In this document: positions 1-64,000 of the stretch, piece after piece | Layout of the letters: each line of letters opens with the position of its first letter | How positions within the stretch are numbered: the stretch's first letter is position 1 | Notes under the pieces: generated by a model | Seen by the model: the letters and a program-made list of their open reading frames with translations, nothing else | The model's database searches: none | Told to the model about the DNA's origin: nothing | Origin: Minisyncoccota bacterium | GTDB taxonomy: Bacteria > Patescibacteriota > Minisyncoccia > Phycocordibacterales > UBA9973 | Length of the DNA stretch: 64,000 nucleotides | Assembly: GCA_036405895.1 (NCBI GenBank) | Contig: DASWWS010000001.1 | Coordinates: forward strand, 244,468-308,467 | Direction: 5' to 3' | Position numbers and translations under genes: made by a program

Positions 1-2
1 TG

Positions 3-1862
3 GGGGCAGACAGCGAAAGCCATAATACTGCAACCGGACTTATCAATATCTTCAAGGAACGCACTCGTTTTTCTGACCCCTCTCTTGACCCGCGCCACCC
101 AAGAATTGTTGGGGTAGAAGTTCCGGTTGACCATCCCGACCAAGTTCATATCACATACGATATGCCTATTGCGCAAACGGTCGCAGGGTATGAGGTAGAA
201 GGATATACTATTACGGCAATTACTGTGGGTGGAAATGCGTCAACCTGGATTCTGCAGCTTGAAGAAACTGTTCTTTCAACCGACATGGTAACGCTTACGT
301 ACCGGATGCAAGAAGGGGATGCTGCCGCAGCCAGCGATGCAGAAAATCTTTTGTGTTCTTACATTGCCTATGCTGTAGTGAACAATTCTGAGGAAGTTGC
401 TCCTGAAGATCCAGAGCTCCGCATCTCGCTTAAAAACGGCAGTAACCAACAGCTCTACACGTGCGACACAATCACTGAGCTTGTGACGTACATGGGTACG
501 CTCAATATAAACTCCGACCTCTTTATTTATTTCAACGACAACGCTGCGCCACATATTATCGAAAGTCGCTGGAATATTTCCTACAGCAATCCTGAATATA
601 AAATAACAATCCGAAACAAAGCAGGCGTGGTTCATCCGTTGATTGACGGAGATGATGCAATTGCAGATTTGTTGCGCATCAGTCGAAGCAATGTACGCAT
701 CGAAGGGCTGAGCTTCAGAAGCGGAAAATACACCAATGATACGGGCTACTTGGGGGACAACTATTCAGGAAGCATTATTGCCCAAGTATCAAACACTGCT
801 GATACAGAATATGTAAATTTGAAATTCCATGAAGGAATGACAGGGCTTAAAATATCAGGACCAAACAGCACTGCGGATCAAAATATTTCAAACATTCTCG
901 TAGATACGATAGAATTCACCCACTTAACAGGAAACGCTCTTATTGTCGGCACGCAAAACCTTACTGCTGTTGATGAGCGAGGAGAAGAGGAATACACCAT
1001 GAGTGATGTTATTGTAAGAAACATCACGATATACGACGATACAGAGTCCGCTATTCTTGCTTCAGTGGAAGGAACAGACTATTACTTCGGCGGAACCATT
1101 GCCTCAAATGGTGTAAACGGCGTGACGTTTGAAAACATTACTGCTGAAAACCTAGGAACACAAGTGCTTTCCATAGGAGACTGTAAGACGGTACTGGTGA
1201 GAAACTGCACCTTTAAGCGCTTTTCACTTCGACAGTTCGGATACAATGGCGCGATTCGTCCAACATCGTGCGAGGGCATTACTATGTACAATATTTACTC
1301 CTTGGCCAACAGACCTCTCCTTCATGGCGACTACTGTCGAGACATTATATTGCAGCGCGTCTTCACCGCGCCGGTTGATGCGGGGGCAACTGCAGGAATC
1401 GGAATGAGTAACTGTCGAAGGTTTATTTCCCTCAAGGGAAATCTCGCAGTGGCGGGGCCAAATGAATGGGCGTGTGCAATTTCTTTCGATCGATCCAATG
1501 GTTATATTCCAACGCTTGCAGAAGATTTTCTTGAAGAAGAGGCGAACGTATGGATTACTCAGGATTTCAGAACACTCAATGTTGCGGGTATCGGAGAAGT
1601 TGCTGATGGTGACATGTTTGTGTACACCGATTATCACCACCCCTACTCTGACTTCCGCACTAATTATAATCGAGGACTTACTTCTACGGTGGGGTACTAT
1701 AACCAGCTGGTACTTGATTCCGAAGACGAGCGGTATCTTGCAGACGCATCTATCGGAAGAAACTTTGTTGCGTCTCAGGTTGGGTCGATTACCACAGATG
1801 CCGGAGGTGGCACGTTGACCTATCCGGCAGATGCGGGCGCCTACGACGCTGATGCTCTATAG
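3..1862 (+). CDS. Large secreted/surface protein, probable right-handed parallel beta-helix (pectin-lyase-like fold), 5' end outside window
   Basis: Open in frame from window edge to 1862 with no upstream stop; repetitive G/N/T/I-rich segments (NITIYDD, GLKISGPNS, VTFENITAENLG) typical of beta-helix repeats; >12 N-x-S/T sequons. Confidence 0.45.
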   Translation, partial: GADSESHNTATGLINIFKERTRFSDPSLDPRHPRIVGVEVPVDHPDQVHITYDMPIAQTVAGYEVEGYTITAITVGGNASTWILQLEETVLSTDMVTLTYRMQEGDAAAASDAENLLCSYIAYAVVNNSEEVAPEDPELRISLKNGSNQQLYTCDTITELVTYMGTLNINSDLFIYFNDNAAPHIIESRWNISYSNPEYKITIRNKAGVVHPLIDGDDAIADLLRISRSNVRIEGLSFRSGKYTNDTGYLGDNYSGSIIAQVSNTADTEYVNLKFHEGMTGLKISGPNSTADQNISNILVDTIEFTHLTGNALIVGTQNLTAVDERGEEEYTMSDVIVRNITIYDDTESAILASVEGTDYYFGGTIASNGVNGVTFENITAENLGTQVLSIGDCKTVLVRNCTFKRFSLRQFGYNGAIRPTSCEGITMYNIYSLANRPLLHGDYCRDIILQRVFTAPVDAGATAGIGMSNCRRFISLKGNLAVAGPNEWACAISFDRSNGYIPTLAEDFLEEEANVWITQDFRTLNVAGIGEVADGDMFVYTDYHHPYSDFRTNYNRGLTSTVGYYNQLVLDSEDERYLADASIGRNFVASQVGSITTDAGGGTLTYPADAGAYDADAL

Positions 1863-1920
1863 AGTTGTGGATAACAGTCGATATGCTCTGTAGGTATGGT
1901 AAAATAATAAACAAGAAATT

Positions 1921-2103
1921 ATGTTAGACAAAAAACTCACTAGAAAAGAATTTATTTTTTCCATCGGATCATTCATTGGTCTTTTGGCTGTCAGCGGCTT
2001 GCCTCAGGCGATTAGTGAAGACCTTGCAAAAAAAATGACTACTGATAAAAAGCCTGTCGCGAACGGGTATGGAAACCATCACTATGGGGGCAAGCGCGCG
2101 TAA
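1921..2103 (+). CDS. Small hypothetical protein with hydrophobic N-terminal segment
   Basis: 60-aa ORF, signal/TM-like FIFSIGSFIGLLAVSGLP; overlaps next gene start. Confidence 0.2.
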   Translation: MLDKKLTRKEFIFSIGSFIGLLAVSGLPQAISEDLAKKMTTDKKPVANGYGNHHYGGKRA

Positions 2104-2893
2104 CTTCATTTTTACTGTTTGCTTTCTGTTGACCGGCTTTTTTTTGTTTTCAAATACTGTAATTGCGGCACCGTACGGAGAAGGTTCGTACAATGAAGGA
2201 GATTTTGGAGAGGGAGAAGTTGTGGGAGGCGGCACTACTTCATCGGGGCCGGGTGTCTACGCGCCGCCAAGTGGTTGTACAAGCGGTGCGTCATTTAGTG
2301 TTACCACAGGAGAGCGCTGTTCGTACGTACCTCCTGCAACACCCCCTGGCATTCCGCCTGCTCAGTCGGCCGCCCCGCTATTTTTAGCTGACATCGCTCC
2401 GGGTACTACCAGTGAAGATGTCCGCACGCTTCAGCGTTATCTCAACATGCACGGCTTTCCCATTGCTCCAAGCGGACCAGGGTCTTTGAATAATGAAACG
2501 ATGTTTTTTGGCCCTGCAACCAAGGCTGCTGTAATACGCTTTCAAATAGCGAAAGGTCTTCTTCCTGCTACGGGCAATGTTGGACCCCTTACTCGTGCAG
2601 CAATTGCTCAAACGGCAGCGGCTGTACCCGCTGCAACCCCTTCTTTGAGCACTCCGAAGTTTGCGGTTGACTTGTCTCTTGGTGACGTCAGTGAAGATGT
2701 CCGCACGCTTCAGCGTTATCTCAATGCAAACGGCTTTACTATTGCTGCATCAGGACCCGGTTCTTCAGGAAAGGAGACCATTCTCTTCGGTCCCGCAACA
2801 AAAGCAGCCCTCATAAAGTTCCAAGTTGCTCATAACATTCTTCCTGCAACAGGCACCCTTGGTCCAAAAACTCGCGCATTTATTGCAAAATAA
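2069..2893 (+). CDS. Secreted protein with two peptidoglycan-binding (PG_binding_1-like) repeats
   Basis: N-terminal signal peptide; two copies of SEDVRTLQRYLN-x-GF-IA-SGPGS-x-FGPATKAA-FQ-x-LPATG-GP-TRA motif. Confidence 0.65.
   Translation: METITMGASARNFIFTVCFLLTGFFLFSNTVIAAPYGEGSYNEGDFGEGEVVGGGTTSSGPGVYAPPSGCTSGASFSVTTGERCSYVPPATPPGIPPAQSAAPLFLADIAPGTTSEDVRTLQRYLNMHGFPIAPSGPGSLNNETMFFGPATKAAVIRFQIAKGLLPATGNVGPLTRAAIAQTAAAVPAATPSLSTPKFAVDLSLGDVSEDVRTLQRYLNANGFTIAASGPGSSGKETILFGPATKAALIKFQVAHNILPATGTLGPKTRAFIAK
2411..2725 (+). repeat. Intragenic direct repeat (36-nt perfect copies at 2411 and 2691) reflecting domain duplication
   Basis: agtgaagatgtccgcacgcttcagcgttatctcaa occurs twice 280 nt apart. 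Confidence 0.8.
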
Positions 2894-2940
2894 CAAAATC
2901 AATTTACAATCCGTCAAGAGTAGGGTAGGATAGAGGAATT

Positions 2941-3669
2941 ATGGTGCTCAACGTTGTTGCAACCCCTATTGGGAATCTCAAAGACATCACCCTTCGCGCA
3001 AAAGAGGTACTTGAAAGTGCAACACTGATTCTTGCAGAAGACACGCGAAGCATTAAGAAATTGCTCACGCTTTTGGATATCCCACTAGGAGGGAAGGTAT
3101 ATGTCTCTTCGCATGCACAAAGCACGCAGACAGCCCTACAGAAGGCAATAGAGGCATGTGTTGAGCACGAAACAATTGCTCTGGTGACCGATGCCGGCAC
3201 ACCCGCAATATCCGACCCGGGATCATTGTTTATTCATGAATTCCGCACGGCATATCCACAGGCAACCGTGGTGCCGATTCCTGGGGTCTCTGCAGTAGTT
3301 GCAGCGCTTTCAGTATCCGGCTTTCCCGGCAACCACTTTGAATTTATCGGCTTTGTTCCGCATAAAAAAGGGCGGCAAACACTTTTCAATACTATTGCTC
3401 AAACCGAGCACACGGTGTGCATGTACGAGTCTCCCCACCGCATTCTCAAAACTCTTGAGGCGCTTGCAGAAGTTCTGGGCGACCGGCCAATACTCGTAGG
3501 GCGCGAGATGACAAAAAGCTTTGAAGAATATCCAGTGGGTACGGCAAAAGAGCTCTTGGAGTACTACACTGACAATACAGACAAGGTCCGCGGAGAGTTT
3601 GTCGTTGTTGTTGCGCCTCAGTATATGAGCACTGTGCAGGAGCGCGACGCATCTGATACAATAGAGTAA
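2941..3669 (+). CDS. rsmI: 16S rRNA (cytidine1402-2'-O)-methyltransferase RsmI (tetrapyrrole-methylase fold)
   Basis: N-terminus LNVVATPIGNLKDITLRA...LAEDTR, ...VTDAGTPAISDPG; GAGG SD 6 nt upstream. Confidence 0.85.
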   Translation: MVLNVVATPIGNLKDITLRAKEVLESATLILAEDTRSIKKLLTLLDIPLGGKVYVSSHAQSTQTALQKAIEACVEHETIALVTDAGTPAISDPGSLFIHEFRTAYPQATVVPIPGVSAVVAALSVSGFPGNHFEFIGFVPHKKGRQTLFNTIAQTEHTVCMYESPHRILKTLEALAEVLGDRPILVGREMTKSFEEYPVGTAKELLEYYTDNTDKVRGEFVVVVAPQYMSTVQERDASDTIE

Positions 3670-3857
3670 TGTTGAGCAAGTTACGAACACTCTTTTGGTT
3701 GGGCATTGCCATGCTTTGTATTTCTTTTGTAGGCATTCCTGATGCATGGAAAATGGTGATTGCATTTGGTGTCGGGGCCGTACTCATCGCACTCGCTCTT
3801 GGCCTTCGCCGCGACTACCTAAAGCTTCGATTGAAGCTAAAAGAATATGCACAATAA
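3669..3857 (+). CDS. Small two-helix membrane protein, hypothetical
   Basis: 62 aa, two hydrophobic helices; ATG overlaps rsmI stop. Confidence 0.3.
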   Translation: MLSKLRTLFWLGIAMLCISFVGIPDAWKMVIAFGVGAVLIALALGLRRDYLKLRLKLKEYAQ

Positions 3858-5085
3858 AAGGGAAGAAGAAACAATTGAAATAGAGCAGGGAGCGCATGTG
3901 CAAACAGGAATGCGCGTGTTCGGCACCATTATTTTCGGTATCGTTGTATTTTTAGCAGGCGTCTATGTGGGGTTTGAAAACCGCCCATCGGTCCAAAAAG
4001 TAACAGGGCTTTTTAATAAAGAAACTGCCATTGCAGCCGAGACCGACTTCAATCCGTTTTGGAAAGCGTGGCAGGCGGTGGATGAAAAATTCCCGGGAGC
4101 AAGCGACACTTCAAATGCCGACCGCATGTATGGCGCCATCAAGGGCATGCTCGCATCATTTGACGACCCGTACACCACTTTTTTCACTCCAAGCGAAAAC
4201 ACTATTTTTGAAACTGAAATCAACGGAGAATTTTCAGGTGTGGGTATTGAGCTTGGCGAGAAAGACGGCATCTTAACCGTTATCGCGCCTCTGAAGAATA
4301 CACCAGCCGACAAGGCAGGAATATTGCCGGGAGATAAGATTGTGAAGATTGCAGACACTATCACTACAAATATGTCGATTGATGACGCAATCGATTTGAT
4401 TCGCGGCGAAAACGGTACAGCAATTGCGCTCACCATTTTCCGTGAAGGATTCACCGAGCCAAAGGTGTACGAGTTGATTCGAAGCACAATCGTGCTTCCG
4501 ACCGTTGAAACAGAAACAATTGACGGTGTGTTTGTTATCCATCTCTACAATTTCTCCGCGCAATCTGTTGGGCAGTTCAAGACTGCTCTCCAGGAATACG
4601 CCGCATCAGGAAACACAAAGCTTCTTCTTGACCTCCGCGGAAACCCGGGCGGATACCTCGATGCTGCTGTCTCTATTGGAAGCTGGTTTATTCCAAGCGG
4701 GCAGGTTATCGTAAAAGAAATCGGCAAAACCGAAAGCGACACTATTTTGCACACGAGTGCGGGGCCCGTACTCTTTCCTGCAAACAACAAGCTTGTTGTT
4801 CTTGTCGACAAAGGCTCTGCTTCCGCCTCTGAAATATTGGCAGGTGCGCTTTCAGAACACGGTATCGGGCAGCTTGTCGGTACGCAGACATACGGAAAAG
4901 GCTCAGTACAGGAAGTGATCCCTATTACGAGCGACACTTCAATGAAGGTGACCGTTGCCAAGTGGTATACCCCAAAGGGCGTGTCGATTTCAGATCACGG
5001 GCTTACTCCAAGCGTGGTTATCCCATACAATCCTGAAAGCACTGTCGATACGCAGCTTCAGGCAGCAATTGATTTGTTTAAATAA
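3847..5085 (+). CDS. ctpA: C-terminal processing peptidase, S41 family (PDZ + tail-specific protease domain), membrane anchored
   Basis: PDZ-like GVGIELGEKDG...PADKAGILPGDKIVKI; S41 motifs LLLDLRGNPGG and VLVDKGSASASEILAG. Confidence 0.85.
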   Translation: MHNKREEETIEIEQGAHVQTGMRVFGTIIFGIVVFLAGVYVGFENRPSVQKVTGLFNKETAIAAETDFNPFWKAWQAVDEKFPGASDTSNADRMYGAIKGMLASFDDPYTTFFTPSENTIFETEINGEFSGVGIELGEKDGILTVIAPLKNTPADKAGILPGDKIVKIADTITTNMSIDDAIDLIRGENGTAIALTIFREGFTEPKVYELIRSTIVLPTVETETIDGVFVIHLYNFSAQSVGQFKTALQEYAASGNTKLLLDLRGNPGGYLDAAVSIGSWFIPSGQVIVKEIGKTESDTILHTSAGPVLFPANNKLVVLVDKGSASASEILAGALSEHGIGQLVGTQTYGKGSVQEVIPITSDTSMKVTVAKWYTPKGVSISDHGLTPSVVIPYNPESTVDTQLQAAIDLFK

Positions 5086-5092
5086 TTTTATT

Positions 5093-5539
5093 ATGAAAGT
5101 AATCCTTCTTAAAAACGTACCAAAGCTCGGAAAGAAAGATGATGTTGTCGAAGTAAACCAGGGCTATGCGGCAAATGCATTGTTTCCAAGCAAACTCGCA
5201 ATGCCGGCAACTGATGTCGCCATTGCCAACAGCAAGGCGCGCACTCAGCACAAGGTTGCAGAGAAGGAAATCCAGCACAACCTGCTCGACCGTGCCATTG
5301 GCGAACTGGAGGGCAAAGCGCTGGTATACAAGGCAAAGGCGAATGAAAAGGGGAGTCTCTTCTCAAAAGTCGATGTCGCCGATATCAGTGCCGAATTGTT
5401 GAAGCAGTACCGCATTGCGGTGGATGCAAAGCTTATGAAGCTCGAGGGCGCCCCTATCAAGCAAGCGGGAACGTACGTGGTCGAAGTAGTAGACGGAAAA
5501 TACAAGTCTTCATTTTCAGTTGATATAATAGGGGAGTAG
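5093..5539 (+). CDS. rplI: 50S ribosomal protein L9
   Basis: MKVILLKNVPKLGKKDDVVEV... classic L9 N-terminus; ORF-track start trimmed to internal ATG 5093. Confidence 0.85.
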   Translation: MKVILLKNVPKLGKKDDVVEVNQGYAANALFPSKLAMPATDVAIANSKARTQHKVAEKEIQHNLLDRAIGELEGKALVYKAKANEKGSLFSKVDVADISAELLKQYRIAVDAKLMKLEGAPIKQAGTYVVEVVDGKYKSSFSVDIIGE

Positions 5540-5540
5540 T

Positions 5541-6050
5541 ATGAAAAACCGCGGATTTACATTGATTGAACTTCTGGTTGTCATTGCAGTCATTGGCATT
5601 CTTGCTTCTGTGGTATTGGCAAGTTTGAATAGCGCTCGCGCAAAAGGACGCAACGCTCGCCGGGCAAGCGATGTAAAACAAATAATGCTTGCATTTCAAA
5701 TGGCAATCAATGATACAGGGACGGTTCCTTCTGTGGCCGCCGAGCACTGCATCAGCGCAACGTGCTATGAATCGTGGGCGAACTATGTCCGAAACAGCAC
5801 TGTTGATGCATGGCTCGCCCCGTATTTGCCAACATGGCCAAGCGACCCTGTTGGAGGGCGGGCTCGAGGAGGCTATCTGTATTTTCTTAATTTCCCCGGA
5901 GGCACTACGCCGTATGACGGCTCTCCCGCACCGGCCGGGCACATAATAAACTGGGCAACAGAGCCGCCATTATCAGCAACTTCATGCAGTGGGGGAAAAG
6001 TGTGGGCTGTGGAATCTAATTACGTAGAGTGTGTTTTATATATTAATTAA
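5541..6050 (+). CDS. Prepilin-type N-terminal cleavage/methylation domain protein (type IV pilin-like) 1
   Basis: MKNRGFTLIELLVVIAVIGILASVVLASLNSARAKGR: G|FTLIE class III signal; Cys pairs in C-terminal domain. Confidence 0.8.
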   Translation: MKNRGFTLIELLVVIAVIGILASVVLASLNSARAKGRNARRASDVKQIMLAFQMAINDTGTVPSVAAEHCISATCYESWANYVRNSTVDAWLAPYLPTWPSDPVGGRARGGYLYFLNFPGGTTPYDGSPAPAGHIINWATEPPLSATSCSGGKVWAVESNYVECVLYIN

Positions 6051-6518
6051 ATGAATTATAAGAGAGGCTTTACTTTAATAGAACTCCTTGTCGTCATTGC
6101 TGTCATTGGCATTCTTGCTTCTGTCGTTCTTGCGTCCCTCAACAGCGCACGAGCAAAAGCGCGCGATGCGCGCCGATTGGCGGACATCAACCAAGTAGCG
6201 ACAGCTCTTGAATTTTATTACGACAAGTACGGATACTATCCCGCATACGCAACAGTAGGGGGGCGCGATTGTTCGGGCTGGAACGGAATTCTTCCAAGCA
6301 GTGACACTTTCATGAAGCCTCTTGTTGATGAAGGATTTCTTGGTAAACCTTTGATGGACCCAAAGCCGGTAGATTGCGTCATGCAGTATCGCGACGAGAC
6401 AGCAGGGCAAGGGTACCGCCTTATTTTCCGCTACGAAACAAGGACCAACAATGACCTGACCTGTTATGCATTGGGCGGATGGAGCTGTATCAAGAAAAAT
6501 ACTACCGCTACCAACTAG
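6051..6518 (+). CDS. Type IV pilin-like protein 2 (paralog)
   Basis: MNYKRGFTLIELLVVIAVIGILASVVLASLNSARAKARD; C-terminal domain shared with pilin 3 (FMKPLVDEGFL, GQGYRLIF-YET, GGWSCI). Confidence 0.8.
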   Translation: MNYKRGFTLIELLVVIAVIGILASVVLASLNSARAKARDARRLADINQVATALEFYYDKYGYYPAYATVGGRDCSGWNGILPSSDTFMKPLVDEGFLGKPLMDPKPVDCVMQYRDETAGQGYRLIFRYETRTNNDLTCYALGGWSCIKKNTTATN

Positions 6519-6519
6519 T

Positions 6520-6993
6520 ATGAATAAGCAGCAGAAAGGATTCACTCTCATAGAGCTCCTGGTGGTGATTGCCGTTATCGGAATCCTTGCTTCTGTTGTT
6601 CTTGCTTCATTAAACAGTGCGCGTGCAAAAGCTCGCGATGCAAAGAAAATGGCAGACATGAAGTCAGTTTCTACCGCGCTTGAATTGTATTACGACAAAT
6701 ACGGCACATACCCCTTGTGGCAGCAAACTGCATGGGGAATAGACTGCGCCGGTTTTCGAGGGTCTTCAGCTGCGAGCAACACTTTCATGAAGCCGCTTGT
6801 TGATGAAGGATTCCTTTCTGTATACCCTAATGACACGAGAGGAAACTGTTTTATGCAGTATCGAGAAGAAAAGGCTGGGCAAGGGTACCGTTTGATCTTT
6901 CTTTATGAGACAAAGCCCAATAATGACCTTAAGTGCTATACGGACGGCGGATGGAGCTGTATTCGCGTAAACTTTGATGATGCAGTGGATTAA
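6520..6993 (+). CDS. Type IV pilin-like protein 3 (paralog)
   Basis: MNKQQKGFTLIELLVVIAVIGILASVVLASLNSARAKARD; start trimmed from ORF-track 6466 to the ATG preceding pilin N-terminus. Confidence 0.8.
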   Translation: MNKQQKGFTLIELLVVIAVIGILASVVLASLNSARAKARDAKKMADMKSVSTALELYYDKYGTYPLWQQTAWGIDCAGFRGSSAASNTFMKPLVDEGFLSVYPNDTRGNCFMQYREEKAGQGYRLIFLYETKPNNDLKCYTDGGWSCIRVNFDDAVD

Positions 6994-7001
6994 ATAAAAA
7001 A

Positions 7002-7025
7002 CCTCTCATGTAGAGAGGTTTTTTA
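7002..7025. terminator. Bidirectional intrinsic terminator (pilin cluster / rpmA)
   Basis: CCTCTC-atgta-GAGAGG hairpin flanked by A-run and T-run. Confidence 0.6.
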
Positions 7026-7310
7026 TTATGCGCGTTCTGCGAGAATGTTTGCCATCTTGCGAACGGTAGTCGTACCGTCGAAGTTGTCCTTGCGCTTGTT
7101 AGTGAATTTTACAAATCCAGGCTTCAGGGCGTAGAGAGTGTGGTCTTTTCCAAGGCCAACATCCTTTCCGGCCATGATTTTGGTGCCGCGCTGGCGTACA
7201 ATAACAGAACCAGCCTTTGCTACCTGGCCGTCATACAATTTAGTACCCAGGTATTGTGGGTTGGAATCATTTAGGTTTTTTGCCGCTCCTTGGGCTTTCT
7301 TATGTGCCAT
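7026..7310 (-). CDS. rpmA: 50S ribosomal protein L27
   Basis: [12 protein letters not shown]...[27 protein letters not shown] matches L27 signature. Confidence 0.85.
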
Positions 7311-7378
7311 AGTGGGTACATGATAGCCTGAGGGGGAAGAAATGTCAATCCTTCTTCTATAGGATATACTATGAAATA

Positions 7379-7756
7379 GTGAGCAATTTCCTGATTCGGC
7401 ACTATCGCACCCTTTTTACCATACTTCTCATTGCCATGCTTCTTTTGGCCTTTTTAATGGGCTTTTTGACGGGGAAACAGCAACAATCTCCGGCGGTAGT
7501 GCTTTCGTGCAGTCCAGACGTGCTCTCCGAGCTCACCATACCGGTTGCGCGACTCTCTCAGAATGCTATAACAGGGGATAGTAACGAAATTGTAAACAAG
7601 CCGACAAGCGGCGCATTTGTCGGATCGAAAAACGGCACTAAGTACTATCCTCCGAATTGCTCCGGGGTCAGCCGCATCAAGCCCGAAAACTATATTTGGT
7701 TTAAGGACGCGGCAGACGCAGAACTGCAAGGGTATACGCGAATATCATCATGTTAA
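7379..7756 (+). CDS. Membrane-anchored protein with C-terminal Ada-type metal-binding-like domain
   Basis: N-terminal TM; C-terminal KYYPPNC-x8-ENYIWF-x5[12 protein letters not shown] resembles Ada_Zn_binding pattern YH-x3-C...N...F...A...GYR-C. Confidence 0.35.
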
Positions 7757-8700
7757 GATCCATCCTTTCAGTATGCATTATGGGACTCACGGGCTTGCTC
7801 ATGCTTGCCATTCTTTTGCCGACACAAACCAGAGAAATGGCGGAGAATATTCTCTCAGGCGCCAACACCTTCTCATCGTATCTTCCTGTTCTTGATTCCG
7901 ACACTAAAAAAGAGGAGGAGATAAATGACCCCATTACAGAGAAAAAGCCGCTCGACACGATAGAGAGCGCAGTAAAGACCGTTATTGATGCTGTCTCTCC
8001 ATCAAAAGAGAGCGCTCCAAAAAGCGACAACACTCTGACAAACGCAAATATTGTCGACGCAACAAATGCCGAGCGCATTAAGCTTGGCCTCACCCCGCTT
8101 TCAACAAATGCAAAGCTTACCGCTTCGGCAAAAATAAAAACCGAGGACATGATAAAGAACGGATACTTCGAGCACGTTTCTCCGGACGGCGTGGCAGTTT
8201 CCGACCTCGGCACGCAGGTAGGGTATGACTACGTCATCATGGGCGAGAACCTTGCTTTAGGGAACTTCTCCGGAGCCGACGACCTTTTGCAGGCATGGAT
8301 GAACTCTCCCGGACATCGAGCGAATATTGTCAGCGAGAGCTATATGGAAATCGGCATCTATGCGGCACAAGGGCAGTATCAGGGCCGAAAGGTATGGTTT
8401 GCAGTGCAGCACTTTGGCACAGCCCGCGGCGCATGCCCGGTAGTGGACCAACAGCTTAAAGACGATATCGATGACTTCAATACGGCACTTCGTGCAAAGG
8501 AAAAGAAAATCACGGTCCTTCGTGCAGAGCTCGAAGGTATGGAGCAAAACGACAATGAGTATCAAGAGAAGGTTGCTATATTCAACGCCCTTGTTGCCGA
8601 GTACAATTCACAGCTCGCCATGTCCCAAGCCGCCATTGCACGGTACAACAAGCAAGTTGTCGCATTCAATAAATGTCTCGCACAGTATCAGGGGGAATAA
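7750..8700 (+). CDS. Membrane-anchored CAP/SCP (PR-1-like, YkwD-type) domain protein with C-terminal coiled coil
   Basis: N-terminal TM; CAP motifs GYFEHVSPDG, GENLALGNFSGADDLLQAWMNSPGHRANI, YMEIGI; heptad-rich tail. Confidence 0.65.
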   Translation: MLRSILSVCIMGLTGLLMLAILLPTQTREMAENILSGANTFSSYLPVLDSDTKKEEEINDPITEKKPLDTIESAVKTVIDAVSPSKESAPKSDNTLTNANIVDATNAERIKLGLTPLSTNAKLTASAKIKTEDMIKNGYFEHVSPDGVAVSDLGTQVGYDYVIMGENLALGNFSGADDLLQAWMNSPGHRANIVSESYMEIGIYAAQGQYQGRKVWFAVQHFGTARGACPVVDQQLKDDIDDFNTALRAKEKKITVLRAELEGMEQNDNEYQEKVAIFNALVAEYNSQLAMSQAAIARYNKQVVAFNKCLAQYQGE

Positions 8701-8725
8701 TTTAAAAATAGTAGGGAAGTAGGAA

Positions 8726-8757
8726 AGGGGTATTGGGCAGATACCTCTTTTCTTTTA
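8726..8757 (+). terminator. Probable intrinsic terminator after CAP-domain gene
   Basis: AGGGGTAT-loop-ATACCTCT imperfect hairpin followed by T-rich run. Confidence 0.4.
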
Positions 8758-9289
8758 TCCAATTCAACTTTCAACTAAACCACTCTCTCGATTTGTTCTA
8801 CGGGACTCGAATTAATTATCTAATTGTTGTGCTAATTATTTGGGTAATTCAAACCCTTTGTTGTTCGAGATATTCTATCCCGGGGGAATAGGGCTTTATT
8901 ATAAAGGTTAAAAATATGTAACGTCGTACAATATATCTTTTACGACATATACAGAGGGCAAATAGTCTTTATCCATAAAGCCTGTGCTTCTTGAGCTTAG
9001 GTCTGGCTCTTATGTATCTCCTCTTAATTACATCAACAAATGAGACTTGGGTCAGATTCATAATTTAGTTCACGTTTTTGATTTTTTTACAATAAAAATA
9101 ATTATCTCAATTAAGAAATGGATTACACCTTCCTAAGGAAGGTGCTGAGGTGAAGATGTTGGATATATCAGTCATTAAAAGTGTAAGACTCACTTCCCTG
9201 TTTTTATCAAAATTTCGAGGCCCTAGAATCGATTTTAAGGTGCCTTGGATTTTGAACATGAGTAAAGTCTTCGGCTATTTTATTAACTT

Positions 9290-9328
9290 AATAAAATAAA
9301 AAGAGTCTCTTTAAAAAAGAGACTCTCA
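9290..9328 (-). terminator. Intrinsic terminator downstream of 9335..9682
   Basis: AGAGTCTC-ttaaaaaa-GAGACTCT hairpin with flanking A/T runs. Confidence 0.55.
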
Positions 9329-9334
9329 TGATAA

Positions 9335-9682
9335 TCAGTTTGTGAATTTTTCAAGTGTTTGAAGAAATTGTTCAGTAATTTGATACTGTCCAGAATCATT
9401 CTTAGTAAGGTATCCAGACTTTAGTACTACAGTAGTACGCGGGACTGGTTTGCCTCCGTTTACAAGCGCTTCTAATACTCCGAGTTCGCTCTCGGTGACT
9501 AAGTGCCGGCAGAGAGATTTATAATCTTCCCATGTAAACGGAGTCCAAGCATCTTCATTGAGCTTCTGTTGAATAAAAATAATATTTTCAGAAATAGTCT
9601 CTGCTTCACTGCTGCGTAAAGCGCTTCCAACAAAGTCTCTTTTTCGAAAGCTTGCCGGGGTTATCTTTGTTATAAGGTTCAT
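9335..9682 (-). CDS. Hypothetical protein (low-GC patch)
   Basis: 115-aa ORF followed by terminator; no motif recognised. Confidence 0.35.
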   Translation of the reverse strand: MNLITKITPASFRKRDFVGSALRSSEAETISENIIFIQQKLNEDAWTPFTWEDYKSLCRHLVTESELGVLEALVNGGKPVPRTTVVLKSGYLTKNDSGQYQITEQFLQTLEKFTN

Positions 9683-9765
9683 TTTTTATATTTATTTTCC
9701 TTTACTCTACCCTATTTCTTGACAAAGTCAAGGATAATGGTAATGTAAAATAAAAAATAAGCGCT

Positions 9766-10152
9766 ATGGAGTATAGAAAAGGGTCTATGTGCAAGACTGA
9801 TCGGATTGAACACTTTATTGCTGTTCTCAATGAAGAAAAGCATTCCTGCAGCAATATGTATCAAGCATATGAGCACCTGGTTGAAAGGTTTCAGGAGATT
9901 GAACAGAAGTATTGCCCTGCAATGGAGGGCCGCATGCACTTTGGTGACTTTGAGAACTTTCTTTTTGTGAAGGAGTATTCGGTATATATGTGGGTTGCAG
10001 TGAGCCATGTCGTATTCATTCATGTGCATGGAGCGTATGGGGTGTATGAGAGAAACGACATATCCATTTTTCACAATAGAAATGTTCACACCTACAAAAA
10101 AGAAACTCCCCTTGTGTGTGTTGAAAACAGCTTAGGATACCCCTTGTGGTAA
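9766..10152 (+). CDS. Hypothetical Cys/His-rich protein (low-GC patch)
   Basis: 128-aa ORF with TTGACA-like -35 upstream; preferred over overlapping antisense 9712..10089 which is hydrophobic junk-like. Confidence 0.3.
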   Translation: MEYRKGSMCKTDRIEHFIAVLNEEKHSCSNMYQAYEHLVERFQEIEQKYCPAMEGRMHFGDFENFLFVKEYSVYMWVAVSHVVFIHVHGAYGVYERNDISIFHNRNVHTYKKETPLVCVENSLGYPLW

Positions 10153-10201
10153 TGCAACAGCCTTCAGGAAACTGGGGGTTTTTATTTGGTATACTATACG
10201 T

Positions 10202-10453
10202 ATGATCCCTCCTGAAAACAGAGTATTACTGATCAAAAACCTCAAAGCCGGGTGGAATATCCGCCATGCGTGCGACCGTTCGCATATCAGCCGCTCGAGC
10301 TTGTATCAATACTATAAAAAAGACCCGGAGTTTAAGGCATTGGTACAAAAAACAATGCATACGTTTCTTGAGCGCAAAGAGAAAAAGGAAAAGCTCTCCG
10401 CCCGCCACGCCCTGATGAAAGACAAGCAAGCCGTGCGCAACCGCTTTAAATAA
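10202..10453 (+). CDS. Small helix-turn-helix protein (transposase-OrfA / terminase-small-subunit-like HTH)
   Basis: 83 aa; GWNIRHACDRSHISRSSLYQYYKK resembles HTH_ of IS-type OrfA/resolvase. Confidence 0.35.
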   Translation: MIPPENRVLLIKNLKAGWNIRHACDRSHISRSSLYQYYKKDPEFKALVQKTMHTFLERKEKKEKLSARHALMKDKQAVRNRFK

Positions 10454-10742
10454 TTGACACTTTCCTCTAGCGAGCTACTATAATAGATGAAGCAATAACA
10501 TACGAAAGGATGGATAGTTCAATCAAGCAAGGCACCCCTATCGACATAGGCGCCAAAGCACTTGTTAGTTCCTTGGAATAGGCCAAGGGGAAACCAAAAG
10601 ATGTTCCATAGATAGTATGTACAATTATAATGGCCATGCCCACGCAATGAGTAAAGGTGCCTATCCTATAGTGTTCGCTGTATACCGCTCCTGCATCTGC
10701 GAAATACGCCATTGCGGTCATTACCCTCTCAACATTTAAAAG

Positions 10743-10766
10743 CCTCCATTAGTGGAGGCTTTTTTG
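10743..10766 (+). terminator. Orphan plus-strand intrinsic terminator ~290 nt after nearest plus-strand ORF
   Basis: GCCTCCA-ttag-TGGAGGC hairpin + TTTTTT. Confidence 0.5.
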
Positions 10767-10832
10767 AATCCCTAACGCATTGACATTGCAGGGCTTTCAG
10801 ATAAAGTAGAGAAAACTTAAACTCTTAGCACC

Positions 10833-11327
10833 ATGCCAATAAAAGGAATAGTGAGCGCCATTGCTCCGGAACAACGAATTGAGAATCTGTCCTTAGGGGA
10901 AGAAGCCTATCTCGATGCATTCAGCCTTACTGTTACAGAAAGAGCGATATTTATCGATAGAGCCGCATTTGTAATACTGAAGAAGCATCTTGATGAGAAT
11001 GAAGAAAATCTTTTTGATGACCACATTTTAGTAAAACGAATCGGAAAAGGGCTGACCGAGCACGACTTCGAGCTCGACATGACCGTTATTCCGGAGTATG
11101 ACTTTACTCTCGATGACAGCGCTACATATGTTGACCTTATGAGGCACAAAGACAATCATATTATCTTCTATGACTTTGAGCTTGAGAAATTGACTAACTT
11201 TCGCAGTAAAGAAACGGAACCTGCCGAAGAAAACCTTGAAGAACAATTAAGGGAAGCGGTAGAAAAGCAAGATTTCGAAAAGGCCACTATTCTTCGGGAG
11301 AAAATAAAAAACAACAGTAAAAAATAA
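10833..11327 (+). CDS. Hypothetical protein with C-terminal UVR (UvrB/UvrC-type) motif
   Basis: C-terminus LEEQLREAVEKQDFEKATILREKI matches UVR domain consensus. Confidence 0.45.
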   Translation: MPIKGIVSAIAPEQRIENLSLGEEAYLDAFSLTVTERAIFIDRAAFVILKKHLDENEENLFDDHILVKRIGKGLTEHDFELDMTVIPEYDFTLDDSATYVDLMRHKDNHIIFYDFELEKLTNFRSKETEPAEENLEEQLREAVEKQDFEKATILREKIKNNSKK

Positions 11328-11334
11328 CTAAAAA

Positions 11335-11358
11335 CCTGGCATACGTCCAGGTTTTTTA
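11335..11358 (+). terminator. Intrinsic terminator
   Basis: CCTGG-catacgt-CCAGG + TTTTTT. Confidence 0.55.
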
Positions 11359-11370
11359 TATACTGGGCGT

Positions 11371-11883
11371 ATGAAGAAGCTACCCCTCTCATTTTTTGCC
11401 CGCCCCGCCCTTATTGTCGCAAAAGAGCTGATTGGCACGTATATCACCCTTCGTTCAGGTGGAAAAATTGAGCGCTATAAAATCACAGAAACCGAAGCGT
11501 ATGTTGGACCGCACGATCTTGCCTCACACTCTTCTAAGGGGCGCACCAAGCGCACAGAGGTCATGTATGCGGCTCCCAGCACTATATACATCTATCTTAT
11601 CTACGGCATGTACTACATGCTCAATATCGTCACTGACGAAAAGGACTATCCCGCTGCCGTGCTTATCCGAGGAATCGAAGAAATAAATGGACCTGGAAAA
11701 CTGACAAAACAATTAGGGATTGATAAGCGGCTTAATGGAATAATGCTTGGCGCAAAAAGCGGCATATGGATTGAAAAGGACGAGTCTGCTCCCCTTCCTA
11801 AAATAATAAAAACTCCTCGCATTGGAGTGAATTATGCTGGACCCATTTGGGCCGAGAAAAAATACCGCTTCTTAGCGAAATAG
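11371..11883 (+). CDS. mpg: DNA-3-methyladenine glycosylase (MPG/AAG family)
   Basis: FF-RPALIVAKELIG-x-L...ITETEAYVGPHDLASHSSKGRT-RTEVMY...YIYLIYGMYYMLN family signature. Confidence 0.8.
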   Translation: MKKLPLSFFARPALIVAKELIGTYITLRSGGKIERYKITETEAYVGPHDLASHSSKGRTKRTEVMYAAPSTIYIYLIYGMYYMLNIVTDEKDYPAAVLIRGIEEINGPGKLTKQLGIDKRLNGIMLGAKSGIWIEKDESAPLPKIIKTPRIGVNYAGPIWAEKKYRFLAK

Positions 11884-11884
11884 A

Positions 11885-12331
11885 TTACCGAGGTTTTTTA
11901 ATCGATCCGAGTATTCGCGCAATAATGCGTTCGATTGCGCTGAGCGTGAGGAATAGCGCGATCACAAATGTTGGCGTTGGCCACAGTGCATACGAATATA
12001 TAAGGACAGCGGAAAGCCATACCCCTGTACAGCTTGGGCAATAGATAAGAAGCCCCATTGCACCCTTAAAACCACTCTTCTTCGGTTCCTCTGTTGGTAC
12101 GCCGTCTTTGACGACCTCCTTCACAAACGGCGCGCGAATGGGCTTGGTGATAGCTTCATTGGAAAGAATATTTGCTGCTCTATATGCTGCAAACCCAAGG
12201 ATAATAAGATGAAAAGCAGTGATATCTTTTAAACTTTCTAATGCATCATTGAAGAAATACAATAAGACTGCGTTGATAAGAATAAACACCGCCATATCAA
12301 TGGTGAGCCACTTGTATAGTTTTTGCTTCAT
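11885..12331 (-). CDS. Integral membrane protein, hypothetical
   Basis: 148 aa, 3-4 predicted TM helices; start/stop adjacency with cyclophilin gene. Confidence 0.4.
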   Translation of the reverse strand: MKQKLYKWLTIDMAVFILINAVLLYFFNDALESLKDITAFHLIILGFAAYRAANILSNEAITKPIRAPFVKEVVKDGVPTEEPKKSGFKGAMGLLIYCPSCTGVWLSAVLIYSYALWPTPTFVIALFLTLSAIERIIARILGSIKKPR

Positions 12332-12807
12332 TATGCTATTTCTATTCGCTCTATTGTAATCGCTTCAACGGGCCGGTCGGCTGCATTGGTGGGCGCCATC
12401 TCAATTGCGGTGACGACATCCATCCCTTCGGTTACTTTTCCAAATACCGTGTGCTTTTCATTGAGGAAAATATTGTCGTTGCAGTTGATGAAAAACTGGC
12501 TGCCATTGGTGTTGGGTCCTGAGTTTGCCATAGAGATTGTTCCTTCGAGGTTGTTGTTCGCACCAGTAATTTCGTCGGCAAACTTGTAGCCCGGGTCCCC
12601 GGTCCCCCATAGTGGCATCTTGGTATCGTCTTTGGTCAACGGGTCGCCTCCCTGAATCATAAATCCGCTGATGACGCGATGGAACTTGGTGCTGTTGTAA
12701 AATCCTTCTCCCGCGAGCTTAGTAAAGTTTGCGACTGTGTTTGGTGTTTGGGTGTCGAACAATTCAATTACAATGGTTCCTTTTGATGTATATACTGTTG
12801 CTTTCAT
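12331..12807 (-). CDS. ppiB: Peptidyl-prolyl cis-trans isomerase, cyclophilin type
   Basis: FHRVISGFMIQGGDP, GTGDPGYKFADE, FFINCNDN cyclophilin motifs. Confidence 0.85.
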   Translation of the reverse strand: MKATVYTSKGTIVIELFDTQTPNTVANFTKLAGEGFYNSTKFHRVISGFMIQGGDPLTKDDTKMPLWGTGDPGYKFADEITGANNNLEGTISMANSGPNTNGSQFFINCNDNIFLNEKHTVFGKVTEGMDVVTAIEMAPTNAADRPVEAITIERIEIA

Positions 12808-12821
12808 ATACAGAGTATACC

Positions 12822-13091
12822 CTATACGATTATCGCATCAATCCGTGCTATTAGTTGGTGATCTTTTTCTGTAATCGTATTGCCCTTGTCATGGGTTGTA
12901 GTAGAGGTAGTAACAGTATTGTAGTTTTGGATTGAGATGTCGGGGTGGTGCTGCAGCTCTTGTGCAATTGCACCTACGTGGTTCACAAATGCCAGGGCTT
13001 CGGCAAAGTCGGCAAAAGTGAATGTTTTTACCAAGGTGTTGTTTTCTTCATTCCAGTTAGTATTCATGATTTCAGTATACTCTTTTATCAA
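12822..13091 (-). CDS. Pterin-4a-carbinolamine dehydratase (PCD/DCoH-like)
   Basis: F-FADFAEALAFVNHVGAIAQELQHHPD...TH...G-T--D--LA--ID pattern. Confidence 0.7.
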   Translation of the reverse strand: MIKEYTEIMNTNWNEENNTLVKTFTFADFAEALAFVNHVGAIAQELQHHPDISIQNYNTVTTSTTTHDKGNTITEKDHQLIARIDAIIV

Positions 13092-13105
13092 TATTTACTC
13101 CCCTT

Positions 13106-13798
13106 TTGTGGAATGCTATAGTCGAGGAAAGAAATCTATTGCCGCGGCGGATAATAGATACTGTTGTTTACCACCTAACCCTGATCCTCATGAATACTTG
13201 TACTGATGCAGAACTTATTGAGAAATACCGATACTACAATGACGGCGCAGCCTTCCTTGAATTGATGGATCGCTATAAAAACGGTTTGATGAACGCTCTT
13301 ATAATGAGAGTTGGTAGTGATATCGATAGCGCAAAAGACTTGCTGCAGGATGTGTACGTTAAACTCTTGCAAGAGCTATCGATAGAAGGAAGGTATACGG
13401 AGCGCGGAAATTTTGGAGGATATGCGTACCGCATTACTCTTAATCACTTCAACACCTATTGGAGAAGAAGCGGGCGCCATACGGCTGATTCTCTTGATGA
13501 AATGCAGGAGATGGGTAATTTTTTTGAATGCTCGCTTCCGCACTCAATGGTGGGACCAGAAGCTATGCTCATAATCAAAGAGACATACCGGATTGTGCAA
13601 ATCTTTATTGAAAAACTGCCAGAGCATTTTCGGACCATAGTGATGATGCGATACTATGAAGGATTACAGTATAACGAAATCGCAACAGAGTTAAAAATTC
13701 CATTAGGTACTGTTAAAACAAGAATTTTTTTATTCCGTCAACGGCTAGAGAATGCAATGAATGAACTACACGCAGAATCCTCGCTGCTGAGCGCATAG
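13106..13798 (+). CDS. RNA polymerase sigma factor, ECF/sigma-70 family (regions 2 and 4)
   Basis: DLLQDVYVKLLQ (region 2), YYEGLQYNEIATELKIPLGTVKTRIFLFRQRL (region 4 HTH); true start may be downstream ATG. Confidence 0.75.
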   Translation: MWNAIVEERNLLPRRIIDTVVYHLTLILMNTCTDAELIEKYRYYNDGAAFLELMDRYKNGLMNALIMRVGSDIDSAKDLLQDVYVKLLQELSIEGRYTERGNFGGYAYRITLNHFNTYWRRSGRHTADSLDEMQEMGNFFECSLPHSMVGPEAMLIIKETYRIVQIFIEKLPEHFRTIVMMRYYEGLQYNEIATELKIPLGTVKTRIFLFRQRLENAMNELHAESSLLSA

Positions 13799-13803
13799 GC
13801 AAA

Positions 13804-13838
13804 AGCCCCTCCAAAAATGGAAGGGCTTTTTTATTTTT
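13804..13838 (+). terminator. Intrinsic terminator after sigma-factor gene
   Basis: AGCCCCTCC-aaaaat-GGAAGGGCT + T-run. Confidence 0.55.
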
Positions 13839-13926
13839 GAGATTACAACTTCCTAACCCTTGCCGCTTACAACTTCTTGAGCTCCTCTTGTTTCATTGTA
13901 TGCAACGTTTCCGTGAGAGAAGTAAG

Positions 13927-13961
13927 CGTTGACAAAAATTAAAAACAGTTTTATTGTACAG
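13927..13961 (+). promoter_or_regulatory. Sigma-70-like promoter candidate (TTGACA-N17-TATTGT)
   Basis: ttgacaaaaattaaaaacagttttattgt ~15 nt upstream of 13976 ORF. Confidence 0.35.
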
Positions 13962-13975
13962 AAAAAAGAAATGTA

Positions 13976-14278
13976 ATGGGAGAAGAAAAAAAAGAGCCAA
14001 TACCCTTGGATTTTCCAGAGGAGCTCTATATCCTTGAAAATTCTGGAAGAATAGCATTGCGCAAAATCATAGAAAAAGGGCGCATGGACACAGATCAGTA
14101 TTACAAGATAATACCGAAAGAAATGCATACTATACCTCAAAGGTTTTTGTACATAGTAGGGATTATTGCAGTATATCTTAATAGATATGGAGTTATTGTA
14201 GAGCGCCCTATTGTATCTCAGCTTGCATTAGGGTCAATTTCAAGTTCTGCAAAAAACGGATTTCGAGATCGTGACTAA
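13976..14278 (+). CDS. Hypothetical protein
   Basis: 100-aa ORF with promoter upstream and terminator downstream; preferred over antisense 13853..14140. Confidence 0.3.
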   Translation: MGEEKKEPIPLDFPEELYILENSGRIALRKIIEKGRMDTDQYYKIIPKEMHTIPQRFLYIVGIIAVYLNRYGVIVERPIVSQLALGSISSSAKNGFRDRD

Positions 14279-14294
14279 TCTTTGGTTAAAAAGG

Positions 14295-14329
14295 CATCCA
14301 TTCACTTAAAAAGTGGATGGATTTTTTTA
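14295..14329. terminator. Bidirectional intrinsic terminator
   Basis: CCATTCAC-ttaaaaa-GTGGATGG (one G-U) + TTTTTTT. Confidence 0.5.
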
Positions 14330-15574
14330 TGCATTGCTTCCCGCGATATATCCGCTGGTCCAACACAGCTGAAGAGAGAACCCGCCGGAGGGGCGCGTGA
14401 TATGAAGCAGGTCGCCAGTAACAAACATATTATCTACCACTTTCGACTTGAATGTTTTCATGTCGATTTCGGTCAGAGGTACTCCGCCGTCTGCAACCAC
14501 TGCGCGGTCATAACCCATTAGTCCGGTGATTGTTATCGGAAGCGCTTTGAGAAGGTTCAGAAGTTGTTTGCGGTCCTCTTTTGTCACGCTGTGCACTTTT
14601 GTGTCTGGAGCAAGCGTTGGCAGAAGCGAGAAGAAGGTAGGAATCATTCCATGAGGCACAATATCATCAAAAATATTCTTCACGTTCTTGTTTTTGTTCG
14701 CATCAAACGTTGCAATAATTTTTTGCTCGAGTGCTGCATGGTCGGTGTCCGGGTAGCAGTCAATAGTGGCTGTCACCAAGCCGTCGTGGAGCAAATCCCC
14801 CACTTTGCCGGCTGAGTTTAAGATAAGTGGCCCCGAAAGCCCGAAGTGTGTGAACAAGAGCTTTCCTGTTTTTGAAAATGATTTCTTGCCATCCGTAAAA
14901 AATGTAATCTTCATAAATGAAAGCGATACTCCAGCGAGCGCATGGACCCAACGCTCTTTTATAGCAAGTGGAACGATTGTTGGTGTTGGTTCTGCAACAG
15001 TGTGCCCCAAGTTTTTCAGCCATGCAAAACCGTCTCCAGTAGAACCGGTTTCTGGGTGTGACATTCCGCCGGTTGCAATGATGTATGCGCTAGCCGTGTA
15101 CGTTCCGGTGGTAGTCACAATGCCCTGTATATGCCCCTCCATACCCTCTTTTCGGGCGTCTATACGAGTGACTGGAGAATTGGTGAGGATTGTTACATTT
15201 CCGGCTTTTATGTAGCGCTCAAGCGCTTTAAATACATCGAGCGCCTTCTCTGTTGCCGGGAATGCACGCTTACGGGCTTGGACCACAATTGGCAGTCCCA
15301 ATTCTTCAAAAAACGCCACTGTTTCCGGTACGCCAAAGGTGGCAAATGGTGAATATAAAAACTGCTCGGCTTTTCCATAGTTTGCCATAAATGCGCGAAT
15401 GTCCTCTTCGGCATTCGTGATATTGCAGCGTCCGCCGCCGGTGATTTTGAGCTTTTCGCCAAGCGCACGATTTTTTTCGATGATGAGCACTTTCTTACCA
15501 AGGCTTGCAGCCCGCCCTGCCGCCATCATTCCGCTTGCTCCCCCGCCGACAACTATAACGTCGTAGTGATTCAT
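14327..15574 (-). CDS. FAD-dependent flavoprotein, HI0933/BaiN-like
   Basis: MNHYDVIVVGGGASGMMAAGRAASLGKKVLIIEKN dinucleotide-binding motif; family-typical length 415 aa. Confidence 0.8.
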   Translation of the reverse strand: MNHYDVIVVGGGASGMMAAGRAASLGKKVLIIEKNRALGEKLKITGGGRCNITNAEEDIRAFMANYGKAEQFLYSPFATFGVPETVAFFEELGLPIVVQARKRAFPATEKALDVFKALERYIKAGNVTILTNSPVTRIDARKEGMEGHIQGIVTTTGTYTASAYIIATGGMSHPETGSTGDGFAWLKNLGHTVAEPTPTIVPLAIKERWVHALAGVSLSFMKITFFTDGKKSFSKTGKLLFTHFGLSGPLILNSAGKVGDLLHDGLVTATIDCYPDTDHAALEQKIIATFDANKNKNVKNIFDDIVPHGMIPTFFSLLPTLAPDTKVHSVTKEDRKQLLNLLKALPITITGLMGYDRAVVADGGVPLTEIDMKTFKSKVVDNMFVTGDLLHITRPSGGFSLQLCWTSGYIAGSNA

Positions 15575-15661
15575 TGTTTATCAGTATACGGATTTTATTG
15601 ACAAAATCAAGTTAGAGTGGTAATTTGATGGAAATACACTGTTGCAAATAAAACACTTAGT

Positions 15662-15892
15662 ATGGAAGAAACTGAAATAAGTATTCCTCCCTCTAAGGAA
15701 TACGTATGCGATAAAATTGCTTATTATTGTAAAAAAGTTGCGAACGAAGCGTTGAAAACAATACGGGAAATGGAGCAAGATCATAAAAAGCCTGTCAGGT
15801 CATATGAGTGTGAAAAATGCAGTCAGTGGCATCTGACATCCATACCCTACGAAACATGGAAAGAGATGAAGCGAAAAGCAGTCAAAGTTTGA
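15662..15892 (+). CDS. Small zinc-ribbon-like protein, hypothetical
   Basis: 76 aa with C-x6-C ... CEKC. Confidence 0.3.
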   Translation: MEETEISIPPSKEYVCDKIAYYCKKVANEALKTIREMEQDHKKPVRSYECEKCSQWHLTSIPYETWKEMKRKAVKV

Positions 15893-15899
15893 CTGCTTT

Positions 15900-17372
15900 T
15901 TATTTATCCAAGTCCAATACTTCGTCGATGCGAATTTGTGAGACAAACTCTGGCACGTGAGAGACAAGGATCATCGCGCCTGCATACATGCTCAAAGCTT
16001 TTGCAATAATTGGCAGGTGGCGGAAGTTGATGTGGTTCGTCGGCTCGTCGAGAATAAGGAGGCCTGGTTCAAGCAACACAAGGGTTCCAAATGCCACCAT
16101 CCCCTTCTGCCCTTCTGAAAGGCTTCCGATTTTTGTATTGATGATGTCACTGGTGATAAGGAAGTTTGCCGCAACACTTCGGATGCGCTCTTCGTTGGGG
16201 CGATTGCCGGATGCTGCCATGGCTTTTTTAAATGCCTCATACGCCGTGTCATTGAAGTCGAGCGTTGAGAAGTCCTGGCGGTAGTAGCCAACGCGCACGC
16301 CTGCTCCTATCTTTGCACCCTTTGCCGTTCCGGTTGCGAGCGACTCAAGCAGTGTGCTTTTGCCAATACCGTTTGGCCCGCGAAGTTGAAGGTGCTGATT
16401 TTTGCGCAATGTAAGGTTTGCGGTGCGCTCAGTCACCTTGTGGTTCTTCATCACGGTGAACGAATCAATCGACATTATCACGCCCACAGTGTCGCTTTGC
16501 ACCGGAATAGCGAACTGACGGATGGTTTTGTCCTCTTTTCGTACATCCACAATATCTTCTTCAAGCTCTTCTGCCTTTTCGCGCATTTTTTTTGCAACCA
16601 AACGCATCTGCCCTCCTTTATACGCAAACTGGTTAGCTTTTGCTTTCTTTGCCTGAATCTCTTTTGCGAGCTGGGCGTTTTTCATATTTTCCTTTTCAAT
16701 ACGAATAGAAATTTCTTTGACTACGTCATTGTAGTTGCCGACATACTGCTCGATTTTTTTGGAATAGATGTCGAGGTATAGCACACCTTCTGTAAACGCA
16801 TTCAAAAACTCCGCGTCATGGGAAATAACGATAACTGTTTTCTTGTACTCCACCAAAAACTTGGTGAGGTGGTCGATCCCTGCATGGTCGAGGTTGTTGG
16901 TTGGCTCGTCGAGCAAGAGAATGTCTGGGTCTTGAATGAGTGCTGCTGCAAGAAGGAGACGTGCTTGTTGGCCGCCTGAGAATGAATCGATGGTGCGAGT
17001 ATAAATATCCTTGTGCCCGGTGAGGTTCACCACGTCGAGCACCGCATCAATGCGCGGGTCGATATCGTACACTTTCTCTTTGAAGCAGTTTTCAAAATAT
17101 TCGCGCACCGTGAATTTCATTTGCTCGCGCGGCATTACCTGGAGTCCTGTTGCAATAGTAGTTCCCTTTTCGATAACCACCTTTCCGTCTTCAGGCTTGT
17201 ATGCACCCGTGATGAGATTGAAGATAGTACTCTTGCCGGCTCCGTTTTGCCCCATGAGCGTGATCTTGCTCCCTCGGCGCACAGAAAGGCTGACCTCCTG
17301 CAAAATAGGCTTTGTTGCGCTGTATTCGAACGACACATTGTCGAAACGGATGATAGTGTCGGCTTTTGACAT
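15900..17372 (-). CDS. ABC-F family ATPase (two tandem ABC domains, no TMD)
   Basis: Two Walker A (GQNGAGKST, GPNGIGKST) and two signature motifs (LSGGQQ, LSEGQK); start trimmed to MSKADTIIRF ATG at 17372. Confidence 0.8.
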   Translation of the reverse strand: MSKADTIIRFDNVSFEYSATKPILQEVSLSVRRGSKITLMGQNGAGKSTIFNLITGAYKPEDGKVVIEKGTTIATGLQVMPREQMKFTVREYFENCFKEKVYDIDPRIDAVLDVVNLTGHKDIYTRTIDSFSGGQQARLLLAAALIQDPDILLLDEPTNNLDHAGIDHLTKFLVEYKKTVIVISHDAEFLNAFTEGVLYLDIYSKKIEQYVGNYNDVVKEISIRIEKENMKNAQLAKEIQAKKAKANQFAYKGGQMRLVAKKMREKAEELEEDIVDVRKEDKTIRQFAIPVQSDTVGVIMSIDSFTVMKNHKVTERTANLTLRKNQHLQLRGPNGIGKSTLLESLATGTAKGAKIGAGVRVGYYRQDFSTLDFNDTAYEAFKKAMAASGNRPNEERIRSVAANFLITSDIINTKIGSLSEGQKGMVAFGTLVLLEPGLLILDEPTNHINFRHLPIIAKALSMYAGAMILVSHVPEFVSQIRIDEVLDLDK

Positions 17373-17442
17373 CGGTACACTATAACACAAGTTATCCACA
17401 TAGTACCTTGCATTGCATAGTACTGTGTGAAATACTGTAACT

Positions 17443-17793
17443 ATGGTTATCAGAATGAAAGAAGATATTGATACGGCACGCGCGCAAATGCGCAAAGGAA
17501 TGCTCGAGTTCTGCACGCTTTTAATTATTGAAAAAGATACAGCGTACGTCTCGGACATTCTCAAAGAATTAAAAATAGCGGACTTGATAGTGGTTGAAGG
17601 CACGCTCTATCCCCTCCTCAGTAGGCTCAAGAGCGAAGGACTACTGGAATACTCCTGGCAAGAGTCAAAGTCAGGCCCTCCTCGCAAATACTACTCGCTC
17701 ACTGATGCTGGGAAGAAGACCCTCGCTCAATTAAAAACCGTTTGGAAAACACTCACCACCTCTATTAATTCCCTTATTACCGATATAGACTAA
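17443..17793 (+). CDS. PadR family transcriptional regulator
   Basis: GTLYPLLSRLKSEGLLEYSWQESKSGPPRKYYSLTDAG PadR winged-helix signature. Confidence 0.8.
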   Translation: MVIRMKEDIDTARAQMRKGMLEFCTLLIIEKDTAYVSDILKELKIADLIVVEGTLYPLLSRLKSEGLLEYSWQESKSGPPRKYYSLTDAGKKTLAQLKTVWKTLTTSINSLITDID

Positions 17794-17797
17794 TACT

Positions 17798-19390
17798 ATG
17801 AAAAAGACAACAACAATTTCGCTCGCAAAAACACTCTTCCATATTGAAGAAGATGCTTATGCTATTTTGGACGCATACTTGAACTCTGTTCGCACGCACT
17901 TTGCCCCACACCCTGACCGCGAAGAAATTCTCGCCGACATTGAAAGCCGCATTGCAGAGCGCTTTTCTGAAAATGGCACTGATATTATCACCACTACACA
18001 AGTAGAGTTTGTTATTGATGCAATGGGCTCGATTTCACAGTTTGATACTGAAGAGGGTGTTGAAGGTGCGGGTATGCAGAAAGCGACCAAGCGCCTGTAC
18101 CGAGACCCTGATACTCGAGTGCTTGCAGGTGTTGCCTCAGGACTTGGGTACTATCTCGGTGTAGACCGCACGATTATCCGCGTACTCTTTGTTGTTTCTA
18201 TCTTTTTCGGAGGGTTTGGAGTAATTGCGTACTTGGTGCTCTGGATCGCAACTCCGCTTGCCAAAAGCGCTGCGCAGAAACTTGAAATGCACGGGCTTCC
18301 AGTCACCCTTAAGGCAATGAGCGAAGTAGTGCGCGAGCGCTTTGAAGAAATTGACGAGAAGCGTATTACCGACGGTGCAAAAAATCTTGGCACTGCAATT
18401 GAGCGCGGAGCAAATGAAGTAGTTGCCCTATTAGGCCCAATTTTCCGAGTAATTGCCGGAACGGTGCTCACTGTAACCGGGCTTATCGGCGCTGCCGCAA
18501 TGACTATTTTTGCCGCTCTTGCCCTCTTTGACATGCCGGAGAAATTCTTTGGACCAAGTGCGGCGGCTCTCCTTACTGGTCCGTACTACTATCTTGCAGT
18601 GCTTGCAACCTATGTCGCACTCGTCCTTCCTATAGTAATTGTCCTTCTGTGGGGCATTGGCATTCTTCGCAAGAAAAGCCTCTTCACTAGTATCAACACC
18701 ATGGTAATTGCTGCTGTAGTTTGGTTCTTTGCAATTGTTCTTGCCGGAGTTACTGTATCGCGCCTTGCATATCGTATAAATGAGGCCATGCAAAACGACC
18801 CGAGCGTTATTGCACAGACGGTAGTGCTTCCTGTTGAAGCTTTTGGATCATTGAGTGTGTCTGATGCAAAACGTGTGAACATTGTCATTGGCGACGAATA
18901 CAAAGTTGAAATGAATGGCTCTCATGCGGGTATTGATCGGACTTCAGCTGCTGTAATAGACGGTGTACTGACAATATCCGGCAATGATGTAGCCCCTGTG
19001 TGCATGTTCTGTCCTCACGCACCGCTTTCTATCACTGTTACAGTGCCGACTCTCGCTGCGATTACTCTTCATGATGCAGCGCGTGTAGAGGGATCGCTCA
19101 ATGCAAGCAATCTTATTGTTGTCATGACGGACGCAAGCCGTTTGACTCTTTCAGGGAGCGCAACAACAGTAGAAGTTACCGCAAGCGATGCTTCGCGATT
19201 TGACGGAGCAACCTTCCCTGTCAAAAGCGCCCGCATTATTTCCCGCGACGCTGCACGTGTGATGATTAGCGCAGACACTATTTTGGTGGTGGACGCGTAC
19301 GGTGCCAGCCGTGTGACCTATGCGCACTCTCCTGAATTGAGTGTCAAAAAGTCCGACGATGCAAAAGTAGTGCCAGCCGGAGAAGAGTAG
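17798..19390 (+). CDS. Membrane protein with PspC domain and C-terminal DUF4097-like beta-rich domain
   Basis: RLYRDPDTRVLAGVASGLGYYLGVDRTIIRVLFVVSIFFGGFGVIAYLVLWI PspC motif; several TM helices; repeated ASR/TL beta segments. Confidence 0.6.
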   Translation: MKKTTTISLAKTLFHIEEDAYAILDAYLNSVRTHFAPHPDREEILADIESRIAERFSENGTDIITTTQVEFVIDAMGSISQFDTEEGVEGAGMQKATKRLYRDPDTRVLAGVASGLGYYLGVDRTIIRVLFVVSIFFGGFGVIAYLVLWIATPLAKSAAQKLEMHGLPVTLKAMSEVVRERFEEIDEKRITDGAKNLGTAIERGANEVVALLGPIFRVIAGTVLTVTGLIGAAAMTIFAALALFDMPEKFFGPSAAALLTGPYYYLAVLATYVALVLPIVIVLLWGIGILRKKSLFTSINTMVIAAVVWFFAIVLAGVTVSRLAYRINEAMQNDPSVIAQTVVLPVEAFGSLSVSDAKRVNIVIGDEYKVEMNGSHAGIDRTSAAVIDGVLTISGNDVAPVCMFCPHAPLSITVTVPTLAAITLHDAARVEGSLNASNLIVVMTDASRLTLSGSATTVEVTASDASRFDGATFPVKSARIISRDAARVMISADTILVVDAYGASRVTYAHSPELSVKKSDDAKVVPAGEE

Positions 19391-19447
19391 TCTATACTTA
19401 TTATAGGCTCTCGGGCCTCCTTACTAGATTATTTCCCCAAAACGCAT

Positions 19448-19654
19448 ATGCTACGATGGAGTGTTATTTTCCTTATCATTGCCCTCATTGCCGCTCTCTT
19501 CGGATTCGGTAACGTGGCAGGTGTTGCGATTGAAATCGCTAAAATCATTTTCTTTGTGTTCTTGGTATTGTTCGTTATCACGCTTGTTGCTGGAGGTCTC
19601 TTCGTCAAGAAGGTGAAGAACACCATCGACGACACATTCTCTGCGAACAAATAA
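19448..19654 (+). CDS. UPF0391/DUF1328 small membrane protein
   Basis: MLRWSVIFLIIALIAALFGFGNVAGVAIEIAKIIFFVFLVLF near-canonical DUF1328. Confidence 0.6.
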   Translation: MLRWSVIFLIIALIAALFGFGNVAGVAIEIAKIIFFVFLVLFVITLVAGGLFVKKVKNTIDDTFSANK

Positions 19655-19674
19655 GTTCTCTCTATCTGAAAAAC

Positions 19675-19700
19675 AAAAAACTGCCCATGGGCAGTTTTTT
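19675..19700. terminator. Bidirectional intrinsic terminator
   Basis: aaaaCTGCCcatgGGCAGtttttt. Confidence 0.6.
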
Positions 19701-19715
19701 GTTTCATCAGGTCTA

Positions 19716-20279
19716 TTAGTATTTTCGCATCACTCCGCGGACGATTGCCACAATCTCAAGGCTCTCTGTCGGATAGATGTTTTTAAATGCCTTGTTGGCT
19801 GGTTCGAGCCATACTTTCTCGCCTTTCTGTTTAAAATATTTCATAGTGAACTCGCCATCGACATTTGCAATCACAATGTCGCCGTCTTTTGCGCGGTTCG
19901 TACGCTCGGCTATTACCATGTCTCCGTCTGCAATGTGCGCCTCAATCATAGAGTCTCCGTCCACTTCCAACAAATAGGTGCTCTCGCGCTTGCGCACCAT
20001 GTAGTCTTCGATATTGAGCGTGTCGGTGAGCATCTCGCCGGGTGCCGGCAAGCCCGCTTTCACTAAGCCCGCCATCGGAAGTTCGTCAAAGCTTGCACTT
20101 GGAATAAGGTGCCCGAGCTTGTCTTTCATTACTATCCCCGCTGCGATCATTTTTGTTACAACGCGCGATACTGCATTTTTGGATTTAAAGCCAAAGAGCG
20201 CCATCATTTCCGTATAAGACGGCATGCGGCGTTTATTTTGATAGAACTGTATTACTTTGGCTTGGTAGTCTCCTTCCAT
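19716..20279 (-). CDS. lexA: LexA repressor (S24 peptidase)
   Basis: N-terminal wHTH aligned to LexA; VDGDSMIEAHIADGDMV (Ser) and ...FTMKYF (Lys) catalytic dyad context; start placed at MEGDYQ (alt. ORF-track start 20306). Confidence 0.85.
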   Translation of the reverse strand: MEGDYQAKVIQFYQNKRRMPSYTEMMALFGFKSKNAVSRVVTKMIAAGIVMKDKLGHLIPSASFDELPMAGLVKAGLPAPGEMLTDTLNIEDYMVRKRESTYLLEVDGDSMIEAHIADGDMVIAERTNRAKDGDIVIANVDGEFTMKYFKQKGEKVWLEPANKAFKNIYPTESLEIVAIVRGVMRKY

Positions 20280-20280
20280 A

Positions 20281-20481
20281 CTAGTAGTTTCCGAAAACGC
20301 GAGCAAGGATTCCTTTGCGTGCTCGTGCTCTCATCGCTATACGTCTCATTGTATAACTATTGGATAGCGTAGGAAAGCCAGCAAGTACTGTGTGGGGTGC
20401 AACACGCGGTGCGCTGACTACGCTTCGCAGGCGCTCTATCTCTGAACTCACGAGCTGTTTGAATGGAGTGATTGTTCTCAT
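20281..20481 (-). CDS. Small basic hypothetical protein immediately upstream of lexA
   Basis: 66-aa ORF abutting lexA start; Arg-rich; coding status uncertain. Confidence 0.2.
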   Translation of the reverse strand: MRTITPFKQLVSSEIERLRSVVSAPRVAPHTVLAGFPTLSNSYTMRRIAMRARARKGILARVFGNY

Positions 20482-20493
20482 GGCAATAATTAA

Positions 20494-20682
20494 TTAGTTG
20501 AATGCGAGTAATAGTCGACTAAAAATTGAAGCACTGCTCTGGCGGCGGATTTGTGAAAGGAGCTGTTTGTGCTTTCGGGATTCTTCGGCGTATTTTTGTC
20601 CGCGAAGAATCTTTGCGTCGATTCGCTCGTTGAGACGAGCAAGTTCAAGTTCGATTGCTTTGGTGTATTGTGTGCGAGTCAT
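20494..20682 (-). CDS. Small coiled-coil protein, first gene of putative lexA operon
   Basis: 62 aa, helical heptads; preceded by SOS-box-like palindrome. Confidence 0.35.
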   Translation of the reverse strand: MTRTQYTKAIELELARLNERIDAKILRGQKYAEESRKHKQLLSQIRRQSSASIFSRLLLAFN

Positions 20683-20734
20683 ATACTTCTTTTATCAGTC
20701 GTTATTACTAATGGCGACCTCAAAATAAGTATAG

Positions 20735-20750
20735 GTGAACGAACGTTCAC
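20735..20750. promoter_or_regulatory. Candidate LexA (Cheo-box-like) operator tGAACgaacGTTCa
   Basis: GAAC-N4-GTTC matching CGAACRNRYGTTYC core, ~55 nt upstream of the 62-aa ORF start that heads the lexA operon. Confidence 0.35.
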
Positions 20751-20809
20751 ATGCAAGTGGATTACTCTACTATTTTATAACAGAACATGTTTAAAAGTTC
20801 GTGTCGAGA

Positions 20810-21088
20810 TTAGTAGTTGTAATACGTTGTCGTTGTTGTATTTTGCGGAGTGCTTGTAGTCGTGTAGCTAGAAGAGCTGTCAGAAGAATAGTAGCTCTGG
20901 CTTCGAGAGCTTGATACAGGAGAGATACCGCGCACTACAGTGCCTGCGCTTGCAGGAGCTGTAGTGGTGTACCAGCGGTTAGTAACAACGCCGCGGGTCG
21001 CAACGCGCGGTGAAAAATACACAATAACTGCAAGGATTGCGATGATAAGAAAGAGTGCGAGTAGTGTTCGGTCGGTAGATTCAGTCAT
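20810..21088 (-). CDS. Membrane-anchored Ser/Thr/Tyr-rich small protein
   Basis: N-terminal TM then low-complexity S/T/Y tail. Confidence 0.3.
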   Translation of the reverse strand: MTESTDRTLLALFLIIAILAVIVYFSPRVATRGVVTNRWYTTTAPASAGTVVRGISPVSSSRSQSYYSSDSSSSYTTTSTPQNTTTTTYYNY

Positions 21089-21405
21089 AAGAATATATGT
21101 GAATTAAGTTCTTATAATATGGAGCCCTTTAATAACCTGACGAGTCAGAATGCATAAGGGTTACACTGGTTCATATTATGCCATATTTTCATATAAAAAG
21201 CAATTAATAGCGAGTTAAATTAATTATGAAGGCGTTTTATTCTCGTCAGCTCACCTATTTTGAATATGACTCTTTATAGTTAGTTTTGGAACCGTCCATT
21301 TAAAGAATTACATAGTTGGAAAAACTCTAGCTTTAATTAATTCAATTACTGAGCAATAAATTGTTTCACATTTTTTATTTAAGAATAGTTTTAAAAGATG
21401 GATAA

Positions 21406-22263
21406 TTATTTTCTATATCGATTTAACAAGTATAAAATTTTATTTAATTCAAGCCAAAGATATACATATTCCTTTTCGGTGAAAATTTTAGGTTGCCCCT
21501 CTTGTTCGTGATGAATATTTTTAATTACATAATCAACAAGATTTTCAAATTCTGTATTGTTTCCATCAAATAATATATTCGATAATTCTCTTTTATTGTG
21601 CAGTCTCGGAAAAGTACCATCTCCTTTTTTATAATTATTTTGTAAAGTATTTTCAACTACTTTTTTGAGGTTACCTAGAGATTCATTGTAAAATAGTTTA
21701 TTATTTTTAGTTTTCTCTTTCTTATATAATAGAAAATCTGATACACATTTTTCATATCGTATTTTGTTATCTCCTCCTAGATCATCTCTATTAGAATTAA
21801 CAAGCTCAATACTTGCTTTATCAAGTTTTCTTTTAAACACGTGAGCTTTTTTGTCATAATAAAAATCAATATTGAAGACACTTGAATTTTCAGATTCTAT
21901 TACTAAATCAGTTAATTTAATAACCATAGTCTTCAAGTTGCTTCGTAAATCAAAAGGTACTTGATCGAAATTCCAAACTTCTTTTTTAAGATAAAGTATT
22001 ATATTAGGTAGTAGTTCATTAAAAAATGATAAAAAAATATCTTGTTCTCCACTTAGATACCCTTTCTTTAAATAATCCATTATGGTATGACCACTTCTTC
22101 TTTCGGGGCTATATCTATACTGTGAATTAATATCATCTGTAAGAAGATATGGTAATACTTCAGTTCTTTCGGCACTATCAAGCAGTTCACACGTAACCTC
22201 AAAAAAATTTTGATAGCCGTGTGCAAATTGCTCTAAATTGAGTTTTGGAAATTTATCATCCAT
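21406..22263 (-). CDS. Hypothetical protein, AT-rich island gene B (285 aa)
   Basis: Long clean ORF in ~30% GC DNA; K/N/Y/F-rich; no family motif recognised. Confidence 0.5.
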   Translation of the reverse strand: MDDKFPKLNLEQFAHGYQNFFEVTCELLDSAERTEVLPYLLTDDINSQYRYSPERRSGHTIMDYLKKGYLSGEQDIFLSFFNELLPNIILYLKKEVWNFDQVPFDLRSNLKTMVIKLTDLVIESENSSVFNIDFYYDKKAHVFKRKLDKASIELVNSNRDDLGGDNKIRYEKCVSDFLLYKKEKTKNNKLFYNESLGNLKKVVENTLQNNYKKGDGTFPRLHNKRELSNILFDGNNTEFENLVDYVIKNIHHEQEGQPKIFTEKEYVYLWLELNKILYLLNRYRK

Positions 22264-22297
22264 ACAGATATTTTAGCAAAAGTGATAAATTACACCT

Positions 22298-22771
22298 CTA
22301 TTGATCTTGTTGGTAAACCCACTCATTTAGAATATTTGCGATATTTTCTATTTCTTTTTGAACCCACAATATACAAGCTTCTTTAATATTTGAACAATTC
22401 AATGTCCTCATGGAGTTTGATATTTCTTTTTCGGTTTCATCTGTGAGATACCATAGAGGATTATAGATATTCACCTCGATGATTTTCTCAACAATCTTTT
22501 CTTGGATAAACTTTTTATCTGCTTCATACCCATAATATTCATATAAATTAAACACTAATTGAGCTGCGTGTGCCCATAAATCCTTACTTTGCTCACCACG
22601 AAGCCCAAGAATCATCTCGAGTTCATTTCCAGGAGTAGTCTCTATTTTGTGTGTTTTGAAAAGTTTTATAAGACTTCCCGATGGATTTTTAAATAAGGTA
22701 TAACCTTCTTTACTATTCTGATATGCATCTCTGAATTGGTTAATCCTATTTGTTTTATCTAGTGTAGACAT
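22298..22771 (-). CDS. Hypothetical protein, AT-rich island gene A (157 aa)
   Basis: Clean ORF 34 nt upstream of gene B, same strand; TGtTATAAT-like -10 about 8 nt before ATG. Confidence 0.5.
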   Translation of the reverse strand: MSTLDKTNRINQFRDAYQNSKEGYTLFKNPSGSLIKLFKTHKIETTPGNELEMILGLRGEQSKDLWAHAAQLVFNLYEYYGYEADKKFIQEKIVEKIIEVNIYNPLWYLTDETEKEISNSMRTLNCSNIKEACILWVQKEIENIANILNEWVYQQDQ

Positions 22772-22907
22772 GATTCATATTATAACACAAACTTGATATT
22801 AAAATAGATGAAATATCTATCTCTTTTAAAAACAAAAAGAGGGTTTTACAGGAAAAAGCATTGAAAGAGCGTGCGCACATGTATCAATTTTTGTCAGCAT
22901 ATTAGGA

Positions 22908-23783
22908 ATGCGCTATGATAGAGCTATTCCTATGAAATCGTTCCTTCGTCTCATCAAGCGTGCCTCCCGCCACTACGGCAAACACAATGCGTCACGCATG
23001 GGGGCGGCACTGTCGTATTACGCTATTTTTTCAATTGCACCGTTAACTATCCTTATCATTGCATTGGTAGGCTCTATTTTCGGAACTACGCTTGCCGAGA
23101 GCAGTGTTGTAACGCAACTTGACCGAGTGATTGGAAGCGGGGCCGGAGATTTTATCGGCGCAATCATTAAAAGCACAACACGGCACTCTTTAGGGACTAT
23201 CGGCACAATCGTAAGCATTGCCACCATTTTATTCGGCTCAATCAGCGTGCTCTCTGTTCTCGATACATCGCTTGATGAACTCTGGGAGACAAAAACTGAA
23301 AAAGAAGTCGAACCCCGTCCCTTCTTTGCCAAAATATGGAGCGCTGTCCAGCGAAAGTTTCCCGCATTTTCCCTGATTCCCATTATGGCTCTCCTCTTTT
23401 TGTTCTTTATTGCAATCAGCGTTTTCCTCTCTTTGTACCAAGAAAATTTTGGTGGTGTTCCGGGCTTTGCCATCATGGCAAATTTGATTGAACCAGTTGC
23501 ACTCTTTTTATTTGGTACTGCATTTTTTGCCTTCATCTACCGCATCTTGCCCGACAGTACGCTTCCTACACGAGCTATTCTTCTGGGCGCCATTGTTACT
23601 TCAGCACTCTTTTTGCTTGGTCGTATAATCATCGGTCTTTATATTGCGCATTTTGCTAACACTACCCTCTACGGAGCCGCAGCATCGCTTGTAGCGCTGT
23701 TGATTTGGATATACTACTCAGCCCAAGTATTTTTTTACGGCGCGTCTCTGACATACGTTTATGCGAAGAATCTCCAGAAATAA
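22908..23783 (+). CDS. yihY: YihY/BrkB family membrane protein
   Basis: MGAALSYYAIFSIAPLTILIIALVG signature, 6 TM. Confidence 0.8.
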   Translation: MRYDRAIPMKSFLRLIKRASRHYGKHNASRMGAALSYYAIFSIAPLTILIIALVGSIFGTTLAESSVVTQLDRVIGSGAGDFIGAIIKSTTRHSLGTIGTIVSIATILFGSISVLSVLDTSLDELWETKTEKEVEPRPFFAKIWSAVQRKFPAFSLIPIMALLFLFFIAISVFLSLYQENFGGVPGFAIMANLIEPVALFLFGTAFFAFIYRILPDSTLPTRAILLGAIVTSALFLLGRIIIGLYIAHFANTTLYGAAASLVALLIWIYYSAQVFFYGASLTYVYAKNLQK

Positions 23784-23796
23784 GAAAATATAAAAA

Positions 23797-23822
23797 CTCC
23801 CGCAGAGCGCGGGAGTTTTTAT
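23797..23822. terminator. Bidirectional intrinsic terminator
   Basis: CTCCCGC-aga-GCGGGAG + TTTTT. Confidence 0.65.
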
Positions 23823-23831
23823 ATTGAAGTA

Positions 23832-24158
23832 TTAGTTACCAGGGCAGGCAGCGAATTCGCAGCGAGGTCCTTGGCGTCCGACATAGGTTCCGTCAGGACA
23901 CTGTTTTGCTTCCATCGTGCAGGCAGTGAATCCGCCTTTTCCGTCCACTGATACGTCAGGCGCTGGCTGTGGGCGGGGTTCGGGAGTTGGATTCATGTCG
24001 TTGCTCCAATCATTACTGTCATCGTTAAAATCTCGGTCCATTTGGCTTGGTGTATTGTCTTCCACAACAGGCTTTTTCATTTGCATAGAGCCATACGCAA
24101 TAAGCCCGAATAAAATAACAATGCTGGCAACGGTAAGGATAATCGTGTTTTTATTCAT
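23832..24158 (-). CDS. Small secreted/anchored protein with C-terminal 4-Cys module
   Basis: N-terminal TM; tail GGFTACTMEAKQCPDGTYVGRQGPRCEFAACPGN. Confidence 0.4.
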   Translation of the reverse strand: MNKNTIILTVASIVILFGLIAYGSMQMKKPVVEDNTPSQMDRDFNDDSNDWSNDMNPTPEPRPQPAPDVSVDGKGGFTACTMEAKQCPDGTYVGRQGPRCEFAACPGN

Positions 24159-24174
24159 AAGTTTCAGTATATCA

Positions 24175-25920
24175 CTAACTCGTGCGCTTGTTGCCCATAA
24201 TCATCGTTACTGCATGGTCAAGAGACCCGGCTGGAGTAATAGTGCCGCCATTGACGAAGAATATCTCGTCGGCGCGCTCAATGGTGTTGAGTCGGTGCGC
24301 GATGATGACAAGCGTCGTTTCTTTTGGCAGTTTCTTGAGGATATCTTCGAGGAGCTGCTCGGTGACCGTGTCGATGTTTGCGGTGGCTTCGTCGAGAATG
24401 AGAAGTTTAGGGTGGCGCACCACTGCGCGCATAAAGGCGATTACTTGACGCTGCCCTAAGCTAATTGTCTCCCCTCCTCCGCCGACAACCGTATCAAGGC
24501 CGTTTTCAAATTTGCTGACAAGTTCGGTAAGTCCGAATTCTTTTACCAGTGCTTCAGCTTTCTCCTTTTCATACGTATCGCTTTGTCCGTAGAGAATATT
24601 TTCACCCACAGTGCCCGCAAACAAAAACGGTTCTTGCAGCAACATGCCAATATGCTGCGTGCGCTCGTGCGGTGTGTAGCTTCTAATATCTTTTCCTTCA
24701 AGCAGTATTGTCCCGGTTGTTGGATCAAAAAGGCGCGACATCAAAGACGCCGTAGTGGTTTTTCCGCCGCCTGTCGGACCAACCAGCGCATAAATTTTTC
24801 CAGGTTGAAGGGCAAATGAAATATCGTGGAGTACTTGCTTGCCTTCAGGATAACTAAAAGAAACATTGTTAAATTCCAGGAGTGAACCCGCAGCATTTGC
24901 AGACTCGTCCGGCACCATTACCAAGTCGCTTTCAAGCATAAGAATTGCATTGACGCGATCCCATCCTGCGAGCGCAATTTGAAATGACGCCCAAATTGCC
25001 GCAAGCTGTCTCAGTGGATTGTAAAACTGTATGACGTACGCAAGAAAGCTCACCAGTACACCGATAGTGATCGCGCCGGTGGTGATGAGATAGATCCCAT
25101 AGCCCAACACGGCAAGCTGCGCTATGTGGGCAAACAGCCCGTAGAGCGGGGTAAAGAGGTTGTTGGCGATCCCGGAATCCACCGCCGTAGCGAAATTTGT
25201 TTCGTTTGCCGCGGCAAAGTTGCTGCGCAAATAATCGCGCCGATTGAATGCAACCGTTACCTTAAAGTTATCGAGCCCTTGCTGCACTTCGGCGCTGAGG
25301 CTTCCGGACTGCTTCAGCGTTGCAACATTTTTTCGCTTGATCCATGGCGATACGGCGCGCGTAATGATAAAAAGAATCACCGCCGGAAGAATTGCCGCGA
25401 GAGCCAAGCGCCAATTCATAATGAAAATAAAAACAATCGTACCAAGCATCAATACTACGCTGCTGACAAGCTGTATCAGGGATTGAGAGAAAAAGTTGTT
25501 GAGCTTTGTCGTATCGTTGTTGATTCGGGAAATCAGGTCGCCTGACTTGTTTTGATTAAAGAATGCAACCGGCAGTTCTTGAAGCTTTGTAAAAATCGCA
25601 TTTCGAAGCGTATAGAGCATGCGCTGCGCAACACCGCCCATGATGGATGTTTGAAAATAGCCAGTAATGAATGTTCCCACGAATAATACCAAGAGTATGC
25701 CGGCGATGCCGATAAGCCCCGAATATTCTTTGGGAACAATATAGCGGTCGATCGCAATACCCATTACAAACGGCACAAGAAGGATAAGCGCCGAATTAAG
25801 GATGATTGCAGTAGTCGAAAGCACGAGCTGCTTTTTTTCATGCGCAACAAGACGGTAGAGCGTTTTGAGCGCTTTAGCGGTGGTAGTTTTTTGCGTATCG
25901 GTATTAAGTGTGTAATTCAT
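24175..25920 (-). CDS. ABC exporter, fused permease/ATPase (type I exporter, MsbA-like) subunit B
   Basis: 6 TM N-domain; Walker A GPTGGGKTT, LSGGQRQ, Walker B LILDEATA. Confidence 0.85.
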   Translation of the reverse strand: MNYTLNTDTQKTTTAKALKTLYRLVAHEKKQLVLSTTAIILNSALILLVPFVMGIAIDRYIVPKEYSGLIGIAGILLVLFVGTFITGYFQTSIMGGVAQRMLYTLRNAIFTKLQELPVAFFNQNKSGDLISRINNDTTKLNNFFSQSLIQLVSSVVLMLGTIVFIFIMNWRLALAAILPAVILFIITRAVSPWIKRKNVATLKQSGSLSAEVQQGLDNFKVTVAFNRRDYLRSNFAAANETNFATAVDSGIANNLFTPLYGLFAHIAQLAVLGYGIYLITTGAITIGVLVSFLAYVIQFYNPLRQLAAIWASFQIALAGWDRVNAILMLESDLVMVPDESANAAGSLLEFNNVSFSYPEGKQVLHDISFALQPGKIYALVGPTGGGKTTTASLMSRLFDPTTGTILLEGKDIRSYTPHERTQHIGMLLQEPFLFAGTVGENILYGQSDTYEKEKAEALVKEFGLTELVSKFENGLDTVVGGGGETISLGQRQVIAFMRAVVRHPKLLILDEATANIDTVTEQLLEDILKKLPKETTLVIIAHRLNTIERADEIFFVNGGTITPAGSLDHAVTMIMGNKRTS

Positions 25921-27634
25921 ATTCGTTTGTGCTGCGCTGTGAGTTGTATATTTGCACGTATTCAGGAGAGGTCGCCATCAATTGCGAATGGGTGCCTGTA
26001 GCCAGAAGCTCACCTTCCATCAAAAGGATAATTTTGTCGTAGTGCTCAATCGAGCCGATTTTTTGCGTCACAGAAATAAGGGTAAGGTCAGGATAGTTCT
26101 TCGCAACGTTGAGAAGTATGCGTGCTTCTGTTTGTGTGTCCACTCGAGCAGTAAAGTCGTCCAGAAGAAGCACGCTTGGGTTGATTGCAAGCGCGCGTGC
26201 AAGCATGATGCGCTGCTTCTGCCCGCCGGAGAGCGTGGTCCCGCGCTCTGAAACAATTGTGTCGAGCCCTTTTGCAAGGCTTTCGATAAAGTCCGCGAGT
26301 TCGGCAGTCTGTACTGCGCGCTCAAATGCAACATCTCCTTTTTCAGTACGCTCGGCATTAAATGCAATGTTTTCTTTTAATGTTGTATTAAAAAGAACGC
26401 TGTCTTGAAACACAAAGCCAATATGATTATGAAGCGTTGGCAGATCTATTTGTGAAATGTCTTTTCCGTCATAACGAATAGTTCCGCCCGTTTGGGTTGT
26501 GAGCGCGGTCAACAAATACAATAGCTGTGTCTTCCCTGCCGCCGTGGGCCCGATGATCGCCACCTTCTCCCCAGGGCGAATGTTGAAGGAAATGTTTTTC
26601 AACACCTCTTGCTCGCCATAGACCATTGAAACACCCGCGACCTCAAGCGCGCCGGTAAGGGGTGTTGTATCGGTTCCAGTGTGAGGAACAAGGGGCGTGT
26701 CCGTCACTTCAACAATGCGGGCAAAGGATGCGCTTGATTGCGCAATCATGGTGCCCACAAAACCAATCATGATGATAGGAAAAATAAGAATGCCGATATA
26801 GGTGTTGAATGCAGTAAATTCTCCGATTGTCATACTGTCGAGTATGACGTAGTGCCCGCCGAGCAATATCACCGCAAGTGTCGCCAGACTTGCAACAAGC
26901 GTAATGAGTGGAATTAATACGGAAAAGTGCGCAAGGATTTTAAGCCCCGTGTCGCGCGCATCGCTATTGGCGGAGAAAAACTTTTTCTCTTCAACGGTGC
27001 CTGCATTCAATACACGAATAAGCGCCGCACCTATGATGTTTTCATTGATAACCTTGTTAAGCTTGTCGATGACGGCTTGGCTTTTTGTGAAAAGGGGCTT
27101 TATTTTATTAAAGACTGCGGCAAACGCTATTCCAATGATCGGAATAATAGCTAATACAACAAGAGCAAGCTTCCAATTGATTGTAAAAAGCAAAATACTT
27201 GCCCCGAGAATAAGCACTACCGACGAGAGAAGTGTGGGGATGGCCTGAGAGATGAATACTTTTACGGCATCCGTGTCGCTTGTAATAGTGGTGAGAAGGC
27301 GGCTTGGAGTAAGCGCTTGAATAATAGAGAATGTTTGCTTCGAAAGCGTTGAAACAATATTCTCGCGCATGTCTTTTGCTACAAGCTCGCTGGCGCGCAC
27401 CTGCACTACTCCTTGGAAATAGGTAAAGACTGCTACAGCAATCGCTATAAGCGTAAACTGCACGAGTATTGGGGTCAATACCAGCGTCCCGGCTCCAAAC
27501 CGGTCGATGATTTTGGATATCAGCTGCGGAATGACAAGCGTAAGCGCATTACTAATAAGCGCGAAGAGTACCAACAGGAAGACGACTTTTTTATACTGCC
27601 CCAAGAGGCTAAAAATACTTTTTTGCGGATTCAT
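25904..27634 (-). CDS. ABC exporter, fused permease/ATPase subunit A (heterodimer partner)
   Basis: GPTAAGKTQ Walker A, LSGGQKQR; overlaps partner by 17 nt. Confidence 0.85.
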   Translation of the reverse strand: MNPQKSIFSLLGQYKKVVFLLVLFALISNALTLVIPQLISKIIDRFGAGTLVLTPILVQFTLIAIAVAVFTYFQGVVQVRASELVAKDMRENIVSTLSKQTFSIIQALTPSRLLTTITSDTDAVKVFISQAIPTLLSSVVLILGASILLFTINWKLALVVLAIIPIIGIAFAAVFNKIKPLFTKSQAVIDKLNKVINENIIGAALIRVLNAGTVEEKKFFSANSDARDTGLKILAHFSVLIPLITLVASLATLAVILLGGHYVILDSMTIGEFTAFNTYIGILIFPIIMIGFVGTMIAQSSASFARIVEVTDTPLVPHTGTDTTPLTGALEVAGVSMVYGEQEVLKNISFNIRPGEKVAIIGPTAAGKTQLLYLLTALTTQTGGTIRYDGKDISQIDLPTLHNHIGFVFQDSVLFNTTLKENIAFNAERTEKGDVAFERAVQTAELADFIESLAKGLDTIVSERGTTLSGGQKQRIMLARALAINPSVLLLDDFTARVDTQTEARILLNVAKNYPDLTLISVTQKIGSIEHYDKIILLMEGELLATGTHSQLMATSPEYVQIYNSQRSTNEYELHT

Positions 27635-27639
27635 AATTA

Positions 27640-28773
27640 CTATCGAACGTGTTCTAGTGCGATTTCAATCGCTTCTGCTGCAATCATTCGAGCAGCGTCT
27701 GGCTTGTGGAGGCTCTTTGCATGCTTTGCCATGACTTCATAGCGGTCTTTATGCTCGAGTATAAGGCGTATTTCGTTGACAAGAACGCTTCCGGTGAGGT
27801 TTGCCTGCTCAATCACTACGCATGCTCCGGTGCGCGCCATATGGTATGCATTTTTGCGCTGGTGGTCGCCGTGCGAATTGCTTGCAGGAATAGGGATGAT
27901 AATAGAAGGTTTGCCCCATGCTGCAATCTCAAAGAGGCTTGAGCCTGCGCGGGAAATAATAATGTCGGACGCTCCACCGAACATTTTGCTCTGTAAGTCG
28001 TTGAGGTATGGAAATACTTTGTAGCGCGTGCGCTTGACGCTGTCGCCCATGATGACGCTTGCATCGGTTTTCGTTTCTTCAAATGTCTTTGTTCCTGTCT
28101 GGTGAATGACCTGATAGTGCTCCAAGAGCTGTGGCAATACTGCAGTAATAGTGTCATTGATTACTTTTGCTCCGCTTGAGCCTCCGATAATGCCGATAGT
28201 CGGTACAGTAGAGTCCAGATCAAAGAACTCTTTCGAGCCTTCGGTTGCCGCGTACGAAACCGTCTTTCGAATCGGCTGCCCGGTGACGGAGACCTTTGCT
28301 TCATTAAAGTAGCTTGCCGCTTCTGGGTATGACAGAGCAATCTTGTGCGCGAATTTCCCTGACCACTTGTTTACGCGCCCTGGCACTGTATCGCTTTCGT
28401 GGATGATAACGGGGATGCGCAAAAGCTTTGCTGCAACCAAAACAGGAAATGCAGCATATCCGCCTTTGGAAATGACAACATCGGGATACAGGTTGAATAC
28501 TTTCATCAGTGCGTCAATAACGCCAAATCCTGTTTTAAAGATATCGATAAAGTTCTGGAATGAAAAATACACGCGCAATTTGCCCGCAGTGATAGGAATG
28601 TACTTGATGAACTGCTGTTCGAGCTCCCGCGCATTATACGGCGTGTCGGCCATATAGTAGAGCTTCATGTTAACGAGGCGTTCCTGGTCTGAAAGACGGT
28701 TGAGTTCTTCGGCAATGGCGATGAGTGGGTAAAAGTGCCCTCCAGTTCCCCCTCCTACTAATAGAATTTTCAT
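27640..28773 (-). CDS. murG: Undecaprenyldiphospho-muramoylpentapeptide beta-N-acetylglucosaminyltransferase
   Basis: MKILLVGGGTGGHFYPLIAIAEEL and C-terminal GGASD..ISRAG motifs. Confidence 0.85.
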   Translation of the reverse strand: MKILLVGGGTGGHFYPLIAIAEELNRLSDQERLVNMKLYYMADTPYNARELEQQFIKYIPITAGKLRVYFSFQNFIDIFKTGFGVIDALMKVFNLYPDVVISKGGYAAFPVLVAAKLLRIPVIIHESDTVPGRVNKWSGKFAHKIALSYPEAASYFNEAKVSVTGQPIRKTVSYAATEGSKEFFDLDSTVPTIGIIGGSSGAKVINDTITAVLPQLLEHYQVIHQTGTKTFEETKTDASVIMGDSVKRTRYKVFPYLNDLQSKMFGGASDIIISRAGSSLFEIAAWGKPSIIIPIPASNSHGDHQRKNAYHMARTGACVVIEQANLTGSVLVNEIRLILEHKDRYEVMAKHAKSLHKPDAARMIAAEAIEIALEHVR

Positions 28774-28784
28774 AATGCCCTATT

Positions 28785-29918
28785 TTACACCTTTTTGGGA
28801 TATCTTGAAACGTTGAGAATAATGCCGGCAGCCGCCAATGCAATAAACAAGGATGTTCCTCCATGGGAGACAAAAACAAGCGGTACGCCGGTCAATGGGA
28901 AGAGTCCCACAAGGGAGAGGATGTTCAAGAATGACTGGGCAGTAAGCAGTGTCACAAGCCCTACGACAATATATTGCCCAAAACTGTCTGATGCATTCTG
29001 TGCAATCTTAAATCCCCTGATTGCGAGGAAAACATAGAGAATCACGAGAATAGTGCTTCCCAAGAATCCGAATTCTTCGCCAATGACAGCAAAGATCGAG
29101 TCGCCTTGCGGCTCCGGCAAATAATTGAACTTCTGCACGCTCTGCCCTAGCCCACGACCAAATGCTCCCCCGCTTCCAATAGCGATAAGTCCTTGCTGGA
29201 GCTGATACGATGAACCCCGCGGGTCGGTGCTCGGGTTGAGGTATGTTTTGATGCGGTCCATCACATACGGGCGGACAAATGCCAAGACCGTAATGCAGAG
29301 GACTCCGGCGAGGATAATCCCCACCACTTTTTTCCACGACACCCCGGAAACAAAGAGCATTCCGCACGCAGCGGCAGTGATAAGAATAAGGCTTTTGGTG
29401 TCCGGCTGGCGCAAAAGGGTGACCGCAACAATGCCAAGCATAATCATCAAGGGTGCAACCTTGTATTTAAATTCTTCCTGCTTCTTGCGAGTCCACGCAA
29501 GCCATGCGGCAAAGTAAATAACAAAGCCGATTTTCAAAAGCTCGGCCGGCTGAAATGATACGGGGCCAAGCGAAATCCAGCGGCGTGCTCCGCCGTGCGA
29601 AAAGCCAAGGCCTGGGACAAATACTGCCACTGTTAATAATAAGGTGCCGATAAATATAAAAAAAGCATTTCTGCGCCAAAAGTGGTACGGAATGTGCGCT
29701 GTCAGCCACAGTGCACCAAGCCCTCCTATGAAGCCAAGTACGATTTGATTGAACAATACGCCGTAGAACTTGTCTTGATTGCGCGCCAATACGCCTAAGC
29801 TTGCGGAAACAAATGCAAAAAGGCCGATGACCGTAATCAACAGGACGATAAAAAAGAAATAGCGGTCGAAGGCCCCAGGTTTAACGATCTTTGCCATACT
29901 ATTTGCTGATAAGCGCAA
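28785..29918 (-). CDS. ftsW: SEDS family peptidoglycan glycosyltransferase FtsW/RodA
   Basis: 10-TM SEDS pattern, ...NYLPEPQGDSIFAVIGEEFGF; located between mraY and murG. Confidence 0.75.
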   Translation of the reverse strand: MRLSANSMAKIVKPGAFDRYFFFIVLLITVIGLFAFVSASLGVLARNQDKFYGVLFNQIVLGFIGGLGALWLTAHIPYHFWRRNAFFIFIGTLLLTVAVFVPGLGFSHGGARRWISLGPVSFQPAELLKIGFVIYFAAWLAWTRKKQEEFKYKVAPLMIMLGIVAVTLLRQPDTKSLILITAAACGMLFVSGVSWKKVVGIILAGVLCITVLAFVRPYVMDRIKTYLNPSTDPRGSSYQLQQGLIAIGSGGAFGRGLGQSVQKFNYLPEPQGDSIFAVIGEEFGFLGSTILVILYVFLAIRGFKIAQNASDSFGQYIVVGLVTLLTAQSFLNILSLVGLFPLTGVPLVFVSHGGTSLFIALAAAGIILNVSRYPKKV

Positions 29919-30984
29919 TAACTACGCCGACAAGCGCGCAAATAATAGAGACGACCCAATAGCGCATGACCACCTTCTCTCGAGACCAGCCGAGAGCCCG
30001 GAAGTGGTGGTGCAACGGTGCAATTTTAAATACCCGGCGTTTGCCGAAATATTTATAGCTCACAATTTGAATCAATGATGATGCGCTCGATACTGCAAGC
30101 GGAAAGGCAATAAGAGGGAGCAAAAGCACTGTGTCGGTCAAAAATGCGATAACGGTCAATACAACAAGTAACCCCATCATCCCCGTTTCCCCCATGTAGA
30201 AGCGCGCAGGCGGAACATTGAACCACAGAAATGCGAGAATGCCTCCGGAAATTACTCCGCACAATGCAGCAATATCAATCTGGTTTTGCCCGTAGGCAAT
30301 GATTGCATAGGACGCGAAAATAATCGCAAGAACTCCGCCTGCAAGGCCATCGAGCCCGTCAATCACGCCTCCGGAGAATACTGCGATCATAATGAATATG
30401 AAAAACGGAATAAAGAACATGCCGAGATACAAAGGTACCGCACTAAAGGGCACCGCAATACTCGTGACGCCGAGCTTTGTATAAAACCACGCGCCAATGG
30501 CTGCACCGGCCAGAACAATCAGCCCGATTTTAAAATAGCGAAACCAAATATCCTTGTCACTCTTCCCCACTGCATCGTTTGCGCCATTGATTTGCAGAAT
30601 GTCATCAATGAGTCCAAGCAAGCTTCCCAAGAGCAAGCTTGCAAGCGGTACCCATGTCTGGCTTTTGCTGAAAAAGTCGAGCTTTGCCGAAAGGTCAGAG
30701 GGCCAAATGCGCGAAATCGCCCACATAAGCCCCACGCATACGAGCACTGAAAGCCAAATGATAATTCCTCCCACGCGTGGCGTAGAAAGCTCTTCAGAGC
30801 TGTTATGTACTTTGGCAAACTCAGTGTTCGTAATAGAAGCATGCTCGGCGCGCGCGCTTTTCTTCCAGAGCTTGCGCGCGTACATAATAGCGGTGAGGCG
30901 CGGGGTAAGCGCGATGCCGATAATGAAGGCAAGTGCTGTGGGGAGGAAAATTTTGATGACGTTGATATCCATAATTATTCTCAA
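29899..30984 (-). CDS. mraY: Phospho-N-acetylmuramoyl-pentapeptide transferase
   Basis: Multi-TM; GLIDDILQI, FYMGETG motifs typical of MraY. Confidence 0.8.
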   Translation of the reverse strand: MRIIMDINVIKIFLPTALAFIIGIALTPRLTAIMYARKLWKKSARAEHASITNTEFAKVHNSSEELSTPRVGGIIIWLSVLVCVGLMWAISRIWPSDLSAKLDFFSKSQTWVPLASLLLGSLLGLIDDILQINGANDAVGKSDKDIWFRYFKIGLIVLAGAAIGAWFYTKLGVTSIAVPFSAVPLYLGMFFIPFFIFIMIAVFSGGVIDGLDGLAGGVLAIIFASYAIIAYGQNQIDIAALCGVISGGILAFLWFNVPPARFYMGETGMMGLLVVLTVIAFLTDTVLLLPLIAFPLAVSSASSLIQIVSYKYFGKRRVFKIAPLHHHFRALGWSREKVVMRYWVVSIICALVGVVIALISK

Positions 30985-30987
30985 AAA

Positions 30988-31518
30988 TTATTCTACAGCG
31001 TTGGTTGCGAGCAATGTTTCTATCTTTGCTTTCACTTCATCAAATTGCGGAAGTTCTGCCGTATTTTGGGCGCCGAAGTGTTCAAGAAGGGCAAGTGTAG
31101 GATAGTATGCAACTCCGCGCCCCATACTCTTTGTTTCTATCAGTCCTCGCATTGAAAGTGCGCGAATAGAATACGACGCATTTACTCCACGAATCAGTTC
31201 AATCTCTGCTTTTGTCGCACCCGGGCGGTAGACAACAATAGCCAATGTTTCTGCGCTTGCCTTAGACAGCTCTTTTGAAAGCTCTTCTTTGCGAATTGAT
31301 TCGAGGAGTGCGCCATGCTCCGGGCGAGTCGCCAAGATAACGTGGTTTCCCTCTCGCACGAGCATGATTCCCTGCCCTTCTAATCCAACAGACAGATTCT
31401 GCAGTGCTGCTTCAACCTCCTCAATACTTACCGAAAGAAGCGCTGAAAGACTTGCAACTGTATAGCTGTCAGCTGTTGCAAAAAGGAGTGCATGGAGTGT
31501 TTGAGCTGTTGGTGTCAT
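30988..31518 (-). CDS. scpB: Segregation and condensation protein B
   Basis: LHALLFATADSYTVASLSALLSVSIEEVEAAL... two wHTH. Confidence 0.8.
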   Translation of the reverse strand: MTPTAQTLHALLFATADSYTVASLSALLSVSIEEVEAALQNLSVGLEGQGIMLVREGNHVILATRPEHGALLESIRKEELSKELSKASAETLAIVVYRPGATKAEIELIRGVNASYSIRALSMRGLIETKSMGRGVAYYPTLALLEHFGAQNTAELPQFDEVKAKIETLLATNAVE

Positions 31519-32303
31519 TATAGTGTTTCGTCTAGAGATTCATCGGTAAGAGTTTTTTCCTCCGCTTTCGCGAGGGTGATGTCGTGAAAAAGTTCGTTTT
31601 GTTCAGCGGCCAAAAGTCCTCGTCGTACGAGCTCAAGCATACCAAGAAATGATACAATCGTATACACTTTTTGACTTTTATCGTCTTCGTCGGGCGAATG
31701 TACTCGCACACTGTTGAAGGAAACGGTGCCATTGATGTTCTCAAGGGCACGCTCAATGCGTTCAGTAAGCGTATTGAGGACTTCGCTGATAGAGATTGTT
31801 TTAAATACGCGAGCCTCAGGCTTCTTTGGCGCTTCAACTGGTGCACGCTTCACGGCTCCCAGAATTAGTTCTGCCAAGTCGCCGAGTGCAAGCTTTGTGT
31901 CTGGTGCAAATACAGGAGTATTGCCCGTGCGGCGCACGCCTTCAAATGACACTTTCTTTCCGTACGCACGCGTCAATTCTCCTGAAACTTGGGAGATAAT
32001 CTGGTAGAGCGCTACGCGGCGTTCAAGGTCGCTGATGGACTCTGTTTCCTCTGTAGTGAGTTCGAGATTTGGCAAGAGCGACCGCGCTTTGATAAGAATA
32101 AGCGTTGCGGCAACAGCGAGGAAGTTTGCCGTTTCGTCCGGATGCATGCCGCGATTTTGCATGTAGCTGATGAACTCTTCGGTGACAGAGCCAAGGGACA
32201 CATCGTTTACAAAAAGCTTTCGTTTTTCAATCAGATCCAAAAGCACTTCGATAGGTCCTTCAAAGTGTTCATGCTTAACGGTAAATGTTGTTTCTGTTTC
32301 CAT
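31518..32303 (-). CDS. scpA: Segregation and condensation protein A (kleisin)
   Basis: FEGPIEVLLDLIEKRKLFVNDVSLGSVTEEF N-terminus. Confidence 0.8.
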   Translation of the reverse strand: METETTFTVKHEHFEGPIEVLLDLIEKRKLFVNDVSLGSVTEEFISYMQNRGMHPDETANFLAVAATLILIKARSLLPNLELTTEETESISDLERRVALYQIISQVSGELTRAYGKKVSFEGVRRTGNTPVFAPDTKLALGDLAELILGAVKRAPVEAPKKPEARVFKTISISEVLNTLTERIERALENINGTVSFNSVRVHSPDEDDKSQKVYTIVSFLGMLELVRRGLLAAEQNELFHDITLAKAEEKTLTDESLDETL

Positions 32304-32304
32304 A

Positions 32305-33414
32305 TTATTTTTCTTGTATCGCGGACTTTATTTTTTCCGCCATGATTTGGCTATAGCTTTTGCTTACTCCATTTACATATTCGTCTTTACCAACGCTCGT
32401 GTCTTCAATATTCTCTCCAAAAATTTTTGCCGCCACTTCAAGCGCAAGCGCTGCATCCTTTTCTGAATACCCGTGCATCACGATTTGGTCGTTGAGCTTG
32501 CTTCCTTGCTCGGTAAGGTCTTGAAATATTTTTACCCCTCCATTATACCCTTCTGCCTGCAATGCCACCATAAACGCTTTTAACTGCTCCGGGCGAAATG
32601 CATTTAAGTCTTTTAAAGAAAGATAAGACTTGTAGGTTTCAGGGGTTTTGTCATCGGTGCCTTCATTGATTGAGAAAAAGAGCCAGCTGTTTGAATCCTT
32701 TGTTCCAGAGAGGACTCTTACCCGCTCAGAAATATAGCGCTCTTGCTGGGGCTTCTCGGCGAGCTGCATCATCTCGTGGGAGAAACGGGCAAATGCACGC
32801 TCAGTTTCTTCTGAGATGCTGCCTCTTCGCTCTCTCATGCCCGCAAGGACTTCATCCACTGACTGCGCTGTGCGTTGCCACGGCTGTACACGCAGCTGAG
32901 TGTCATCAATTGCCAGATACTGCTCAATTGCAAAGTCTGCGTACTCTTCGCGGGAAAGCGTTGAGAGGTCAATGCCCTTTTGCACCGCAATGCGAGCAAG
33001 CTCATAGCTCGCAACCCAACCCCCAAGCGTTTTTCTTCGCAGAATTTCTTCCGGCGTAAGCGGTGCTTCAATAGTTTCTCTGACGGATTCCGCTCTCATT
33101 TCTTGTACAGGTTCACTCTCTATTGTTTCTACTTGAGGAATTTCTATACCCAATTCTTTTTTCAGTGCATCAATTTTTTCTTGATCTTCTCGTTTCCGCT
33201 GTTCTATTTCCGGAGAGTCTGGTGCGGCGATTGTTTCTTGCGGCAGTGTTTCTTCTACAAAAGGAGTTGGTTGTTCAAACTGCGCGAGACGTTCTTCTAC
33301 AGGAGTGCGGAATGCAGGCCCGAGACCCTGTAATACAAATTCTTTATCTTCTCCATTTTGAATACGTTCCACGTATTCATTGATTTTTTGTTCTGCTCCC
33401 GGGAGATGCTCCAT
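32305..33414 (-). CDS. Hypothetical acidic protein co-transcribed upstream of scpA
   Basis: 369-aa ORF abutting scpA; no motif recognised. Confidence 0.4.
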   Translation of the reverse strand: MEHLPGAEQKINEYVERIQNGEDKEFVLQGLGPAFRTPVEERLAQFEQPTPFVEETLPQETIAAPDSPEIEQRKREDQEKIDALKKELGIEIPQVETIESEPVQEMRAESVRETIEAPLTPEEILRRKTLGGWVASYELARIAVQKGIDLSTLSREEYADFAIEQYLAIDDTQLRVQPWQRTAQSVDEVLAGMRERRGSISEETERAFARFSHEMMQLAEKPQQERYISERVRVLSGTKDSNSWLFFSINEGTDDKTPETYKSYLSLKDLNAFRPEQLKAFMVALQAEGYNGGVKIFQDLTEQGSKLNDQIVMHGYSEKDAALALEVAAKIFGENIEDTSVGKDEYVNGVSKSYSQIMAEKIKSAIQEK

Positions 33415-33481
33415 ATACAGCTCCCAGTATATCGTTTTAAACCCTTAAAACCAAAAGAACCCGGCGAAGGTTCTTTATTGA

Positions 33482-34903
33482 TTATGCTTTTGGTTTCTTA
33501 AGGACAATGTTCAGTTCGTCGAGCTGTTTGTCGGAAACAGCGGCTGGAGACTCCATCATCGGATCACGGCCTTCGCCAGTCTTTGGAAATGGAATCACTT
33601 CGCGGATGTTCGGCTCGTTTTGCATCAGCATCATAAAGCGGTCGAGCCCCCATGCAATACCACCGTGCGGAGGAGTACCGAGCTTGAATGCAGCCAGCAT
33701 GTGCCCGAACTGTTCATTAATAGTCTCTTCATCGTGGCCCAATACTTCGAACACTTTTGCAAGCGCTTCATAGTTGTGGTTTCTGATAGATCCGCCGCCT
33801 ATTTCAAAGCCGTTGAGAATAATATCGTACTGGGTGGTGAGAATGTCGCCAATATCCTTTTTCTCCATAAGGTTAGACATGTGGGACTCTATCGGGCGAG
33901 AAAACGGATTGTGGCTGTAGGTCCATGTACCTTTTGCGTTAGGATCATCGCTTGTTTCGGTTGACTCGAAAAATGGAAAATCAATTACCCATGCAAATGC
34001 CAAAAGGTTAGGGTCTTCTTTGTCTTCACGGATGTCCGGGCGGTCATTGCCGTACTTGGACATTGCTTCCTTGTATGTAATGCGAGGAAATGGAATTTGC
34101 TGAATACGCTTCTCGGGATACAGCTCCGTTACCATTTTTATAAGCAATGCTTCATTAACCGCCATGACGTCATCGCGCTCCACGAAGCTCATCTCCATAT
34201 CAAGCTGTGTAAACTCCGGCTGGCGGTCTCCGCGCGAGTCTTCGTCGCGCATGCATCGCGCAATTTGGAAGTAGCGCTCAACACCTGCGGTCATCAAGAG
34301 CTGCTTGTACTGCTGAGGAGACTGCGGGAGTGCGTAGAATGTTCCCGGGTACAGGCGCGCTGGCACGATGTAGTCGCGTGAGCCTTCAGGAGTACTCTTG
34401 GTGAGCATTGGTGTTTCCACTTCAATAAATTTCTCTTCGTGGAGGAAGTTTCGGATATAGCTGATGACTTTATCGCGCGCGCGAATGTTTGTTTGCATGC
34501 GAGCAGAACGCAAGTCGAGATATCGGTGGCGCAAGCGAACTTCTTCATTTACTTCTTTGGTATCCACGTTTATTTCAAACGGCAATGGTTCCGCATGGTT
34601 CAAAATAGTAATAGCAGTGATCTCAAGTTCGATGTCGCCGTTTACTTTGCCTTCAACAACGTTTCGGTCTGGGCGCTTGTTTACGATTCCTTCTACCATC
34701 ACCACGCTTTCAGGGCGGGTGGTTTTTGCAACTTCGATTACTTCGGGGCGGTTTGGCAGCACGACACCTTGGATCATGCCGGTCATGTCGCGGAAATCAA
34801 AAAAGACCATTTTTCCCTGGTCTCGACGCACGTCCACCCATCCTTTAATTAAAATAGTCTCTCCCGCCTTGCCGCTCGCCTCTCCAATGTATGTTCGTTC
34901 CAT
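33482..34903 (-). CDS. aspS: Aspartyl-tRNA synthetase, short archaeal/eukaryal-type (likely non-discriminating)
   Basis: Class II motifs; GGGSIRNHNYEALAKVFEVLG..PPHGGIAWGLDRFMMLM; 473 aa lacks bacterial insertion domain. Confidence 0.85.
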   Translation of the reverse strand: MERTYIGEASGKAGETILIKGWVDVRRDQGKMVFFDFRDMTGMIQGVVLPNRPEVIEVAKTTRPESVVMVEGIVNKRPDRNVVEGKVNGDIELEITAITILNHAEPLPFEINVDTKEVNEEVRLRHRYLDLRSARMQTNIRARDKVISYIRNFLHEEKFIEVETPMLTKSTPEGSRDYIVPARLYPGTFYALPQSPQQYKQLLMTAGVERYFQIARCMRDEDSRGDRQPEFTQLDMEMSFVERDDVMAVNEALLIKMVTELYPEKRIQQIPFPRITYKEAMSKYGNDRPDIREDKEDPNLLAFAWVIDFPFFESTETSDDPNAKGTWTYSHNPFSRPIESHMSNLMEKKDIGDILTTQYDIILNGFEIGGGSIRNHNYEALAKVFEVLGHDEETINEQFGHMLAAFKLGTPPHGGIAWGLDRFMMLMQNEPNIREVIPFPKTGEGRDPMMESPAAVSDKQLDELNIVLKKPKA

Positions 34904-34965
34904 AATTCCCCCATTCTACTAGAAAAACGTCAATAAAAAAAGCCCCGTGGAGAGGGGCTTGTGTA

Positions 34966-35250
34966 TCATTCGCCGGTTGTAATAAATCGCGCTTCTTCCT
35001 CGCCAAAGCGAGTCGCAAGCAATTCTTGTACGCGGGAAACCTTTTCCCAGTCATAGGCATGGCGCTCTTGGGGAAATTGCTCTGTAGTAAAATAAATAGT
35101 CTCACCATTTCCGTTCTCTCCCGAAAACAGTTCTTTGACGGTAGCTTTTCCGCCGCTGCGCGGTTCCTCCCTCGATAGTACGGGAGGAACATAGATCGAG
35201 TCGCCTACCCGGAGGCGCTTCAATTCGAGTCCGTGGTTGCTCATAATCAA
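34966..35250 (-). CDS. Hypothetical protein
   Basis: 94-aa ORF; alternative overlapping frame 34845..35192 exists. Confidence 0.25.
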   Translation of the reverse strand: MIMSNHGLELKRLRVGDSIYVPPVLSREEPRSGGKATVKELFSGENGNGETIYFTTEQFPQERHAYDWEKVSRVQELLATRFGEEEARFITTGE

Positions 35251-35291
35251 GGGGTTTTATTTTAAGAATAGAGCATTTTGGGAAAATAAAA

Positions 35292-35312
35292 AAGCCCGGA
35301 ATTGTTCCGGGC
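35292..35312 (-). terminator. Intrinsic terminator
   Basis: AGCCCGGAA-ttg-TTCCGGGCT with A-run (T-run on minus strand). Confidence 0.6.
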
Positions 35313-35317
35313 TTGCT

Positions 35318-37117
35318 TTAATTAGGGCTAGTAGCAAATTGCGCTGCAGTGTAAAGCTTTTTAAATATACCGTCTTCGATAATAAGTAATTCGCTTTTCT
35401 TTCCGCATTCAACCACCTTGCCTTTTTGCAAAACAATGATTCTGTCGACTATCTTTAGGGAAAGATACCGGTGGGAAATAATGATCCCGGTTTTGTTTTG
35501 CAGTATTTTTTGGTACTGTTCAACAATTTCCTTTTCAGCCTCAGGATCAAGTGCCGAAGTAAATTCGTCGAGCAATACCAGTTTGGGATTGCGATGAATG
35601 ATCCCCGCCAGTCCCAATTTTTGATTTTGGCCACCTGAAAGCTTGACGGAATCTTTGAAAATTCGATCAACTTTTTGATTGAGCTTATGAGGCAGCTTCT
35701 CGGCATACTCTTTTAACCCCACTTGCTCCAAGAAATTCCAGATCTGAAAATCAGAGCAGGGCTCACCCGGTTTTGTTGCAAGGATTGCGGACTTTATGGT
35801 GGTTTTGAGTGTCACAAAATCTTGGAAAAGCGCTCCGGTAATCGCAAGAAGGCTTCCTCTTCTAATCAACCGCAGATCAACTCCGTTAATTCTAATAGAA
35901 CCCTTCTCCGGGTCATAAAACCGCAACAAGAGCAATCCGATAGTAGTTTTCCCTTCACCATTTTTTGCTATAAGACCCACGGTCTCCCCGCTTTCAATGG
36001 TAAAACTGACTCCTTCAAGGATATAGTTTTCCGATTCGGGATACCTGAAATAGACATCTTCGAATTCAATCCTAGGCGCAATCGTGTCATCCACTTCTTC
36101 GCACTTCACCGCATCAGTTATGGCCGGGACAGAGTCCACAATGAGAAAAAAATCTTCGGCTTTTTTAGCGGCTATGTCCAGGTCCACAAGGATTGTCGTT
36201 GCCTGGTCAAGTTCGGTATACATGTTTCGTATGGAACCGAACAATAAAAAGAGTGTGCCGATTGTGGCTGTCCCTGCAGCGATAGAAAGCGTGAGAGAAT
36301 ACAGAATGACCGCCAAAAGAAGATAGAACCAAATGTCCCCCCAATACCCGATCGCCGTAAAATGCTTTTGGCCATTGTAGGTGAAAAAAGTTATTTTTCT
36401 TCTGATGCTGTCGAACAATCCTAAATAATGCCCGCGGGAATTATTGAGGCTCGATTCTTTGCTCCCGATGTAGCCGGCAAGCATGTCTCTGTATCGATTG
36501 ATTTCATTGAGCTGTTTTTCTTGGGTGTACGTTCTTACTTTTCTTTTTCGGGTAAAATAAACTCGAGGAAGAACCATGAGAATGATCACGAAGAAATACC
36601 ACCATGCAATCGAAGAAAGGACGAATGCGCAGACGATAACCGTCAATACTGAAATGCCGAGTGTCCACTGCATAAAGAACACTTCCTGCACGACGCCCTG
36701 ATTGCGGCTCGCATTGTTCAACGCGTTTTGAATGATGGAATTTTCCTTGTCCTGGAGGTCAAACTTTACATAAGACTTCCAGTAAAGGTTCTGCGTTTCG
36801 TCCGTGGTAATTCTTCGAAATTTTAATTCCAAAGATTTAACCCAGTATCGAAGCGATCGCGGAACAATATCCATCGCAAAACCGATCGCTACGGCAACCA
36901 GCAACGAAACCGATGCAAATACCGAGGGTTGATTGGTCAATTTATTGGTAAGTTGGCCAAAGAGCCATGCGTCCAGCGCCCAGGCTTGGGTCACCAAGCA
37001 TGAGAGCAAAAATGCCGTGAAGAAGAGTTTTCTCGTGCCCTTTTTCTGTAGCAATAAATCATTCGTTCGGCGAATGATTCGAAGGCTTGAGAGGGCCTTT
37101 TGATGAAGTTCTTTCAT
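35318..37117 (-). CDS. ABC exporter fused permease/ATPase (pair 2, subunit B)
   Basis: TMD + GKTTIGLLLLRFY Walker A, LSGGQNQ. Confidence 0.8.
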   Translation of the reverse strand: MKELHQKALSSLRIIRRTNDLLLQKKGTRKLFFTAFLLSCLVTQAWALDAWLFGQLTNKLTNQPSVFASVSLLVAVAIGFAMDIVPRSLRYWVKSLELKFRRITTDETQNLYWKSYVKFDLQDKENSIIQNALNNASRNQGVVQEVFFMQWTLGISVLTVIVCAFVLSSIAWWYFFVIILMVLPRVYFTRKRKVRTYTQEKQLNEINRYRDMLAGYIGSKESSLNNSRGHYLGLFDSIRRKITFFTYNGQKHFTAIGYWGDIWFYLLLAVILYSLTLSIAAGTATIGTLFLLFGSIRNMYTELDQATTILVDLDIAAKKAEDFFLIVDSVPAITDAVKCEEVDDTIAPRIEFEDVYFRYPESENYILEGVSFTIESGETVGLIAKNGEGKTTIGLLLLRFYDPEKGSIRINGVDLRLIRRGSLLAITGALFQDFVTLKTTIKSAILATKPGEPCSDFQIWNFLEQVGLKEYAEKLPHKLNQKVDRIFKDSVKLSGGQNQKLGLAGIIHRNPKLVLLDEFTSALDPEAEKEIVEQYQKILQNKTGIIISHRYLSLKIVDRIIVLQKGKVVECGKKSELLIIEDGIFKKLYTAAQFATSPN

Positions 37118-37194
37118 ATTCTTTTTTTAAGGTTTATTTTCTGTATTACAGCACACTTTTGCTTATAAATCAAGTACAATAGCGCGCAATAAAA

Positions 37195-37224
37195 AGCCGA
37201 GATAGTCCCGGCTTTTTATTTTTT
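37195..37224. terminator. Intrinsic terminator
   Basis: AGCCGag-atagtc-cCGGCT + T-run. Confidence 0.5.
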
Positions 37225-37226
37225 CC

Positions 37227-39023
37227 TTACGCCATCAATACCTGGTTTTTTATCAATCGCTGGTATTCTGCAGAATTCTTTTCAAGCTCTTTATGAGTTC
37301 CTTGGTCTACTATCTTCCCTTCTTTCACTACAAAAATAATATCAGCATCAACAACAGTAGAGAGGCGGTGTGCGATGATTATCGTAGTGCGGCCTTCCGC
37401 GCTTTTGTTGATTGCGTCATGAATCAGCTTTTCGTTAATAGAGTCGAGCGCACTGGTTGCTTCGTCAAAAATAAGAATTTTAGGGTCTTTGATAAGAGCG
37501 CGGGCGATACCGATACGTTGGCGCTCTCCGCCTGAAACTTTCACTCCCCCTTCGCCAATCACTGTATCAAGCCCGTGATCTTTTAGTTTTGCTATGAATT
37601 CGTCGAGTGAAGCATCAGAGATTGCTTTGTTGAGACGCTCATCATCAATATCAGAATTAGTAGGCAAGCCGAACAATATGTTGTCGCGGATGCTTCTATC
37701 AAAGAGCTCGATTTTTTGCTCCACATTTCCAATCTGAGAACGAAGCCAACGGAGGTCAAGCTCCTTCAACGGTACTCCATCAATCAATATCTCTCCTCCT
37801 GTCGCTTCATAATACCTGCGCATCAAGTTTACGATAGTGCTTTTTCCGGAACCCGATACTCCTACAAAGCCAACCTTTGCGCCGGCCGGAATAGTGAAGT
37901 TGATGTCTGTAATAGTGTGCTCCTGTTCTTTTTCTTCCGTGCTTTCGTCTTCAATTTCTTTTGCACTTTTTCGATACGGATATGCAAAGCTCACATTCTT
38001 AAATTGTATTTCGCCCCGCAGTTCAAGAATTGTTTTTCCACCAATATTCGGGTCAATATCCGGCGCGATATCCAACAGCTCAAAGTATTTTTTGATTTCT
38101 ACAACCTGGAACAATACCTGCCGCTGAGAATTCATGATGCTCATCAAATTACCAAACACGGCACTGGTCCATGAGTACAGTGCAACAAACGTACCAACAG
38201 AATGAGCACCGTTGAGAATGTAATAGGTCCCTAATCCGAGAGTTGAATATTGACCGACCGTAATAATGATTCTATGTAAATAAAATGTATTGATGTATTT
38301 ACTCCAAGTACTCATACTGAAATCAGTAACCTTGTCATAGTCATTTTTAAACGAGTCTGCTGTACGCTTTTCTTGCGCTTCTGCAATCACCAGTGTTGAA
38401 TTTCTGAAAAGCTCAGACTGCAGCTTTGATTGCTGTTGGTTATTTTTTCGCACCTGTTCTACTTTTGGAAAAAATTGTATGTTGCGTCGATACGAAAGAA
38501 CAATATAGAGGGTGGCAAAAAAAGTAGACGTAAGCGCTACGCGCCAATCAAAATATAGTAGGAAAATTGTCATTGCAAATATCTGCAATACACTTGGCAA
38601 GATATTGTTTAATGTAAGGAACATCATTCCAGAAAGTGAATTCTGGCCCTTATTTACAACGGTTTGTTTTACGCCAGAGTGCTCATTTATATGTTGCCCA
38701 ATAGAGAAGTCAAACATTCGCTTCATTGAAAGCACAGAGAATGCTTTCTCTATCGCAAAATCTAGCTTCTTTATTTCAACTTGCTCGCGAATATATGCAA
38801 TAATTTGATCTCTAAAAAACGCGGCACCAAAAGCGGCTAGTAAAAAGTAAGCTGTATAACGAGCATTGCCACTAATTACCGCATCCACGCCCTTACTAAA
38901 AAGCAATGGAGAGAAAGCATTCAGGAGCTGTCCTACAAGCATCAATGCCGCAACAACAGCAAATGAGCCCCAAAAGGGCTTAAAGAAAAACAATACGCGC
39001 TTTAAGAAAGAGGTTTTACTCAT
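37227..39023 (-). CDS. ABC exporter fused permease/ATPase (pair 2, subunit A)
   Basis: GVSGSGKSTIVNLM Walker A, VSGGERQR, ILIFDEATSALD. Confidence 0.85.
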   Translation of the reverse strand: MSKTSFLKRVLFFFKPFWGSFAVVAALMLVGQLLNAFSPLLFSKGVDAVISGNARYTAYFLLAAFGAAFFRDQIIAYIREQVEIKKLDFAIEKAFSVLSMKRMFDFSIGQHINEHSGVKQTVVNKGQNSLSGMMFLTLNNILPSVLQIFAMTIFLLYFDWRVALTSTFFATLYIVLSYRRNIQFFPKVEQVRKNNQQQSKLQSELFRNSTLVIAEAQEKRTADSFKNDYDKVTDFSMSTWSKYINTFYLHRIIITVGQYSTLGLGTYYILNGAHSVGTFVALYSWTSAVFGNLMSIMNSQRQVLFQVVEIKKYFELLDIAPDIDPNIGGKTILELRGEIQFKNVSFAYPYRKSAKEIEDESTEEKEQEHTITDINFTIPAGAKVGFVGVSGSGKSTIVNLMRRYYEATGGEILIDGVPLKELDLRWLRSQIGNVEQKIELFDRSIRDNILFGLPTNSDIDDERLNKAISDASLDEFIAKLKDHGLDTVIGEGGVKVSGGERQRIGIARALIKDPKILIFDEATSALDSINEKLIHDAINKSAEGRTTIIIAHRLSTVVDADIIFVVKEGKIVDQGTHKELEKNSAEYQRLIKNQVLMA

Positions 39024-39024
39024 A

Positions 39025-40008
39025 CTAGCTCGTTAATCCCACCGCTTCGTACACATCAAAAAGCTTCTTCATCGCAATGTCGTTCGCGCGCATTGCGCCG
39101 TTTATCATTATGTCGCGCACAAGCTCCGGATTGTTCTCGTATTCGGCACGGCGCTCGCGCATAGGAGCTACAAAAGAAATAATGTCACTGGCGAGCATTT
39201 TCTTTGCATCTCCATAGCCAAGGCCTTTTACATACTGAGATTTTAATTCAGGAGAATCATTAAAATACTTGTGGATCTGATAGAGCACCAATTCGTCCGG
39301 ATTCTTTTCCTCGTCGCGCCCGCGTGAGTCGGTTGCAATGCTCATGACTGCTTTTGTGATTTCTTCATCGCTTGCAAATAAAGGAATAGTGTTGCCGTAG
39401 CTTTTGGACATCTTGCGTCCGTCAGTTCCGGGAATGATGCCAGTTGTTTCCAAAATCATTTCGTTGGGCAAGATAAAATGCTCGCCATAGATGTGGTTGA
39501 ACTTCCCCGCTATGTCGCGCGCGTACTCAACATGCTGTTTTTGGTCTTGCCCTACCGGCACAACGAGTGGGTCATAGAGTAAAATGTCGGCAGCCATCAA
39601 TACCGGATAGTTAAAGAGACCCATGCTTGGCTCCAGCTCTTTTGCAACAGCATCTTTGTACGCATGCGCACGCATCATAAATGGCACCGTAACAATCGTA
39701 TCGAATATCCATGAGAGGTTTGCGTGTGCCGGCACTGAAGACTGCTTGAAGAGCGTTACCTTTTTAGGGTCGAGCCCAATTGCCAAATAGTCAAGCACCA
39801 AATCATACGAAAGTGTGCGCATTGTTTCGGCATCTTGAATGAAGTTCAGTGCATGAAGGTCTGCAATAAAGATGAAAGCTTCGTGGGTATCCTGAAGGTC
39901 CACAAATTGCTTCATCGCCCCAAAATAGTTGCCGATATGAGGGCGCCCTGTCGGCTTTACCCCGGAAACCAATCGCTTTTTTCCGCCTGTAGTAGCTGGG
40001 GAAGACAT
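39025..40008 (-). CDS. trpS: Tryptophanyl-tRNA synthetase
   Basis: Class I HIGN (TGRPHIGNYFG) and KMSKS; start trimmed to MSSPATTGG ATG at 40008. Confidence 0.85.
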   Translation of the reverse strand: MSSPATTGGKKRLVSGVKPTGRPHIGNYFGAMKQFVDLQDTHEAFIFIADLHALNFIQDAETMRTLSYDLVLDYLAIGLDPKKVTLFKQSSVPAHANLSWIFDTIVTVPFMMRAHAYKDAVAKELEPSMGLFNYPVLMAADILLYDPLVVPVGQDQKQHVEYARDIAGKFNHIYGEHFILPNEMILETTGIIPGTDGRKMSKSYGNTIPLFASDEEITKAVMSIATDSRGRDEEKNPDELVLYQIHKYFNDSPELKSQYVKGLGYGDAKKMLASDIISFVAPMRERRAEYENNPELVRDIMINGAMRANDIAMKKLFDVYEAVGLTS

Positions 40009-40104
40009 GGGGATATCATACCAAAAATAAGACTCGTTTGGAAATAAACTGGGTATTATGGCGCCATTGCCTAAAGAGGGCTTTAGGGTGTTACAATAAA
40101 GCCT

Positions 40105-41508
40105 ATGAACAAGCCTACTGTTGCGCCCAATAAGATTTCGGATGCCATTGCGAACCTTCGCATCCCTCCCCACGACCTCGATGCTGAGCAGGCAGTACTG
40201 GGTGCGCTCATGCTTCGCCCGGCTGCAATACACGACATTATCGACCTGCTTATCCCGGAGATGTTCTATGCAAAAAAGCACACGCTCGTATTTCGCACTA
40301 TTTTAGACCTCTCAAACAAAAACGAGCCAATCGATGTCCTCTCTGTTGCAAACCGCCTCAAAGAAAAAAAATGCCTCAATGAAATCGGAGGCAATGCATA
40401 CCTCAACGAATTGATGTCAAACGTGCCTTCCACGGTGAACATCCGCCACTACGCAGATATTGTGTACAAGAAATTCATCCTGCGCGCGCTTATCGACTCC
40501 GGTGAAGCAATTGCTAGCATGGCGTACGAACAAAACGACATGGATGTCGCAGACGTCATCGACATGGCGGAGAAAAGCATCTTCCGCGTTACTTCAAGCA
40601 TCAACACCAAGAATGCATTTACTTCTATCAAACAGTCATTGATTGAGACATGGGAGCAGATTGAGCACTTGCGCGAGCACAAGGACGAAGTGCGCGGCGT
40701 ACCTACCGGCTTTAGTGATCTGGACAACATGCTTGCGGGTCTGCAGAAGTCCGACCTTATTATTCTCGCTGCGCGCCCGGGTATGGGTAAAACAACGTTT
40801 GCGCTCGACATTGCCCGCAATGCCGCTCTTGGGGGGACACCTGTGGGCATCTTCTCGCTTGAAATGAGCGCAAACCAGCTCGTACAGCGCATGCTCTCCG
40901 CTGAGAGCCGCGTGGATGCATGGAGTATCCGCACCGGTCACGGCCTTTCAACGCAGCACTTCACTACTCTTCAAGAAGCCGCAAGCCGTTTGCAAAAGGC
41001 GCCGATTTATATCGACGACCAGGCCGGCAACTCGATCGTTAAAATGCGCTCTGTTGCGCGCCGCCTCAAGAGCGAACACGGGCTTGGCCTTATTGTTGTC
41101 GACTACCTCCAGCTTATGACCACGAGCAAAAACTATGACTCCATGGTAAACCAGGTAACAGAAATTTCCCGCTCCCTCAAAGGGCTTGCGCGCGAACTCG
41201 ACGTGCCGGTGCTTGCTCTCTCACAGCTCTCTCGTGCGGTTGAATCCCGCGGAGGCAAGCCTCGCCTCTCCGACCTTCGAGACTCAGGTTCCATCGAGCA
41301 GGATGCGGACTTGGTGATTTTCATCCACAATGAAGACCGGTTCAAAGACCATGCAGAGCGAAGCAATGTCACGGAAATTTTGATTGAAAAGCACCGAAAC
41401 GGTGCAGTCGGCAAAATCGACCTCATGTTCGATCCAAAGACCACTACCTTCCTTTCAATGGACAAGAACTTTGTTCCTGTAAAAGCAAAGTCGCTTGATG
41501 ACTTTTAA
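40105..41508 (+). CDS. dnaB: Replicative DNA helicase
   Basis: DAEQAVLGALM, Walker A ARPGMGKTTFAL, ...SQLSRAVESRGG. Confidence 0.9.
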   Translation: MNKPTVAPNKISDAIANLRIPPHDLDAEQAVLGALMLRPAAIHDIIDLLIPEMFYAKKHTLVFRTILDLSNKNEPIDVLSVANRLKEKKCLNEIGGNAYLNELMSNVPSTVNIRHYADIVYKKFILRALIDSGEAIASMAYEQNDMDVADVIDMAEKSIFRVTSSINTKNAFTSIKQSLIETWEQIEHLREHKDEVRGVPTGFSDLDNMLAGLQKSDLIILAARPGMGKTTFALDIARNAALGGTPVGIFSLEMSANQLVQRMLSAESRVDAWSIRTGHGLSTQHFTTLQEAASRLQKAPIYIDDQAGNSIVKMRSVARRLKSEHGLGLIVVDYLQLMTTSKNYDSMVNQVTEISRSLKGLARELDVPVLALSQLSRAVESRGGKPRLSDLRDSGSIEQDADLVIFIHNEDRFKDHAERSNVTEILIEKHRNGAVGKIDLMFDPKTTTFLSMDKNFVPVKAKSLDDF

Positions 41509-41511
41509 TAT

Positions 41512-42153
41512 ATGTCCAACGAATTCCACAGCGGGTATAACAGCGACTCAATCGAACGCCTTGCAAAGCTCTTTACGCGTTTCCCTGGCATTGGAGAGCG
41601 CCAGGCCAAGCGCTTTGCGTATTTTATCCTCGCCCAGCAAACAGGCTATGTGCAAAGCCTCGCTTCAGCACTGACGGCAGCGCGCGCAAATGCGCACACC
41701 TGCACCAAATGCCTGCGCATTTTTGAGGTAGGAATAAATGGAGAGTCCGGCCTATGCAACATTTGCAGCGACCCGAAACGCGACCAGGGCACCATTGTCG
41801 TAGTGGAAAAAGGACAGGACATTGAGGCCTTTGCCCGCACCGACTACAAAGGGCTCTTTTTTGTTCTTGGAGGCCTTATTCCTATCATTCAGAAAAACAT
41901 TGTGGAGGGCACGCACATTGCATACTTGCAGACCCGCATCACTGCTGAGAAGGAGGTATTGAAAGAATTGATCCTCGCCTTCCCTCTTACGCCAAACGGC
42001 GACCACACCGACCAAGCGGTGCGAGAAATATTGGCACCCATGCTTCCAGAGAATATTTCCATAACGAGCCTTGGTCGAGGGCTCTCCACCGGAGCTGAAC
42101 TTGAATACGCCGACCCCGCATCCTTGGCTGCATCCCTGAAGAAAAGAGAATAA
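41512..42153 (+). CDS. recR: Recombination protein RecR
   Basis: FPGIGERQAKRFAYFIL HhH, C4 zinc finger CTKC...CNIC, Toprim. Confidence 0.9.
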   Translation: MSNEFHSGYNSDSIERLAKLFTRFPGIGERQAKRFAYFILAQQTGYVQSLASALTAARANAHTCTKCLRIFEVGINGESGLCNICSDPKRDQGTIVVVEKGQDIEAFARTDYKGLFFVLGGLIPIIQKNIVEGTHIAYLQTRITAEKEVLKELILAFPLTPNGDHTDQAVREILAPMLPENISITSLGRGLSTGAELEYADPASLAASLKKRE

Positions 42154-42157
42154 AAAA

Positions 42158-42185
42158 ATCCGGACAGACTGTCCGGATTTTTTAT
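42158..42185. terminator. Bidirectional intrinsic terminator (recR / rplU)
   Basis: ATCCGGACAG-a-CTGTCCGGAT + TTTTTT. Confidence 0.7.
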
Positions 42186-42192
42186 TGAGAGA

Positions 42193-42549
42193 TTACGCGA
42201 TTGCAGTGATAGTCACTTTTACGTATGGCTGGCGGTGGCCGTTTTTCTTGAAGTAGCGGCTCTTTTGTTTGTACTTGATAACCACTTCTTTCTTTGCGCG
42301 GCCTACTGATGCAACTTCACCGGTTACTGTTGCGCCTGCAATAGCTGGTGTGCCGATAGTGGTGTCAGTACCATTGTCTACAAGGAGAACTTTGTCGAAA
42401 ACAACAACGTCACCCTTTTTGTGCTCGTCCTTCATTTTCTCGATAGTCACAGTTTCGCCCACTTTTACGGCGTACTGCTTTCCGCCTGTTGCAATAACAG
42501 CGAATTCGTCCTTATTTTCTTTAGTTGTAGCCTTTTTTGCGGTTGCCAT
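42193..42549 (-). CDS. rplU: 50S ribosomal protein L21 (with N-terminal extension)
   Basis: FAVIATGGKQYAVKVGETVTIEK...GHRQPYVKVTITAI. Confidence 0.85.
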   Translation of the reverse strand: MATAKKATTKENKDEFAVIATGGKQYAVKVGETVTIEKMKDEHKKGDVVVFDKVLLVDNGTDTTIGTPAIAGATVTGEVASVGRAKKEVVIKYKQKSRYFKKNGHRQPYVKVTITAIA

Positions 42550-42777
42550 AGATGAGCCCCTATTATACAGAAAGCCTTAAAAAATGCAACTTTAGCCCCT
42601 CCTCTCCCGCTTGAGTGACGGAATATGTGCTCCTTGAGCCGTCTTACGCAGGCTGACTGAGCCGAGTAGGAGCGAATTTTCAGCAGAAAATTACGCGACG
42701 GCGAAAGGAATACATATTTCGGCATGAGAAGCTGTTTCTACTGCATTGCAAAAGATATTTATGATACACTTGATGCA

Positions 42778-43683
42778 ATGATTTCCCGCTACAGCTACCA
42801 TGGACTGACATGGATCGACCTCGAAAATCCGAGCCGAGAAGAGATAGTTCACATCAGCGAAGAATTTAAGATCCCCACCCTTATCGGCGACGAAATGTTC
42901 ACCAATTCGCTCCGCTCGAAAGTGGACCTCTACGACAGCTTCATCTATCTTATCCTCCATTTTCCCGATATTAATCAAAACGGCGTTATCGAAGACGACC
43001 TTGAAATAGACTTCATTATCGGAAAAAACTTTCTTATTACGGTGCGCTACGAAACAGTGCTCCCTATCACCGAATTCAAAACGCTGTTTGAAACAATCGG
43101 CGTTCAGGACACTGTAAAAGCGCACGGCGGCATCTTGTTTGCCGCAATGATGAAGCAAATCTACAAGCAGTGCCTTGGCGAACTTGAGGACACGCATGTA
43201 AAGATCCGCGACATTGAGCATCGCATTTTCGAAGGACAAGAAGAAAAAATGGTGAAGATTCTCTCCTATACTCGCCGCCAGCTTCTCGACTTTAAGCAGG
43301 CAACCCGCTTTCACGCGGACATCTTAAAATCATACGAATCCGCAAGCAAGCAGTTCTTTGGCGAGGAATATGCCTACTACGCAACTGCTATCACTTCGGA
43401 ATTCAATAAGGTTGACGGCATGCTGCAAAGCCACCGCGAAGTATTGAGCGAGCTTCAACAGACAAACGACTCCCTCTTGGCAACCAAGAGTAATGACATC
43501 ATGAAGACCTTCACTATTTTGACCTTTGTGATGCTTCCGCTTTCAGTGATTACTGGCGTGTTTGGCATGAACATGCGCTTTGTCTTTATCAACGACCTCT
43601 CCGACTTCTTCTTTGTGGTGGGAGCGATGACCCTGACCGGCTTGGTTATGTTTATTTTCTTCAAATACCGCAAATGGCTCTAA
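42778..43683 (+). CDS. corA: CorA family Mg2+/Co2+ transporter
   Basis: C-terminal two TM with GMN motif (VFGMNMRF); start trimmed from 42724. Confidence 0.8.
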   Translation: MISRYSYHGLTWIDLENPSREEIVHISEEFKIPTLIGDEMFTNSLRSKVDLYDSFIYLILHFPDINQNGVIEDDLEIDFIIGKNFLITVRYETVLPITEFKTLFETIGVQDTVKAHGGILFAAMMKQIYKQCLGELEDTHVKIRDIEHRIFEGQEEKMVKILSYTRRQLLDFKQATRFHADILKSYESASKQFFGEEYAYYATAITSEFNKVDGMLQSHREVLSELQQTNDSLLATKSNDIMKTFTILTFVMLPLSVITGVFGMNMRFVFINDLSDFFFVVGAMTLTGLVMFIFFKYRKWL

Positions 43684-43687
43684 TCGT

Positions 43688-45073
43688 ATGAACCTTTCTC
43701 TCTACAACACCAAAACAAAATCTGTTGAAGCCTTCACGCCCTTAAACGAAGGCGTGGTTACCATGTATGCCTGCGGCCCGACAGTATACGATTACACCCA
43801 TATTGGCCACATGCGCAAATACATTGGAGACGACATCCTCCGCCGTACGCTCACCCTTTTAGGCTACAGCATCACGCATGTGATGAATATCACCGATGTT
43901 GGACACCTTACCAATGACAGCGACCATGGCGACGACAAGTTTGAAGCCAAGGCTATAAGCGAGGGCAAAAGCGTGTGGGACATTGCTGACTTGTACACGG
44001 ACTATTTTCATAAAACAATGGAGTCCGTACACGTGCTTCCTCCTACATACGAGACTAAGGCAACTGAGCATATTGCCGAGATGGTTGCCCTTGTTGAAGT
44101 GCTCATGCAAAAAGGCTTTGCATACGAAACCGCCGAAGCGATTTATTTTGATGTGGAAAAAGATGCAGAATACGGCAAGCTCTCCGGCCAAAAGGTGTCT
44201 GACAAGTTCGAAGGAGTGCGCGACGACGTTGTTGTCGACAAGGACAAAAAACATCCGGCTGACTTTGCGCTGTGGTTTAAACGCGTCGGAAAATTTGCCG
44301 ACCATGCAATGCACTGGCCGAACCCGAGCGGCATAGCGGGCGAAGGGTTCCCTGGCTGGCATATTGAATGCTCTGCCATGGCAATGAAGTATTTAGGAGA
44401 GACCATCGACATCCACACGGGCGGCATCGACCATATCCCTGTTCACCACGAAAACGAAATTGCTCAGAGCGAATGCGCAACTGGGCACGAATTTGTGCGC
44501 TTTTGGGTGCACCACGAATTTTTAAACGTTGACGGCGAAAAAATGTCCAAGAGCAAGCACAACTTTTATACCATTGCGGACATTGAAGGGCACAATATTG
44601 ACCCTCTCGCTGTGCGACTGCTTACAATGCAAACAAGTTACCGAAAGCCCTTGAACTTTACGTGGGACTCACTAGCTGCTGCAGACGCACAGCTCAAAAA
44701 GCTGCAGAAGTTTGCTTCCATGCAGCCTTCTCTCGGCCTTATCCATGACGAGTCCCTTATACGCTTTACAGAGGCGCTTGCGGATGACCTTAATACAGCA
44801 AAAGCGCTTGCTGTTGTCTGGGAAATGATGAGCGATACTGCTATACAAGACGCGGACAAATGGGCAACGCTCCTTTCATTTGATACAGTTCTTGGACTAA
44901 ACCTTGCGGACGTCGAAAAGTTTTCAATAACCGAGGATGCCCGCGCGCTTGCCACAAAGCGCGATGAAGCTCGTGCACAGAAAGACTATATGCTTTCAGA
45001 CAGTCTCAGAGCCGAGCTTGAAGCCCTTGGCTATACCGTCCTCGACACCACTGAAGGAACAGTACTCGAATAA
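43688..45073 (+). CDS. cysS: Cysteinyl-tRNA synthetase
   Basis: YACGPTVYDYTHIGHMRKY (HIGH), KMSKSKHN. Confidence 0.9.
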   Translation: MNLSLYNTKTKSVEAFTPLNEGVVTMYACGPTVYDYTHIGHMRKYIGDDILRRTLTLLGYSITHVMNITDVGHLTNDSDHGDDKFEAKAISEGKSVWDIADLYTDYFHKTMESVHVLPPTYETKATEHIAEMVALVEVLMQKGFAYETAEAIYFDVEKDAEYGKLSGQKVSDKFEGVRDDVVVDKDKKHPADFALWFKRVGKFADHAMHWPNPSGIAGEGFPGWHIECSAMAMKYLGETIDIHTGGIDHIPVHHENEIAQSECATGHEFVRFWVHHEFLNVDGEKMSKSKHNFYTIADIEGHNIDPLAVRLLTMQTSYRKPLNFTWDSLAAADAQLKKLQKFASMQPSLGLIHDESLIRFTEALADDLNTAKALAVVWEMMSDTAIQDADKWATLLSFDTVLGLNLADVEKFSITEDARALATKRDEARAQKDYMLSDSLRAELEALGYTVLDTTEGTVLE

Positions 45074-45077
45074 AAAA

Positions 45078-45110
45078 ACCACCAGTTCTGATACTGGCGG
45101 TTTTTTTATG
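45078..45110 (+). terminator. Intrinsic terminator after cysS
   Basis: ACCACCAGT-tctgat-ACTGGCGGT + TTTTTTT. Confidence 0.55.
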
Positions 45111-45118
45111 TATCTGTA

Positions 45119-46801
45119 TTAGCTTGCAACAACATTCGGCGCAACTTGCGCGCCTGCAGCAGGAAGCTCTACAACAAATATTGTTCCCTTGCCCGCACCT
45201 TCGCTTTCAATGATTATTTGCCCTTTATGCGCTTTGGTAATTTCTTGCGCAAGATAGAGCCCAAGGCCCGAGCCTCCGGTATTGAGCTTCCCGCCTTCGC
45301 CTCGGCTGAATTTTTCAAAGAGCTTTGCCTTTGTTTCGGCAGTTACGCCCACGCCCGTGTCGGCAACAGCAAAGAGTATCTTGTTGTCCTTGCGTGAAAG
45401 AGAGAGCTTCACAAAGCCACTCGGCGTGTATTTAATACTGTTGTCGGTGAGGTTGAGAAATACCTGCTTGATTTTCAATGGGTCGACAATTGCCATGAAG
45501 GAGTCGTGGTTTGGAATATCGAGCGTGAACGCAAGTCCTTTGTTTTCCGCCGGAATTTTCATTTCGTTGTAGAGCGCGTCTACCAAGGGAGCAAGCTCAG
45601 TTGGCATCATTTCATACTTCATACCGCCCTGTTCTATTTTTGAAACGTTAAGCAAGTCCTCCACAATATTTGCCAAGCCCTGAGCTGAAGAGTAAATGCG
45701 CTTAACGCTTTCACTTTGTTTTACATCCATCGCCCCAAATGCACCTTCAACCAGCATAGAGGCATATCCCTTGATAGCGGTCAGTGGGCTGCGCAACTGG
45801 TGGGATGCAAGCGAAAGGAATTCGGTCTTGAGTTTGTCGAGCCCCTTGAGCTTTTCGTTCGCGTTTTCCAAATCAGTATTGGATACTTCCAACATATCGC
45901 TAAGCTTCACTTCTTTTTCCACGCTTTTCACCAGCAAAAAGCCGAACCCTATCGCAAGCGCAAACGTAATCCCGTTAAGCGTTCTGTTGATATCGCTTTG
46001 TATAAAGAAAAATTGAGCGCCGATTAGTATGACTAATGAGGCAACAAGGGCCTGGGCTGCGAGCAGCTTGATATTAAATGCACGGTAAATGACTATCACA
46101 TAGGCAAGCACTCCGATAAAGAACACCATGCCCAAAAGACCGATTATTTCATACAAGTATTCGCCTCCCAACCAGTCCACGAGAAAGCCCGAGAAGAAGA
46201 ATGAGAAAAGGAAAAGGCTTACCCCTGCTCCCACCAAAAGCCGCTGCTGCCGCAAAAGGACTTCGCCCTTTTTGTACCAATACAGCGTAAGCGCCATAAT
46301 AGAAGTAAAAATGATTATCTCAAGCGGGAAAATATAATTGCTCCAGAACAATCCTTCAACCGGAATACAGGTAACAACATCAAAATACGGCAAGGAGAAA
46401 ACGCTGCTGGAAACAAAGAGCACCGGCGCAATCAATAAGAGCACAAAAAACTTCATTCGATTGGGAACATCCCTGTTTGCAACGTAGGTGTAAAAGAAGT
46501 AAAGACTGAGCACAAAGAGAAACACTTCCAGCATATACGCAAACGACCAGAAAAACATGTACGCTCGAGCGTCGATGCTGGTCCAGAGCAAAACATCAAC
46601 GATGCACCATGTTGAAAAAACAACGGTGAGCATGAAAAGGATTTTTGCCGATAGTGTTCGGTTGTTGTACAAAACAAAAAAACCAAGCAAGAGCGCAACA
46701 ATTGCTGCGGGAAAGTGCGAGTAATAGATCAAGCTCAGCGGCACGGATTCCTGCACCAGCGTGGCACATTGTTCAATAGCTGAGATGAGGGTGAATTCCA
46801 T
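45119..46801 (-). CDS. Membrane sensor histidine kinase (multi-TM sensor, HisKA + HATPase_c)
   Basis: H-box LSLASHQLRSPLTAIKGYASML; N/G boxes DNSIKYT, DTGVGV, GGSGLGL. Confidence 0.8.
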   Translation of the reverse strand: MEFTLISAIEQCATLVQESVPLSLIYYSHFPAAIVALLLGFFVLYNNRTLSAKILFMLTVVFSTWCIVDVLLWTSIDARAYMFFWSFAYMLEVFLFVLSLYFFYTYVANRDVPNRMKFFVLLLIAPVLFVSSSVFSLPYFDVVTCIPVEGLFWSNYIFPLEIIIFTSIMALTLYWYKKGEVLLRQQRLLVGAGVSLFLFSFFFSGFLVDWLGGEYLYEIIGLLGMVFFIGVLAYVIVIYRAFNIKLLAAQALVASLVILIGAQFFFIQSDINRTLNGITFALAIGFGFLLVKSVEKEVKLSDMLEVSNTDLENANEKLKGLDKLKTEFLSLASHQLRSPLTAIKGYASMLVEGAFGAMDVKQSESVKRIYSSAQGLANIVEDLLNVSKIEQGGMKYEMMPTELAPLVDALYNEMKIPAENKGLAFTLDIPNHDSFMAIVDPLKIKQVFLNLTDNSIKYTPSGFVKLSLSRKDNKILFAVADTGVGVTAETKAKLFEKFSRGEGGKLNTGGSGLGLYLAQEITKAHKGQIIIESEGAGKGTIFVVELPAAGAQVAPNVVAS

Positions 46802-46835
46802 ATTTGAAAAGTATACTATTATAATCTCCTGAGCA

Positions 46836-47597
46836 CTATCGCCCCGAGCTGAGCATTTCTTCTACCATAGCCTCAGTGCGCTCCGGATACGTCCACCACA
46901 AAAAGTCGTCCTCTGAATCAACAGGGGTCACCGGCACGATCAACGGGCGTATGCCGAACATGCTTTCAAGCTTTTCGAAACTTGGCACTACTTTTGTAAG
47001 AGTAAATTCACGCTCTTCTTCGCTCATAAGCATGTTTTCAAACAGCACGCCGTGGCAGAGAAACAGCCCCAAATAATACAAATAGTAATACTCGGACTGG
47101 AATCGCGTAGAGAAAAAATAATCCGAGAAATCAAATACTTCAACAGTGCCACCCGCGCTTTTTTGCAGCAAATCGTGATGAAAAGAAACAAGGCTGCTGC
47201 CATTGATTGTTGTTATGTCTTTGAACTTCTTCCCTTCTTGCGTATTAAAATTAATCAAACTGATTTTCTTCGCCTCTTCAAAGCGCTCCATGCCTTCTTT
47301 ATAAAAATGCAGCTTGCACAGTGCGTATTTATCAGAATTTCTCGCAACAAACTTATCCTCCGGATATTCTATAAGCAACGGATCAAGTCCGGCTTTCGCA
47401 GCCAAATCGTGAAAATGAAAAAATTCATTGTCGGGGCTTGCAATGCATCTGACGAGTACGGCCTTATTGCCTTGTATAAGAGGCTCTGGAAGCTTTGGTC
47501 CGAGGAATTCCTCCACCTTCTTCAAGAGCGCTGTATCATTTCTTCGGGCAGCCAAGATTGCCTTTACTTCTTCAAGCGGAGTATAGAGGTTTTTCAT
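46836..47597 (-). CDS. Hypothetical protein
   Basis: 253-aa ORF, no motif recognised. Confidence 0.4.
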   Translation of the reverse strand: MKNLYTPLEEVKAILAARRNDTALLKKVEEFLGPKLPEPLIQGNKAVLVRCIASPDNEFFHFHDLAAKAGLDPLLIEYPEDKFVARNSDKYALCKLHFYKEGMERFEEAKKISLINFNTQEGKKFKDITTINGSSLVSFHHDLLQKSAGGTVEVFDFSDYFFSTRFQSEYYYLYYLGLFLCHGVLFENMLMSEEEREFTLTKVVPSFEKLESMFGIRPLIVPVTPVDSEDDFLWWTYPERTEAMVEEMLSSGR

Positions 47598-48742
47598 TAT
47601 CGATTAACTCCAAAAATAAAGGCGTTTTTTTCTCCAAAGCTCGGTATCAAAATATCCTCGCGCTCAACTCCTGAGAAATGCTCTGTTGTAAGGCGCTCTA
47701 CTATTGCGGCAGTGTTCAAATATTTTTCCATTGCCACTGCGGTGCCTCCTTGAATGGCAATCCATCCGTCGGGTGCAAGATGTTTTTTTGAAAGCATGAG
47801 CACTTGTTCAAAGAAATGAGTATAGTCGCGCTCATAGCTGTCTTCCAAATGAACCATAGGATTGTCTGTCAGGTCCGAAATAATGCCGTCAAAATGCTCG
47901 CCCTTGTTCGTTTTTAAATACTGCAATGCGTCTCCTATGAAAAGCGTTACATTAGGATGATCAAATACTTTCTGTCCGAGGTGCTTTTTTGCGCTCATGA
48001 CAACTTCCACATCCAAGTCAATGATAGTGATTGCAAGATTTGGATTTTTTTCAAGAGCAGCTTCGGCTACATATCCGTCCCCGCCGCCAAGAATCAATAA
48101 GCGTGCATCGTTTTTCGTGAGTTTTTTCAAAACAGCTTCGTCGTAGAGCTGGTGGTCCTTCTCTGAAGTTTGCATGACGCCGTCAATAAGCATGCATCTT
48201 CCAAATTCGTCAGTATCGACTATTTCAATTTTCTGAAACCCGGAAGTAATATTAGCAACTCTCTCAGTAACATGAATGAGCTGCTCTGACCCGTCGCTAT
48301 AGACAGGCATGCGCAGCGTGTCCGGGCTCCCCGCGGATTCAGGCAGGAGATTATACGTACGGTCAATGCTTTTTATCACCATGCGCCGGTGCAAAATTTT
48401 CTCCAGTATGTAGTCAACCACTTTTCGCGTCATGGCATCGCTTGAACAGGTATAGACATCAATTGAGAGATATCCGTGCTCCGGCCATGAATGAACAGAC
48501 ATGTGCGAAGTGGAGAGCAAGAGAAAGCCTGTCACCCCCTGAGGCTCGAAAGGGAAAAAGGCTTCGTCTAAAAGCACAATATTGGTGCCATCAATAGACT
48601 CGGTCATGACTTTTTTCAGAAATTCAACCGAATTGATCTGCTGTCGATTACAGCCGAACAAATCCAAAATATAGTGGGCTCCTACTACCCTATTTTCATC
48701 CAGTGCCTTATTCTCCATACTCTTCTTCATTTTCACTTTCAT
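47597..48742 (-). CDS. Fusion protein: S-adenosylmethionine decarboxylase (SpeH-type, pyruvoyl) + spermidine synthase / aminopropyltransferase
   Basis: N-half GAHYILDLFGC...GVTGFLLLSTSHMSVHSWPEHGYLSIDVYTC aligns to SpeH (ESHxxxHTWPE); C-half LILGGGDGYVAEAAL...IIDLD...DGIISDLTD aligns to SpeE. Confidence 0.7.
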   Translation of the reverse strand: MKVKMKKSMENKALDENRVVGAHYILDLFGCNRQQINSVEFLKKVMTESIDGTNIVLLDEAFFPFEPQGVTGFLLLSTSHMSVHSWPEHGYLSIDVYTCSSDAMTRKVVDYILEKILHRRMVIKSIDRTYNLLPESAGSPDTLRMPVYSDGSEQLIHVTERVANITSGFQKIEIVDTDEFGRCMLIDGVMQTSEKDHQLYDEAVLKKLTKNDARLLILGGGDGYVAEAALEKNPNLAITIIDLDVEVVMSAKKHLGQKVFDHPNVTLFIGDALQYLKTNKGEHFDGIISDLTDNPMVHLEDSYERDYTHFFEQVLMLSKKHLAPDGWIAIQGGTAVAMEKYLNTAAIVERLTTEHFSGVEREDILIPSFGEKNAFIFGVNR

Positions 48743-49118
48743 TCATTTCAATACTCTCTTCCTCTTCTGCTGCATAGTCTTCGGGGGTGGTGCACGATTC
48801 CCACTCTTCTGCATATTCTTCGCACGCAAGGGCTGTGGCAACCCCCTCTTCAACAAGCGCGTGCATGCACGCATCACTGTCTTCTGCATTTGCGCACGCA
48901 TGAGAAAGCGCTCGCGCTCCCACCATTGCTTTGGCGTAATAGTATTCTTCATCAGTGGTACACACTTCCTGCGCAGGGTCACAAGAAAGCTCAACCGCTA
49001 TATCAAAATTGAGCGCTCTGTAGTACAGATAAAAATTTATCGCGAGTGCGCTGGCAAGAAGCAATACCGTGAGTAGTATAAAAAAACGGCTTCCCTTTTT
49101 TGCAGTAGGAATATCCAT
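48708..49118 (-). CDS. Membrane-anchored acidic Cys-containing small protein
   Basis: N-terminal TM, highly acidic C-tail; 35-nt overlap with preceding gene. Confidence 0.35.
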   Translation of the reverse strand: MDIPTAKKGSRFFILLTVLLLASALAINFYLYYRALNFDIAVELSCDPAQEVCTTDEEYYYAKAMVGARALSHACANAEDSDACMHALVEEGVATALACEEYAEEWESCTTPEDYAAEEEESIEMNESENEEEYGE

Positions 49119-49170
49119 AGAATGAAAACATTATACCATGCATTAAAAAAGACGCCTTATTATAGGCGTC

Positions 49171-49671
49171 TTACAATAGAGAGCTAACGATGCTGTACCA
49201 GAACGCGGACCAGATAATACACGAAAGTATTGTACTGATAATTAAAATCAGATGGTCTCTTTTTTTAAATCCTTGAAATGCCGGACCTTTTCTTGTATAG
49301 AGCACTACCAAGAAAGGGTCATACCATGTGAGGAAAAGAAGTACAGGCACTTCACCGCCGTAGCGATAAAGGAAAAAAAGTATTTTTTCCACCCGGTTTT
49401 TTTTCTCATTGCTAATAAGCAGCTCTTTCAAACTTTTGAATTTCTCAAAACCGAAAATATCCTTTTTAAGGAAATCGTAAAGAAAAACAAGGCAATAGTT
49501 GAGAGTGAGCGCGCTGGCCATTAAGATAATAAAGCTCATCAAAAGATGTTCCTTAAAATAATACGTTATAAACGGGTAGATTCCCCAATCGAATATCCAT
49601 CCAATGGTTTCGATTGTCGCAACTCCTCCCAGTAAAAGAAAGAGTTTGCCAAGTAGTTCTTTCTTTTTCAA
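49171..49671 (-). CDS. Integral membrane protein, hypothetical
   Basis: 166 aa, 4 hydrophobic helices. Confidence 0.4.
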   Translation of the reverse strand: MKKKELLGKLFLLLGGVATIETIGWIFDWGIYPFITYYFKEHLLMSFIILMASALTLNYCLVFLYDFLKKDIFGFEKFKSLKELLISNEKKNRVEKILFFLYRYGGEVPVLLFLTWYDPFLVVLYTRKGPAFQGFKKRDHLILIISTILSCIIWSAFWYSIVSSLL

Positions 49672-49728
49672 TTGTCAGTGTATTTGTTTACATTATATCA
49701 TTTTTTTATATAAAGTCAATAGAATAGT

Positions 49729-49760
49729 AAACGGCCCCGTGGTGGGGCCGTGTTCATTTT
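49729..49760 (-). terminator. Intrinsic terminator
   Basis: ACGGCCCC-gtggt-GGGGCCGT hairpin with flanking A/T runs. Confidence 0.5.
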
Positions 49761-49933
49761 TGTCCGCTTATTGCCTGTTGCATTATGGACTTGAGGGATC
49801 CTACTGCTTGGGCGGCAACATCGGGCTGCTCTGGTTTCTTTTTTGGAAGAGAAACATCTTCCACTTCTGTGTGAGGGGTTGGATTTTCTTCCTCGTCTTC
49901 AACACCGTCTGCTGCTCCTGTGTACTCTGTCAT
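49754..49933 (-). CDS. Possible 59-aa acidic small protein (below ORF-track cutoff)
   Basis: ATG..TGA ORF MTEYTGAADGVEDEEENPTP... immediately followed by GGCCCCGTGGTGGGGCC terminator hairpin. Confidence 0.2.
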   Translation of the reverse strand: MTEYTGAADGVEDEEENPTPHTEVEDVSLPKKKPEQPDVAAQAVGSLKSIMQQAISGQK

Positions 49934-49984
49934 GGCTGTATGGATTTGATTTATTCAAATCCTAGCACAGCACGCTTTCGGTGA

Positions 49985-51451
49985 CTAGTCCTGGCGAGGT
50001 TTCAACAGTGGGAAGATTTGCGCTTCGCGCACGGGCTTGTCCATCAAAAACGAGAAGAGGCGCTCGGAGAGGCCAAAGCCAAATGCAGGCGGCATGCCAT
50101 GCTCAAGTGCTTCGACAAATTCCATGTCGGCCATTTGCGCCTCATCGTCCCCTGCATCGCGCAAAGCCTGCTGGTGTTCGAACCGTCCGCGCTGGTCAAC
50201 AGGGTCATTGAGCTCGCTGAAACCCTTACCCATTTCACTTCCGGCCAATATCACCTGAAAGCGCTCCACTGTTTGTGGGTTATTGCGGCTGCGCTTTGCA
50301 AGCGGCTCAAGGTACACCGGCACATTGATCAAAAATCCTGGCCCCGCAAGTCCTTTGCGCACCTTCTTCCAGAGCAAGTCTATTCCCCGCTCGATATTAA
50401 GCGTTGGCTTGTCGTATGCAATATCGTTTTTCTTGAGCTCTGCCTCTACTGCCTCAAGGGTGGTATCGAGCGCATTGATGCCGTAATTATCCTCTAGTAC
50501 TTGCACAAAGTCGTATACCTCCCATTCTTTATTGAAGTCCACCTCGTATCCGCGAATGGTGAATACTGTTTTTCCAAATGTTTTTTCTGCAATGAGCGTA
50601 TAGAGCTCTTTTGTCAGCTCCATGCCCTGGATGTAGTCGGCGTACGCCATGTAATATTCAAGCTGCGTGTAGTCCTGAAGGTGCTCGTTTGAGATTCCTT
50701 CGTTGCGGAAAATACGCCCTATTTCGAATGTGCGAGGAATGCCCGCAACAAGGAGTTTCTTCTGCCACAGCTCGCCCGCTGAGATGCGAAGGAATACGTC
50801 GATGTCGAGCGCATTGTGATGTGTGACAAAGGGGCGCGCATCGGCGCCGCCGGTGGTGTTTTCCAAAACCGGTGTTTCTACTTCAACAAATGATTTCTCC
50901 AAAAGAAATTGGCGAATAGTATTCCAAAAGATTGAGCGCTTGTACACGATATCACGCACGTCTTCGTTCATCAAAATATCGAGGTACCGCTTTCGGAATC
51001 GCTCGTCTTCGTCTTTGATGCCGTACCATTCGTCAGGAATAGGAAGCAGACTCTTTGAAAGCATGTTCCAGCCGGTCACAAACAAGCTCTGCGCACCGCG
51101 CTGTGTCGTATATGCCGTACCGGTCACCGTTACAAAGTCGCCAATGTCTACCGTGTCATTAAAAAGAGTGAACACGCTTTCATCCATTTCGTCTTTCTTA
51201 AAGAATGCTTGAATGCGCCCTGTACCATCGTACAGGTCACAGAAAGTAATACCACCTTGCCCGCGCTTGCTCATGATGCGACCTGCGAGCGTAATTACAT
51301 CCTTTCCGCCTTCATAGAGGCCGAAGCGGTCGATAAAGAGGTCAATTGCGTGCGAGCGATTGGTTTCAGCTGGGTACGGATTTATGCCTTGGGCTTCCAA
51401 TAATGCTTTCTTTTTCAGTCGGTCTGCCCGGAGTTCTTCAATGGATGCCAT
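49985..51451 (-). CDS. lysS: Lysyl-tRNA synthetase (class II)
   Basis: N-terminal OB; class II motifs; ...ELSNGFSELNDP...GLGIDRL equivalents (GMPPAFGFGLSERL). Confidence 0.9.
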   Translation of the reverse strand: MASIEELRADRLKKKALLEAQGINPYPAETNRSHAIDLFIDRFGLYEGGKDVITLAGRIMSKRGQGGITFCDLYDGTGRIQAFFKKDEMDESVFTLFNDTVDIGDFVTVTGTAYTTQRGAQSLFVTGWNMLSKSLLPIPDEWYGIKDEDERFRKRYLDILMNEDVRDIVYKRSIFWNTIRQFLLEKSFVEVETPVLENTTGGADARPFVTHHNALDIDVFLRISAGELWQKKLLVAGIPRTFEIGRIFRNEGISNEHLQDYTQLEYYMAYADYIQGMELTKELYTLIAEKTFGKTVFTIRGYEVDFNKEWEVYDFVQVLEDNYGINALDTTLEAVEAELKKNDIAYDKPTLNIERGIDLLWKKVRKGLAGPGFLINVPVYLEPLAKRSRNNPQTVERFQVILAGSEMGKGFSELNDPVDQRGRFEHQQALRDAGDDEAQMADMEFVEALEHGMPPAFGFGLSERLFSFLMDKPVREAQIFPLLKPRQD

Positions 51452-51503
51452 ATGTACCTCAAATTATACAAGAAACAAGGCAAAAAGCACCTTTTCCTCA
51501 TTT

Positions 51504-51550
51504 CAGAAGGACGGTCCTTCTGAGCCTAGCAAGGACCATCCTTGCTAGGC
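51504..51550 (-). promoter_or_regulatory. Tandem perfect stem-loops between dnaJ stop and lysS promoter
   Basis: CAGAAGGAC-g-GTCCTTCTG and GCCTAGCAAGGA-cca-TCCTTGCTAGGC; no U-tract; TATAAT + GAGG of lysS follow. Confidence 0.5.
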
Positions 51551-52614
51551 TAGATTCCCTCCTTTTTCAGGTCTTCGATAATCTCTTTCGCTTTCTTTGA
51601 GAGCTTTTCCGGAAGAGTGATGTTGAGCTTGATGACAAAGTTTCCGCGCTTGCTTCCGCCAGTCGGCACGCCGTGATTTTTCAGTACGACAGTGTCACCC
51701 ACTTTTGTTCCGCTCGGAATTACGAAATCGATTTTCCCGTCGAGGGTTTCAATGCTGTGTTCAGCTCCCAAAAGTGCATCAGTCAATTTGATTGAGTGGT
51801 TTGAGACAAGGTCGTGTCCTTGGCGCGCAATTGTTTTGTGCGGTGCGACAGATACGTGAACATAAAGGTCTCCCGACTGCCCGCCGGAAATCGCTTCGCC
51901 CATGCCGCTGAGTCGAAGTGTTTCGCCATTTTGAATACCGCTTGGAACATTGATTTTGATAGTGCGCGCTTCAGTTACCACACCATCGCCCTTACAGGTC
52001 TTGCAAGGTTCTTTGGGGATTTTTCCTTTACCAAAACACTTGTTGCACGTTTGGTTGGTGGCAATAGAACCGAGTATGGTGCGCTGTACGGTACGGATAG
52101 ATCCTTTACCATCGCACTTCGAACACGTCTCAAGCTTGCTCCCTGGTTGTGCACCGTCGCCCTTACAGGTGGTACAAGTAGAAGGCTTGGTCACGCGGAT
52201 TTCTTTTTCTACACCAAAGATAGCGTCTTTGAAATCAATTGATATGTTTGTCTGCAGATCATTTCCGCGACGCTGGCGACTTGACCTTCCTCCACCGAAC
52301 ATCTCGCCAAAAATATCTCCCATATCAAAGCCGAAGCCTTGCCCACCTTGCGAGAAGTCAAAACCGTTCGGGTCAAATCCACCGAAGCCTCCGCCTCCCA
52401 TGTTGGGCCCTGCACTACCAAACTGATCGTATTGCGCGCGCTTAGTATCATCAGAGAGCGTTTGATACGCCTCATTTACTTCCTTAAACTTCTTGTCGTC
52501 TCCTTTATTCTTATCGGGATGATACTGGTGCGCGAGCTTATGAAATGCCTTTTTGATTTCATCTTTTGAAGCGCCTTTCGACACTCCTAATGTTTCGTAA
52601 TAGTCTTTTGCCAT
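51550..52614 (-). CDS. dnaJ: Chaperone DnaJ
   Basis: J-domain HPD (YHPDKN), G/F region, four CxxCxGxG zinc motifs. Confidence 0.9.
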
Positions 52615-52787
52615 GTGTATTTACTATATCATTATTCTTTGATAAGAAAATGCCCTTCTATAAGGGCATTTTCAGTGAAATTAGCGGTGTCGGAGAGACA
52701 CTGTTTTGCCCTCTGCCTTTCGCTTTTTCTTTGCTGCGATTTTGCGTTTCTTGTTCATAAGTGGGGATACTATAGCACAGGAGCCGA

Positions 52788-54674
52788 TTATTGGCTATCT
52801 GTTTTTTCTTCCCCGGTAGTGTCGGTCGCCTCAGCATCTTTTGCTTCGCCTTCAGGGGCTGACTCTTGCGGCTGGGCCTTGGATACCGCTTCGCCGATCT
52901 TGGACATCTCGGTTGAAAGGGTGTGAACAGCAGCTTCGATAGAAGCTTTATCACTTCCCTCCTTGGCTTTCTTCACGGCATCAATCGCACCCTGTACAGA
53001 AGTTTTAATCTCTTCAGTCACATGCTCTGCATGGTCGGTGAGCGCTTTTTCTGCTGCGAATACTGTCATGTCAGCGGTGTTCTTTGTGTCCACTAGCGCT
53101 TTCTTTTCTTCATCTTCCTTTGCGTGAAGCTCGGCGTCATTTTTCATGCGCTCGATATCTTCTGGAGTAAGACCAGAAGAGGCTTCAATCCGGATAGACT
53201 GCTCTTTGCCGGATGCCTTGTCTTTTGCTTTCACATTGAGGATGCCGTTTGCATCAACATCGAATGTCACCTCCACCTGCGGCATGCCGCGCGGTGCCGG
53301 TGGAATGCCGTCGAGGATAAACCGTCCGAGCGATTTGTTGTCGCTTGCCATTGGTCGCTCGCCTTGAGTGATATGGATTTCAACAGAAGTCTGGTTGTCG
53401 GCCGCAGTTGAGAACACCTGACTTTTTGATGAAGGAATGGTCGTGTTACGCTCTACGAGCTTTGTTGCCACTCCGCCAAGGGTTTCAATACCGAGAGAAA
53501 GCGGAATCACGTCGAGCAAGAGAACATCGCGCACGTCGCCCTGCAATACTCCTCCCTGGACTGCAGCACCGAGTGCCACCACTTCGTCCGGGTTGATAGT
53601 GCGGTTAGGTTCTTTGCCGAAGAGCTTCTTTACCTCTTCAACAATTTTCGGCATACGGGTCTGTCCTCCCACCAAAATGATTTCATCAATATCTGCAATC
53701 TTAAACGGTGATGCATCGATTGCGCGCTTCGTGATTTCGATAGAACGCATAACAAATTCGTCTGCAAGGTTTTCAAGCTGAGCGCGAGACATCTTCAAAA
53801 GAAGGTGCTGCGGCCCCGCATCAGTTGAAGTGATAAAGGGAATGTTGATTTCAGTTTCAGGAGTAGTAGAAAGCTCGATTTTTGCTTTTTCTGCGGCTTC
53901 ATCGAGTCGCTGAAGCGCAAGCGGGTCTTTTGTTACATCCACACCGGACTCTTTTTTGAATTCGGCTGCGATCCATTCAACAATGGTGCGGTCAATATCG
54001 CGCCCCCCCATCATGGAGTCTCCGTCGGTGGACTTCACCTCAATAACATCATTGCCGATTTCAAGAACAGACACATCAAAGGTACCTCCTCCAAAGTCGT
54101 ATACCACCACCTGCTCATCCTTTTTTGTATCAAAGCCATAAGCAAGCGCGGCTGCAGTCGGTTCATTAATAATGCGCTTTACATCAAGGCCTGCAATTGC
54201 ACCCGCATCTTTTGTCGCCTTACGCTGCGCATCGTTAAAGTACGCAGGCACGGTGATGATCGCTTCAGTGATCTTTTCACCGAGCTTTGCTTCAACATCT
54301 GTTTTTATTTTCTGCAAAATCATTGCTGAGATTTCTTCTGGGCGGTATTGTTTTCCGTCAAGGGTTACTTCCGCTCCACCATCAGCTCCTGCAGCTACAG
54401 GAAACGGCATGTGAGAAATCACTTTATCAATGCCGGCATCAGAGAATTTGTGACCCATCAATCGCTTGATACCGTACACAGTATTTTGCGGATTGGTCAC
54501 GGCCTGGCGCTTTGCCAAAAGGCCGACAAGACGGTCACCGTTTTTTGCTTGTGCGACAATAGAGGGGGTTGTGCGAGACCCTTCAATGTTTTCGATGATT
54601 TTTGGCTGTCCGCCTTCAATGATTGCGACAGCGCTGTTTGTGGTTCCGAGGTCAATTCCGATGATTTTAGCCAT
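52788..54674 (-). CDS. dnaK: Chaperone DnaK (Hsp70)
   Basis: [25 protein letters not shown], full-length 628 aa. Confidence 0.95.
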
Positions 54675-54796
54675 AATATGTGTGTGAAAAAATTATTTTA
54701 TAAGGTAAAAGTAAATCCAAGTGTATTTCAAGCAATTCTTCCGTTTCTACCGTTTTTTCGTGGTCGCGAAATACTTGTTGATAGTATAAATGATTT

Positions 54797-55354
54797 GTGA
54801 TATTGTGCAAGTACATGAGTAAACCAAGGGATACAAGAGAGAAGAAGTCGTTCTCAAAGCAAATCCTTGCCCTCCTCTCGGCAAAACCGGCTGTTTCTGT
54901 GGCTGAGCTCACAGAGAGCATTGAGGCGCTGGGAAGCGAGAAATATGCCCTCACACGCTCATTAAAGGGCCTTACAGAGTCGGGACTAGTGGAAACACAC
55001 CATTCAGGCCAGCAGGCCTATACGCGCCTCACGCGCGAAGGAAAGAAGAAGGCGCACAGCCTCAAGCTTGAGAGCGACACCGTTCTTTTTGATCCAACCT
55101 GGGACGGCAAATGGCGTATTATTCTTCTCGACCTACCAGAAGAGCGCAAAGCTGAGCGCGAAGGCCTGCGGTACCTCTTGAAAAAGGCCGGGTTTATATT
55201 ATTGAAAAATTCGGTCTGGATCTCCCCTCACCCGTTTGAGCACTTGTTTATGAATATTAAAAAAGACCTCACCCTCACCACAGAATTGATGATATTTGTT
55301 ACTGACACTATTGATGCGGAAACAGAAAAAGAATTTATAACATTGGCAAAATAA
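54797..55354 (+). CDS. PaaX-like winged-helix transcriptional regulator, encoded antisense between grpE and dnaK
   Basis: N-terminal wHTH; C-terminal WDGKWRIILLDLPE-x-R-x-REGLRYLLKKAGFILLKNSVWISP resembles PaaX C-domain. Confidence 0.45.
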   Translation: MILCKYMSKPRDTREKKSFSKQILALLSAKPAVSVAELTESIEALGSEKYALTRSLKGLTESGLVETHHSGQQAYTRLTREGKKKAHSLKLESDTVLFDPTWDGKWRIILLDLPEERKAEREGLRYLLKKAGFILLKNSVWISPHPFEHLFMNIKKDLTLTTELMIFVTDTIDAETEKEFITLAK

Positions 55355-55389
55355 AAGACCCCTCAACGAGGGGTCAGTAAGTGTACAAT

Positions 55390-55584
55390 TTATTGTGTTT
55401 GGTGTTTTCTTTCTATATAGAGAAGTCGAATTCCTATAAGTCCGGTGATGCAACCGCCGCCAAGTGTTGTAAGGAGTTGTTCGGGGGTCATATTCGGATT
55501 TCCTAAAGACGGAATCATCATAGTGGAAAGAACCACTGCCATAACAATAAGACATGCAAATGCAATTTGTTGTAAAGGAGTCAT
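55390..55584 (-). CDS. Small membrane protein
   Basis: 64 aa, two TM. Confidence 0.3.
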   Translation of the reverse strand: MTPLQQIAFACLIVMAVVLSTMMIPSLGNPNMTPEQLLTTLGGGCITGLIGIRLLYIERKHQTQ

Positions 55585-55645
55585 AATTTTTATTTAATTT
55601 TGTTTACAACATTATATCCTTTTTTAGGATAATGTCAAATGTGCC

Positions 55646-56200
55646 TTATTTTGCCTTGTACACTGAGACACGAGCCGGACGGAGGATGGATTCCCCGAGC
55701 TTGTAGCCTGGCTGGAGTACGCCGGATATCGTGTGAGCGAGGCCACTGTCCTCAGTCTCAGTTTCTGACACCGCTTCGTGAAGACTTGGATCAAAACTAT
55801 CCCCCACTGCGCCAAATACGCTGAAGCCTTTATCCTTAAGAGTGTTCATCAATTGCGCATAAATGTACTCTACACCGGTGCGCCAGCTTGCATCCACCTT
55901 CTCCCAGGCTTCTTTGTTGTTCATTGCAAGCGAAAAGCTGTCGACTACCGGAAGCAGTTCTTCGATAAAGGACTCTTCAACAATGCTTCGCATGCGCTTT
56001 TTGTCTTCGTCTGCACTCTTTACGACATTTGCGTAGTCGGCTCGTGCGCGCTGCCAGCCGTCGAGATATTCAGTCTTTTCCTTTTGGAGCACCTTTATTT
56101 TCTCTTTGAGTTTTTTGAGCTGGTCAGACCCCGAGAGCTCGGTGCCGTCTTCATTGCTTTCCACTATTTCTTCATCAAATACGATTTCGTCTTCTTCCAT
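55646..56200 (-). CDS. grpE: Nucleotide exchange factor GrpE
   Basis: Coiled-coil N-half, ...YLDGWQRARADYANVVKS GrpE signature. Confidence 0.85.
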   Translation of the reverse strand: MEEDEIVFDEEIVESNEDGTELSGSDQLKKLKEKIKVLQKEKTEYLDGWQRARADYANVVKSADEDKKRMRSIVEESFIEELLPVVDSFSLAMNNKEAWEKVDASWRTGVEYIYAQLMNTLKDKGFSVFGAVGDSFDPSLHEAVSETETEDSGLAHTISGVLQPGYKLGESILRPARVSVYKAK

Positions 56201-56271
56201 ATAGCCCTGATTATACCGATTTTTGGCAATAAAAAAAGCCCAGGTTCACTGGGACTTTCTGTTGATTGTTG

Positions 56272-56637
56272 TTACCATTTAATTTTTGGTGGTGCCTGTA
56301 CGAGTTTGGAGTTCTCTAATCGTTCTATTCGTTGACGATAATTCGCATATACTTCTTTAGTCAAAGTAATTTTAGAATTATACTTTCTAAACAGAAGCGT
56401 TGCATGAGTTTCGGTTTCGATAACTTCGTCAGGTTTCTCCAAGGAAAAGATCGCCATTCCAGTCCTTGTTTTCTGCTCAAAAGAAATTGTATCCTTTATA
56501 GCAATAATTTCAGGGACTGAACGATAATCTTTGTTACCCGTCTGGGCAAATAGTCTGATGCTTGCGGTGAAGCAAAAGAGCAATACCATAGTGAATTTCA
56601 TATAGATTTGTTTTAAGAACAGTGATACGTAGTCCAT
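56272..56637 (-). CDS. Secreted hypothetical protein
   Basis: Signal peptide MKFTMVLLFCFTASIRLFAQ. Confidence 0.35.
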   Translation of the reverse strand: MDYVSLFLKQIYMKFTMVLLFCFTASIRLFAQTGNKDYRSVPEIIAIKDTISFEQKTRTGMAIFSLEKPDEVIETETHATLLFRKYNSKITLTKEVYANYRQRIERLENSKLVQAPPKIKW

Positions 56638-56707
56638 AGCGTGCTTATTTAACTTTATTTATTATATCATTTATATAATAAAAGTCAATATATCATCATA
56701 TAAACAA

Positions 56708-56736
56708 AAACACCCCCGCTTGGGGGTGTTTTTGAG
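56708..56736. terminator. Intrinsic terminator after rpsI
   Basis: CACCCCC-gctt-GGGGGTG + TTTTTG. Confidence 0.65.
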
Positions 56737-56739
56737 AGA

Positions 56740-57144
56740 TTAACGCTTTGACCACTGTCCGGCTTTTCGAGCCTTCTTGAGACCGAATTTGCGGCGTTCT
56801 TTTGCGCGGGGATCGCGCTTGAGGAAGCCGTCGGTTTTGAGCTTGGTCTTGTCTTCTTCGTTCTCTTTAACGAGAGCACGAGAGATGCCGTGGCGCACTG
56901 CTTCTGCTTGAGAGTGAATACCACTTCCCTTCACGTGTACTGAAACGCCATATGACACTCCTACAGTCTTGAAAGGGTCAGTAACAATCTTCTGCAATTC
57001 TTCTGTTGGGAAGTAGGTTGCAAGGTCTTTGTCGTTGATTGTGTAAGACTCTTTTGTACCGAGCATCAAGCGAACGCGAGCGGTTGCAGTCTTGCGGCGG
57101 CCGATAGCTTCAGTGTATTTCTTTTTTGTAGTAGTTTTTTCCAT
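56740..57144 (-). CDS. rpsI: 30S ribosomal protein S9
   Basis: GRRKTATARVRL..., C-terminal ...GLKKARKAGQWSKR. Confidence 0.9.
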   Translation of the reverse strand: MEKTTTKKKYTEAIGRRKTATARVRLMLGTKESYTINDKDLATYFPTEELQKIVTDPFKTVGVSYGVSVHVKGSGIHSQAEAVRHGISRALVKENEEDKTKLKTDGFLKRDPRAKERRKFGLKKARKAGQWSKR

Positions 57145-57163
57145 AGTATATAAATTCTCGAGA

Positions 57164-57508
57164 TTAATCAGTTACAGTGAGAGACTTCATCATTTCATTG
57201 CGAAGCTTGTTGTTAGGGAGCATGCCTTTTACAGCGAGCGTTACCACCTCACGGTAGCCTTTCTTCTCCACAACATGGGCCATGCTGGACTTCTTCAATC
57301 CGCCTGGATATCCACTGAAAGAGAGGTAGGTCTTTTCGATCATTTTCTGTCCTGGCACTTTGAGCTTGCCTGCATTGGTTACTTCAACAGTATTTCCTGA
57401 AAGATTGTTCTTTGTGAAGTTCACAGAGTTCTTGCCCATCAAAAGCACAGCTACTTCTGTAGCGAGGCGTCCGAGTGATTTTCCTGTTGCGTCGATAGTG
57501 TAATTCAT
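57164..57508 (-). CDS. rplM: 50S ribosomal protein L13
   Basis: IDATGKSLGRLATEVAVLLMGKN L13 N-terminus. Confidence 0.85.
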   Translation of the reverse strand: MNYTIDATGKSLGRLATEVAVLLMGKNSVNFTKNNLSGNTVEVTNAGKLKVPGQKMIEKTYLSFSGYPGGLKKSSMAHVVEKKGYREVVTLAVKGMLPNNKLRNEMMKSLTVTD

Positions 57509-57518
57509 AGTGATAAGA

Positions 57519-57875
57519 TTATTGAACGAATTCGATTACTGCCATAGGACTTGCGTCGCTCTTGCGGAGTGCAAGCTTGATGATGCGGGTGTACCCTCCA
57601 TCACGCGTTGCATAGCGAGGCGCAATGTCTGAGATAAGCTTTGTTGCAACAGCTTCGTTGTTGTAAAAGCCTCCGAGGAGCAAGCGGCGGTTTGCAAGAG
57701 TTGGGTTCTTTGCCTTGGTAACCATTTTCTCAACAGCTGGGCGAAGTTCTTTTGCCTTTGCTTCAGTCGTCATAATGCGACCGTGAGTAATCAAAGATGC
57801 AGCAAGCCCCTTCAAAAGAGCTGAACGCTGGTTCTTTGGTCGGCCGAATTTTCTGTTTGCATTATGGTGTCGCAT
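57519..57875 (-). CDS. rplQ: 50S ribosomal protein L17
   Basis: MRHHNANRKFGRPKNQRSALLKGLAASLITHGRIMTTEAKAKELRP. Confidence 0.9.
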   Translation of the reverse strand: MRHHNANRKFGRPKNQRSALLKGLAASLITHGRIMTTEAKAKELRPAVEKMVTKAKNPTLANRRLLLGGFYNNEAVATKLISDIAPRYATRDGGYTRIIKLALRKSDASPMAVIEFVQ

Positions 57876-57903
57876 GATAAAATTGAGTCTGTACTATAGC
57901 GTA

Positions 57904-58911
57904 TTAATCCTTCAAAGACAAGTTAAAGACTGCGAGGGCTTCGCGGATTTCTGTAATCCCCTTGTCTCCAATGCCGTCAATCTCCAAAAGGTCTGTTACG
58001 TGCTTGCGTGCAATACCCCCTACAGTGCGGATATTTGCCGCTGAGAGCGCGTTGAGCGTGCGAGTTGAGAGTCCGATAGAGTCGATGCGGTTCTTGAGCA
58101 CATCGGTCACATCAACACCGTCTTCTTCGCTACCAGCTGGTGCTGAATCTTCTTCGCTTTCAAGCGCTGCAACTGGTGCCTTTGCAGCTACTGTTGCCTG
58201 AACTGCGGCAATCACTTCTCCTGAGTCAACTGACACAATAGCAGCGAGCTGGTCGATCATAGTGCGCACTGAAGACTCCAATGCTTCTCGGGGAGAAAGA
58301 GTACCATCAGTTTCGATAGTCATTCGAAGGCGGTTAAAGTTTGTCTTGTCGCCAACGCGCATTTCTTCTACGTCGTAGCTTACGCGGCGAATTGGAGAGA
58401 AAATAGCATCGAGAAAGATTGTACCGATGTCAGCTTTTTGCTTGTGGTGTGCATCGCGAGAAACAAATCCAAGACCGCGCTCGATAGTGAGCTCGATGTT
58501 GAGACCAACTTTCCCAGTGATTTCGCAAATGTACTGCTCTGGGTTTGCAACAGATACAGCACCGTTTGCAGTGATGTCAGCTGCTGTTACCATTTTCGGG
58601 CCCTTTGCTGAAAGGACAACAGTTGCAGGCTCGTCAGTTGCAAGACCAAAGCGAATGTTCTTGAGGTTCAAAAGAATAGTAATGACATCTTCTTTAACGC
58701 CATCCATTGTGGAAAATTCGTGAGAAACACCATCAATCTTTACCGCAGTCACTGCAGCACCTTCAAGAGATGAAAGAATAATGCGGCGGAGAGAGTTTCC
58801 AAGGGTGTAGCCGTAACCTGGTACGAGACCGTCGATTTCGAATACGCCTTTGTTTGCTTCTTCAAGTACTGCTTTTGGTTTTGATGGGAGGAGGATAGTT
58901 TGTTCGCTCAT
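57904..58911 (-). CDS. rpoA: DNA-directed RNA polymerase subunit alpha
   Basis: GYGYTLGNSLRRILLSSLEG N-domain; C-terminal alphaCTD; start trimmed to MSEQTIL ATG at 58911. Confidence 0.9.
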   Translation of the reverse strand: MSEQTILLPSKPKAVLEEANKGVFEIDGLVPGYGYTLGNSLRRIILSSLEGAAVTAVKIDGVSHEFSTMDGVKEDVITILLNLKNIRFGLATDEPATVVLSAKGPKMVTAADITANGAVSVANPEQYICEITGKVGLNIELTIERGLGFVSRDAHHKQKADIGTIFLDAIFSPIRRVSYDVEEMRVGDKTNFNRLRMTIETDGTLSPREALESSVRTMIDQLAAIVSVDSGEVIAAVQATVAAKAPVAALESEEDSAPAGSEEDGVDVTDVLKNRIDSIGLSTRTLNALSAANIRTVGGIARKHVTDLLEIDGIGDKGITEIREALAVFNLSLKD

Positions 58912-58960
58912 GGTGTTATATAATACAATTATTTTGTAATTATTGCAATGGTGTGTTCTA

Positions 58961-59572
58961 TTATCGGCTATAGAACTCAAGAACGGTGTCGAGCTGCAAG
59001 AACTGTTCGTCGTTTTTTGGTTTCGCTACCACCTCTGCTGTCAGAGACTCAGGCGTGAGCTTGAGCCAAGTAGGCCAGGTGTAGTCTTTTACTTTTGTAC
59101 TAAAATCGGTGAAAATCGGGCTTTTACGTGAACCTTCACGCACCGCAATAACATCGCCTACGTGAATCTGCTGACTCGGGATCGTAGACTTCTTGCCGTT
59201 GACGGTAAAGTGGCCGTGGCTTGCGAGCTGGCGCGCGAAACGGCGGGTTCCAGCAAAACCAAGGCGGTAAATAACGTTGTCGAGACGGTTTTCAAGCTGC
59301 TCGTAGAGTTTGTCGGTTACCGGCATCCCCTTCACGTGGGTTGCTGTTTCAACATAGTTCCCCAGCTGGCGCTCGCTAATGCCGTATGAGAAGCGCACTT
59401 TCTGCTTCTCAATAAGCTGAGTACCGTAGTCGCTCATAGCCTTTGGGCGCTTGCCCTTTGTTGTTGTGCGAGTTTTCTTGTCTGCACTGGTAACATATTT
59501 TGCGGTCTGGCATTTTTCGAACATTCCTGCTCCCAGACGGCGGCACATTTTGTATTTTGCGATAGTATTCAT
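58961..59572 (-). CDS. rpsD: 30S ribosomal protein S4
   Basis: KMCRRLG...; S4 domain LDNVIYRLGFAGTRRFARQLASHGHFTVNG. Confidence 0.9.
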   Translation of the reverse strand: MNTIAKYKMCRRLGAGMFEKCQTAKYVTSADKKTRTTTKGKRPKAMSDYGTQLIEKQKVRFSYGISERQLGNYVETATHVKGMPVTDKLYEQLENRLDNVIYRLGFAGTRRFARQLASHGHFTVNGKKSTIPSQQIHVGDVIAVREGSRKSPIFTDFSTKVKDYTWPTWLKLTPESLTAEVVAKPKNDEQFLQLDTVLEFYSR

Positions 59573-59578
59573 AAAATT

Positions 59579-60013
59579 TTAAACTCTTCGAGGTTTCTTA
59601 GGCTTTGGACCGTTGTGCGGAACCGGTGTTTCGTCGCGAATACCGAGAAGCTCGATTCCTGTTCCTACGAATCCGCGAATCAATGGCTCACGGCCGCTTC
59701 CGACTCCTTTCACCAGTACGCGGCACTCCTTGATGCCAAGCACAGTAGCTTTTTCAGAGAGGATTTCTCCTACCTTTGATGCAGCAAATGGAGTTCCCTT
59801 TTTTGCACCCTTAAAGCCAAGAGATCCGGCTGAAGACCAGAAAAGGACGTTCCCCTTAAGGTCGCTTACCACGGCTTTAGTGTTGTTAAATGTCGCTTCA
59901 ATAGCAAGGATACAGGTAGTAACCTTCTTTTTTGGTGTACGCGCGCCTTGGCGAGTGCGAGCATTCGCATCTACCAACTGTCCTTCTTGTGTTGCAATTC
60001 TTTTTTTACCCAT
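59579..60013 (-). CDS. rpsK: 30S ribosomal protein S11
   Basis: KKKVTTCILAIEATFNNTKAVVSDLKGNVLFWSSAG. Confidence 0.9.
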   Translation of the reverse strand: MGKKRIATQEGQLVDANARTRQGARTPKKKVTTCILAIEATFNNTKAVVSDLKGNVLFWSSAGSLGFKGAKKGTPFAASKVGEILSEKATVLGIKECRVLVKGVGSGREPLIRGFVGTGIELLGIRDETPVPHNGPKPKKPRRV

Positions 60014-60024
60014 ACTACTATTGA

Positions 60025-60405
60025 TTATGTTTTACTTTCCTTACGACGTCCGCTTCCCATCGTGTTTCGAACGTTTCCACGAACAGTACGAGAGTTGGTC
60101 TTGGTGCGCTGGCCGTTTACCGGAAGGCGCTTGGTGTGGCGAGTGCCGCGGTAGCATTTGATATCTTTGAGGCGCTTTACGTTTCCAGAGATTTCGCGCT
60201 TGAGGTTTCCTTCGATAGTGCGTTCTTCAACGTCCTTACGGATTGCAGCTTCCTGCTCAAGCGTTACGTCAGCACCCTTTGTTTCAGGAGTTACTCCGTT
60301 TGCAAGGAGGATTTTTGTTGCTGTGACACGTCCAATACCATAAAGGGTAGTGAGTCCGATGTCGAGTCTTTTTTCATTAGGGATGTTGATTCCGAGGATA
60401 CGCAT
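60025..60405 (-). CDS. rpsM: 30S ribosomal protein S13
   Basis: MRILGINIPNEKRLDIGLTTLYGIG. Confidence 0.9.
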   Translation of the reverse strand: MRILGINIPNEKRLDIGLTTLYGIGRVTATKILLANGVTPETKGADVTLEQEAAIRKDVEERTIEGNLKREISGNVKRLKDIKCYRGTRHTKRLPVNGQRTKTNSRTVRGNVRNTMGSGRRKESKT

Positions 60406-60408
60406 GGT

Positions 60409-60519
60409 TTATTGTTTTTGCTTATGTTTTGGGTTATCGCAAATCACCACCAAATGCCGATTGCGCTTTACAATCTTACACTTATCGCACATTTTTTTAA
60501 CGGTTGATTTGACTTTCAT
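60409..60519 (-). CDS. rpmJ: 50S ribosomal protein L36 (found by manual translation; below ORF-track cutoff)
   Basis: [37 protein letters not shown]-x2-C...C...H zinc ribbon. Confidence 0.8.
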
Positions 60520-60580
60520 ACAAAATAATAATATTGAAAAATTCGGACACAAAATCGAGTCGCGGCCTAGTATACACTAT

Positions 60581-60790
60581 CTACATTCTCCTGACAATAC
60601 GCCCCTTTCCCCCGTAGGGGTCAATGATCACTTCAACAGTGTCACCGACCAATACTTTGATGCGGTGCAGTCTCATTTTGCCAGCCAAATAGGCGACAAG
60701 AACGGTGCCGTTTTCAAGTTCCACTCGAAACATAGTGTTAGGAAGTGCTTCTTGAATTGTGCCTCGAACTGATTCTGCTTGTGTTTGCAT
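60581..60790 (-). CDS. infA: Translation initiation factor IF-1
   Basis: [51 protein letters not shown]. Confidence 0.85.
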
Positions 60791-60836
60791 GTGTTACAAG
60801 GGACACTATACTAGAATTCCCCGAAGCGGTCAACTG

Positions 60837-62105
60837 TTAGTTGACTACTACCGTTATACGGTCTTGATTGCTTGGGAAAAAGGGTGCCCAAAACGGATAT
60901 AGTGTGTATCGCGCCTCCTCTATTTCAGCCACTTCTTGAAGTGCTGTGGTGAAAGAGCGCCGTGGAACTCCTAAAACAGCCTGTGCCACTTTTTCGGTGT
61001 TCACGTTCGTAATAAGAGTGCCGGTGCCTGAAAGCGAGATAGTAAGCGTGTCGGGAACCTTGCTCGCATCTGTTGGAATGGCAGAAATTGGCTCGACTTC
61101 AATATCGCCAAGTGCAGGAATAGAAACAGCCGGGTAGGTATGGTCGCTCACTACTTTTGCCGCAATAGCGCTTTCAAGCAAGTCGCGTCGAATCAGGTAC
61201 GATACCATTGTTCCGGAAATGCTCGCCGGGAACTTGATGTCGTTTCCTTTGATGGTAAGCGAGTCACGATCAATCGTAATAAATTGCAAGTTGGGGAACG
61301 TAATATATTCGCCAGGGATTGCCGCACGGGTCTCGCGCTTTAATTTTTCTGCCAAGTCGGCCTGGAGAGAGAGAATTGCTTCCTCTTTGTCGCTTTCGGT
61401 CAATACATGAGCCATGCCCGCTTCCCCACCCGTAATGGCGCCGGCGCTTCGCGCATAAATCTGCTTGCTGGTGTAGCCTGCCACCGTAAAGCTTGTGCCG
61501 TCGGTATTGTAGCTCTCTCCAACATCAGCCGCAGTCACTGTCACTTGAGGGCTTGTCCCCGCCTTCTTTACTTTGCTCACTGTGGTATAGCCTGGAATTG
61601 TTACCGCAGACTGAGTGATGTATTTCTTGCCATTTGCCGCCGTCAGCGTTGTTCCGCTTTTAATAGTTACATTTTTTGTACTGTTTTCATTGAAAAGCAC
61701 CACCTTCCCCGATGCTTTTGTATTGCTCTGCTGCAACGCGGACGCATAGATTTGGCGAGTAACATCGGTTGTCACCACCATTGCCTGAAATGACAATCGG
61801 TCTGCATCTGCTGTTTTTTCTTCGGCCATATCAAGCTGCAGTGAATCAAAGGAGAATGGAATGTGCCGCTCGGTCACTGTCACTCGTGCATGCACGAGCT
61901 TCATGCCCACAACATACAAGAGTGCGATAAATATCACGGCCCCAGCAACCACTGCAAGCGAGCGCCACGAAAACTTTTTTCGCGGAATACGGCTTCGACC
62001 GGTGCTCTGCAATTCTTCCGGGTACTCTGGAGTGTTTACTTCTTCGATTACTGTGCCGTTTTTTTCAAGTTCTTCTTTGCGGATAACGTCGTAGAGTTTC
62101 ATCAT
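60837..62105 (-). CDS. Membrane-anchored (cytoplasmic N-tail, single TM) large extracytoplasmic protein, hypothetical
   Basis: TM at ~aa 50-70; T/S/V-rich beta-like ectodomain. Confidence 0.4.
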   Translation of the reverse strand: MMKLYDVIRKEELEKNGTVIEEVNTPEYPEELQSTGRSRIPRKKFSWRSLAVVAGAVIFIALLYVVGMKLVHARVTVTERHIPFSFDSLQLDMAEEKTADADRLSFQAMVVTTDVTRQIYASALQQSNTKASGKVVLFNENSTKNVTIKSGTTLTAANGKKYITQSAVTIPGYTTVSKVKKAGTSPQVTVTAADVGESYNTDGTSFTVAGYTSKQIYARSAGAITGGEAGMAHVLTESDKEEAILSLQADLAEKLKRETRAAIPGEYITFPNLQFITIDRDSLTIKGNDIKFPASISGTMVSYLIRRDLLESAIAAKVVSDHTYPAVSIPALGDIEVEPISAIPTDASKVPDTLTISLSGTGTLITNVNTEKVAQAVLGVPRRSFTTALQEVAEIEEARYTLYPFWAPFFPSNQDRITVVVN

Positions 62106-62122
62106 GCAAGTATTGTATTACA

Positions 62123-63355
62123 TCACTCAACCAATAAAAAGCTTTCAACAAACAAGAGTCCTACACCAAGAGGTATGTCGAGTGCAGTATCAGGCGCACT
62201 CTTCACAGATTTTTCAAGTGTTTCTGTTGTAACGATTGTCGAAGAGATTGGTGTATTCGAACGGTGCGCAAGGTACGGGTCGGTAGTGATAGCGCGCTGC
62301 ACAAGCTGTACAAAATGCGGGTCTACAACGGTGAACCATTGCGGCGGAAGCGTGAAGCCGTAGTGTCCCTCATCAATAACGCTTTGCAAGCCTTTCTGCC
62401 AGGTAGCGGTAAATGCGGCAAGAGACTTTTCGACAGTTTGCTTGGCGCCGTCCGAGAGCTTTTGCAATCCATAACTTTCAAGGACCGAAATTGCCTCAGC
62501 AGCAGTGTGATTCCCTTCGGCGGAAAGTGCGCGATAGAGCTCGTAGGTGCCCACAGGAAATGAGTGCTGGTATAAAAAGAGTTCGTCTTTGATGAAGGCG
62601 ACATCAGTCACCTCTTCTCCAACGTCTACAATCACGCTCTCATGTGTTGCCGCAGCACGGCTTCGCAAGCTCACAAACGTTGCGTACGCACTTGTCGTAA
62701 TACCGATTGGGCGTGTGCCGTACAAACGCTTAAGCAGGTCCGTAAACTGGTCCAATACTTTTTTCGGTGCAATAGTAACCGTCAAATACACCTCTATGGA
62801 TGTTGCGCGCTTGCCGTAGGGTGTGTGCGTCACATAGCCGTTGAGCTTTATCAAAGAGAGCTGCTTTTCAACAATAGAGTACTCGGTCCCCAGTGCACCA
62901 AAGCGGTCCGTTTCGTTTTTCAAAATGTATTCGATTTCCTTATCGACAAGACTGTGCACGAGCTTTTCCGTACAGACAAAAGGAGTGGGCTTATTAAAAA
63001 AAATGGTGCGGGTCTGGGAGGTGTACCACGGAGATGCAAGGACAACCTGAATATATTCCGGATGATGCACATCGCGCTTACGGATATCGGTCGCTACGGT
63101 CTCCAGACCCTTCAGTGCTTCTGCGACAAAGCGCTCAATATTGAGTTCAGTCTGTAGGGGCGCTTGCGTGCGTGATTGCGCAAGCACTGCAGCTTTTTCA
63201 ACAAGAGGGATTTCCCCATGTGCAGCTTTTTTAATCAGCGCATGCGCACCACCGACGCTGCTTGAGCTGATATCAAACACTGCAACAGGAATGCTTCGCA
63301 CTTTCGGAATGGACATGAATACAGTATACGAGAGAAAGTACAAAGTCGAAAGCAA
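62123..63355 (-). CDS. Actin-like ATPase fold protein (FtsA/PilM-like), tentative
   Basis: N-terminal VAVFDISSSSVGGA resembles phosphate-1 motif of FtsA/PilM; ~400 aa. Confidence 0.35.
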   Translation of the reverse strand: MLSTLYFLSYTVFMSIPKVRSIPVAVFDISSSSVGGAHALIKKAAHGEIPLVEKAAVLAQSRTQAPLQTELNIERFVAEALKGLETVATDIRKRDVHHPEYIQVVLASPWYTSQTRTIFFNKPTPFVCTEKLVHSLVDKEIEYILKNETDRFGALGTEYSIVEKQLSLIKLNGYVTHTPYGKRATSIEVYLTVTIAPKKVLDQFTDLLKRLYGTRPIGITTSAYATFVSLRSRAAATHESVIVDVGEEVTDVAFIKDELFLYQHSFPVGTYELYRALSAEGNHTAAEAISVLESYGLQKLSDGAKQTVEKSLAAFTATWQKGLQSVIDEGHYGFTLPPQWFTVVDPHFVQLVQRAITTDPYLAHRSNTPISSTIVTTETLEKSVKSAPDTALDIPLGVGLLFVESFLLVE

Positions 63356-63398
63356 TTTACACTCACCTAACGAGGACGGTCCTCGTTAGGTGAAGATT

Positions 63399-64000
63399 TT
63401 AGGAAAGGGTTGCCTTGATGCGGCGAATGCCGGCAGATGATGCCTCTTCTTTGAGGATGCGGAAAGTGCCGAGAGCGCCCGTGTGTTCAACATGTGGGCC
63501 TCCGCAAAATTCTTTTGATACGGCATTGCCGTTTTTATCTTCAATGGAGTACACGCTGACAATATCCGGATACGTTGTGCCAAATTCCATTTCAGCGCCA
63601 ATACTCTCAGCATCTGCTTTTGGCATTTCTCTTCGAACAACGCTGTAGTCGTTTGCAATGATATCGTTTACCCACGCTTCGATGTCGTGTTTTTCTTCTT
63701 CGGTGAGCTTGCGGTCAAGATTAAAGTCGATGCGAAGGCGCTCATCGGTGATGTTTGACCCTTTTTGATGAATATCAGGACTGATAAGAGTTTGAAGCGC
63801 TGCAAGAAGCAGGTGGTGTGCTGTGTGAAGCTTTGTAGTCATCTCTGTAGCACCGGAAAGCCCGCCTTTGAACTTTTGCTCGGCACCCGCGCGCGATGCT
63901 GCCTGGTGCGCCATCATGCGCTCGTTGAATGCCGCAACATCCACTTCCCATTCCTTTTCTTTCGCAAGTTCGAGCGTGAGCTCTATCGGAAAGCCGTAGG
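63399..64000 (-). CDS. alaS: Alanyl-tRNA synthetase, 3' portion (editing domain); 5' end outside window
   Basis: LHTAHHLLLAALQTLISPDIHQKGS, EFCGGPHVEHTGALGTFRI..AAGIRRI; frame stays open upstream of the GTG the ORF track used as start. Confidence 0.75.
   Translation of the reverse strand, partial: YGFPIELTLELAKEKEWEVDVAAFNERMMAHQAASRAGAEQKFKGGLSGATEMTTKLHTAHHLLLAALQTLISPDIHQKGSNITDERLRIDFNLDRKLTEEEKHDIEAWVNDIIANDYSVVRREMPKADAESIGAEMEFGTTYPDIVSVYSIEDKNGNAVSKEFCGGPHVEHTGALGTFRILKEEASSAGIRRIKATLS

Follow-up and report, generated by a model that had tools for sequence, protein, structure and literature searches.

Patescibacteria keep few surface machines, type IV pili being one of them, and cultivated Saccharibacteria need these pili for host attachment and survival. 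Type IV pili (T4P) are nearly universal in Patescibacteria, are encoded at several loci, comprise about 12 pilins in TM7x and are needed for host binding; the TM7x pilins PilA1 and PilA2 have been proposed to act in host binding and twitching (PMC11623550). In Southlakia, most T4P genes are essential (PMC10633639), and the Paceibacteria member UBA5633, which is attached to Methanospirillum, carries pilBCDMT plus pilin clusters (PMC9763046). The locus described here belongs to this well-known kind of gene set in ultrasmall Paceibacteria/CPR bacteria and is not a new system. For the Paceibacteria, of which hardly any have been cultivated, it provides a clear case of what look like three conserved, disulfide-braced major-type pilins built on one invariant stalk.

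The locus lies near one end of a 64-kb stretch of DNA (the window) from a Candidatus Paceibacterota MAG, whose sister genome is Minisyncoccia bacterium Deming_bin.451; the reduced-genome, episymbiont-type host expected in the initial annotation was therefore borne out. Positions 5541-6993 of the plus strand contain exactly three consecutive prepilin genes, pil1-pil2-pil3, placed between two ribosomal protein genes:

5093-5539, plus strand: rplI, ribosomal protein L9, with matches to PF01281 and PF03948
5541-6050, plus strand: pil1, prepilin of 169 aa, with leader MKNRG at 5541-5555 and predicted cleavage before the Phe at 5556
6051-6518, plus strand: pil2, prepilin of 155 aa, with leader MNYKRG and Phe+1 at 6069
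6520-6993, plus strand: pil3, prepilin of 157 aa, with leader MNKQQKG and Phe+1 at 6541
5553-5654 (pil1), 6066-6167 (pil2) and 6538-6639 (pil3), plus strand: stalk blocks, Gly-1 to +33
6994-7026, either strand: hairpin with a perfect 14-bp stem and A-run and T-run flanks, a predicted bidirectional terminator
7026-7310, minus strand: rpmA, ribosomal protein L27, with a match to PF01016, convergent with pil3

The spacers of 1 nt and 2 nt first reported between the pilin genes were incorrect. The stop codon of pil1 directly abuts the start codon of pil2 (TAA/ATG, 0 nt), and pil2 and pil3 are separated by 1 nt. The pil1 gene starts 1 nt past the rplI stop codon, and this junction (...ataggggagtagtATG) is kept in the sister genome L007. 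The ORF listing includes a further in-frame ATG for pil3 upstream at 6466; however, the start was placed at 6520 because the orthologues in sister genomes L007 and L008, as well as NCBI HEY0980040.1, to which pil3 is identical, have the short leader. Two antisense ORFs on the minus strand (5457-5942 and 6075-6659) were rejected as spurious, since the plus-strand frames are conserved with dN/dS ≤0.1. A simple scan of 3600-7340 found no promoter-like or terminator-like sites on the plus strand. The tight spacing and the lack of such sites are consistent with cotranscription, and rplI is probably the upstream member of the pilin transcription unit. The terminator scan passed over the hairpin following pil3 because its T-run belongs to the stem, and RNAfold was used instead, which gave a folding energy of -16.8 kcal/mol for 6994-7026. 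L007 and L008 have a hairpin at the equivalent place with a different stem sequence. We predict that the hairpin acts as a terminator from both sides, serving the pilin genes as well as rpmA.

By every sequence criterion applied, the three genes encode prepilin-peptidase-type substrates, as the initial annotation had recognized. Each product has a basic leader of 5-7 residues, Gly-1, a G/FTLIE motif with Phe+1 and Glu+5, and a hydrophobic helix, with cleavage sites at MKNRG/FTLIELLVVIAVIGILASVVLA (pil1), MNYKRG/F (pil2) and MNKQQKG/F (pil3). The N_methyl model PF07963 matched pil1, pil2 and pil3 with 36.2, 38.3 and 40.3 bits (cut-off 21.2; E 2e-10 to 4e-9), and TIGR02532 matched them with 37.0, 37.4 and 37.7 bits (cut-off 16.3); these scores exceed the curated cut-offs and place all three in the type IV pilin superfamily. 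When all six frames of the 64 kb were scanned for the pattern G[FYMLIVA][STA][LIVM][IVLMT]E followed by a hydrophobic run, the sites of the three pilins were the only ones returned. In each pilin, an N-terminal hydrophobic helix of ~53 residues is joined to a small alpha/beta head that contains four cysteines, and there is no accessory domain. AlphaFold models were pilin "lollipops" (pLDDT 87 and 91; for pil3, AF2 pLDDT 87) in which an alpha1 helix of ~50 residues sits on an antiparallel beta-sheet. In the PDB, the best matches of the models were exclusively type IV pilins or pseudopilins, and their scores were weak; for the pil3 model, the first 17 PDB matches from Foldseek were all of these two kinds (best E 3.6e-3). 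No Pfam head family was recognized in the heads of pil1, pil2 or pil3, and T2SSG (PF08334) matched none of the three pilins, 3 of 54 relatives of pil2/3 and 0 of 67 relatives of pil1.

Over the 34 residues from Gly-1, pil2 and pil3 are 100% identical to each other and 94% identical to pil1, and four more paralogues in this species carry the same stalk block. We rejected the idea that a recent duplication or gene conversion made the N-termini identical, as the stalk blocks share 70-78% nucleotide identity and differ synonymously at 17-23 of 34 codons between paralogues. Amino acid identity despite saturated synonymous divergence shows that the stalks are held by purifying selection. Over their full length pil2 and pil3 are 68% identical, with 59% identity between their heads; for pil1 compared to these two, the corresponding values are 39-41% and 22-23%. 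The low head identity agrees with the earlier description of pilin 1 as having a different head, but the difference is incomplete, given that 60 columns still align (E 4e-5, probability 70%). Head-only profile-profile comparison identified a core common to pil1 and pil2/3 (...FL..P.DP..G..Y.Y...). Each pilin has exactly four cysteines, at mature positions 65/70/144/159 in pil1, 68/103/132/140 in pil2 and 69/103/132/140 in pil3. In the pil1 family all four cysteines are invariant, with exactly four in 64 of 67 members, and the cysteine number is even in 53 of 54 members of the pil2/3 family, where co-occurrence favors the pairs C1-C4 and C2-C3 in an alignment-dependent manner. The pil1 head is a lineage-specific family.

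The gene order rplI-pil1-pil2-pil3-rpmA is found in three genomes (the present one, L007 and L008), and samples SRR11449178-185 contain pilin genes identical to those described here. Orthologues are 95-98% (pil1), 87-92% (pil2) and 82-83% (pil3) identical, and over the same genomes the neighboring L9, S41 protease and CAP protein are 91%, 86-87% and 80-81% identical; rpmA is 100% identical in L007 and L008. Where an estimate of dS was possible, pilin dN/dS was about 0.02-0.10, and these values are rough because between-genome dS is saturated (>1, and sometimes not computable). Orthologues that are 82-98% identical in amino acid sequence, conserved like their housekeeping neighbors and with dN/dS ≤0.1, do not fit the antigenically diversified set proposed initially. 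Judged from these comparisons, the heads are old, conserved paralogues and not fast-evolving variants, and their differences are ancient and maintained, unlike antigenic drift. Horizontal acquisition of the locus was also rejected (GC content 47.9% compared to 45.9% for the window; synteny kept in three genomes).

The proposal of a major/minor pilin set did not hold up either, as all three pilins keep Glu+5, which minor pilins of the K/X type lose, all are 149-164 aa when mature, and none is similar to a core minor pilin. The best full-length model for each was the major pseudopilin GspG (TIGR01710), which reaches into the head (residues 4-104 of pil1 and 6-119 of pil3) but scored 47.0, 46.3 and 55.5 bits for pil1, pil2 and pil3 against a cut-off of 88.85, too low for assignment to GspG. 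The ComGC model NF040999, whose cut-off is 75 bits, gave scores of 24.8, 25.1 and 32.2, too low for assignment to ComGC, and matches to GspH/I/J spanned residues 4-54 only and fell below their cut-offs, too low for assignment to minor pilins. From their sequences, all three look like major-type pilins, with no major/minor split.

A motif scan combined with Pfam annotation of the larger ORFs confirmed that pilB, pilC and pilD are absent from the window; pilT, pilM, pilN and pilO, an A24 prepilin peptidase, and gsp genes (GspD secretin, GspC/L/M, GspE/F) were likewise not found within the 64 kb. One ORF (62123-63355, minus strand) was considered as PilM and rejected, with 21 bits to TIGR01175 (cut-off 133) and no Pfam or PDB match; its faint BLASTP similarity to the PilM of L080 (E 0.004) was not counted as machinery. 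In three relatives, Parcubacteria CG1_02_39_15 (L021) and the Paceibacterota L014 and L080, pilins are flanked by Pfam-confirmed PilM, PilO, PilB (T2SSE plus MshEN), PilT, PilC (T2SSF) and PilD (A24). In L021 and L014, two to three pilins in tandem are located between pilC and pilD, with a separate minor-pilin set after pilD; these tandem pilins are related to pil1, with identities of 43% over 105 aa in L021 and 42% over 135 aa in L014. L080 has one short pilin that matches at the N-terminus only. The position of the pil1-related Parcubacteria pilins in pilM-O-B-T-C clusters before pilD points to a type IVa-like pilus rather than a type II secretion system (T2SS). A search of 5.8 billion proteins with the L014 PilB as query indicated that PilB is very widespread in Paceibacterota/Minisyncoccia. 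This search was uninformative for the present genome, as E was ≤1e-50 for each of the 8000 candidates scored and identities of the top matches were 69-100%; PilB of this genome or of the sister MAG was not among the best 120 matches.

Taken together, these data make it likely, with a probability of roughly 0.8, that the products of the three genes are major-type structural subunits from which a Paceibacteria (CPR/Patescibacteria) cell builds a type IVa-like pilus. The prepilins would insert into the membrane, and a PilD-type peptidase presumably encoded elsewhere would cut after Gly-1 and methylate Phe+1. A PilB/PilC/PilM-N-O machine would then extrude the subunits into a filament whose core would be formed by the invariant helices, with Glu+5 paired with the N-terminus of the neighboring subunit, and whose surface would be formed by the heads; PilT would retract it. 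Each exposed head may be stabilized by two disulfides. In analogy to the pili of cultivated Saccharibacteria, such a pilus may function in attachment to host cells or surfaces, in twitching motility and possibly in DNA uptake. The best reading of the three heads is that they are fixed variants with distinct functions and not rapidly evolving antigens, and they might be mixed in one filament or used in alternative filaments built on one machine.

A more specific and rather doubtful extension of the pilus reading is that one machine co-polymerizes pil2 with pil3, possibly along with pil1 and its paralogues elsewhere on the contig, into mosaic heteropolymeric filaments. The stalk would be their shared assembly interface, and at least seven conserved head types per ~1-Mb genome would be a fixed repertoire tuning host or surface specificity. 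If this is true, pilin expression would be constitutive and coupled to growth through the placement of the genes in ribosomal protein transcription units (rplI in this locus; the spc/alpha region in L089), and the mosaic filament would have a single bacterial precedent among heteropolymeric T4P and none in CPR. The pilin triplet is in any case detached from the machinery and positioned behind a ribosomal protein gene, and pil1-3 are candidates for mixed-subunit pili in CPR.

It is improbable that the genes specify a short competence (Com-type) pseudopilus for DNA uptake in place of an adhesive or motile pilus. CPR bacteria are monoderm-like, naturally competent and carry ComEC/DprA (PMC10633639), and ComGC and ComGE models give weak matches to the N-termini of the pilins. 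However, the subthreshold ComGC match (24.8-32.2 bits) is restricted to that region, and ComGC pilins are ~100 aa in length compared to the 149-164 aa of these mature pilins with their disulfide-braced heads. In addition, the related clusters contain PilT and PilM/O, which Com systems do not have, and the essentiality of T4P in Southlakia is independent of comEC (PMC10633639).

We consider it very improbable that the prepilin signal serves for export and anchoring only, such that the products are monomeric, PilD-processed surface proteins (adhesins or binding proteins) and not filament subunits. The assembly machinery is absent nearby, and the pil1-type head is present twice at the C-terminus of P0255, a 1152-aa surface protein with a Sec signal, without a hydrophobic helix, which suggests that the head is a free-standing module. 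Nevertheless, the size, Glu+5, continuous helix of ~53 residues and compact head are features of polymerizing pilins, and the extreme conservation of residues 1-34 across paralogues is more readily explained by helix-helix packing in the core of a filament than by simple anchoring in the membrane.

Type II secretion pseudopilins (GspG-like) served by a gsp operon elsewhere, the alternative that the initial annotation set against a pilus, are hardly credible even with GspG as the best full-length NCBIfam model, EpsG and PulG among the structural matches and the T2SS names given by PGAP, since the TIGR01710 scores (46-55 bits) are far below the cut-off, Pfam T2SSG has no match, the window is without gsp genes, the pil1-related pilins of relatives are surrounded by pilM, pilO, pilB, pilC, pilD and the retraction ATPase gene pilT, and Patescibacteria, to our knowledge, have neither an outer membrane nor secretins. 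The GenBank (PGAP) product name of the pilin genes, "type II secretion system protein", is a generic label for any N_methyl protein; it is misleading and is corrected here.

Compared to known systems, the three pilins have sequence and structure matches to the type IVa major pilins PilA/PilE (Thermus thermophilus PilA4, 6xxd; Neisseria PilE; Pseudomonas PilA). They share with these a short basic leader, G/F cleavage site, Glu+5, long alpha1, mature length of ~150-165 aa, small head built on a beta-sheet and cysteines close to the C-terminus. Unlike type IVa pilins, they have head sequences without a match among the curated head families, and they have four cysteines, predicted to form two disulfides, in place of the usual single D-region pair; their genes lie between ribosomal protein genes, away from the pil machinery. 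With GspG/EpsG/PulG (TIGR01710, PF08334) they have in common the ...(F/Y)L..P.DP..G..Y.Y... head motif and structural matches to 3gn9, 4lw9 and 5wda, whereas they differ in their scores below the curated cut-offs, the lack of gsp context and the PilT-containing T4P clusters of their relatives. The pilin cysteines presumably stand in place of the Ca2+-site architecture of GspG.

The T4P-1/T4P-2 pilins PilA1 and PilA2 of TM7x come from the same superphylum and from a tiny genome with several scattered pilin loci, and are also small lollipop major pilins that have only the N-terminus in common with other pilins (PMC11623550). The present pilins differ from them in class (Paceibacteria), in heads of unrelated sequence and in the lack of a large PilX-like tip pilin in the locus. 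Multiple tandem prepilin genes in Paceibacteria are also a feature of UBA5633 (PMC9763046) and of the L021 and L014 clusters, and the pilins of L021 form a tandem array of three, are Cys-rich and measure 148-166 aa; in those clusters the pilins lie between pilC and pilD, whereas the triplet is detached and lies within the rplI/rpmA neighborhood. In the heteropolymeric T4P of Streptococcus sanguinis (PilE1/PilE2; PMC10628169, 8pfb), where two very similar major pilins encoded in tandem co-polymerize in comparable amounts, the pilins are located inside the pil locus, unlike the triplet; measured against that pair, pil2 and pil3 are tandem genes whose stalks are fully identical and whose heads are only 59% identical.

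Three consecutive forward-strand genes, pil1, pil2 and pil3, encode proteins in which the leaders MKNRG, MNYKRG and MNKQQKG, respectively, run into FTLIELLVVIAVIGILASVVLASLNSARAK. Scores for all three were above the curated cut-offs of the prepilin N-terminal domain PF07963 (N_methyl; 36-40 bits, cut-off 21.2) and of TIGR02532 (37-38 bits, cut-off 16.3), and a pattern search in all six frames of the 64 kb found prepilin sites in these three only, so that the tandem prepilin triplet described in the initial annotation is real rather than a chance pattern.

Features of the pilin locus.
5541-6050, + strand: pil1, 169 aa
6051-6518, + strand: pil2, 155 aa
6520-6993, + strand: pil3, 157 aa
6994-7026: perfect 14-bp hairpin between pil3 and the convergent rpmA (L27), -16.8 kcal/mol, with A- and T-runs on its flanks

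The pil1 start lies 1 nt past the rplI (L9) stop, and the spacers within the triplet, earlier given as 1 and 2 nt, are 0 nt (pil1 to pil2) and 1 nt (pil2 to pil3). For pil3, an ORF lister and the Logan gene calls give an upstream in-frame ATG at 6466, which would add 18 codons (6466-6519; the 175-aa protein P0245) and overlap the 3' end of pil2; because the NCBI record and the orthologues in two other genomes have the short leader, the start is ATG 6520 and the difference is an annotation discrepancy only. No promoter-like or terminator-like site was found on the + strand between 3600 and 7340 by consensus scan, which is compatible with a single transcript through the S41 protease gene, rplI, pil1, pil2 and pil3. 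The hairpin structure is kept in two sister genomes with other stem sequences (L007, ~8483-8512; L008, ~4686-4722). The stems in the three genomes (CCTCTC/GAGAGG, CTCCC/GGGAG and CTCCCT/AGGGA) differ by compensatory change, supporting a genuine bidirectional terminator at 6994-7026. Composition is ordinary (47.9% GC; window, 45.9%).

Over the stalk, the 34 codons from Gly-1, protein identity among the paralogues is 94-100% but DNA identity only 70-78%, with synonymous differences at 17-23 of the 34 codons. These differences rule out recent copying as the source of the identical stalks, and as judged from the codons the identity is therefore the product of selection.

The heads differ more. Identity between pil2 and pil3 is 68% overall and 59% in the head, and pil1 shares 39-41% with either overall and 22-23% in the head. 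The pil1 head had been called different; it does form a distinct subfamily but is not unrelated, since head-only profile-profile comparison with pil2/3 aligned 60 columns (E 4e-5, probability 70%), with the common core ...FL..P.DP..G..Y.Y.... AlphaFold2 models built with family alignments (pLDDT 91 for pil1, 87 for pil3) predict with confidence a helix of ~52 residues and, after it, a small beta-sheet. Matches in PDB sequence searches were confined to the N-terminal 60-110 residues, and the heads matched no Pfam head family; T2SSG was present in 3 of 54 pil2/3 relatives and in none of 67 pil1 relatives. Used alone as a query against 1.84 billion representatives, the pil1 head retrieved only 87 clusters, 25 of them at E <=1e-10, and in almost every one the protein is of pilin size and carries the head at the same position; by this sampling of sequences it is a narrow, lineage-specific domain. 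The representative library also held P0255, a large Sec-signal surface protein (1152 aa) with peptidoglycan-binding-like and Ig-like regions, which ends in two tandem pil1-type heads, each with the amphipathic alpha1C part and without the hydrophobic prepilin N-terminus, so that the pilin head also serves as a module outside the pilins.

Each of the three pilins has four cysteines. Those of pil1 are invariant across 67 homologues, the count is exactly four in 64/67 pil1-family members and even in 53/54 pil2/3-family members, which strongly suggests two disulfides per head. In the pil2/3 family, the way in which cysteines occur together points to C1-C4 and C2-C3 as the likelier pairs.

The arrangement recurs in the Minisyncoccia MAG GCA_049317285.1 (L007/L010) and in GCA_020049755.1 (L008), and an NCBI protein from 'MAG TPA: Candidatus Paceibacterota bacterium', encoded on a 363,743-bp contig, matches pil3 at 100% identity. 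The window and both sister genomes share the order rsmI, a 62-aa gene, the S41 protease gene, rplI, pil1, pil2, pil3, rpmA (convergent), a small gene and a CAP-domain gene.

Amino acid identity of window proteins to orthologues in the two sister genomes.
pil1: 95-98%
pil2: 87-92%
pil3: 82-83%
L9: 91%
S41 protease: 86-87%
RsmI: 83-85%
CAP protein: 80-81%

Wherever dS could be estimated, dN/dS was 0.02-0.10 for whole genes and heads alike, ratios that are rough since dS is saturated. The pilins (82-98%) thus give no sign between genomes of the antigenic diversification first proposed for them (neighbours, 80-91%); on these alignments the heads clearly evolve no faster than their housekeeping neighbours, and head diversity lies between old paralogues. 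Directly past rpmA, a 125-aa protein (7379-7756, +) with a weak C-terminal 'sunset' domain match is followed by a 316-aa protein of the CAP (cysteine-rich secretory protein) family (7750-8700, +); both are conserved in the sister genomes and are probably secreted or exposed at the surface.

A second pilin locus of the same species (L001 7558-16774, Logan SRR11449178_45261) lies outside the window on the same 363,743-bp contig, as identified by the contig fingerprint of the proteins P0127 and P0140. Its four further N_methyl genes (173, 173, 162 and 173 aa) all have the leader MKNRG and the stalk of the triplet; three heads are pil1-type (45-53% head identity) and one is of another type. Scattered among them are genes for a Peptidase_S74 protein (970 aa), an fn3/Big_6/Dockerin protein (413 aa), an unknown protein (377 aa), a protein with a weak Cohesin match and YceI. 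Close relatives differ at this locus, since the version in a sister MAG (L011) has only two of the four pilins and lacks the S74, dockerin and cohesin genes. A pil2/3-like pilin pair of a more distant relative (L089 9513-10465; ENA ERZ27297427, 183,996-bp contig) comes after S8-L6-L18-S5-L15-SecY-Adk-Map and a 1296-aa protein without Pfam match, and is convergent with rplT-rpmI-infC; pilin arrays among ribosomal-protein operons thus recur in the lineage.

Motif scans of the 64 kb found no PilB/PilT, with neither the Walker A nor the His box of T2SSE present, and no PilD motif or T2SSF protein. Pfam assigned the larger ORFs to ABC transporters, MurG, FtsW, MraY, tRNA synthetases, DnaB, DnaK/J, CorA, BrkB, a histidine kinase and similar proteins, in agreement with the earlier statement that the window lacks pilB, pilC and pilD. 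With the PilB of the relative L014 as query, none of the best 120 matches, all strong, lay on the window's contig. At 62123-63355 (-), a 410-aa protein without Pfam or PDB match gave only a faint PilM/actin-like signal (TIGR01175, 21 bits, cut-off 133; BLASTP to the PilM of L080, E 0.004, around a DxGxxxT phosphate motif). A 422-aa membrane protein with a GlxA beta-barrel match comes next (60837-62105, -), and the pair lies just upstream of rpsM-rpsK-rpsD-rpoA-rplQ.

The pilins found in relatives with pil1 as query sit inside complete type IV pilus clusters, whose machinery calls were all confirmed by Pfam.

Gene order in pilus clusters of relatives.
L021 (Parcubacteria CG1_02_39_15): pilM, unassigned ORF, pilO, pilB, small ORF, pilT, pilC, three tandem Cys-rich pilins (150, 148, 166 aa), pilD, further prepilin-like ORFs
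L014: order as L021, two pilins
L080 (Paceibacterota): pilM, two ORFs, pilB, pilT, pilC, pilin, IS200, pilD

The prepilin-like ORFs after pilD in L021 look like minor pilins. Because PilT and PilM/O are present, these clusters are type IVa pilus-like, and not type II secretion or Com systems. Assignment to the ComGC equivalog (25-32 bits, cut-off 75) or the GspG equivalog (46-55 bits, cut-off 88.85) was rejected. The NCBI records of the triplet (HEY0980038.1 to HEY0980040.1) are each labelled 'type II secretion system protein', a generic label for N_methyl proteins that is misleading here.

The triplet combines a class III signal and Glu+5 with a pilin fold and even cysteine counts; its genes are under purifying selection and tightly spaced behind rplI. 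What stands of the initial annotation is that a CPR bacterium encodes a set of prepilin-type pilins here, with no machinery genes close by. Antigenic diversification does not stand, nor does a division into major and minor pilins, as all three look like major-type subunits, and the pil1 head is distantly related to the other two. PilD would cleave and methylate the prepilins, PilB/PilC/PilMNO would extrude the subunits and PilT would retract the filament, with stalks in its core and heads outside. By analogy, the filament may attach the cell to a host or surface, drive twitching and perhaps take part in DNA uptake, a functional reading based on experimental work with Saccharibacteria (PMC11623550, PMC10633639) and, for Paceibacteria, on genomic and microscopic reports (PMC9763046, PMC10936435). 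These are pilins of a well-known kind, already deposited under a generic, misleading name. Pil1, pil2 and pil3 might be mixed in one filament, a paralogue mixing for which the PilE1/PilE2 heteropolymer of S. sanguinis (PMC10628169) is a precedent.

Follow-up and report, generated by a model that had tools for sequence, protein, structure and literature searches.

A probable multi-slot accessory-gene hotspot without mobile-element genes in an uncultured Paceibacteria/Nomurabacteria group

We analysed a 64-kb stretch of DNA (64,000 nucleotides, the window) and found that its interval at 8.7-11.4 kb is probably an accessory-gene hotspot, or plasticity zone, with several slots, of which the window carries one allele and which is shared by a genus-level, uncultured Paceibacteria/Nomurabacteria group. 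The best reading of the locus is a hotspot poor in mobile elements, with recombination at conserved elements as the probable cause of its turnover. Because CPR bacteria have very small genomes and hardly any genetics, little is known of how they acquire and regulate strain-specific genes. The locus is a compact, well-delimited case of gene turnover without mobile-element genes, and it offers several handles: a small, conserved HTH protein and a candidate operator for it, a reusable promoter, a candidate sRNA without an Rfam match, and an unnamed family of about 165 aa whose N-terminal domain lacks a structural neighbour in the PDB. Should the hotspot prove ordinary, the value of the analysis would be mainly corrective, in that a gene described as transposase-like belongs to the core and one annotated ORF is no gene.

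Related loci (L097, L098, L100 and L101) were found by an exact look-up of the L27 protein, and the comparison covers four lineages, the window being one of them and three lying beyond it. The left flank, consisting of L27, orf125 and a CAP-domain gene, and the right flank, consisting of DUF1360/PPIase/Pterin-4a, are syntenic and 80-100% identical in all four related loci, all of which have an L27 protein identical to that of the window; another estimate for the flanks is 80-94%. The CAP gene (7750-8700, + strand; Pfam CAP, 4e-16) closes the left conserved flank and is 80-91% identical at the amino acid level. Between these common flanks, the genes A115, B128 and E164 occur in the window strain only and are missing from every related locus, and the relatives hold at least ten other genes. 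In relatives, the A115 slot is occupied by a 149-aa gene, which L097 and L100 share at 82% identity. Their remaining cargo comprises genes of 213, 168, 190, 76 and 96 aa, a Doc-like toxin with a 54-aa partner, a nucleoside-deoxyribosyltransferase-like gene, and UbiA, amino-oxidase and SQS_PSY genes. Further genes lie between the CAP stop codon and the terminator behind it in L097, L098 and L100. The variation is distributed across at least five separate junctions, and the units replaced are whole transcription units. The preliminary description had proposed a hotspot for small accessory genes and a presence/absence comparison of the segment; the comparison bears the proposal out, and the segment is not universally conserved, because gene content differs in relatives that share the flanks.

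The same description had placed the patch between two conserved genes, which holds for CAP but fails for mpg. The latter gene (11359-11883, + strand, with TATACT 6 nt upstream of its ATG) encodes a 3-methyladenine DNA glycosylase (Pfam Pur_DNA_glyco, 1e-48), and its best matches come from Ca. Nomurabacteria; at NCBI, the proteins carry the name Ca. Paceibacterota. It is deleted in L097 and L101 and missing at the corresponding place in L098. In L097, its promoter and about 10 codons remain, and here, unlike for most of the changes, the comparison clearly points to a loss. In a scan of GTDB representatives with mpg, the nearest relatives were only 57-72% identical and lacked synteny.

Many hotspots of horizontal gene transfer are devoid of mobile elements, with recombination evident at the flanks (Oliveira, Touchon, Cury & Rocha 2017; PMC5635113). 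Like these, the present locus is an interval between core genes whose content varies in close relatives and which holds no recognisable mobile-element genes, and its cargo is of the strain-specific or conflict type, including the Doc-like toxin, the nucleoside-deoxyribosyltransferase-like gene and a winged-helix protein from a family associated with phages. In contrast to those hotspots, the interval is divided into several slots by a conserved gene and conserved non-coding blocks within it, and one promoter is reused before different cargo genes. Furthermore, the host is a small-genome CPR bacterium, and the one indirect hint of recombination at the flanks is a set of unitig breaks at Ppal and S3, two elements described below.

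The spacer downstream of CAP (8701-9334) is, as first described, free of sizeable ORFs (longest at most 52 aa) and has a strong hairpin at either end, namely the CAP terminator (8721-8753) and the A115 terminator (9301-9327). Its G+C content of 0.31-0.38 lies below the window mean of about 0.46; the low G+C originally noted for the whole patch extends over 8.7-10.0 kb, whereas 10.2-10.8 kb lies at the genome average. Comparison of the loci shows that parts of this "ORF-free" spacer are more strongly conserved than coding DNA. Block S1 (8702-8765, + strand) is the CAP terminator, a 14-bp hairpin followed by a T-run (-20.7 kcal/mol, z -3.9), and is kept in four lineages. Blocks S2 (8811-8850) and S3 (8880-8968, including the hairpin GTCGTA-N12-TACGAC at 8923-8946) are 85% and 92% identical to L100, whereas the spacers between blocks are 17-39% identical and the coding flanks about 80%. 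The 56-nt block S4 (9191-9246) is present in single copy, matches L097 and L101 at 55 of 56 positions and L100 at 93%, and stands in surroundings that cannot be aligned among the lineages. S3 at 92% and S4 at 93-98% thus compare with 80-87% for coding DNA. Of the hairpins proposed near 9125-9146, one good hairpin exists rather than two: the perfect 8-bp stem CACCTTCC-TAA-GGAAGGTG at 9126-9144 (-12 kcal/mol, z -2.75), which 2 of 200 shuffled sequences match in folding and which is lineage-specific, being unconserved in L100. A 30-aa ORF at 8969-9061 (- strand) keeps its frame, start and stop in L100, but its amino acid identity of about 70% falls below the nucleotide identity of 81%; the 213-aa gene replaces it in L097, and we regard it as a doubtful gene. 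For the att site or ncRNA suggested for the spacer, neither an att site nor a known RNA was found in it, with no Rfam family reaching gathering in 8701-9334, although conserved non-coding blocks are present; the strongest ncRNA candidate lies outside the spacer, beneath the fourth ORF of the patch.

A further conserved element is the promoter Ppal (9704-9733, - strand; TTGACT-16-TAGAGT, from a promoter scan), which carries the palindrome CTTGACAAAGTCAAG over its -35 hexamer; the + strand of this palindrome supplies TTGACA. Four genes in three lineages, belonging to three unrelated kinds, have exactly this core of about 30 nt upstream, and homology between lineages ends immediately past the -10. 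Ppal is present once in the window. Contigs or unitigs of two samples in Logan break exactly at the 30-mer 9704-9733, and another Logan unitig breaks at the S3 hairpin.

C83, an 83-aa HTH protein (unit 10187-10453, ORF 10202-10453, + strand), lies next to Ppal and divergent from it in L097 and L100. The preliminary description had counted this gene among the accessory cargo. This is contradicted by its 90-93% amino acid identity, at 82% nucleotide identity, in all four lineages, which makes it the best-conserved gene of the locus and, on comparative evidence, a core gene rather than an accessory one. Conservation upstream of C83 begins at 10179. Its mRNA is probably leaderless, because the extended -10 TGGTATACT (10187-10195) lies 6 nt before the ATG. 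We consider C83 most likely a DNA-binding regulator, and the palindrome CTTGAC-N3-GTCAAG over the Ppal -35 would be a plausible candidate operator for it. However, conservation of C83 cannot depend on Ppal or on the sRNA candidate downstream, because L098 retains C83 without either.

All five ORFs initially listed for the patch are open, but one of them, D84 (84 aa, 10467-10721, - strand), is no gene. The region that it overlaps, 10454-10770 on the + strand, is more likely to encode a previously undescribed candidate sRNA of about 280 nt than a protein. It consists of a promoter (10454-10481), a 5' domain (10498-10620), a 3' domain (10629-10722) and a terminator (10738-10769), as delimited by alignment and folding, and lies directly 3' of C83 in two of the four lineages. 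To our knowledge, few non-coding RNAs have been described in this group. Like bacterial trans-acting or 3'-UTR-derived sRNAs, the candidate, as read from the sequence, has its own sigma-70-type promoter, ends in a Rho-independent terminator, lacks coding capacity and contains a putative conserved structured domain; in contrast to them, it is long, has no Rfam match and is known from two lineages only. Among 4227 Rfam families, none matched anywhere in the 64 kb at gathering level, and at E<=10 the matches were terminator look-alikes only. A metagenome scan with two anchors from the sRNA gave 45 matches, all of them chance by nhmmer and blastn.

An unlikely alternative is that 10454-10770 is a decaying protein gene, either D84 or a small + strand ORF, or the plain long 3' UTR of C83. 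D84 is an open frame annotated by one gene caller, the whole-region fold reaches a z-score of just -1.2, and read-through from C83 is expected because no terminator separates the two. However, 1-nt indels disrupt every frame of the region in comparison with L097, three of them within D84, and the 23-aa + strand ORF shows mostly non-synonymous changes and an unconserved stop codon in the same alignment. The promoter (TTGACA-16-TACTAT) keeps both hexamers invariant between two lineages across a spacer identical at 9 of 16 positions, and the terminator stem is retained through three G-U-type changes. The 5' domain folds into an identical 35-pair minimum-free-energy structure in both lineages, with all six changed pairs kept and none broken (P<=0.0006), and these changes, two compensatory and four G-U, fit the + strand only. 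The consensus structure includes 67 pairs that are 100% paired, with four compensatory changes; a domain of about 130 nt in the region carries compensatory changes. The 3' domain is unsupported, since single-sequence folds break 7-11 of its pairs in the other lineage. An origin as 3' UTR would not argue against a functional RNA, and the candidate sRNA may be transcribed separately from the + strand or processed from the 3' UTR of C83. As a weak lead to a target, positions 10504-10515 are complementary over 12 nt to CAP codons 3-7; a crude scan for duplexes places CAP only fifth of 72, and the complementarity is unconserved in L097, where it has two mismatches.

Within the hotspot reading, a fixed frame would be formed by CAP with its terminator S1, the blocks S2, S3 and S4, Ppal, C83 and DUF1360/PPIase. 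Whole transcription units would be gained, lost or replaced between these points, the slots of the window strain being filled by A115, B128 and E164. Homologous recombination with DNA of co-occurring relatives or phages would be the most likely route; the conserved blocks and core flanks could serve as homology, and such exchange would need no dedicated recombinase. No integrase or recombinase was matched by Pfam, PHROG or NCBIfam among the ORFs at 8.7-11.9 kb, and the gene calls of the 17-kb contig L001 include none; no transposase, structural or lysis gene was present at the locus, and PADLOC detected no defence system. The flanking direct repeats or att sites that had been suggested as worth seeking came down to chance-level repeats of at most 16 nt, terminal inverted repeats were absent, and no tRNA or tmRNA occurred in the 64 kb.

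It is improbable that exchange is instead site-specific, in the manner of an integron, acting at the S3 hairpin, S4 and Ppal with a recombinase encoded elsewhere or with C83 as an accessory DNA-binding factor. Homology between lineages does break at, within or next to the S3 hairpin, S4 reaches 98% identity between lineages whose genes differ by 13%, and whole transcription units are replaced. Moreover, in L098 a partial and a full copy of the S3 hairpin enclose one gene, a duplication that hints at a site-directed process. However, this is the one duplicated junction seen, gene calls on the compared loci around this region include no tyrosine or serine recombinase and no HUH gene, and the elements also act as ordinary promoters and terminators, which would be kept by selection in any case. 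The locus resembles integron arrays in its small, mostly one-gene units swapped at a fixed chromosomal place, with hairpins at some junctions. In contrast to integrons, it has no IntI integrase, no attI or attC core sites (inspection of the S3 hairpin revealed nothing resembling an attC core) and no single Pc promoter, and its units possess their own 5' UTR and terminator and lie in both orientations. We give a similarly low probability to a bolder reading, in which Ppal, the S3 hairpin and S4 would be portable elements that mark swap points for recombinase-free exchange of whole transcription units among co-occurring Paceibacteria strains and their phages, and C83 and the sRNA would bind or control these points and regulate the arriving cargo.

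A mobile or phage-derived remnant was another early suggestion, and it finds weak support in A115, a strain-specific winged-helix protein (9335-9682, - strand) with a terminator of a 12-bp stem and T-run (9301-9327, - strand, z -4.3). The sole relatives of A115 lie on viral or phage-like contigs: homologues are found on an IMG/VR contig that also encodes an integrase, an O-like initiator and a Holliday-junction resolvase, and in phage-like arrays of small genes. Among the contigs with A115 homologues, clear phage hallmark genes are present in L092 only. The phage nature of L085, L088 and L091 rests on gene organisation, because a PHROG scan of the genes beside their A115 homologues gave almost nothing, and a fold search of A115 against BFVD returned no significant match. 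Together with the low G+C at 8.7-10 kb and the resemblance of C83 to small-terminase HTH domains (phrog_4044, 1e-5, covering positions 31-83 of 180, that is, the HTH part only), the relatives of A115 could be taken to indicate the decayed remnant of a single prophage or integrative element between CAP and mpg. We find this highly improbable. Integrase, recombinase, structural and lysis genes, att-like direct repeats and a tRNA are all absent, the changes fall at five or more junctions instead of a single insertion, and the low-GC spacer is itself kept in relatives; conservation of C83 and S1-S4 in relatives largely refutes it. GenBank phages gave no tblastn match to A115, B128 or C83. Scans of viral contigs returned no relatives of B128 or C83, no Ppal, S4 or sRNA block, and matches to E164 through its UVR motif only; one E164 family member that we checked lies in an ordinary chromosomal context.

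The early likening of C83 to IS OrfA or terminase HTH proteins found matches, all of them weak. Residues 6-60 weakly match the N-terminal HTH of phage small terminases and IS630/IS3-type OrfA (HTH_23/HTH_28; phrog_4044) and carry the motif SRSSLYQYYKKDPEF, which is typical of such domains. Unlike those proteins, C83 has 83 aa, no oligomerisation or transposase domain, no large-terminase, packaging or DDE neighbour, and is a conserved single-copy chromosomal gene. A C83 profile gave nothing below E=0.05 against PDB sequences, and a search of JGI metagenomes with its alignment found nothing. A reading of C83 as the OrfA left by a decayed insertion sequence, with the patch as its debris, is refuted for practical purposes: the matches to HTH_23 (2e-4, below gathering), IS3/IS481 N-terminal HTH (about 1e-3) and HTH_Tnp_1_2 (0.011) are far below curated cut-offs, no DDE ORF or terminal inverted repeat exists, and C83 is single-copy and syntenic and shows strong purifying selection across four lineages.

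B128 (9766-10152, + strand, terminator 10159-10180) is an orphan ORF without family matches, which retrieved itself only among 5.8 billion proteins; its codon score is weak (0.07) and about equal to that of its antisense frame. E164 has a complete transcription unit on the + strand (10780-11356: promoter 10780-10807, ORF 10833-11327, terminator 11330-11356) and is absent from the corresponding place in relatives. The UVR motif first noticed in this 164-aa protein is sound, scoring 28.0 bits against a Pfam gathering threshold of 21.5 (PF02151, residues 134-160). Like UvrB, at its C-terminus, UvrC and McsA, E164 thus carries a C-terminal helical hairpin of the UVR type. In contrast to these proteins, it lacks the helicase, the GIY-YIG or RNase H-like nuclease and the McsA zinc-finger parts, and its NCBIfam scores are limited to the motif (13-15 bits, with cut-offs of 210-750). 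E164 is a member of a conserved family of about 165 aa, for which an exhaustive HMMER search recovered 90 full-length relatives (E<1e-3). In the AF2 model (pLDDT 91.8), the N-terminal domain of about 120 residues is beta-rich and has no structural neighbour in the PDB, and it defines a separate, unnamed family.

As an observation on the wider neighbourhood, the locus adjoins genes for type IV pilins, which are thought to serve DNA uptake.

The interval between the CAP gene (7750-8700) and mpg (11359-11883) is a hotspot for small accessory genes, as the preliminary description had proposed, since related lineages carry other genes in these positions. The same description also offered a mobile-element remnant, a reading that proved mostly unsupported; overall, it was confirmed in part. 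A scan of species-representative genomes with mpg returned at most 72% identity and no synteny, and was therefore uninformative for presence or absence. Relatives were instead found by exact-sequence look-up of ribosomal protein L27, which gave contigs of other lineages in which L27 is identical and its surroundings are the same: L097 and L101, which represent a single lineage, as well as L098 (GCA_049317285.1) and L100 (GCA_020049755.1). Their flanking genes are 80-94% identical to those of the window in amino acids and 80-87% in nucleotides. The arrangement in the window is not an assembly artefact, because nine independent Logan contigs (runs SRR11449177-88, from the source site) are 100% identical to it across the locus.

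Three genes of the window, A115 (9335-9682, minus strand), B128 (9766-10152, plus strand) and E164 (10833-11327, plus strand), are absent from L097, L098, L100 and L101. L097 carries genes of 190, 76 and 96 aa that separate the stop codon of CAP from its terminator, together with genes of 213, 149 and 168 aa, and L100 carries a 53-aa ORF and a 149-aa gene. The 149-aa gene is orthologous between L097 and L100 (82% identity) and occupies exactly the slot that A115 holds in the window. In L098 the gap between CAP stop codon and terminator holds (at 5429-6026) a 54-aa gene and a Doc-like toxin of 146 aa (phrog_577 at 2e-9; Fic in Pfam at 6.5e-4), probably a toxin-antitoxin pair; a nucleoside-2-deoxyribosyltransferase-like gene is also present. 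We further observed that L098 (1014-4217) encodes UbiA, a 501-aa amino-oxidase (phytoene-desaturase-like) and SQS_PSY 3' of C83, between it and the PPIase gene, and that UbiA also adjoins C83 in L100; a CPR genome would not be expected to contain genes of carotenoid type. The mpg gene is missing in the relatives too. At L097 2330-2400 its promoter (TATACT) and about ten codons (MKKLPHSFF) are kept and fused to the end of the DUF1360 gene, which is four codons longer there, leaving a clean deletion scar. This remnant indicates that mpg is ancestral and was deleted in L097. The mpg protein has its closest matches in Candidatus Nomurabacteria and Paceibacterota MAGs.

This pattern fits the HGT hotspots without mobile elements in which genes turn over between conserved neighbours (PMC5635113), and the locus additionally has internal fixed points: the HTH gene C83, the non-coding blocks S1-S4 and the palindromic promoter Ppal. 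C83 (10202-10453, plus strand) had been counted among the accessory cargo, a view overturned by its presence in all four lineages at 90-93% identity. Such conservation at about 82% nucleotide identity indicates purifying selection, as for the core flanks. All Pfam HTH matches of this 83-aa protein are sub-threshold; it matches a small-terminase HTH family in PHROGs at 1e-5 and IS3/IS481 N-termini in NCBIfam at about 1e-3. Three features lead us to infer that C83 is a regulator: the HTH, the conservation of the gene and its placement, divergent from the palindromic promoter beside it. Counting against this role, L098 keeps C83 without Ppal.

The spacer 8701-9334 is indeed free of ORFs and AT-rich (longest ORF at most 52 aa; GC 0.31-0.38 versus about 0.46 for the window). 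As described, it is bounded by terminator hairpins, that of CAP at its start (8721-8753; 14-bp hairpin and T-run, -20.7 kcal/mol, z -3.9) and that of A115 at its end (9301-9327; 12 bp). A further hairpin noted within it (9126-9144) is real, but of modest strength and not conserved. Four blocks are shared with relatives: S1 (8702-8765) is the CAP terminator, S2 (8811-8850), which contains CTAATT repeats, is 85% identical to L100, S3 (8880-8968) is 92% identical, and S4 (9191-9246) shares 93% identity with L100 and 55/56 positions with L097, between lineages whose genes diverge by 13-20%. The DNA separating the blocks is 17-39% identical. Conservation of S3 and S4 exceeds that of coding DNA, which argues that they are functional; in the 56 nt of S4 we found no ORF, fold or second copy to account for it. 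Neither Rfam families at gathering score nor meaningful flanking repeats, both of which the preliminary description had suggested looking for, were found.

Ppal (9704-9732, minus strand, TTGACT-16-TAGAGT) drives A115, and the palindrome CTTGACAAAGTCAAG spans its -35. Its core of about 30 nt recurs without change 5' of four genes that fall into three unrelated kinds: A115, the 149-aa orthologues in L097 and L100, and the 168-aa gene of L097. The surrounding homology ends just past the -10, implying that the exchanged unit comprises 5' UTR, ORF and terminator. One copy lies directly divergent from C83 in both L097 and L100; the window has a single copy, and the viral contigs scanned have none. 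Logan unitigs of two samples break at the 30-mer 9704-9733 (L104 stops at 9733; L004 and L003 begin at 9704 and 9706), and another unitig stops at the S3 hairpin (8951). These breaks point to more than one continuation per sample in the k=31 de Bruijn graph. Judged from sequence comparison, homologous recombination at C83, S1-S4 and Ppal would be the simplest mechanism of turnover. In L098, the deoxyribosyltransferase-like gene is flanked by one partial and one complete copy of the S3 hairpin, a bracketing that hints at a more specific process.

The cargo genes differ in their relationships. A115 has seven homologues of 38-55% identity with a common, strongly conserved core (WTPFTWEDYK...GGKPV). 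One lies on IMG/VR contig UViG_3300027786_000016 near an O-like replication initiator, a Holliday-junction resolvase and an integrase, with PHROG families on both sides. The remaining homologues sit within long same-strand arrays of small genes without Pfam hits, on contigs where PHROGs recognise almost nothing and which we infer to be phages. On that IMG/VR contig (L092, 5411-6795), an integrase gene abuts tRNA-Pro(TGG) and the A115 homologue lies across the tRNA gene from it, but PHROG families are present to either side. A search of 5.8 billion proteins gave no relative of B128, which has a weak codon score (0.07, about equal to its antisense frame); its promoter and terminator suggest that it may be a genuine strain-specific gene. 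E164 ends in the UVR motif previously reported, which scores 28 bits in Pfam against a gathering score of 21.5. A word-indexed search returned no relatives of E164; an exhaustive HMMER search returned 90, 60 of them below 1e-10, mostly of 150-190 aa and aligned over nearly the full length. One relative has an ordinary chromosomal context, adjoining TerC and RsmE. The AF2 model of E164 is confident (pLDDT 91.8).

All five ORFs lie at the positions originally given, and one of them, the 84-aa minus-strand ORF D84 (10467-10721), did not survive as a gene: three 1-nt and two longer indels relative to L097 disrupt it and all other frames. The overlying plus-strand region 10454-10770 probably encodes an RNA, classed here as a candidate sRNA or as a processed 3' UTR of C83, as judged from two lineages only. 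A promoter (10454-10481, TTGACA-16-TACTAT) lies immediately 3' of the C83 stop codon, with both hexamers invariant in L097 and the spacer 9/16 identical; a strong terminator (10738-10769) follows about 280 nt further downstream, and three one-sided changes of G-U type leave its stem intact. Identity to L097 is about 85% across the 5' half, and independent folding of the two sequences gave the same 35-pair structure for the 5' domain (10498-10620), with z-scores of -3.0 and -2.1. All six changed pairs there remain paired (two compensatory, four G-U type) and none is broken, compared with 4.5-6.7 broken pairs under permuted substitutions (P<=0.0006). RNAalifold places 67 pairs in the consensus, all of them (100%) formed in each sequence; there are four compensatory changes, including one in a long-range helix (CGCAATG/CATTGCG to CGTAATG/CATTACG). 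The G-U changes are compatible with the plus strand only; the 3' domain is unsupported apart from the consensus-helix changes. The candidate matches no Rfam family, has no homologue in the viral or JGI scans and is absent from L098 and L100, and is possibly a new RNA family of narrow known distribution. Within its most conserved stretch (GAAAGGAUGGAU), 12 nt (10504-10515) show perfect complementarity to codons 3-7 of the CAP mRNA (7758-7769); two positions are mismatched in L097, and in a crude scan for duplexes CAP came only 5th of 72.

Additional variation was observed outside the locus. Three tandem type IV pilin genes occupy 5541-6993, compared with two in L097, and identity of the third falls to 71-83% in relatives despite identical L27; these neighbours of the hotspot are fast-evolving as well. 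A tRNA-Ile(GAT) gene lies between TP_methylase and RF-1 in L097 (12016-12090), L098 (12579-12653) and L100 (8163-8237) and is missing from window 1-2900; the 64-kb window contains no tRNA gene. Several same-strain contigs stop at 2695, which, with the tRNA difference, suggests that synteny breaks or a junction varies at this point. A stronger low-GC patch (21400-22800, GC 0.28-0.33) carries two genes on the minus strand, one of 285 aa (21406-22263) and one of 157 aa (22298-22771), beside a 196-aa ORF (19716-20306) that looks LexA-like by eye. Finally, TATACT, which occurs only 38 times on the two strands of the window taken together, lies 5-8 nt 5' of the start codon in 7 of the 72 putative genes, C83, mpg and the PPIase gene among them (sites at 7365-7381, 10190-10204, 11359-11373, 12805-12819 and others), and an SD-like motif precedes only 10 genes; on these motif counts, the organism probably makes common use of leaderless mRNAs.

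What the first reader, a model, noticed from the sequence alone, without database searches (positions are those of the whole stretch)
19716..20760. lexA operon preceded by two tiny ORFs and a Cheo-box-like operator (tGAACgaacGTTCa)
Seen: three consecutive minus-strand ORFs run 62 aa (coiled-coil), 66 aa (Arg-rich) and LexA, with 12-nt and ~1-nt spacers. The palindromic core GAAC-N4-GTTC at 20737-20748 lies ~55 nt upstream of the first ORF. Established: Gram-positive-type LexA boxes are CGAACRNRYGTTYC, and LexA autoregulates. Inference: the small upstream genes would be SOS-induced, by analogy with small division inhibitors such as YneA or SulA that are LexA-controlled. Their sequences are not recognisable to me.
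Basis: partly seen in the sequence, partly recalled or inferred. Interest (0 to 1): 0.55.

Follow-up and report, generated by a model that had tools for sequence, protein, structure and literature searches.

The report
LexA operon with conserved small proteins
An uncultured Patescibacteria (CPR) bacterium keeps its DNA-damage repressor gene lexA in one self-repressed operon with a small, conserved, uncharacterised helical protein, and the operon promoter carries a LexA operator and, in most relatives, a perfect DnaA box.

Summary
On the minus strand lie ORF62 (20494-20682), ORF66 (20281-20481) and lexA (19716-20279), with 12-nt and 1-nt spacers. A strong terminator follows. The palindrome is really 16 bp, GTGAAC-N4-GTTCAC (20735-20750). 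It fills the 17-nt spacer between TTGCAT (-35) and TATACT (-10).

The protein passes the NCBIfam LexA equivalog cut-off and keeps the Ala-Gly cleavage site and the Ser/Lys dyad.

Comparative evidence decides the case:
- 74 of 80 related Paceibacteria loci carry an ORF62 homolog next to lexA.
- The 16-mer sits in the promoter spacer in 72 of 72 readable promoters.
- It occurs nowhere else in about 590 kb of those loci.

ORF62 founds an unannotated family (at least 354 representatives at 50% identity). The proteins are 60-70 aa, basic helical hairpins with an aromatic tail and no transmembrane segment. ORF66 is confined to a subclade but is under purifying selection (dN/dS 0.11).

I also found a canonical DnaA box, TTATCCACA, upstream of the -35 in most relatives. 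Its spacing to the LexA box falls into classes about 10 bp apart. In this window the box is degenerate.

Autoregulation and SOS induction of the small genes are well supported by inference. Their function is untested. A damage/replication checkpoint effector is my preferred reading, and a LexA cofactor is the main rival.

The parts
20756..20764 (-). Degenerate DnaA-box-like 9-mer TAATCCACT (7 of 9 matches to TTATCCACA). It abuts and overlaps the first base of the -35 hexamer.
   Evidence: In relatives the same position class holds a perfect TTATCCACA: 63 of 72 promoters are exact and 5 more have one mismatch. Of 70 exact copies in 590 kb of loci, 64 lie at this promoter, against about 7 expected overall. 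Only this window and L001 have the weakened form.
20751..20756 (-). -35 hexamer TTGCAT
   Evidence: Read directly. In 72 relatives this position is TTGCAT (22), TTGACT (18), TTGACA (18) or a near variant. The consensus scanner missed it because TTGCAT matches only 3 of 6 positions of TTGACA.
20735..20750 (.). LexA operator: 16-bp palindrome GTGAAC-N4-GTTCAC (plus strand GTGAACGAACGTTCAC), occupying the promoter spacer
   Evidence: this window. (relatives): all 12 specified positions are invariant except A to T at position 4 in 3 loci, and the N4 is mostly G-N-N-C. It is the only occurrence of the 16-mer in 590 kb of related loci. No other promoter-context site with up to 2 mismatches exists in about 665 kb.
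20728..20733 (-). -10 hexamer TATACT, 17 nt from the -35
   Evidence: In relatives it is TATACT (56), TATAAT (12) or another variant (4). The spacer is 17 nt in 65 loci and 18 nt in 7.
20683..20721 (-). Inferred short 5' untranslated leader (about 39 nt if transcription starts about 7 nt after the -10). It contains GGTCGCC.
   Evidence: Inferred from the promoter geometry. [AG]GTCG lies 12-17 nt after the box in 24 of 72 relatives. No Shine-Dalgarno-like 4-mer was found in 71 of 72. No Rfam family reached its gathering score; the only weak matches lie on the terminator hairpin downstream of lexA.
20494..20682 (-). ORF62: first gene of the operon, a 62-aa basic helical-hairpin protein that founds an unannotated family
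   Evidence: - Homologs lie next to lexA in 74 of 80 genome loci and in 25 metagenome loci.
- The family has 478 clusters and 354 representatives at 50% identity, all 42-108 aa and stand-alone.
- It has no Pfam, NCBIfam, PHROG, PADLOC or PDB-sequence match.
- The AF2 model has pLDDT 88.5, with helices at 3-27 and 32-61.
- dN/dS is 0.11.
20281..20481 (-). ORF66: second small gene, 66 aa and Arg-rich, restricted to the subclade closest to this window
   Evidence: - An ORF of 55-71 aa fills the roughly 200-nt gap in all 14 loci that have the gap. They share the N-terminal motif TPF(Q/K)xxLxxE(L/I/M)xRL(E/Q).
- About 20 clusters exist in the protein collection, all named 'hypothetical'.
- dN/dS is 0.11 against L001.
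- Only the N-terminal helix (6-23) is confidently modelled.
- There is a weak, in-register profile match to the ORF62 family: hhalign probability 21%, E = 0.001.
19716..20279 (-). lexA: 187-aa LexA repressor with cleavage site Ala75-Gly76, Ser110 and Lys147
   Evidence: - TIGR00498 lexA equivalog scores 118.9 bits against a cut-off of 110.95.
- Peptidase_S24 scores 2.8e-26.
- PDB hits are LexA proteins, the best being 3k2z at 2.5e-21 over residues 12-186.
- Orthologs in 80 loci are 43-98% identical.
19666..19710 (.). Bidirectional intrinsic terminator (A-run, GC stem, T-run) between lexA and the convergent DUF1328 gene
   Evidence: RNA fold of -25.3 kcal/mol, z = -7.2, with 0 of 200 shuffles folding as well. 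The DUF1328 gene is at 19448-19654 on the plus strand.

Best explanation
This is the autoregulated SOS operon of a Paceibacteria ('Nomurabacteria'-type, CPR/Patescibacteria) genome.

**Shown by sequence and comparison**
- One sigma-70-type promoter (TTGCAT, 17 nt, TATACT) drives ORF62, ORF66 and lexA, and a strong terminator ends the unit.
- The 17-nt spacer is filled by the palindrome GTGAAC-N4-GTTCAC.
- The palindrome, its position and the ORF62-lexA pairing are conserved across the clade.

**Inferred from established LexA biology**
- A LexA dimer bound to the palindrome occludes RNA polymerase.
- After DNA damage, the RecA filament stimulates LexA self-cleavage at Ala75-Gly76, catalysed by Ser110 and Lys147.
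- The promoter then opens and produces a burst of ORF62 and ORF66 together with new LexA, which shuts the operon again.

**Inferred second input**
- A canonical DnaA box (TTATCCACA) lies upstream of the -35 in most relatives, in spacing classes about 10 bp apart. It is degenerate in this window. This suggests the replication initiator also acts on this promoter.

**Hypothesis (about 0.4)**
- ORF62 is the effector of this circuit. It would be a small, basic helical hairpin with a basic-then-aromatic C-terminal tail. The tail would tether it peripherally to the membrane or mark it for turnover. The protein would delay division or replication while damage is repaired.
- It would work like SulA, YneA or Sda without being related to any of them.
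- ORF66 is probably a diverged tandem copy.

The confidence of 0.75 applies to the operon architecture, autoregulation and SOS induction of the small genes, not to the effector hypothesis.
For: **Operon anatomy**
- Gene order, spacers and promoter were read directly.
- The terminator folds at -25.3 kcal/mol, z = -7.2.

**LexA identity**
- Supported.

**Operator**
- The 16-mer is perfect in 70 of 75 promoters, with GTGTAC in 3 more.
- It is always inside a 17-18 nt spacer, in 72 of 72 cases.
- It is absent elsewhere in 590 kb of related loci.
- In a metagenome scan for GTGAACGNNCGTTCAC, 28 of 33 promoter-context sites adjoin ORF62 and/or lexA. Three of the other five lie within about 300 nt of a contig end.

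**Gene pair**
- ORF62 homologs lie next to lexA in 74 of 80 loci. The six exceptions are three truncated contigs, one Smithella contig and the two most divergent LexAs.
- Most pairs are 0-17 nt apart or overlap by 4-8 nt.
- The pair persists with different neighbours (L201).
- It persists even in the reversed order lexA-ORF62 under the same promoter (L129).

**Coding status**
- dN/dS is 0.11 for ORF62, 0.11 for ORF66 and 0.014 for lexA.
- ORF62 has invariant residues N18, I21, D22, K24, I25, G28, Y31, E34, H38, L41, L42 and R46.

**ORF62 structure**
- The model is a helical hairpin with pLDDT 88.5.
- The median net charge is +8. The tail has no uncharged run longer than 9 residues. Its hydrophobic moment is in the range of MinD/FtsA-type tails.

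**DnaA box**
- 64 of 70 genomic copies are at this promoter.
- Spacing to the LexA box is 7 nt (n = 6), 13-16 nt (n = 55) or 24-26 nt (n = 7).

**Precedent**
- Unrelated SOS division inhibitors are typically found next to lexA (PMC6851548).
Against: **No functional data**
- There is no expression, binding or cleavage data. Everything functional is inferred.

**Regulon untested**
- No other SOS gene could be examined. recA and dnaA are absent from the window and from 1.3 Mb of loci.
- No second near-consensus box was found in about 665 kb. The box is therefore not yet shown to define a regulon.

**Against the effector hypothesis**
- ORF62 lacks the transmembrane segment and LysM domain of YneA, SosA and ChiZ.
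- Fold searches return only generic hairpins, with E above 2.
- Tight translational coupling with lexA would suit a stoichiometric LexA partner as well as it suits an effector.
- One relative (L081) has a broken ORF62 with an intact promoter and lexA.

**Against DnaA input in this window**
- The DnaA box matches only 7 of 9 positions here.
- DnaA-box specificity has not been tested for CPR DnaA.

**Prior literature**
- I could not read the one paper on the Patescibacteria SOS network.
Confidence: 0.75

Rival explanations
1. ORF62 is not a downstream effector but an accessory subunit of the repressor system. In this reading it is a small protein made in fixed ratio with LexA. It would strengthen LexA's DNA binding, modulate its RecA-dependent self-cleavage, or modulate RecA itself. 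It would work like phage GIL01 gp7 or Acinetobacter DdrR.
For: - Co-occurrence with lexA is strict, and the genes are tightly spaced or overlapping.
- The pair is kept in either gene order, while neighbouring genes vary.
- ORF62 is strongly basic, median net charge +8, which is compatible with contacting DNA.
- Precedents exist. gp7 binds LexA, enhances DNA binding and inhibits cleavage (PMC4551915). DdrR assists UmuDAb binding (PMC11332147, PMC7273328).
Against: - There is no sequence or fold similarity to any solved protein: no PDB chain at E up to 10, and Foldseek E above 2.
- A hydrophobic, aromatic C-terminal tail is not an obvious feature of a DNA-bound cofactor.
- A relative with a broken ORF62 keeps an intact operator and lexA.
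- LexA proteins with the same operator work without ORF62 in other lineages (L094, L112, L158, L170, L186).
Confidence: 0.3
2. The conserved TTATCCACA upstream of the -35 is not a DnaA site. It would instead be the site of another regulator, or a promoter-specific upstream element.
For: - No dnaA gene or oriC of this clade could be fetched to check which box its DnaA uses.
- There is a single box rather than a cluster.
- The box is degenerate in this window and in L001.
Against: - The 9-mer equals the canonical DnaA-box consensus. This is established knowledge for E. coli and B. subtilis.
- It is exact in 63 of 72 promoters.
- It is not a general promoter element: only about 6 copies lie elsewhere in 590 kb, which is the chance level.
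- It tolerates inversion (L118) and a TTGTCCACA variant (L129), as transcription-factor sites do.
Confidence: 0.25
3. The small ORFs are not functional proteins. They would be chance ORFs, or upstream ORFs that matter only for translational coupling of lexA.
For: - There is no Shine-Dalgarno-like sequence before ORF62 in 71 of 72 loci.
- ORF66 is poorly conserved outside its N-terminus.
- L081 tolerates a disrupted ORF62.
Against: - dN/dS is 0.11 for both ORFs.
- ORF62 has 15 invariant columns across 45 diverse homologs.
- At least 354 representative sequences share similar length.
- The structure prediction is confident.
- ORF66-type ORFs are kept open in 14 of 14 loci.
Confidence: 0.03
4. 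The S24 protein is the repressor of a prophage or mobile element rather than the cellular LexA, and the palindrome is that element's operator.
For: - A low-GC stretch with two orphan ORFs lies 0.7 kb upstream, at 21406-22771.
- S24 repressors are common in phages.
Against: - The protein passes the LexA equivalog cut-off, and its best solved relatives are cellular LexAs.
- It occurs as a single conserved locus in 80 genomes, with housekeeping neighbours that differ between genomes.
- ORF62 family members have no consistent PHROG match: one of 35 members, E = 0.0053.
- The low-GC ORFs are not conserved next to the operon in relatives.
Confidence: 0.02

Closest known systems
LexA with the Gram-positive-type SOS box (Bacillus subtilis DinR/LexA 'Cheo box' CGAACRNRYGTTYC; Thermotoga and Mycobacterium LexA)
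   Same: - It is a canonical LexA, with a winged-helix N-terminal domain and an S24 domain with the Ala-Gly site and the Ser/Lys dyad.
- It has the GAAC-N4-GTTC palindrome core in its own promoter, so autoregulation is expected.
   Different: - The flanks are T/GT rather than C (GTGAAC...GTTCAC), giving a 16-bp site.
- There is a single operator placed exactly in the -35/-10 spacer.
- lexA is the last gene of a three-gene (elsewhere two-gene) operon.
- The protein is short, at 187 aa. Its N-terminal domain scores only E = 0.24 against Pfam LexA_DNA_bind.
lexA-linked SOS cell-division inhibitors of Gram-positive bacteria (YneA, SosA, ChiZ/Rv2719c, DivS)
   Same: - They are small proteins with no mutual homology.
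- They are encoded next to lexA and controlled by the same LexA operator region (PMC6851548).
   Different: - Those genes are divergently transcribed from lexA. They have one transmembrane segment and often a LysM domain.
- ORF62 is co-transcribed with lexA. It has no transmembrane segment and no LysM domain, and is a soluble helical hairpin with a short aromatic tail.
Sda of Bacillus subtilis (DnaA-controlled replication/damage checkpoint protein).
   Same: - It is a small protein of about 50 aa with a helical-hairpin fold.
- Its promoter carries DnaA boxes, and it is induced by replication stress.
- It is short-lived through a C-terminal degradation signal.
   Different: - No sequence or significant fold match was found.
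- Sda targets the sporulation kinase KinA, which CPR bacteria lack.
- Sda is not co-transcribed with lexA.
Small cofactors of LexA-type repressors: phage GIL01 gp7 and Acinetobacter DdrR
   Same: They are small proteins genetically tied to a LexA or UmuDAb repressor, and they change its DNA binding or cleavage (PMC4551915, PMC11332147).
   Different: - No homology was found.
- gp7 is phage-encoded, and DdrR is divergently transcribed from umuDAb.
- An ORF62-LexA interaction is untested.
SOS network of the Patescibacteria (Sanchez-Osuna, Barbe & Erill 2017, Environ Microbiol 19:3465; cited as ref. 9 in PMC8565304)
   Same: It concerns the same superphylum and the same regulator. A LexA-binding motif and regulon were derived there by comparative genomics.
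   Different: The paper is not in the library. I cannot say whether it already reports this 16-mer, the small gene upstream of lexA, or the DnaA box.

Membership tests
LexA repressor (TIGR00498 / S24 peptidase with winged-helix N-domain) | Scores above the curated equivalog cut-off of the LexA model | tested here: met
   TIGR00498 scores 118.9 bits against a cut-off of 110.95, covering residues 14-186.
LexA repressor (TIGR00498 / S24 peptidase with winged-helix N-domain) | C-terminal S24 domain with the Ala-Gly self-cleavage site and the Ser/Lys catalytic dyad | tested here: met
   Peptidase_S24 scores E = 2.8e-26. The alignment to 3k2z places VKA75-G76LP, GDS110M and TMK147 opposite the LexA motifs.
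LexA repressor (TIGR00498 / S24 peptidase with winged-helix N-domain) | N-terminal LexA-type winged-helix DNA-binding domain (PF01726) | tested here: inconclusive
   Pfam LexA_DNA_bind scores only E = 0.24, or 11.7 bits against a cut-off of 23.7. However, full-length alignments to T. maritima LexA start at residue 12 and to TIGR00498 at residue 14.
LexA repressor (TIGR00498 / S24 peptidase with winged-helix N-domain) | Palindromic operator in its own promoter (autoregulation) | tested here: met
   The 16-bp palindrome lies in the promoter spacer and is conserved in 72 of 72 relatives. Binding itself was not tested.
LexA repressor (TIGR00498 / S24 peptidase with winged-helix N-domain) | RecA-stimulated self-cleavage after DNA damage | not testable with these tools
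   This needs biochemistry. No recA gene was found in the fetched DNA.
Gram-positive-type SOS box (Cheo box CGAACRNRYGTTYC) | GAAC-N4-GTTC palindromic core | tested here: met
   GAACGAACGTTC at 20737-20748. The core is invariant in relatives, apart from GTAC in one half-site in 3 loci.
Gram-positive-type SOS box (Cheo box CGAACRNRYGTTYC) | C and G flanking the core (CGAAC...GTTCG) | tested here: not met
   The flanks are invariably GT and AC (GTGAAC...GTTCAC) in 72 of 72 promoters. It is a variant of the Cheo box, not the Bacillus consensus.
lexA-linked SOS division inhibitors (YneA/SosA/ChiZ/DivS) | Small gene next to lexA under a LexA box | tested here: met
   ORF62 and ORF66 share lexA's promoter and operator. 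The orientation is co-directional, not divergent as in those systems (PMC6851548).
lexA-linked SOS division inhibitors (YneA/SosA/ChiZ/DivS) | Single transmembrane segment (with or without a LysM domain) | tested here: not met
   The longest run without charged or polar residues in the tail has a median of 6 and a maximum of 9 residues across 62 homologs. No LysM or any other Pfam domain was found.
lexA-linked SOS division inhibitors (YneA/SosA/ChiZ/DivS) | Blocks cell division when induced | not testable with these tools
   This needs expression experiments.
DnaA box | 9-mer TTATCCACA (TTATNCACA) | tested here: inconclusive
   In this window the match is 7 of 9 (TAATCCACT, 20756-20764). In relatives it is exact in 63 of 72 promoters, with one mismatch in 5. 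It is specific to this promoter.
DnaA box | Bound by the organism's DnaA | not testable with these tools
   No dnaA or oriC locus of the clade could be fetched.
SulA / Sda / DinI / other named SOS small proteins | Sequence membership in the curated family model | tested here: not met
   No consistent Pfam hit among 35 family members at E up to 0.1. No NCBIfam hit. Among PHROGs, one of 35 members matched, at E = 0.0053. No PADLOC hit.

The most novel reading that the evidence does not exclude
In Paceibacteria the SOS regulon may have shrunk to little more than this one operon. ORF62 would then be the principal output of DNA-damage signalling. It would be a previously unrecognised checkpoint protein gated by both LexA (damage) and DnaA (replication status). 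It would act on division or replication through a helical-hairpin head and a membrane-seeking or degron-like aromatic tail. The evidence does not exclude this. No second near-consensus box appears in about 665 kb of Paceibacteria DNA. Among perfect boxes in promoter context in metagenomes, essentially all belong to this operon.
Probability: 0.2. Interest if true: 0.7.

Novelty: new variant of a known kind. Interest (0 to 1): 0.5.

Why it matters
CPR/Patescibacteria are a large, mostly uncultured part of bacterial diversity. Their genomes are very small, and almost nothing is known about how they couple DNA damage, replication and division.

- A LexA-autoregulated lexA gene with a GAAC-N4-GTTC-type box is expected and ordinary.
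- What is not ordinary is a small protein family, absent from curated libraries, that is locked to lexA across the clade.
- Nor is a promoter that combines a LexA operator with a canonical DnaA box whose spacing falls into classes about one helical turn apart.

Together these give a concrete, testable candidate for a CPR checkpoint factor or LexA cofactor. They also give a compact promoter in which damage and replication signals may be integrated.

Tried and rejected
1. **Other LexA boxes in the window.** The two other GAAC-N4-GTTC sites lie inside murG (28609) and upstream of rpsI (57823). They lack the flanks and occur at chance frequency. I rejected them as operators.
2. **Upstream GAAC-N10-GTTC at 20785-20802.** It is not conserved even in L001. 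Rejected.
3. **Regulon test.**
None was found.
   - The single metagenome scan for GTGAACGNNCGTTCAC returned mostly lexA operons plus unrelated high-GC sites.
   - Extending the window by exact-protein look-up gave only 2.6 kb of new DNA.
4. **Naming ORF62.** Pfam, NCBIfam, PHROGs, PADLOC, a PDB profile search, and Foldseek against PDB and BFVD gave nothing significant. The afdb50 library was unavailable.
5. **ORF66 as a paralog of ORF62.** hhalign gives only 21% probability, although the match is in register from the first residue. It is suggestive but not shown.
6. **C-terminal tail as a beta-clamp-binding motif (QL[SD]LF).** The tails vary (..PQFSNI..FQF..LLAFN) and show no consistent motif. 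Not supported.
7. **Tail as a transmembrane anchor.** Rejected.
8. **TTATCCACA as a general promoter element or an origin.** Rejected. It is a single copy, specific to this promoter.
9. **Rfam families in the leader.** None reached its gathering score.
10. **Reading the 2017 Patescibacteria SOS paper.** It is not held in the library.
11. **A fused ORF62-LexA structure prediction.** I did not attempt it.
Full report
**1. What is in the sequence**

On the minus strand of the window there are three consecutive genes:
- ORF62, 20494-20682, 62 aa.
- ORF66, 20281-20481, 66 aa with 10 Arg, after a 12-nt spacer.
- An S24-family gene, after a 1-nt spacer. Its ATG is at 20279 and its stop at 19716 (187 aa).

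A hairpin at 19666-19710 follows directly. It consists of an A-run, a GC stem and a T-run. It folds at -25.3 kcal/mol (z = -7.2) and separates the unit from a convergent DUF1328 gene.

Upstream of ORF62 the minus strand reads TAATCCAC-TTGCAT-GTGAACGTTCGTTCAC-c-TATACT.
- That palindrome fills the 17-nt spacer between a -35-like TTGCAT (20751-20756) and a -10 TATACT (20728-20733).
- The consensus scanner missed this promoter only because TTGCAT matches 3 of 6 positions of TTGACA.

**2. Is it more than chance?**

Inside the window alone the evidence is modest.
- The 12-mer core occurs 3 times against 1.1 expected.
- The 16-mer occurs once, allowing up to 1 mismatch, against 0.10 expected.
- The other two core matches lie inside murG and upstream of rpsI, and they lack the flanks.

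The decisive evidence is comparative. A scan of one genome per species with the LexA protein returned 80 loci, all but one from Patescibacteria assemblies (labelled Paceibacteria, Nomurabacteria, Minisyncoccia and the like); the exception, L076, is a Smithella contig. LexA identity ranges from 43% to 98%. This identifies the window as CPR DNA.
- In 72 readable promoters, all 12 specified positions of GTGAAC-N4-GTTCAC are invariant, except for A to T at one position in 3 loci.
- The N4 is mostly G-N-N-C.
- The box always lies between TTG(A/C)(A/C)(T/A) and TATA(C/A)T. The spacer is 17 nt in 65 loci and 18 nt in 7.
- In 590 kb of these loci the 16-mer occurs nowhere else.
- In about 665 kb there is no other promoter-context site with up to 2 mismatches.

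**3. The repressor**

The 187-aa protein is a LexA.
- It passes the curated NCBIfam LexA equivalog cut-off: 118.9 bits against 110.95.
- It has an S24 domain at E = 2.8e-26.
- It aligns over residues 12-186 with Thermotoga maritima LexA (3k2z, E = 2.5e-21). All further strong PDB matches are LexA or UmuD.
- The cleavage site (VKA75-G76LP), the catalytic Ser110 (GDSM) and Lys147 (TMKYF) are present.
- Only the Pfam model of the N-terminal domain scores poorly (E = 0.24).

A LexA dimer on a palindrome inside the promoter spacer would exclude RNA polymerase. Self-repression, and induction after RecA-stimulated cleavage, follow from established LexA biology. They are inferred here, not shown.

**4. 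ORF62**

A profile built from tblastn hits finds a homolog next to lexA in 74 of 80 loci. The six exceptions are:
- three contigs truncated upstream (L002, L007, L047; L007 still shows the C-terminal end of the gene);
- a Smithella contig (L076);
- the two most divergent LexAs (L078, L080).

In most loci the two genes are 0-17 nt apart or overlap by 4-8 nt. The pair survives changes of neighbourhood (L201). It also survives inversion of gene order: in L129 the same promoter drives lexA followed 8 nt later by the ORF62 homolog.

The family is sizeable and unannotated.
- It comprises 478 clusters at 90% identity.
- It has 354 representatives at 50% identity with E up to 0.001. The 150 best-scoring representatives listed are stand-alone proteins of 42-108 aa.
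- Every source that names a member calls it 'hypothetical'.
- There is no match in Pfam, NCBIfam, PADLOC or PDB sequences, and none of note in PHROGs, where one of 35 members matched at E = 0.0053.

Its features are as follows.
- Fifteen alignment columns are invariant across 45 diverse members: M1, Y6, K8, N18, I21, D22, K24, I25, G28, Y31, E34, H38, L41, L42 and R46.
- AlphaFold2 predicts a helical hairpin with helices at 3-27 and 32-61 (pLDDT 88.5).
- Foldseek against the PDB and against viral models returns only generic hairpins, with E above 2.
- The proteins are basic, with a median net charge of +8.
- They end in a basic stretch followed by an aromatic or hydrophobic tail, for example RRGFFSRFFPxF. 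In the window the tail is SIFSRLLLAFN.
- The tail has no uncharged run longer than 9 residues, so it is not a transmembrane anchor.
- dN/dS against the closest relative is 0.11.

**5. ORF66**

Only the roughly 15 loci closest to the window have a gap of about 200 nt between ORF62 and lexA.
- In all 14 loci with a gap of 177-223 nt, an ORF of 55-71 aa fills the gap.
- These ORFs share an N-terminal motif, TPF(Q/K)xxLxxE(L/I/M)xRL(E/Q), followed by a variable middle, a basic patch and a hydrophobic tail.
- The protein collection holds about 20 clusters, all named 'hypothetical'.
- dN/dS against L001 is 0.11, with 25.5 synonymous and 12.5 non-synonymous differences.
- Only the N-terminal helix is modelled with confidence.
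- The overall layout resembles ORF62. hhalign aligns the two families in register from residue 1, but at only 21% probability.

A diverged tandem duplicate is plausible but not shown.

**6. An unexpected second element**

Upstream of the -35 of the operon promoter, 63 of 72 relatives have an exact TTATCCACA, and 5 more have one mismatch. This 9-mer is the canonical DnaA-box consensus, which is established knowledge.
- It is not a general promoter feature. Of 70 exact copies in 590 kb, 64 lie at this promoter. The remainder match the chance expectation of about 7. One of them lies within 16S rRNA.
- The window itself has only 2 exact copies in 64 kb, neither of them here.
- The distance from the box to the LexA operator falls into three classes: 7 nt (n = 6), 13-16 nt (n = 55) and 24-26 nt (n = 7). 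These are roughly one helical turn apart. This argues for a protein that must sit on a fixed face relative to RNA polymerase or LexA.
- One metagenomic locus has the box inverted (L118), and one has TTGTCCACA (L129).
- In this window and its nearest relative L001 the element is weakened to TAATCCACT and abuts the -35.
- I could not fetch a dnaA or oriC locus of the clade. DnaA binding remains an inference.

**7. The regulon question**

I could not run it.
- No recA, uvr or polymerase gene lies in the window or in the fetched loci.
- A metagenome scan for GTGAACGNNCGTTCAC gave 121 sites.
- Of the 33 sites in a promoter context, 28 adjoin ORF62 and/or lexA.
- Three of the remaining five lie within about 300 nt of a contig end.
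- The other two are tandem double boxes on higher-GC contigs that are not CPR-like.
- The same 16-mer also precedes lexA genes that lack ORF62 on higher-GC contigs (L094, L112, L158, L170, L186). The operator type is therefore not CPR-specific, whereas ORF62 is.

The absence of any second good box in about 665 kb of Paceibacteria DNA hints at a very small regulon. The sample is all lexA neighbourhoods, however, so this is not a genome-wide test.

**8. How it most likely works**

*Shown by sequence and comparison:* one promoter, one operator in its spacer, two (elsewhere one) conserved small genes plus lexA, and one terminator.

*Inferred:* LexA represses the operon. DNA damage relieves repression and yields ORF62, ORF66 and fresh LexA, which resets the circuit. 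DnaA provides a second input in most members of the clade.

*Hypothesis:* ORF62 is the effector, a short-lived or membrane-peripheral checkpoint protein.
- This fits the precedent that unrelated small SOS division inhibitors sit next to lexA (PMC6851548).
- It also fits the Sda paradigm of a DnaA-controlled helical-hairpin checkpoint protein, which I cite from my own knowledge.
- ORF62 fails the defining features of the YneA/SosA/ChiZ group: it has no transmembrane segment and no LysM domain. It is not related to any named family.

*Main rival (about 0.3):* ORF62 is a LexA or RecA cofactor, like GIL01 gp7 or Acinetobacter DdrR (PMC4551915, PMC11332147). The tight coupling and strict co-occurrence with lexA fit this equally well.

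A relative with a broken ORF62 but an intact promoter and lexA (L081) shows that the small gene is dispensable at least sometimes.

**9. Novelty and verdict**

- A LexA that represses its own gene through a GAAC-N4-GTTC-type box is a known kind of system. An SOS study of Patescibacteria exists (Sanchez-Osuna et al. 2017) but could not be read.
- The lexA-locked, unannotated helical-hairpin family is not in any curated library I could search. Neither is its lineage-specific companion, nor the promoter that combines a LexA operator with a phased DnaA box.
- I rate the finding a new variant of a known kind.
- Interest is moderate (0.5). It would be higher if ORF62 proves to be the main output of a minimal SOS response.

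Noticed in passing
window 20756-20764; relatives e.g. L003 about 3531-3539, L025 about 3699-3707: A canonical DnaA box, TTATCCACA, is conserved upstream of the -35 of the lexA-operon promoter. It is exact in 63 of 72 relatives, and 64 of the 70 copies in 590 kb lie at this promoter. Its spacing to the LexA box falls into classes of 7, 13-16 and 24-26 nt. It is degenerate (TAATCCACT) in this window.
   Followed up: yes
L129 2920-3760 (minus strand): The gene order is reversed. The same LexA-box promoter, with TTGTCCACA upstream, drives lexA first and the ORF62 homolog 8 nt downstream. The pairing is thus kept although the order changed.
   Followed up: yes
L081 415-1210: The ORF62 homolog is disrupted. 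Its N-terminal and C-terminal parts lie in different frames and the middle is missing. The DnaA box, LexA box and lexA are intact. This is either a pseudogene or an assembly error.
   Followed up: partly
L078 about 3625-3660; L016 3715, L027 3687, L034 47: A divergent LexA (43% identity, no ORF62) has a different palindrome in the same spacer position: TTGACT-TCGTACGATAGTACGAa-TATACT. Three closer relatives carry a GTGTAC half-site. This looks like operator drift from GAAC towards GTAC.
   Followed up: no
L094, L112, L158, L170, L186; L106 10802-10842; L162 about 1009-1050: The same GTGAAC-N4-GTTCAC operator precedes lexA genes that lack ORF62 on higher-GC (0.46-0.61) metagenome contigs. Two such contigs carry tandem double boxes upstream of unidentified genes.
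   Followed up: no
5' leaders of ORF62 homologs in 72 loci; window 20683-20721: There is no Shine-Dalgarno-like 4-mer within 18 nt of the start codon in 71 of 72 loci. In L033, L039 and L069 the ATG lies about 6 nt after the -10, so the mRNA is probably leaderless. An [AG]GTCG motif lies 12-17 nt after the box in 24 of 72 loci.
   Followed up: partly
window 21406-22771: Two minus-strand ORFs (285 and 157 aa) lie in a low-GC stretch (0.37-0.40, against about 0.47 around it). They have no Pfam, NCBIfam or PADLOC match. This may be an acquired island just upstream of the operon.
   Followed up: partly
window 20810-21088: A 92-aa minus-strand ORF directly upstream of the promoter has one hydrophobic N-terminal segment and a Ser/Thr/Tyr-rich tail. 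It is conserved only in L001. It is not part of the operon.
   Followed up: no
L118 about 2190-2236: The DnaA box occurs in inverted orientation (TGTGGATAA) upstream of the -35 of an otherwise typical ORF62-lexA promoter.
   Followed up: no
window 17392-17400 and 1866-1874: These are the only two exact TTATCCACA copies in the window. One lies between the divergent ABC-F gene and the PadR/PspC-domain genes. Their significance is unknown, and the count is at chance level.
   Followed up: no
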